A stretch of 15,301 nt of DNA from positions 1-15,301 of the forward strand of contig JBHIAT010000081.1 of the NCBI GenBank assembly GCA_046758705.1, read 5' to 3'. A program made the position numbers and the translations under genes. The stretch is from Candidatus Bipolaricaulia bacterium (GTDB taxonomy: Bacteria; Bipolaricaulota; Bipolaricaulia; JBHIAT01). The notes beneath the pieces were generated by a model. It did no database searches and had not been told where the DNA came from. It saw only the letters and a program-made list of their open reading frames with translations. Positions 1 to 15,301 of the stretch are shown piece by piece; positions within the stretch are counted from its first letter, which is position 1, and every line of letters begins with the position of its first letter.

Positions 1-341
1 TGGCCCTTCTTCTTTACCTCTCATTTTTTCGATTGCCGACTTTCTGAGAAAGCTCGAAGTCATCAGCTCAATAGTCCGCCGTCTTTCTCTCCCTTGCTGG
101 TCGACCCAGCTGCTTGGACCCTCACCCGATAAAATAAGGCTCAACTTGTGCCGACAGTGAAATGATCTCGATCCGAGCGAGTTTCACCATTCCTTAAACG
201 ATTACTGCTCGAATCCTGAGATTGAGGGAATAGTGAAAACTGTCTGACTTGCTACAAAGCTGGAAGAGATAGATAATAACGGAGGACAGGAACGATCGTG
301 GTATTTAGCTTAGCATGAATGGCAAAACAGAGGAGAAACGA

Positions 342-722
342 ATGTCTACCGCTCTAGAGGTAAGTCCGGAAGAGATGGCCGTGTATCGAGCCACCGCGCG
401 ACGTCGCCGGGAACAGGAGCATCAGGAACAGGTGCGACGGCAGGAGCGGGCCTGGGAAGTCGCACGGTGTGCCGCCACGTTGTTGAAGGAGCAGTTCGGT
501 GCTTCACGGGTGGTGGCGTTCGGATCGCTGGTGCATGAAGGTTGTTTTACACGCTGGTCTGACGTAGACATCGCAGCCTGGGGCATCTCCCCTAAGGACA
601 CATTCCGGACTATCGGTGCGGTGATGGACATGGACACAGACATCGAGGTCAACTTGGTGGACGTGGGCGCTTGTCACCCTTCGCTGTTAGCTGCTATAGA
701 ACGGGAGGGGATAGAGCTGTGA
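342..722 (+). CDS. Minimal nucleotidyltransferase (MNT), antitoxin type of HEPN-MNT systems
   Basis: FGSL...SDVDIA (GS + DxD) motif, VNLVD strand, C-terminal IEREGIEL; AGGAG at 331-335 favours ATG 342 over 315. Confidence 0.9.
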   Translation: MSTALEVSPEEMAVYRATARRRREQEHQEQVRRQERAWEVARCAATLLKEQFGASRVVAFGSLVHEGCFTRWSDVDIAAWGISPKDTFRTIGAVMDMDTDIEVNLVDVGACHPSLLAAIEREGIEL

Positions 723-877
723 TCGAACGCTACATGGTGGTTTTAACAAGTGCAGTTGTTGCATACGCAAACCAAGATCAATTGGTGATCCAGGTCGGCG
801 AGGCGCCTCAGAGTGTAGCAGTTACCCCCGACGGCCGGTTTGCCTACGTTACCAATTCAGGCTCACATATCTACTGA
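719..877 (+). pseudogene. Chimeric remnant: start of the MNT-coupled partner gene joined to a single YVTN beta-propeller repeat
   Basis: GTG 719 overlaps the MNT stop (GTGA) and reads VIERYMVVL; then VGEAPQSVAVTPDGRFAYVTNSGS (YVTN repeat) and a stop at 877. Confidence 0.6.
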
Positions 878-941
878 TGGCATGCTTATTGCCTATCGGT
901 TGCCCGTTCTGTGGTGCTAATCCGTATGTAACCGAGCGCCT

Positions 942-1283
942 TCATCCTCCATCACTTCCCGGAAGACTCTTACCGACATACCCTGACCGGACTCGCTTGC
1001 CTTCCCTCCAGTAAGCGTACCAGTACGGGCCGTGTAACTCGCCCTTAGTGCACTTGCAGTTAGGTTTACCACAACGCACCCGCTCCAGTCGGTAGCAGCA
1101 CGATTTAAGCTGCCGTACCTCGACAACCTCACGCCCCGCCTTGACGGGTATCTCCTCAATCTCCAGCCCATCTAGTTCTTCCAGCAGCTGGTGCAGGTAG
1201 CCATCCACGTCGTACAGCTCACCCAGGGTCAGCCGCCCCAGGTCTGACTTGACCCGTTCCGCTATCTTATGTAACCTTGCCAT
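942..1283 (-). CDS. DUF6788-like small Cys/His protein
   Basis: RCGKPNCKC..GELHGPYWYAYWREG..YVGK motif; AAGGA just upstream of ATG. Confidence 0.75.
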   Translation of the reverse strand: MARLHKIAERVKSDLGRLTLGELYDVDGYLHQLLEELDGLEIEEIPVKAGREVVEVRQLKSCCYRLERVRCGKPNCKCTKGELHGPYWYAYWREGKRVRSGYVGKSLPGSDGG

Positions 1284-1325
1284 ATCCTTATCACCACTTC
1301 ATATTATTCCCCTGTTACATAAGAT
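1264..1325. repeat. Perfect 12-bp inverted repeat ATCTTATGTAAC / GTTACATAAGAT spanning the DUF6788 start codon
   Basis: Arms at 1264-1275 and 1314-1325, 38-bp spacer. Confidence 0.7.
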
Positions 1326-1720
1326 TTAGATTTCCAGTTTCACGAAAAGTCTAAAATATCCTGCTGAAGGCTATTTCGATCATTTGTCGGTCGTTCCTAT
1401 GGTTCGGTCGGCGAGAGGCTGCCCACAGCGGGCTCTTTGAACTTTCGGTTGGTAAAGACAAATCCAATTACCGTCTACACTACATCACTCCGTATGGAAA
1501 CTCGTAGTGCACCAGGTGGAACAGCCACTCTCCTGCACGTTTTTCCAGGATGCCAATCAGACGGCCAAAGTAGGTCTTCGTCTCGCCGCCGGTTGTACGG
1601 TGCAGATTGACGTTGCATCCTATCCACGCCACCGTCCCTACCGCCTTGACATAACTCCAAACGATCTCCACCGACGATGCATCAGTCTCAGACCAATCTT
1701 GCTTGAGCCTCGCTCTCACT

Positions 1721-2483
1721 GGCTGTGGGCACCATCGGTTGGTAATGCCTTCTGTCTGTTTTGTAAGAAAGCTTACATCTACCTGCCATTTGATCTCTTA
1801 AAATAGGGTTATGAAGAACCAAAAACCAAACTAAAGGGAGGGGGTAAAGGTGAGGAAACGAATCATATGGGCGATGATGTTCGCCATCGCCTTGGGGTTC
1901 TGGCTTTCAGGGATGCCTTCAACCTTCGCAGACACTGTAGAGCTCACCGAGACCTATATCATCCCTGGTTTTGGGTTTAGTATTGACCTTCCCGCTGACT
2001 GGACTGTCTTGACAGACGGTCCCGTATTGCAGGCTAGGGGAGTGGTTCTCAGCGATTCGGAAGATGGGACAGCCTATCTCGTTGGTATTGCCATAGATCA
2101 CCGGAGCAGGCAGTGGTTGAAGGAGAACCGTGGACTTCCGCTGGATGCCACATTAGAAGACTTGGTGGAATTTAACAAGAGGGTAACGAGCCTTGGGGAA
2201 TTAGAACTCTTTGAGGTCACTGAGGTAGAAATCTTTGGCGTTCCGGCACTTCGTACCAAAAGTCAAGTCAAAGACGCAGGGGGCCCAGGGATCATGTATC
2301 AGGGCTTTAAGGATGATGAAGCCTTTCTAATCGCCTTCGGTACAGGATCAGAGGAAGAGTATGGAGATTTCCTTCCCATATGGAACAAGATCCTAGAAAG
2401 TATCAGACCTGTCGATGAGGAGTAACGAGATTCGGCATAGCTCTCAAATTGTTTCGCATTACCAACCGACAGTTCCCAGAGCC
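1721..2483. mobile_element. Inner 763-bp non-autonomous TIR element (mobile-insertion-cassette-like) with one passenger gene
   Basis: TIRs GGCTGTGGGCACCATCGGTTGGTAATGC (1721-1748) and revcomp of 2456-2483 GGCTCTGGGAACTGTCGGTTGGTAATGC, 24/28 identical; flanked by 8-bp direct repeat CTCTCACT. Confidence 0.92.
1850..2425 (+). CDS. Secreted protein, possibly PsbP/Mog1/DcrB-like fold; passenger of the inner element
   Basis: Signal peptide MRKRIIWAMMFAIALGFWLSGMPSTFA; GFSIDLPADW near the N-terminus and ILESIRP at the C-terminus; G-rich RBS at ~1836-1844. Confidence 0.7.
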   Translation: MRKRIIWAMMFAIALGFWLSGMPSTFADTVELTETYIIPGFGFSIDLPADWTVLTDGPVLQARGVVLSDSEDGTAYLVGIAIDHRSRQWLKENRGLPLDATLEDLVEFNKRVTSLGELELFEVTEVEIFGVPALRTKSQVKDAGGPGIMYQGFKDDEAFLIAFGTGSEEEYGDFLPIWNKILESIRPVDEE

Positions 2484-2791
2484 CTCTCACTTCATCCGGG
2501 CCAAGCGCGCCAGCCACCCATCCAGGACGCTTTTCGTCCGGCCCAGGTCCCAGAACAGCTATGTCAGAGTCAGGCGCGAATCGTGCCAACACGCCCTCCA
2601 TATCGCGCTTTTCGTAAGCCTGAAGGTAGGCATTTAGCGTCGCTATCACGGCGGCTTCAGTCTGGCTGTCGGCTTTCATAGGCTTTCCTGCTCCTCCTCA
2701 GAGCTGTATCTTTGCCATCATCATAAGCTCTAAACCCTGGTTAACGCAAGGGATTCTATATTACCAACCGAAGGTTCATAGAGACATAGAG

Positions 2792-2812
2792 GGCGCTAGG
2801 AACTATCGGTTG
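2792..2812 (+). repeat. Fifth copy of the same TIR family, facing right toward the Mrr gene
   Basis: GGCGCTAGGAACTATCGGTTG matches the inner-element right TIR at 18/21; begins 6 bp after the outer element ends. Confidence 0.7.
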
Positions 2813-3213
2813 ACACCAGTTTGGTCTTTCCATCCCACCTAAACCCTCCTCGTATCCTGATCAGGCGGTTGGATTTCGGGCCCTCGTTTCAGTTTACGCC
2901 TGGGAAACAATCCAAACTCTCCAGACTTACACTGGAACGGGTGCTGACGGTGAGAAGTACCATTGAGACGGCAAAAACCTTGAGTCTCTGAATATAGCTA
3001 CCAGGATCAACAGATTACTGACGCTAATGTCATCCGTCCCCTGTGGCCTATATATCCCCAAGGGTAGCCGTTGCAGTGGTGAGGGCAATAGCAGGTGCTC
3101 AGGATACATTGAGGGATTTTGACAGTCTTCCCAGGGATAACTTATATTAGAAAAAAAGCTCCTCGCCTCTTGGGGGACCTTCAAGTCCATCCTTTTGTAA
3201 GGGGGATGATTCA

Positions 3214-3318
3214 TTGAGTGATCACAGGTTTATCTGGATCTCATTAGCTTTTTTGGTAGCTTTTGGAACCATAGCAAGTAGAGAAGGGCAAATAGGCAGA
3301 TTCAAAAGGAGGAGGTGA
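3214..3318 (+). CDS. Putative 34-aa membrane peptide immediately upstream of the Mrr gene
   Basis: TTG start after AAGGGGG; LSDHRFIWISLAFLVAFGTIASREGQIGRFKRRR; its stop lies at the Mrr start region (GTGA at 3315-3318). Confidence 0.35.
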   Translation: MSDHRFIWISLAFLVAFGTIASREGQIGRFKRRR

Positions 3319-3320
3319 GT

Positions 3321-4187
3321 ATGAGAAGGCTAAGGTTATTCCGATCCCTACAAGAACGGGACAGGCGCGAACGAGTGCTCGATGAAACACTCACCAAATT
3401 CGTAGAGCGATATATTATGCAAGGACGGCGCAACTCTCAGGATTACCAAGCGCTTCAAGATCTCCTTAAAGAAGATGGGATCAAGCTTTCCGTCGAGCGG
3501 CTAAAAGCTTTGGTGGACCAAAAGACAAAGGAACTCTTTTACAATCGTCTAAAAGAGGCACTGTCAACGGCGCAGACTAGAGAAAGCGCTTTAGAGGCGC
3601 TTGTAGAGTCGGGATTGACTGATAAGTTAGAAGAGACTTGGAGCTTCTATGCCCCTCTTATTCTCGATTACCTGAAAAATAGGCAGTTGAAGGGATGGTT
3701 TATGAATGAAAACCGGCTGTTACGGGAACTAGAAAAAGCGAAGGAGCGACTAATCCGTAGAAATCGCAAAGAAACTTTGAAAGAGGTTTTAGAAGGTGGA
3801 TCGATACCCCAGAGTATTGAAGATATCGATAAGATGGAAGGGCACGAATTTGAGGATTTCCTAGAACACCTCTTTAAGAAGATGGGTTTCCAAGTGGAAC
3901 GTCCGCCTTTGGCACGAGATAAAGGGGCAGACCTTATCGCAGCCAGATTAGGGGAAAAGATAGCTATCCAGGCCAAGTGCTACTCTGGATCTGTGGGGAT
4001 CAAAGCTGTGCAGGAGGTTTCTGCTGCTAAAGACTTCTACGAGTGTGATCGGTCTATGGTCGTCACAAATAGCTACTTCACCCAGGATGCTCAAACTCTA
4101 GCTGAGACTATCAAAGTGGAGTTATGGAATCGTGACAAGTTAGCACAAGTCCTTAGAGAATATCCCATATCATTTCCGAAAGCTTAG
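3321..4187 (+). CDS. Mrr-family (Mrr_cat) restriction endonuclease with a helical N-terminal region
   Basis: EFEDFLEHLFKKMGF...DKGADLIA...IAIQAKCY...AVQEV...VVTNSYFT (D..D..QxK); AGGAGGAGG favours ATG 3321 (GTG 3315 is an alternative). Confidence 0.88.
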   Translation: MRRLRLFRSLQERDRRERVLDETLTKFVERYIMQGRRNSQDYQALQDLLKEDGIKLSVERLKALVDQKTKELFYNRLKEALSTAQTRESALEALVESGLTDKLEETWSFYAPLILDYLKNRQLKGWFMNENRLLRELEKAKERLIRRNRKETLKEVLEGGSIPQSIEDIDKMEGHEFEDFLEHLFKKMGFQVERPPLARDKGADLIAARLGEKIAIQAKCYSGSVGIKAVQEVSAAKDFYECDRSMVVTNSYFTQDAQTLAETIKVELWNRDKLAQVLREYPISFPKA

Positions 4188-4198
4188 ATTTTTCCGAC

Positions 4199-4230
4199 AG
4201 GAACTAGCCTCAAGCATATTTTTAGTTCCT
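4199..4230 (+). terminator. Possible hairpin after the Mrr gene
   Basis: AGGAACTA (4199-4206) pairs with TAGTTCCT (4223-4230); large loop and weak U-tract. Confidence 0.3.
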
Positions 4231-4405
4231 CTAAATTTTCCCAAAGGTGCGCCTTATTGTTCCCCTTTTCCCCCTTTCAAGGTTGAGACTATCAGCTTGA
4301 TAAAATGTATGTCAAGTCAGGGTAACACCTATGCCCCAAGCCACGAACGGGAATAGAAAGACCGACATTACACGACAGAGTATTTAAGAGCAATAAAAGG
4401 TTTTT

Positions 4406-5733
4406 ACTCATTTTTTGCACCTAATCACATCCCGCTTCATATCGCCATCAGCTCCCCTTGCTGCAATTGTCCATCCAACAACGGCATCAACCAGGACGCT
4501 TCGTGCTCCAGGTAGTGGATCAACCGCCGGCTCACCCGTATCCCGAGGCCGTCTCTCTTCAGTCCGGCCATCACCCCCTTCCCCAGCCCGCGCTGGCTCA
4601 CCCGCCACGATGTCACTCCCACCTCGCCCACGCCGTTCCGTCTTCCCCCATGCCGCTCCGCCCAGCGCCGGTCTGCTGCCAGCACATACGCCAACCATAC
4701 CAGCTCCACCCATCGCTCCAAGCTCTCCTGCCCACGTCCCTGGCAATCCTCCAGTCCGAACTGCTGCTTCAGCTGCTTGATCAACTCTTCAATCCACCAC
4801 CGCCGCCTCATGTGACGCCGCACCGGCACCGCGCCCAGCTCCACCAGCGTCGTCACCAGCGTGTAGTGCCGTCCACCCCGCACCCGGTGCACGATCTGAA
4901 CCGGCCGCGCCATCCCGTTTAACTGTACCACCTCTCCGGTCGCCGCCTGCCGCGCATAGCGCCCATCCTTCAACCGCCGATTCTCCACCACATAGCTCAC
5001 CAATCCAAAGCCCCGTTCGTCCACCGCTTCGATCACCGACTCGTCCAACAGGCTGCAATCGATCACTACTACGACCTGCCTCTTCCCGCCATAGGGCGGT
5101 TCAAACGACCGGATGAGCTCGGCCGTCAGTTCCGTCTGCTTGTGAAAGTCCTCTGCCTTGACGAACCGTTCGTTCACATAGGTGCGCCAATCCCACGGGG
5201 CGATGATCTCCCCGACCCCCACCGCTGAGATCACCAGCTTCTGGCCCCACACCACCGAGTCGGTGCGGCTGTCGTAGTGCCAACCCAACTGGGGCAGGGT
5301 CTTGCCTCGCTTGGCCAGGACGGTGGTGTCGATCATGAGGTAGATCGTCGGGCGGCGGCCGCGACGCCGGAGATGGTGATCGATGATGGCCGTTTCGATG
5401 CGAGCACACCGCAGGGAACGGATCGCTTGGTGCGGCCACTCGTCGGCGGAGAAGGCCCGAGACAGGGCGGAGATGCTGACCAACAACACCAGATTGGTGA
5501 AGGTCTTCTTGCCTTCGCGGACCATGAGGCCGAGGACCATTGACAGGAGGCTGCGCCAGCGGTAGACTGAAAGTTGGGCCTTGAAGGCCTGTTTCAGACG
5601 TTTGTAGACGTGTTTGGGCATGGTGCCCCCTCCTTTCTTGCGTTTGAAAGAAGGGTACCATGCCCATTCCCGTTGATGCGAGCCTCAGGAATCCCCTTTG
5701 CATCTTAGTTTCCCCGTGGTGCAAAATATGAGT
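4406..5733 (-). mobile_element. IS701-like insertion sequence (~1.33 kb)
   Basis: TIRs ACTCATTTTTTGCACC (4406-4421) and GGTGCAAAATATGAGT (5718-5733), 15/16 identical, enclosing one transposase. Confidence 0.85.
4437..5621 (-). CDS. DDE transposase, IS701/IS4 superfamily
   Basis: LMIDTTVLAKRGK, VVIDCS and RRRWWIEELIKQLKQQFGLEDCQ motifs; AGGAGG RBS. Confidence 0.88.
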   Translation of the reverse strand: MPKHVYKRLKQAFKAQLSVYRWRSLLSMVLGLMVREGKKTFTNLVLLVSISALSRAFSADEWPHQAIRSLRCARIETAIIDHHLRRRGRRPTIYLMIDTTVLAKRGKTLPQLGWHYDSRTDSVVWGQKLVISAVGVGEIIAPWDWRTYVNERFVKAEDFHKQTELTAELIRSFEPPYGGKRQVVVVIDCSLLDESVIEAVDERGFGLVSYVVENRRLKDGRYARQAATGEVVQLNGMARPVQIVHRVRGGRHYTLVTTLVELGAVPVRRHMRRRWWIEELIKQLKQQFGLEDCQGRGQESLERWVELVWLAYVLAADRRWAERHGGRRNGVGEVGVTSWRVSQRGLGKGVMAGLKRDGLGIRVSRRLIHYLEHEASWLMPLLDGQLQQGELMAI

Positions 5734-5734
5734 T

Positions 5735-6844
5735 AAAACGTTTGACTCTTGGTTCACTGCCCGTATGAAACAGTGCGTCGGCAAACAGGCGTGTGCCATG
5801 ATCAAGTCTGCTACCGAGAAACGACGCAAGCAATACTACATGCTTGCCAAGCTACAACGCGAGGGCCAGGACACCAACTACCTGCAACGCAAGATTGACC
5901 CCAAACCGTTGGTCAAGCCCAATGCCGAGAATGCCAACGCTGAACTAGACCCACGGTTCATCGACTTCCAAGAGAGCCGCGAGTTCGATCTCTTTGTCAG
6001 AGTCAAGACCATCGGCACCGGTATGACGTTCAACATTCCGATACGTCATACCAAGGTCAGCCTCAAGTGGCTTGACCAAAGCCCAGGCGAACTCAAAAAT
6101 TTCATCCGACTGACACCCAACGAAGTTATCCTAATCTATGATGTCTTTGACTCACCTAAGAAGCGGGGGGTAACTGTCGGATGTGACCCAGGCTATAAAT
6201 CCGTCGTCACCTTGTCCGACGGGCAGACGACGGGACCCGATCCGCACGGTCACACGTTGGAGTCCATCCAAAAGAAGCTGACGCGTCGCCAACTGGGCAG
6301 CCAGGGATTCAAACGCACCCAAGCCCACCGGGAGAATTACATCAATTGAGCGCTGAACCAACTTGATTGGTCTGATATGGGTAAGGTTCGGCTTGAGGAA
6401 GTAAAGCGGTTGCGCTACGGCAGGCGCAATAACCGCCTGATGACCCACTGGACCTACACGGTGATAAACCGGAAGCTGGACAGCCTCAGCGAAACGGACG
6501 GTTTCCGTCTAGTTGAAGTGCCAAACGAGTTTCGTTCCCAGCGTTGTAGTGCCTGTGGGTGGGTTCGCAAAGCGAACAGAACAGGAAAGACGTTCACGTG
6601 CGACACATGTGGTTTCATCACGGATGCGGACTTGAATGCAGCTTCCAATCTGGAGCTTGACCTCTACGAGGTTCCCGTCTGGGTGCGACGGCAGGGTCTA
6701 AACCGTGAAGGGTTCTACTGGACCCCTGACGGTTTGTACACGGTCGGTCACGAGCCTATAGTCCGTGATCCCATTGAGCGAACGGAATATTCCTCTATTC
6801 TTTTTGCAACTATTTCGGGAGTGGTGGCACAGCCAGGAAAATGA
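5735..6844 (+). pseudogene. tnpB: TnpB/Cas12f-like RNA-guided nuclease, 5'-truncated at the IS and with an internal TGA
   Basis: RuvC-I VGCDPG, RuvC-II VRLEEV, zinc ribbon SQRCSAC..FTCDTC, RuvC-III DADLNAA; ORFs 5765-6349 and 6377-6844 share a frame, separated by TGA 6347-6349 (ENYIN*ALNQL); frame runs back to the IS end (KTFDSWFTARM). Confidence 0.85.
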
Positions 6845-6940
6845 ACCGGGAGGTTGATCTGCATGACATGAGCTCACGTTCTCGCATCTAAAATGTCGGT
6901 TTTTGGTGTAGAATAAAGAGTGAATCCCAAAAACACATCC

Positions 6941-7013
6941 ACGACAAAGGCAAACTCACCGAAAGGTGGGGGCGCAAAGCCGCGGATCCGAAAGGAAAGT
7001 CGGGCTACCAAAG
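6941..7013 (+). ncRNA. c-di-GMP-I (GEMM) riboswitch aptamer 1
   Basis: AAAGGCAAAC-TCACC-GAAA-GGTGG-GGCGCAAAGCC...GGGCTACC consensus; enclosing arms AACACATC (6932-6939) / GATGTGTT (7013-7020). Confidence 0.88.
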
Positions 7014-7026
7014 ATGTGTTACCGAC

Positions 7027-7112
7027 CTCGAAAGGGTAAACCTCCCGAAAGGGAGGGACACAAAGCCACAGACCCTAGCGTAATAGAGCCGAGGGTGGCT
7101 GGGTTGCCGAAG
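7027..7112 (+). ncRNA. c-di-GMP-I (GEMM) riboswitch aptamer 2 (tandem)
   Basis: AAGGGTAAAC-CTCCC-GAAA-GGGAG-GGACACAAAGCCAC...GTGGCTGGGTTGCCG consensus. Confidence 0.88.
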
Positions 7113-7256
7113 GGCGACAAAAGCGTACAACCTAAACTCAACTTGGACAAGTTGGGCCTCACCAGCCACCCTATCGGTTTAAATCTTCCTGCTCTGATTA
7201 CGCTTCTCAACAGTTCAAGCCGGTTTCATCCTTATAAGGGGAAGGAGGGAAAATTC

Positions 7257-7472
7257 GTGGCAAAACTCCCGAAGGCGAAGGTGAACTTGATGGTCGACGC
7301 ACCGTTGTACATCGATGCCAGGCAACAACTCTGGCCTCATCTCTCACGGATCTTCGAGGTTGCGTTGAGACGGGCCTTGCGATTAAAGGCCGAGGGGATT
7401 CACGTGGATCAAATTATAGCGGAGATCGAGGGAGCTGAGGAAGTAGTTCCTTCATCCCAGTCCCAGGGGTGA
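7257..7472 (+). CDS. 71-aa CcdA-like ribbon-helix-helix protein
   Basis: AGGAGG at 7243-7248 before GTG 7257; KAKVNLMVDAPLYIDARQQLWPHLSRIFEVALRRAL fits a beta-strand/helix/helix pattern. Confidence 0.65.
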   Translation: MAKLPKAKVNLMVDAPLYIDARQQLWPHLSRIFEVALRRALRLKAEGIHVDQIIAEIEGAEEVVPSSQSQG

Positions 7473-7531
7473 GAGGCGCGATTTTGGGCAATGTCGGAAC
7501 GCTTAAGACCTTCCAAGTAAGCGGTGAAGAC

Positions 7532-7552
7532 GCCCTGTAGAGAGGGTTTTTC
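7532..7552 (+). terminator. Putative intrinsic terminator
   Basis: GCCCT-GTAGAG-AGGGT followed by a T run, between convergent genes. Confidence 0.4.
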
Positions 7553-7592
7553 TATCATAAGGAGTCTGTCACCGTTTGACGTATAACGTAAC

Positions 7593-8339
7593 TCAGACCC
7601 TGAAGACCCAGTTGAAGATCGACGGCACGAGCAACGTCACGATCGCCCCGAGACTTAAGAACGGCCCGAACGGAACCGTCGCGCGCCGGCCCGCCTTCCC
7701 CCGAGCGATCAAGATCCCGCCGATGACTGAACCGACCACCGACGCGATCAGCAGGGTGATGAACAGATTCTGCCAGCCGAGGAACGCGCCGAGCATCGCC
7801 GCCAGCTTGATATCCCCACCGCCCATTCCCCCCTTGTATAGTACGCCCAACGCCCAGAGCAGCCCCCCACCGGCCACCGCGCTGGCGAGCGCGGTCCAGA
7901 TGGAGATGTCCCCGAGCCAGAGCGTGCTCAATAGCCCGAGCAGGATCCCGGGGAACGTGATCCAGTTGGGGATCCGTTTGAACTCAAGGTCGATGAACGT
8001 CACCACGATCAGCGCCGAAATCAGAACCAGGGCAACGATTCGGTGAGGCCAATCGTCGAGCACCAGGTAACTCGCCAGAAACAGCAGCCCAGTCAGCCCC
8101 TCGATGATCGGATACCGCCAGGAGATCGGCTCATCACAATATCGGCACCGCCCGCCAAGCAGGGTGTAGGAGAGGAGTGGGATGTTGTCGTAAAAGTTGA
8201 GCTGTGTCTGGCAATTGGGGCAGTGAGAGGCCGGGTGGACGATCGACAGACCTCGGGGGGTGCGGTAGATAATGACGTTCAAGAAACTGCCGATGCTCAG
8301 GCCCAGGATGAACAGGGCGGCGGCGTAAACAACGGTCAC
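7593..8339 (-). CDS. pilD: Type IV prepilin peptidase (A24)
   Basis: GSFLNVIIYR, CPNC and CRYC zinc motifs, FIDL and GMGGGDIKL catalytic aspartates, VPFGPFL. Confidence 0.95.
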   Translation of the reverse strand: MTVVYAAALFILGLSIGSFLNVIIYRTPRGLSIVHPASHCPNCQTQLNFYDNIPLLSYTLLGGRCRYCDEPISWRYPIIEGLTGLLFLASYLVLDDWPHRIVALVLISALIVVTFIDLEFKRIPNWITFPGILLGLLSTLWLGDISIWTALASAVAGGGLLWALGVLYKGGMGGGDIKLAAMLGAFLGWQNLFITLLIASVVGSVIGGILIARGKAGRRATVPFGPFLSLGAIVTLLVPSIFNWVFRV

Positions 8340-8575
8340 ATCCCCTCCGACGCCTCGAGTTGAGTGATACCCTTCAACTTACTCAGATCGATATCTCATG
8401 ACGGTTTCCGACAAGGCATTTTAACGGACGCCCCGGCACAATGCAAGCTGAGAGATCGGTGAACCGGTCCCTCGGCTTGCCGGATACCCCCCGAAGGTAT
8501 AAGATGGTTGACGTAAAGGCCGTTTTATCGGCGGCCTATGGCTCAGAGATCTGGATTCTGAGGGGAGCGAATTTG

Positions 8576-9916
8576 ATGGCCCCGAGCTGGACTCTTGAAG
8601 AAGCTGACCCTGAACTCAGTGAGTTGCTGCACCAGGAGGCGAAGCGGCAACATGATGTTCTGGAACTTATCCCCTCAGAGAACTACACTTCACTGACAGT
8701 GCTCGAAACACTCGGCTCGGTGTTGACCAACAAGTACTCCGAAGGCTACCCCAATCGCCGCTATTACGGCGGCAATGAGTTTATCGATCATGTGGAGCGT
8801 CTGGCGCAGACGCGGGCCAAGCGCCTGTTCAAAGTGGCACATGTCAATGTGCAACCTTACTCAGGCTCACCGGCGAACCTGGCCGTCTATCTCGCCACCT
8901 GTCAACCCGGCGATCCGATTATGGGACAACACCTCACCGACGGTGGTCATCTGACACATGGCTGGCGGGTGAGCGTGACCGGCCAGTGGTACCGGAGTAT
9001 CCCCTACCATGTCGATTCTGAGGGATGGATCGATCTGGAGGAGGTGGAGCGACTGGCGACGGATCACCGTCCCCGGTTGATCTGGGTCGGGGCGACCGCC
9101 TACCCCCGCCAACTCCCATTCGAGGCGTTCGCAAAGATCGCCGATCGGGTGGATGCCTACCTGGTTGCCGATATCGCCCATGTGGCCGGGTTGGTGGTAG
9201 GGGGAGTGCATCCCGATCCGGTTCCTCATGCTCACATCATCACCACCACCACCCACAAGACGTTACGCGGCCCCCGGGGGGCGTTAATCATGGTGACCGA
9301 GCGGGGACTTGACAAGGATCCCAAATTGCCCCACAAGCTGGAACGGGCCGTCTTCCCAGGATTGCAAGGGGGCCCCCACAACCACGTGATCGCCGCGATC
9401 GCTGTAGCGCTTAACGAGGCCGACGGCCCGGCCTTCCGGCGCTATGCCCGTCAGGTCGTGGCCAATGCGAACGCGCTGGTTCAGGAGCTGATCGAGCTGG
9501 GTTTCCGGTTGGTGACCGGCGGGACGGACAACCATATGATGTTGGTGGACTTAAGCCCGATCAAACCGGGCTTCGGCAGTTTAGCTCAGGAGGCCCTGGA
9601 GCTCGCTGGCATCGTGGTGAACAAGAACACTATCCCCAAGGAGCCGAGTTCTCCGTTCTATCCCAGTGGGATGCGGTTGGGGACGCCGGCGGTCTCCACC
9701 CGAGGCATGGGGGAGGAGGAGATGCGAAAGATCGCCCACTGGATCGATGCGGTGCTAAACGAGGCGAGTGCCTATCAGCTACCGGATGACAACCGTCCCG
9801 CCTTCCTCAAACGGTTTCGGGAGGAGATGGCCGAAAACCAGGTGATCGTGGAGATCAAGCAGGCTGTCCGAGAGCTGTGCGCGGCGTTCCCTCCTCCGAC
9901 TCCTGCGCCGCGCTGA
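8576..9916 (+). CDS. glyA: Serine hydroxymethyltransferase
   Basis: LIPSENY, NKYSEGYP..RYYGG, GGHLTHG, TTTTHKTLRGPRG (PLP lysine), FPGLQGGP; GAGGGG before ATG 8576. Confidence 0.97.
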   Translation: MAPSWTLEEADPELSELLHQEAKRQHDVLELIPSENYTSLTVLETLGSVLTNKYSEGYPNRRYYGGNEFIDHVERLAQTRAKRLFKVAHVNVQPYSGSPANLAVYLATCQPGDPIMGQHLTDGGHLTHGWRVSVTGQWYRSIPYHVDSEGWIDLEEVERLATDHRPRLIWVGATAYPRQLPFEAFAKIADRVDAYLVADIAHVAGLVVGGVHPDPVPHAHIITTTTHKTLRGPRGALIMVTERGLDKDPKLPHKLERAVFPGLQGGPHNHVIAAIAVALNEADGPAFRRYARQVVANANALVQELIELGFRLVTGGTDNHMMLVDLSPIKPGFGSLAQEALELAGIVVNKNTIPKEPSSPFYPSGMRLGTPAVSTRGMGEEEMRKIAHWIDAVLNEASAYQLPDDNRPAFLKRFREEMAENQVIVEIKQAVRELCAAFPPPTPAPR

Positions 9917-10008
9917 CCCTGTCGCTGAGACCATTGATATTGGCCGTGCCCATCTTATGTTCACCCACGTTACGGTATACGGATCTTTATCTTTAGACGG
10001 TCGCTTCC

Positions 10009-10752
10009 TCAACGTTGGCGCGTCACCATGGCGTACGTAATGCCGAACCCCACCACGCACCATGCTCCCAGCACCGTGAACGCCAGCCCGAGCTCGCCCG
10101 AGTCCCCTTGCGTCAGCGTCCCACGGATCACGTCCGCCACATACTTCAGCGGCAGGAAGCGGTGCAGCTCCGCGAACCAGACGGGGAGCCGTTCTGCCGG
10201 ATAATTGACGGGCGAGAACATGAACAGGCCGACAATGACGTTAGTGATCAGGGTTGTCAGCACGGGTGACGGCGACAGGTGGGCGATGGTATACCCGATA
10301 GCTGTCGCTGTCAGCGCCACCAGCAGGAAGGCTGGCACCACCAGCGGACTGATCTGGAGGTCGAAACCGTAGCGCAACGAGCCCACGATCAGAGCCAGCA
10401 CCACACCCGGCAGCGCAGCCGACAGCCAGATGGTCACGTCCGCCGCCAGGTAAACCATGCGTGGGACCGGCAGAGACCACATATAATCGAAAGTCCCCTG
10501 CAACTTAGCTTGAGCCACCATCTGCGGCACCATCACTAACCCCACAGTGATGAGGGCGAGGGTGGGCGCTCCAGTGGCGAGGAACATAGCTGAGCGTGGG
10601 TCAATCTCCGGGAGGAGAAATCCCAGGCCAATAACAGTGCCGACCGCAATGAGCAACTGAACAACCATGATGAACGGCAGTATCGGTTTGAGCCTGAGAG
10701 CCTGCCACTGTAGCATCAGACGATAGCTATTGAGCCAGTGGGACAGGAACAT
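10009..10752 (-). CDS. ABC-2 type exporter permease
   Basis: About six hydrophobic segments, GTFDYMWSLP and FSPVNYPAERLP motifs; overlaps the end of the ATPase gene. Confidence 0.9.
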   Translation of the reverse strand: MFLSHWLNSYRLMLQWQALRLKPILPFIMVVQLLIAVGTVIGLGFLLPEIDPRSAMFLATGAPTLALITVGLVMVPQMVAQAKLQGTFDYMWSLPVPRMVYLAADVTIWLSAALPGVVLALIVGSLRYGFDLQISPLVVPAFLLVALTATAIGYTIAHLSPSPVLTTLITNVIVGLFMFSPVNYPAERLPVWFAELHRFLPLKYVADVIRGTLTQGDSGELGLAFTVLGAWCVVGFGITYAMVTRQR

Positions 10753-11707
10753 GATTCACCTCCTCGGTCGGCACCTCCAGCGCGTCTGGACGGCCGATCA
10801 TCCGTACATAGATATCCTCCAGCGTGGCCGGTCCTATGGAGAACTCCTCCACGATCCCCTTCTCCTTCAGGCCATGAACCCATTCCACCGCCGGGCCCAC
10901 CCAAGTCGCCTCCACCTTCGCGAACCAGCGTCGGCCTACGATGACCGACCGATACACAAAGGCGGGTAGTGCTGGCAGCTCCGCCGTGGGCTCCATAATC
11001 AGCTCCAGGCGCAAATACCCCGCCTCGTGCTCCTTGAGCGAGGCAGGTGTTCCGGTTCCGATCACCCTGCCCCGGTCGATGATCGCCAGGCGGTCGACCG
11101 AGCGCTCTGCTTCAAGCACATTGTGTGTGACCAGTAGCACCGAAGAACCCATATCGGTGAGGGTACGCACCTCTTGCCAGAGCAGGCGGCGGCGTAGTGG
11201 GTCGACGTCATTGGTCGGCTCGTCCAGGATGACGAGCTGGCCGGGTACCACTACGGCCATGCAGAAAGCGACCAGCCGGCGCACGCCCCCGGAGAGATTT
11301 TCACCTCTCTTCTCAGCCCACTGCCCGATCTCTAGTGCATCGATCAGTTTGCGTGCTCGCTGACGCACACGCTTTGGCTGGCCGCCGCGCATGCGACCGA
11401 TGAGCTCGATCGCTTGCAGCGGGGTAACCCCATCAATCGGTACTTGGGTCTGGGGCTGGAACGAGCAGGCCTGACGGGCGTAGCCAGGATTGGCGACGAC
11501 GTCCACACCCGCGATGCGGATCTTCCCAGAGGTGGGCGTCGCCAGACCGATGATCTGACTCACCAACGTGGTCTTGCCAGCACCGTTCGGCCCCAGCAGG
11601 CTAAAGATCTCGCCCACCTCGACCGACAGCGAGATGTTATCATTTGCCCGGACTCCGCGGCGGTACTCCTTGCTGACGTGTTCGATCTCAAGCATGGTCA
11701 TGGTCAT
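10727..11707 (-). CDS. ABC exporter ATP-binding protein
   Basis: Walker A GPNGAGKT, signature LSGG, Walker B ILDEP, H-loop VTH. Confidence 0.95.
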   Translation of the reverse strand: MTMTMLEIEHVSKEYRRGVRANDNISLSVEVGEIFSLLGPNGAGKTTLVSQIIGLATPTSGKIRIAGVDVVANPGYARQACSFQPQTQVPIDGVTPLQAIELIGRMRGGQPKRVRQRARKLIDALEIGQWAEKRGENLSGGVRRLVAFCMAVVVPGQLVILDEPTNDVDPLRRRLLWQEVRTLTDMGSSVLLVTHNVLEAERSVDRLAIIDRGRVIGTGTPASLKEHEAGYLRLELIMEPTAELPALPAFVYRSVIVGRRWFAKVEATWVGPAVEWVHGLKEKGIVEEFSIGPATLEDIYVRMIGRPDALEVPTEEVNHVPVPLAQ

Positions 11708-11738
11708 GTCCCCCTAACCTGGCGATATAGACGCTTCA

Positions 11739-11987
11739 TCATGTTGCTTCCCTGGTACAGTTTGCGATTTCATCATCTTCATCGAGCGATACCAGTTGGG
11801 TCTCCGGTTGCGGCAAGAACGCAACCAACAGGTTGACCAACCTCCGAATCCTCACCCGTGCTCGAAACTGTGGAGGCCGCAGCGAAGGCGGTTGCGCCGC
11901 TCGCACCAATCGGGCCCGCTCTGCCTCCCGATGGAGTTCCTCCATCCTGGCCTGTCCCAGCCTCATGGTGAGATATGGGTGATACAT
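11739..11987 (-). CDS. 82-aa hypothetical protein leading the ABC operon
   Basis: AAGGAG RBS; helical RMEELHREAERARL; second diverged copy nearby. Confidence 0.65.
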   Translation of the reverse strand: MYHPYLTMRLGQARMEELHREAERARLVRAAQPPSLRPPQFRARVRIRRLVNLLVAFLPQPETQLVSLDEDDEIANCTREAT

Positions 11988-12035
11988 GATCTGGCTCCTT
12001 TCTTCGTATTGCCAGGAGGAAGTATATCTTGTGGA

Positions 12036-12074
12036 TGTTAAGAATTTGTTAAACCGAATTGTTAAAAATGTTAA
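12036..12074 (-). promoter_or_regulatory. Four direct repeats TTAACA upstream of the ABC operon
   Basis: TGTTAA on + strand at 12036, 12047, 12060 and 12069 in an AT-rich intergenic stretch. Confidence 0.55.
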
Positions 12075-12181
12075 TCATGGAGACCCCATAGGGAGGGACT
12101 TCCCCGAAGCCCCACTCACTTATTGAAGTTCGCGTCTTAATATAGGAGCACAGCCAGCAAGTTAAAGGTTTTGAATTTCAT

Positions 12182-13132
12182 TTAGAACTCAACTCCGAAG
12201 CCGGCGACCCAGCCGCGACGGTTGTGGTAGTTGACGTCGATGTGCATCAGATTGCTTACCCGAAGCGATAGTCCGCCCATCGTGATGAAGTAGAGTTGCG
12301 GATCCTGTGGATAACCGAAGAAGAACCCGGACGTTCCCTGATAGATTTCAACCCGCTGTTGATCGGCGATCCCGGCCCCGGCCTGGAACGCGATGCGCCC
12401 GATCGAGATCCCGAACTTGAGGTACAGCTCCCCCTCGGGGCCATCGTTGCGCTTCCCTATTTTGGTCCATGAAGGGTCAGGAGGACCGATCCCCGTCTGA
12501 TCTTTATAGTTCGGAGGAGCCTAGTTCCCGGTGAATCGGAAGGCTCCCCCGATCCGGAAGTTTCCCGATCCGGCTTCAGCGCCGAGGCTTAGGATCCCAC
12601 CTTGATCACTTCCCCCGTTCACCCCGACGAAGAGCGGAGACGGGAGTGGTGCTACGATGAACGGTCCTTCATCCTCAAAATCGAAGTCGAAGTCGGAGTC
12701 AAACTCGTCCTCGGATGCTTCCGCTTCCAACTCCTCGATCCGATCGACGGCGTCTTCCACCAGGGACTGCGCCGTGCGGACCATATCGAGCGCCCGAAGC
12801 GGATCGTCCTCGGTCCTCGCCAGGACGATGAGCGACTCGGCCGGGACGAGGGTGCTCCTCACTCCGGGATCGTCGGTCCGGCCCTGAAGCACCGCGATCT
12901 CACTCTGGGCCACCCGCAGGTAATCGATCGCCGCCGGGGTGACCGCCCCCTCGTCCCGGATGATCTCGGCAGCCCGATCCAGGTAATCCTGTGCCTCTTC
13001 CCCGGGGCCGATACCGATACCGATGGGGATGGTAATACAGCCGGTGAGCCCCAGCAGCAGGAGTACCACGCCCCATAAAGCGATCCACCTGTGTCTGATG
13101 TCGATTACCCCAATCTGAATATGGCGTTTCAT
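12182..13132 (-). pseudogene. Lipoprotein with C-terminal outer-membrane beta-barrel, interrupted by an in-frame TAG (12521-12523)
   Basis: Signal peptide with lipobox LTGC; helical domain; acidic linker; after the TAG the frame continues 112 codons with amphipathic strands and ends GWVAGFGVEF*. Confidence 0.75.
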
Positions 13133-13385
13133 CGTGTTGCCCCCTGGTACAGTTTGTGCTTTCATCATCCTCATCGAGCGGTACCAGATCGGGTCTTCGG
13201 CTGCGGCAAGAACGCAGCCAACAGGTTGCCCAGCCTCCGGATCCTCACCCGTACTCGAAACCGTGGAGGCCGCAGCGAAAGCGGTTGCGCCGCTCGCACC
13301 AATCGGGCCCGCTCTGCCTCCCGATGGAGTTCCTCCATCCTGGCCCGTCCCAGGCTCGCGTTCGGTATTCAGAACAGTGGAACAT
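13117..13385 (-). pseudogene. Frameshifted duplicate of the 82-aa gene and its 3' flank (matches ~11725-11964)
   Basis: ~240 bp of high similarity, offset 1392 then 1393 (1-bp insertion near 13188); ATG 13385 is out of frame with the conserved MEELHREAER. Confidence 0.8.
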
Positions 13386-13391
13386 CCCTTC

Positions 13392-15255
13392 CTATTTGGA
13401 TAAACGTGCATTCATGATCATGAGGAACAGTTGTCCAATTGCTTCGTCGGGGATGCTCCATGCTACATCTGTATTTACGCGATGAACCAACACCAATTTG
13501 AGGTCCGGTACGATGGCAAGCACATGAACGCCAATTCCTGTGTGGTAATAAAATGGATGTCCGACGGACTGTGCCAATTCAGAGCCTTCCGGAGCCACTT
13601 TCCACAGATATCCATACCCTTGGCCTGATGCACTATCCACAACCGAATATGAAGTCGTACTTTCAGCAAAATCCCAGTTATTGTAGTAGTAAAAGGCACC
13701 GGGTGGATGACTGCCTCGTTCCGGACGTGAATCTATCATCGATTGTGCTTCAGCGGCTGCCTCATGGTAAACGCCGGAGCGGGATTTCAGCAGGTCGCTG
13801 ACCTTTGCTTGTTTTTCTTCAGCCGTCAGACTGGGAGGTATATCATCGATGTTCAAATCCTCCATGGTTGCATCCAGGTCAATTTCGCCGCGTTCAACGT
13901 GAATGCCATAAAGTGCACTGGGAAAAGGTTTTCTAATAGAATGAACCAGGAAATTCCTTGTCACCTCACCCCATGAGAAAAAGACCTTCCCGTCGTAAAC
14001 CGCCATCACGGCAGCAGAACCGATTTGCTCAGCAAACCTTCCTGCTTCCTCTAATTTTTCAGATGACCACCCTACTTCCTCAGGCGAAACATACTCAGGC
14101 TCATTATCATTATCTACTGTATCTTGCTCAGACTCATCGGTTACTTCGGTCGGAGGTGCCTGCGCGTTGATCCTTTTGAAAGTGAACGTCTGCCCCTCTT
14201 GTTCGAGTACAGCTTGAGTCACCTGCCCGGTTTCATCTGTGATGAATGTCACTTCAAAATCAACTTCATCTCCATCAAAGTCTGTGTGAAAGAAGCTCGT
14301 TTCTGATCGCGGAAACAGCTCAAACATCGGCCCGCCCCACATAGAAAGATCCACATAGAGTTTGTCATCCTCGCGCGTCACTGCAATAAAAGGGAAGGGT
14401 AGTTCGCTTTCAGCCAATTCAGCTGGCACCTCATACTGCCCCACATAACCGTCATAGACCTTCGGGTCGACATCCGTCGCAAGTCCCAGCGCCGCCAGTC
14501 GTCCCTCAAGATATCCCTGTGTCTGTGTCTGAATATCTTCCAGTCGACCTCTACCGACGCTGGCAAACAGCATCTGATAGGAGAAGAGCTCTCTTTCGAG
14601 GATCTCCCGCACATTGCTGTCTGTGTATTGATTCAACTGGTTCATCAGGTCACGCGCATTCGCTTCCCAGTCAATGTCTGGTACGATCTTTCCGTATTGA
14701 GGTTGGAACGGGTGTCCTTGTAACGTTGGGTAAACCATCCGAGCCCATACGGAAGCTCGGTGCCGGCCGTCGACACGGTGGGCGTAAACATCTGGTCTTT
14801 CGTCTGTTGACGGACCAGGAGGTTCTGATCGATGGCGATGTCGAATTTGACCAGGTCGACAACGGTTATGAGGCCGGCGGACGCGCTGAAACTCATCGGG
14901 TAATACCCCGCCACGATTCCGTACGTTGGGTCAAATCGATACGGTCTGGCGAGTTCCCTGAGAACGTGAGTAAAGTCTCTGCCACTCCAATTCGTCATGA
15001 GGCTGGGGGCCGTGTTCATCATGTCGAGAGGTTCAAGAATTCTCTCGATCAAAAGCTCTGCGAATGACCGACCAGAGGCCTGCTGGATCACTTGGCTCAG
15101 CAGGGCGAAACGACTTCCATTGTACCTGTAGAAGCTGCCAGGATAGCCTTCGGAGGTATGCGACAACAGATGCTTTACTCGGACAACCCACGGGCTTTCT
15201 AGATCAACACCATATTTGGATATCGGATCATCCAGATCGAGTACACCCTGTTCCT
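13392..15255 (-). pseudogene. Decayed multidomain serine hydrolase (beta-lactamase family): partial domain, DUF3471-like linker domain, second beta-lactamase domain
   Basis: GVLDLDDPI..VKHLLSHTS..FYRYNG..ILEPLDM..YGLGW in frame 1; frame change near 14700-14740; second domain with SIRK (SxxK), YYYNNWDF and HTG; 5' end cut near 15255. Confidence 0.8.
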
Positions 15256-15301
15256 TTCAACTTACTCAAAGTTGATCAGGTCATTCGCTCTCCGTTGATG
15301 T

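Follow-up and report, generated by a model that had tools for sequence, protein, structure and literature searches.

The window, by which we mean the whole 15,301-nucleotide stretch from a Candidatus Bipolaricaulia bacterium that was analysed here, carries five related ends at 1431 (+), 1721 (+), 2483 (−), 2785 (−) and 2792 (+), in agreement with the five that a preliminary description of this DNA had placed at these positions. The remainder of the window holds a minimal nucleotidyltransferase gene (Polbeta-like, 315–722), for which no HEPN partner was seen and whose next ORF looks truncated; an IS701-like element (4396–5743) with a 394-aa transposase and 26-bp inverted repeats (88%), which has a relative on contig C153; and, directly after this element, a TnpB/Cas12f-like gene split in two frames (5765–6844). 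Farther to the right are two tandem c-di-GMP-I-GGC riboswitches above the Rfam gathering score (6940–7112), with a third similar 23-mer nearby (7259–7281), a direct repeat of about 215 bp (11750–11964 and 13142–13357, 88–93%, spacing 1392–1393) ahead of two unrelated genes, and a Beta-lactamase-like/DUF3471 gene in two overlapping frames, apparently frameshifted (13392–15166). The features on which the analysis centres are as follows.

1420..1430 (−): possible remnant tip of a further end, back-to-back with 1431; the tip of end B is matched at 10 of 11 bases
1431..1455 (+): left end of the outer cassette; 34 bits, 3 differences from the 2785 end
1480..1720 (−): SnoaL-like gene, 3' half; stop 24 bp inside the outer end
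1713..1720 (+): target duplication, left copy; identical to 2484–2491
1721..1747 (+): end B of the inner cassette; equals the C157 IRR (27/27 to C157:2799-2773, similarity stops beyond)
1850..2425 (+): passenger gene, 191 aa, likely secreted, PsbP-like; PF18933 (PsbP_2) E 3.6e-4, below cut-off
2459..2483 (−): end A of the inner cassette; equals the C157 outer left end (25/25 to C157:595-619)
2484..2491 (+): target duplication, right copy; identical to 1713–1720
2492..2679 (−): SnoaL-like gene, 5' half; reading frame and SnoaL_3 match
2680..2760 (−): promoter/ribosome-binding module separating the SnoaL start from the right end; ends on C107 and C247 share it in register
2761..2785 (−): right end of the outer cassette, damaged tip; 32 bits, starts GTC
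2786..2791 (no strand): 6-bp spacer between two back-to-back ends; p about 1e-4 per end
2792..2816 (+): solo end facing the Mrr-type nuclease gene; 28.6 bits, no partner end on the contig
3315..4187 (+): Mrr_cat restriction-nuclease gene; PF04471 E 8e-32

A profile built from the five window ends scores 20 bits or more at 17 sites of the 3.70-Mb genome (319 contigs), these five included, compared to 0 and 0 sites at the same threshold in two reversed-strand controls, and the five ends are therefore not a product of chance. The refined profile, which yields 21 sites against 0 in the control at 21 bits, describes an end of 25 bp with the core GGAAC..CGGTTGGTAA and a GG tip. For the possible remnant at 1420–1430, which was noticed post hoc, the genomic frequency of such matches to the end-B tip is 1.1e-5 per position, and a profile-based test gives only p=0.07.

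The inner element (1721–2483) measures 763 bp, lies between identical 8-mers CTCTCACT (8/8) and contains a single ORF, that of the passenger (1850–2425), whose hydrophobic N-terminus was read by eye as a signal peptide. Six homologues of this protein were found at 34–40%, together with 86–92% paralogues in a related sample, some of them in tandem; in run X4, the region matching window positions 1943–2417 holds such paralogues in a tandem array with a 23-bp spacer. The element splits the SnoaL-like gene, and excising it restores a 142-aa frame and an empty site of 584 bp. Of the nested arrangement that had been proposed, the 763-bp element inside a 584-bp unit holds; the inner element is flanked by a duplication, whereas the outer unit has none of its own. 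Run X4 contains both outer halves (5 differences in 350 and 4 in 268), ending at 1713 and resuming at 2518; over the inner gene it offers 86–92% paralogues only, with no contig spanning the junction at a depth of about 3. No read or contig representing the empty, pre-insertion site was seen, including in run X4 at that depth, and no second copy of either cassette is present in the assembly (93.9% complete). The sequencing runs that contain this DNA all belong to a single study, with no RNA run listed among them, and X1–X3 may have been the source of the assembly. Ends A and B and the duplication carry no mutation, which suggests that little time has passed since the inner insertion. MICs are defined in the consulted part of the source as two IS ends without a transposase that enclose at least one gene, span about 0.7–3 kb and are mobilised in trans (PMC6199540), and the inner unit fits each feature assessed (IS-related ends, a passenger without a transposase, a duplication and a cognate IS). 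That it is a passenger-only cassette which arrived by transposition is thus supported.

The outer unit, at 584 bp, falls slightly under the MIC size range (0.7–3 kb), and its flanks, CCACAGCG on the left and ATAGAGGG on the right, form no target duplication. Its right end opens with GTC in place of GGC and falls within a 7-bp repeat of period 8 (CATAGAG at 2777 and 2785), so that the tip at 2785 has probably been overwritten. The SnoaL_3 matches of the two gene halves are weak (E 0.002 and 0.004, below cut-off); a search with a SnoaL half returned itself as the sole match, and the gene is single-copy in this genome. The module upstream of the gene is 70% identical over 70 bp to its counterpart on C107 and contains candidate −35/−10 boxes read by eye, on which a promoter scanner made no call. 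Since similar modules also occur on seven other contigs without any end, the module would be host DNA that was captured once.

The missing duplication and the damaged tip, together with the frequency of solo ends in this genome, would also be expected if the outer unit were a chance pair of solo ends around a host gene that never moved as a unit. We consider this unlikely, as the two ends face inward and differ at 3 of 25 positions, with 1431 being the nearest neighbour of 2785 (the next has 5 differences), and as they enclose a single gene with its promoter, the left one just 24 bp past the stop, with no other genomic copy of that gene. This question is independent of how the inner unit arrived. 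Six base pairs to the right of 2785, the further end that had been described at 2792 is indeed present, but its partner is absent anywhere on the contig; the Mrr_cat gene could possibly be its passenger.

Both ends of the inner cassette recur on contig C157, where the end at 595 (+) equals the window 2483 end (25/25) and that at 2799 (−) the window 1721 end (27/27). The identity between the two elements stops at 27 and 25 bp, their interiors share nothing, and these are the only identical pairs among 22 ends compared, from which it follows that the inner cassette was likely moved by the IS6-like enzyme of C157. The interior of C157:595-2799 comprises a cytochrome c gene, a decayed same-direction end (IRL) at 1709, such that same-direction ends stand on both sides of the cytochrome c gene, and a 351-aa transposase ORF (1772–2827) that is single-copy in the genome. 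The IS itself measures 1091 bp, and the transposase frame runs out through the right end with no stop inside the IS. No target duplication was found around the C157 element. The view of these motifs as transposon ends is thus borne out, both by a duplication-flanked pair and by identical ends around a transposase element, and so is the statement that neither cassette encodes a transposase, the ends alone being shared with the transposase element; the autonomous DDE partner whose existence had been conjectured is present on C157. An IS6-type gene on C110 was also considered as a partner and rejected, its ends being classical.

The C157 transposase carries an N-terminal CxxC-CxxC ribbon (C13/C16/C40/C43) and a D130/D203/E255 triad that is invariant in 46 aligned homologues. 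It scores over the PF13610 cut-off (30.3 vs 27 bits), and its best model is NF033587 (IS6), with E 2e-14 and 53.7 bits, which is below the cut-off of 125. The predicted fold is of the RNase-H type (pLDDT 87) and matches integrases and ISCth4, among named relatives in PLSDB ISCpe7 comes closest (23% over 90% of the length, E 3e-14), and the protein cluster of a homologue bears the NCBI name 'IS1/IS6 family transposase'. Among the 46 homologues, the IS6 model matches all 46 and is the best model (best E 1e-44), the IS1 model matches 43 and the IS1595 model 7 (best E 1e-8), with no match of the latter to the C157 transposase itself; the IS1595 lead of the preliminary description is consequently not supported. 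A quick tree of 33 rows, none of them from IS26 or IS1595, places the C157 transposase together with P0002 and P0154 in a separate clade (SH-aLRT 100) on a long branch, in an open fork with ISCpe7 and an archaeal-type group. The 25-bp ends share the GG tip with the IS6 family and depart from its other end criteria (15–20 bp, cTGTt and caaa motifs). Given this departure and the score below the IS6 cut-off, we call the enzyme IS6-like, outside the named clades; the lineage thus appears to be IS6-like and not IS1595, an assignment on which the end logos of the IS6 clades could bear.

Across the host genome, our hand-checked set comprises 23 ends on 16 contigs (5 in the window, 3 on C157, 2 on C43 and one on each of 13 contigs); profile sites on C67 and C113, which fall in long coding frames, were left out, and those on C278, C52, C22 and at C43:4148, which came from weaker or gapped searches, were included by hand. 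A partner search guided by duplications over 21 ends returned the inner pair alone, and pairing of flanks across contigs gave no other exact 8-mer and two pairs with 2 mismatches. The genome yielded no third complete cassette, both complete ones lying in the window. Gapped profiles, the controls of which gave 0 matches at E<0.1, bring out left-end/leader relics on C43, C278, C112, C107, C196, C30 and C22 and a right-end relic on C21. Of these, C43:3965-4148 is a 184-bp internal-deletion derivative, and C107 holds an end, a LysM gene and then an IS leader with a truncated transposase start, that is, a decaying C157 layout.

Many solo ends lie 70–290 bp upstream of a start codon. We note several gene neighbourhoods of this kind: two rhodanese paralogues, 80% identical, each stand directly behind a solo end, on C227 (L004 2136–2539) and C49 (L008), and at C112:4783 (L002) a left end with an IS leader occupies the promoter region of an IMP-dehydrogenase-like gene (named by eye), opposite a multi-copy sigma-factor gene. 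The DUF6788 gene of the window (942–1283) has a 62% paralogue on C209, 171 bp behind an end of the family to which the cassettes and C157 belong, so that the window copy may be an older passenger.

Within the phylum, a narrow transposase profile finds 1 of 184 genomes, the host itself, and a broad profile 10 of 184, with no convincing end at the 16 relative loci fetched with the latter. The end pattern occurs in 3 of 184 and 4 of 149 genomes, with one site in each relative, that of G099 falling in a coding frame, and with one control match; the end family is thus not general in the phylum sample. The exact pattern gave 0 matches in each of the metagenome, genome and viral collections, as did a looser pattern in the viral collection. 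A search with the transposase alone against the genome contig collection returned 8 candidates, none of which was confirmed, and phages gave no match.

The closest counterpart comes from a metagenome: on contig L026 (of 118 candidates, 2 were confirmed), a 61% identical transposase lies in an IS of 1089 bp whose ends are of the same type. Its IRL differs from inner end A at 2 positions, its IRL-to-ATG distance is near-equal to that on C157 (64 vs 63 bp), and its transposase frame likewise runs out through the IRR. P0002 and P0153, members of the same protein cluster, are alike up to the IRR and differ right after it, which points to two insertion sites. No target duplication was found at the L026 IS. 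A decayed copy lies just upstream, with its right end 5 bp from the intact left end, such that the end-to-end stacking seen at 2785/2792 (6 bp) recurs in a relative; among 30 ends tested, these are the only two back-to-back junctions.

More distant members of the clade were inspected at five viral-contig loci (L028–L032). L028 carries a 4.84-kb element (3745–8584) whose 54-bp ends start GGCTCTGG; it is flanked by a perfect 8-bp duplication and contains four passenger ORFs, from which it appears that the clade makes 8-bp duplications and carries cargo. The transposase of this element has a SWIM+Zn+DDE composition, its ends contain four repeated boxes, and its passengers include a PD-(D/E)XK nuclease and a STAS-like protein. 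L029 has one end of the L028 type, and L031 and L032 show nothing clear; on L030 (5034–9397), an inverted pair, for which no duplication was found, surrounds a related transposase and a methylase-Mrr fusion. Ends with a duplication were found at 1 of 9 transposase loci tested. At E<=0.001, the homologues number 3945 proteins, many of which are probably ordinary IS6.

Taking these observations together, we consider it likely, with a probability of roughly 0.7, that the inner 763-bp cassette was inserted in trans by the IS6-like transposase of C157, a reading based on sequence comparison. The transposase would recognise only about 25 bp at each end, and would cut and join with an 8-bp stagger; with recognition confined to these ends, anything between an A end and a B end would move. 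Passengers may have been gained at the inner edge of the left end, as the C157 and C107 layouts suggest, and loss of the transposase gene would then have left the cassette dependent on the C157 copy. The outer 584-bp unit would be an older cassette of the same family with later rearranged flanks, and the many solo ends may be relics of a long residence of this IS family. According to the excerpted IS6 review, replicative rearrangement of the IS6 type separates the original flanks (PMC7986276), and a later (cointegrate) event of this kind could have parted those of C157, L026 and the outer unit, all without a duplication, which is a fit and not proof. The pile-up itself would arise because the locus is a tolerant plasticity region, with the IS701-like element and the split TnpB within about 3–4 kb of the cassettes, and because new insertions tend to land 5–6 bp from a resident end. 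We see in this signs of end targeting in the IS6-like lineage; the missing duplications and back-to-back junctions are only compatible with cointegrate formation or targeted integration.

An origin without movement in trans is quite unlikely by comparison with the evidence at hand: here, the inner unit would have arrived as an autonomous, passenger-carrying IS, with its transposase subsequently deleted in place. The order of end, passenger and transposase on C157 and C107, the existence of the internal-deletion derivative at C43:3965-4148 and the lack of a second copy of the cassette are all in line with such a history. Such a deletion would, however, need to stop exactly at the 27-bp end and leave no transposase or leader behind, while C43, C107, C30 and C21 do keep such remains, and the unmutated ends and duplication imply that little time was available for it.

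A further reading treats the ends as att-like crossover sites that the transposase joins end to end (cf. IS26), with interiors being swapped and units of an end plus a gene accumulating in arrays, as in an integrase-free analogue of an integron. It would account for identical ends around unrelated interiors with identity halting at the edge of the end, for the same-direction ends flanking the cytochrome c gene on C157, for one end-plus-promoter module ahead of different genes, and for back-to-back junctions in two organisms, and targeted integration is known for IS26 in the available part of the review (PMC7986276). By the same excerpted account, IS26 targeting reportedly requires both the transposases and the ends to be identical, and what it exchanges is the flanks and not the interiors. 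The promoter module is also found without an end, and the inner cassette entered a coding sequence, not an end. The non-random clustering on which the preliminary description had touched holds when 18 are placed uniformly (three elements in 1.4 kb, p=2.6e-4), but p rises to 0.015 or 0.115 with only 15% or 5% of the genome open to insertions. Furthermore, 13 of the 16 end-bearing contigs hold one end, and the window array is the longest. We regard this reading as very unlikely. The related proposal that bare 25-bp ends double as landing and crossover sites, with a unit docking 5–6 bp off resident ends and genes being swapped in an integrase-free integron analogue, is in our view quite improbable; if true, the genome would accumulate promoter-equipped one-gene cassettes, and a large family of cargo transposons would have been overlooked in the wider Zn-ribbon clade, which numbers thousands of metagenome proteins, most of them unclassified. 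The integron-like stockpile that had been suggested is weakly supported, in the face of no third complete cassette, the predominance of contigs with single ends and no integrase or att-type site. By inserting into a coding sequence, the inner element destroyed the outer passenger, which is the opposite of stockpiling.

The GGCnnTG start of the ends presumably also fits IS1595 members. A motif that is a transcription-factor site, as the many solo copies 70–290 bp ahead of start codons might suggest, or that belongs to an IS1595-family element, since 25-bp ends and an 8-bp duplication also fit members such as MTnSag1 in the part of the source considered (PMC5704250), has a negligible probability and is largely refuted by the 8-bp duplication in mid-gene, by the L026 IS, as in two organisms a transposase gene is bounded by the motif and its frame continues through it, and by the IS6 models that best match the cognate transposase.

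The preferred reading, insertion in trans by the C157 enzyme, has a bearing beyond this locus. One genome would supply a natural test set, namely a likely active transposase, a passenger-carrying partner and a cassette that has only 25–27 bp per end in common with it. How MICs acquire genes is unexplained in the excerpted literature searched, and the C157/inner pair sets the swap points at the edges of the ends. If 25-bp ends suffice, this would be a very compact gene-delivery unit, and among the distant members of the clade there is at least one cargo transposon, of 4.8 kb, that has related ends.

In comparing these cassettes with known systems, we draw on partial texts of the cited papers. 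By kind, although not by family, they correspond to described MIC/tIS elements, those of IS231 and TnXax1. As here, MIC231/IS231 (IS4 family, Bacillus cereus group) has transposase-less ends around one or more genes, and in autonomous IS231 elements additional DNA separates the left end from the transposase (PMC2266710), a layout that C157 matches. MIC231 differs in its IS4 transposase, against an IS6-like one here, and MIC231s have a conserved CA region beside the left end, whereas here nothing past 25–27 bp is common with the partner. TnXax1 (Tn3 family, Xanthomonas) likewise has an autonomous carrier, MICs with varied passengers, solo ends beside genes and clusters with >2 ends in plasticity regions, but it uses a Tn3 transposase, 33–97-bp ends and 5-bp duplications (PMC4337579), and its ends number at least 264 occurrences across an order, as opposed to one genome and a few metagenome records here. 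IS6 clade h (ISCpe7) and tIS ISDsp3 share with the present elements a 340–350-aa transposase, an N-terminal CxxC zinc finger, GG tips and 8-bp duplications (PMC7986276); unlike them, the ends here lack the cTGTt/caaa motifs and are 25 bp long, in a 1.09-kb IS, and the ends of ISCpe7 itself look different. The IS1595-family tIS MTnSag1/tISCpe8 also combine 25-bp ends, an 8-bp duplication and one passenger (PMC5704250). Their enzyme is of the IS1595 type, whereas the C157 transposase has no IS1595 match.

Integrons are tightly packed one-gene units that depend on a tyrosine integrase and on attC-type sites in the same direction. No tyrosine integrase was found among the 18 window ORFs scanned, and the cassettes here differ in having their own promoter-like region, inverted nested ends and a duplication, in forming at most three units, and in the absence of an attC-like site nearby.

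In the excerpted 2021 review, the IS6 family includes two MITEs and one passenger-carrying member, and no passenger-only cassette (PMC7986276). The literature within reach (ISfinder/TnCentral and subscription papers lying outside it) likewise reports no passenger-only IS6-like cassette and none of these ends. The kind of gene shuttle described here is thus already known, and what is new is its IS6-like driver, an unnamed family of ends and the bareness of these ends at 25–27 bp. Passenger-only cassettes would thereby be extended to IS6-like elements, whose best-known member, IS26, moves genes in another way, by means of flanking copies.
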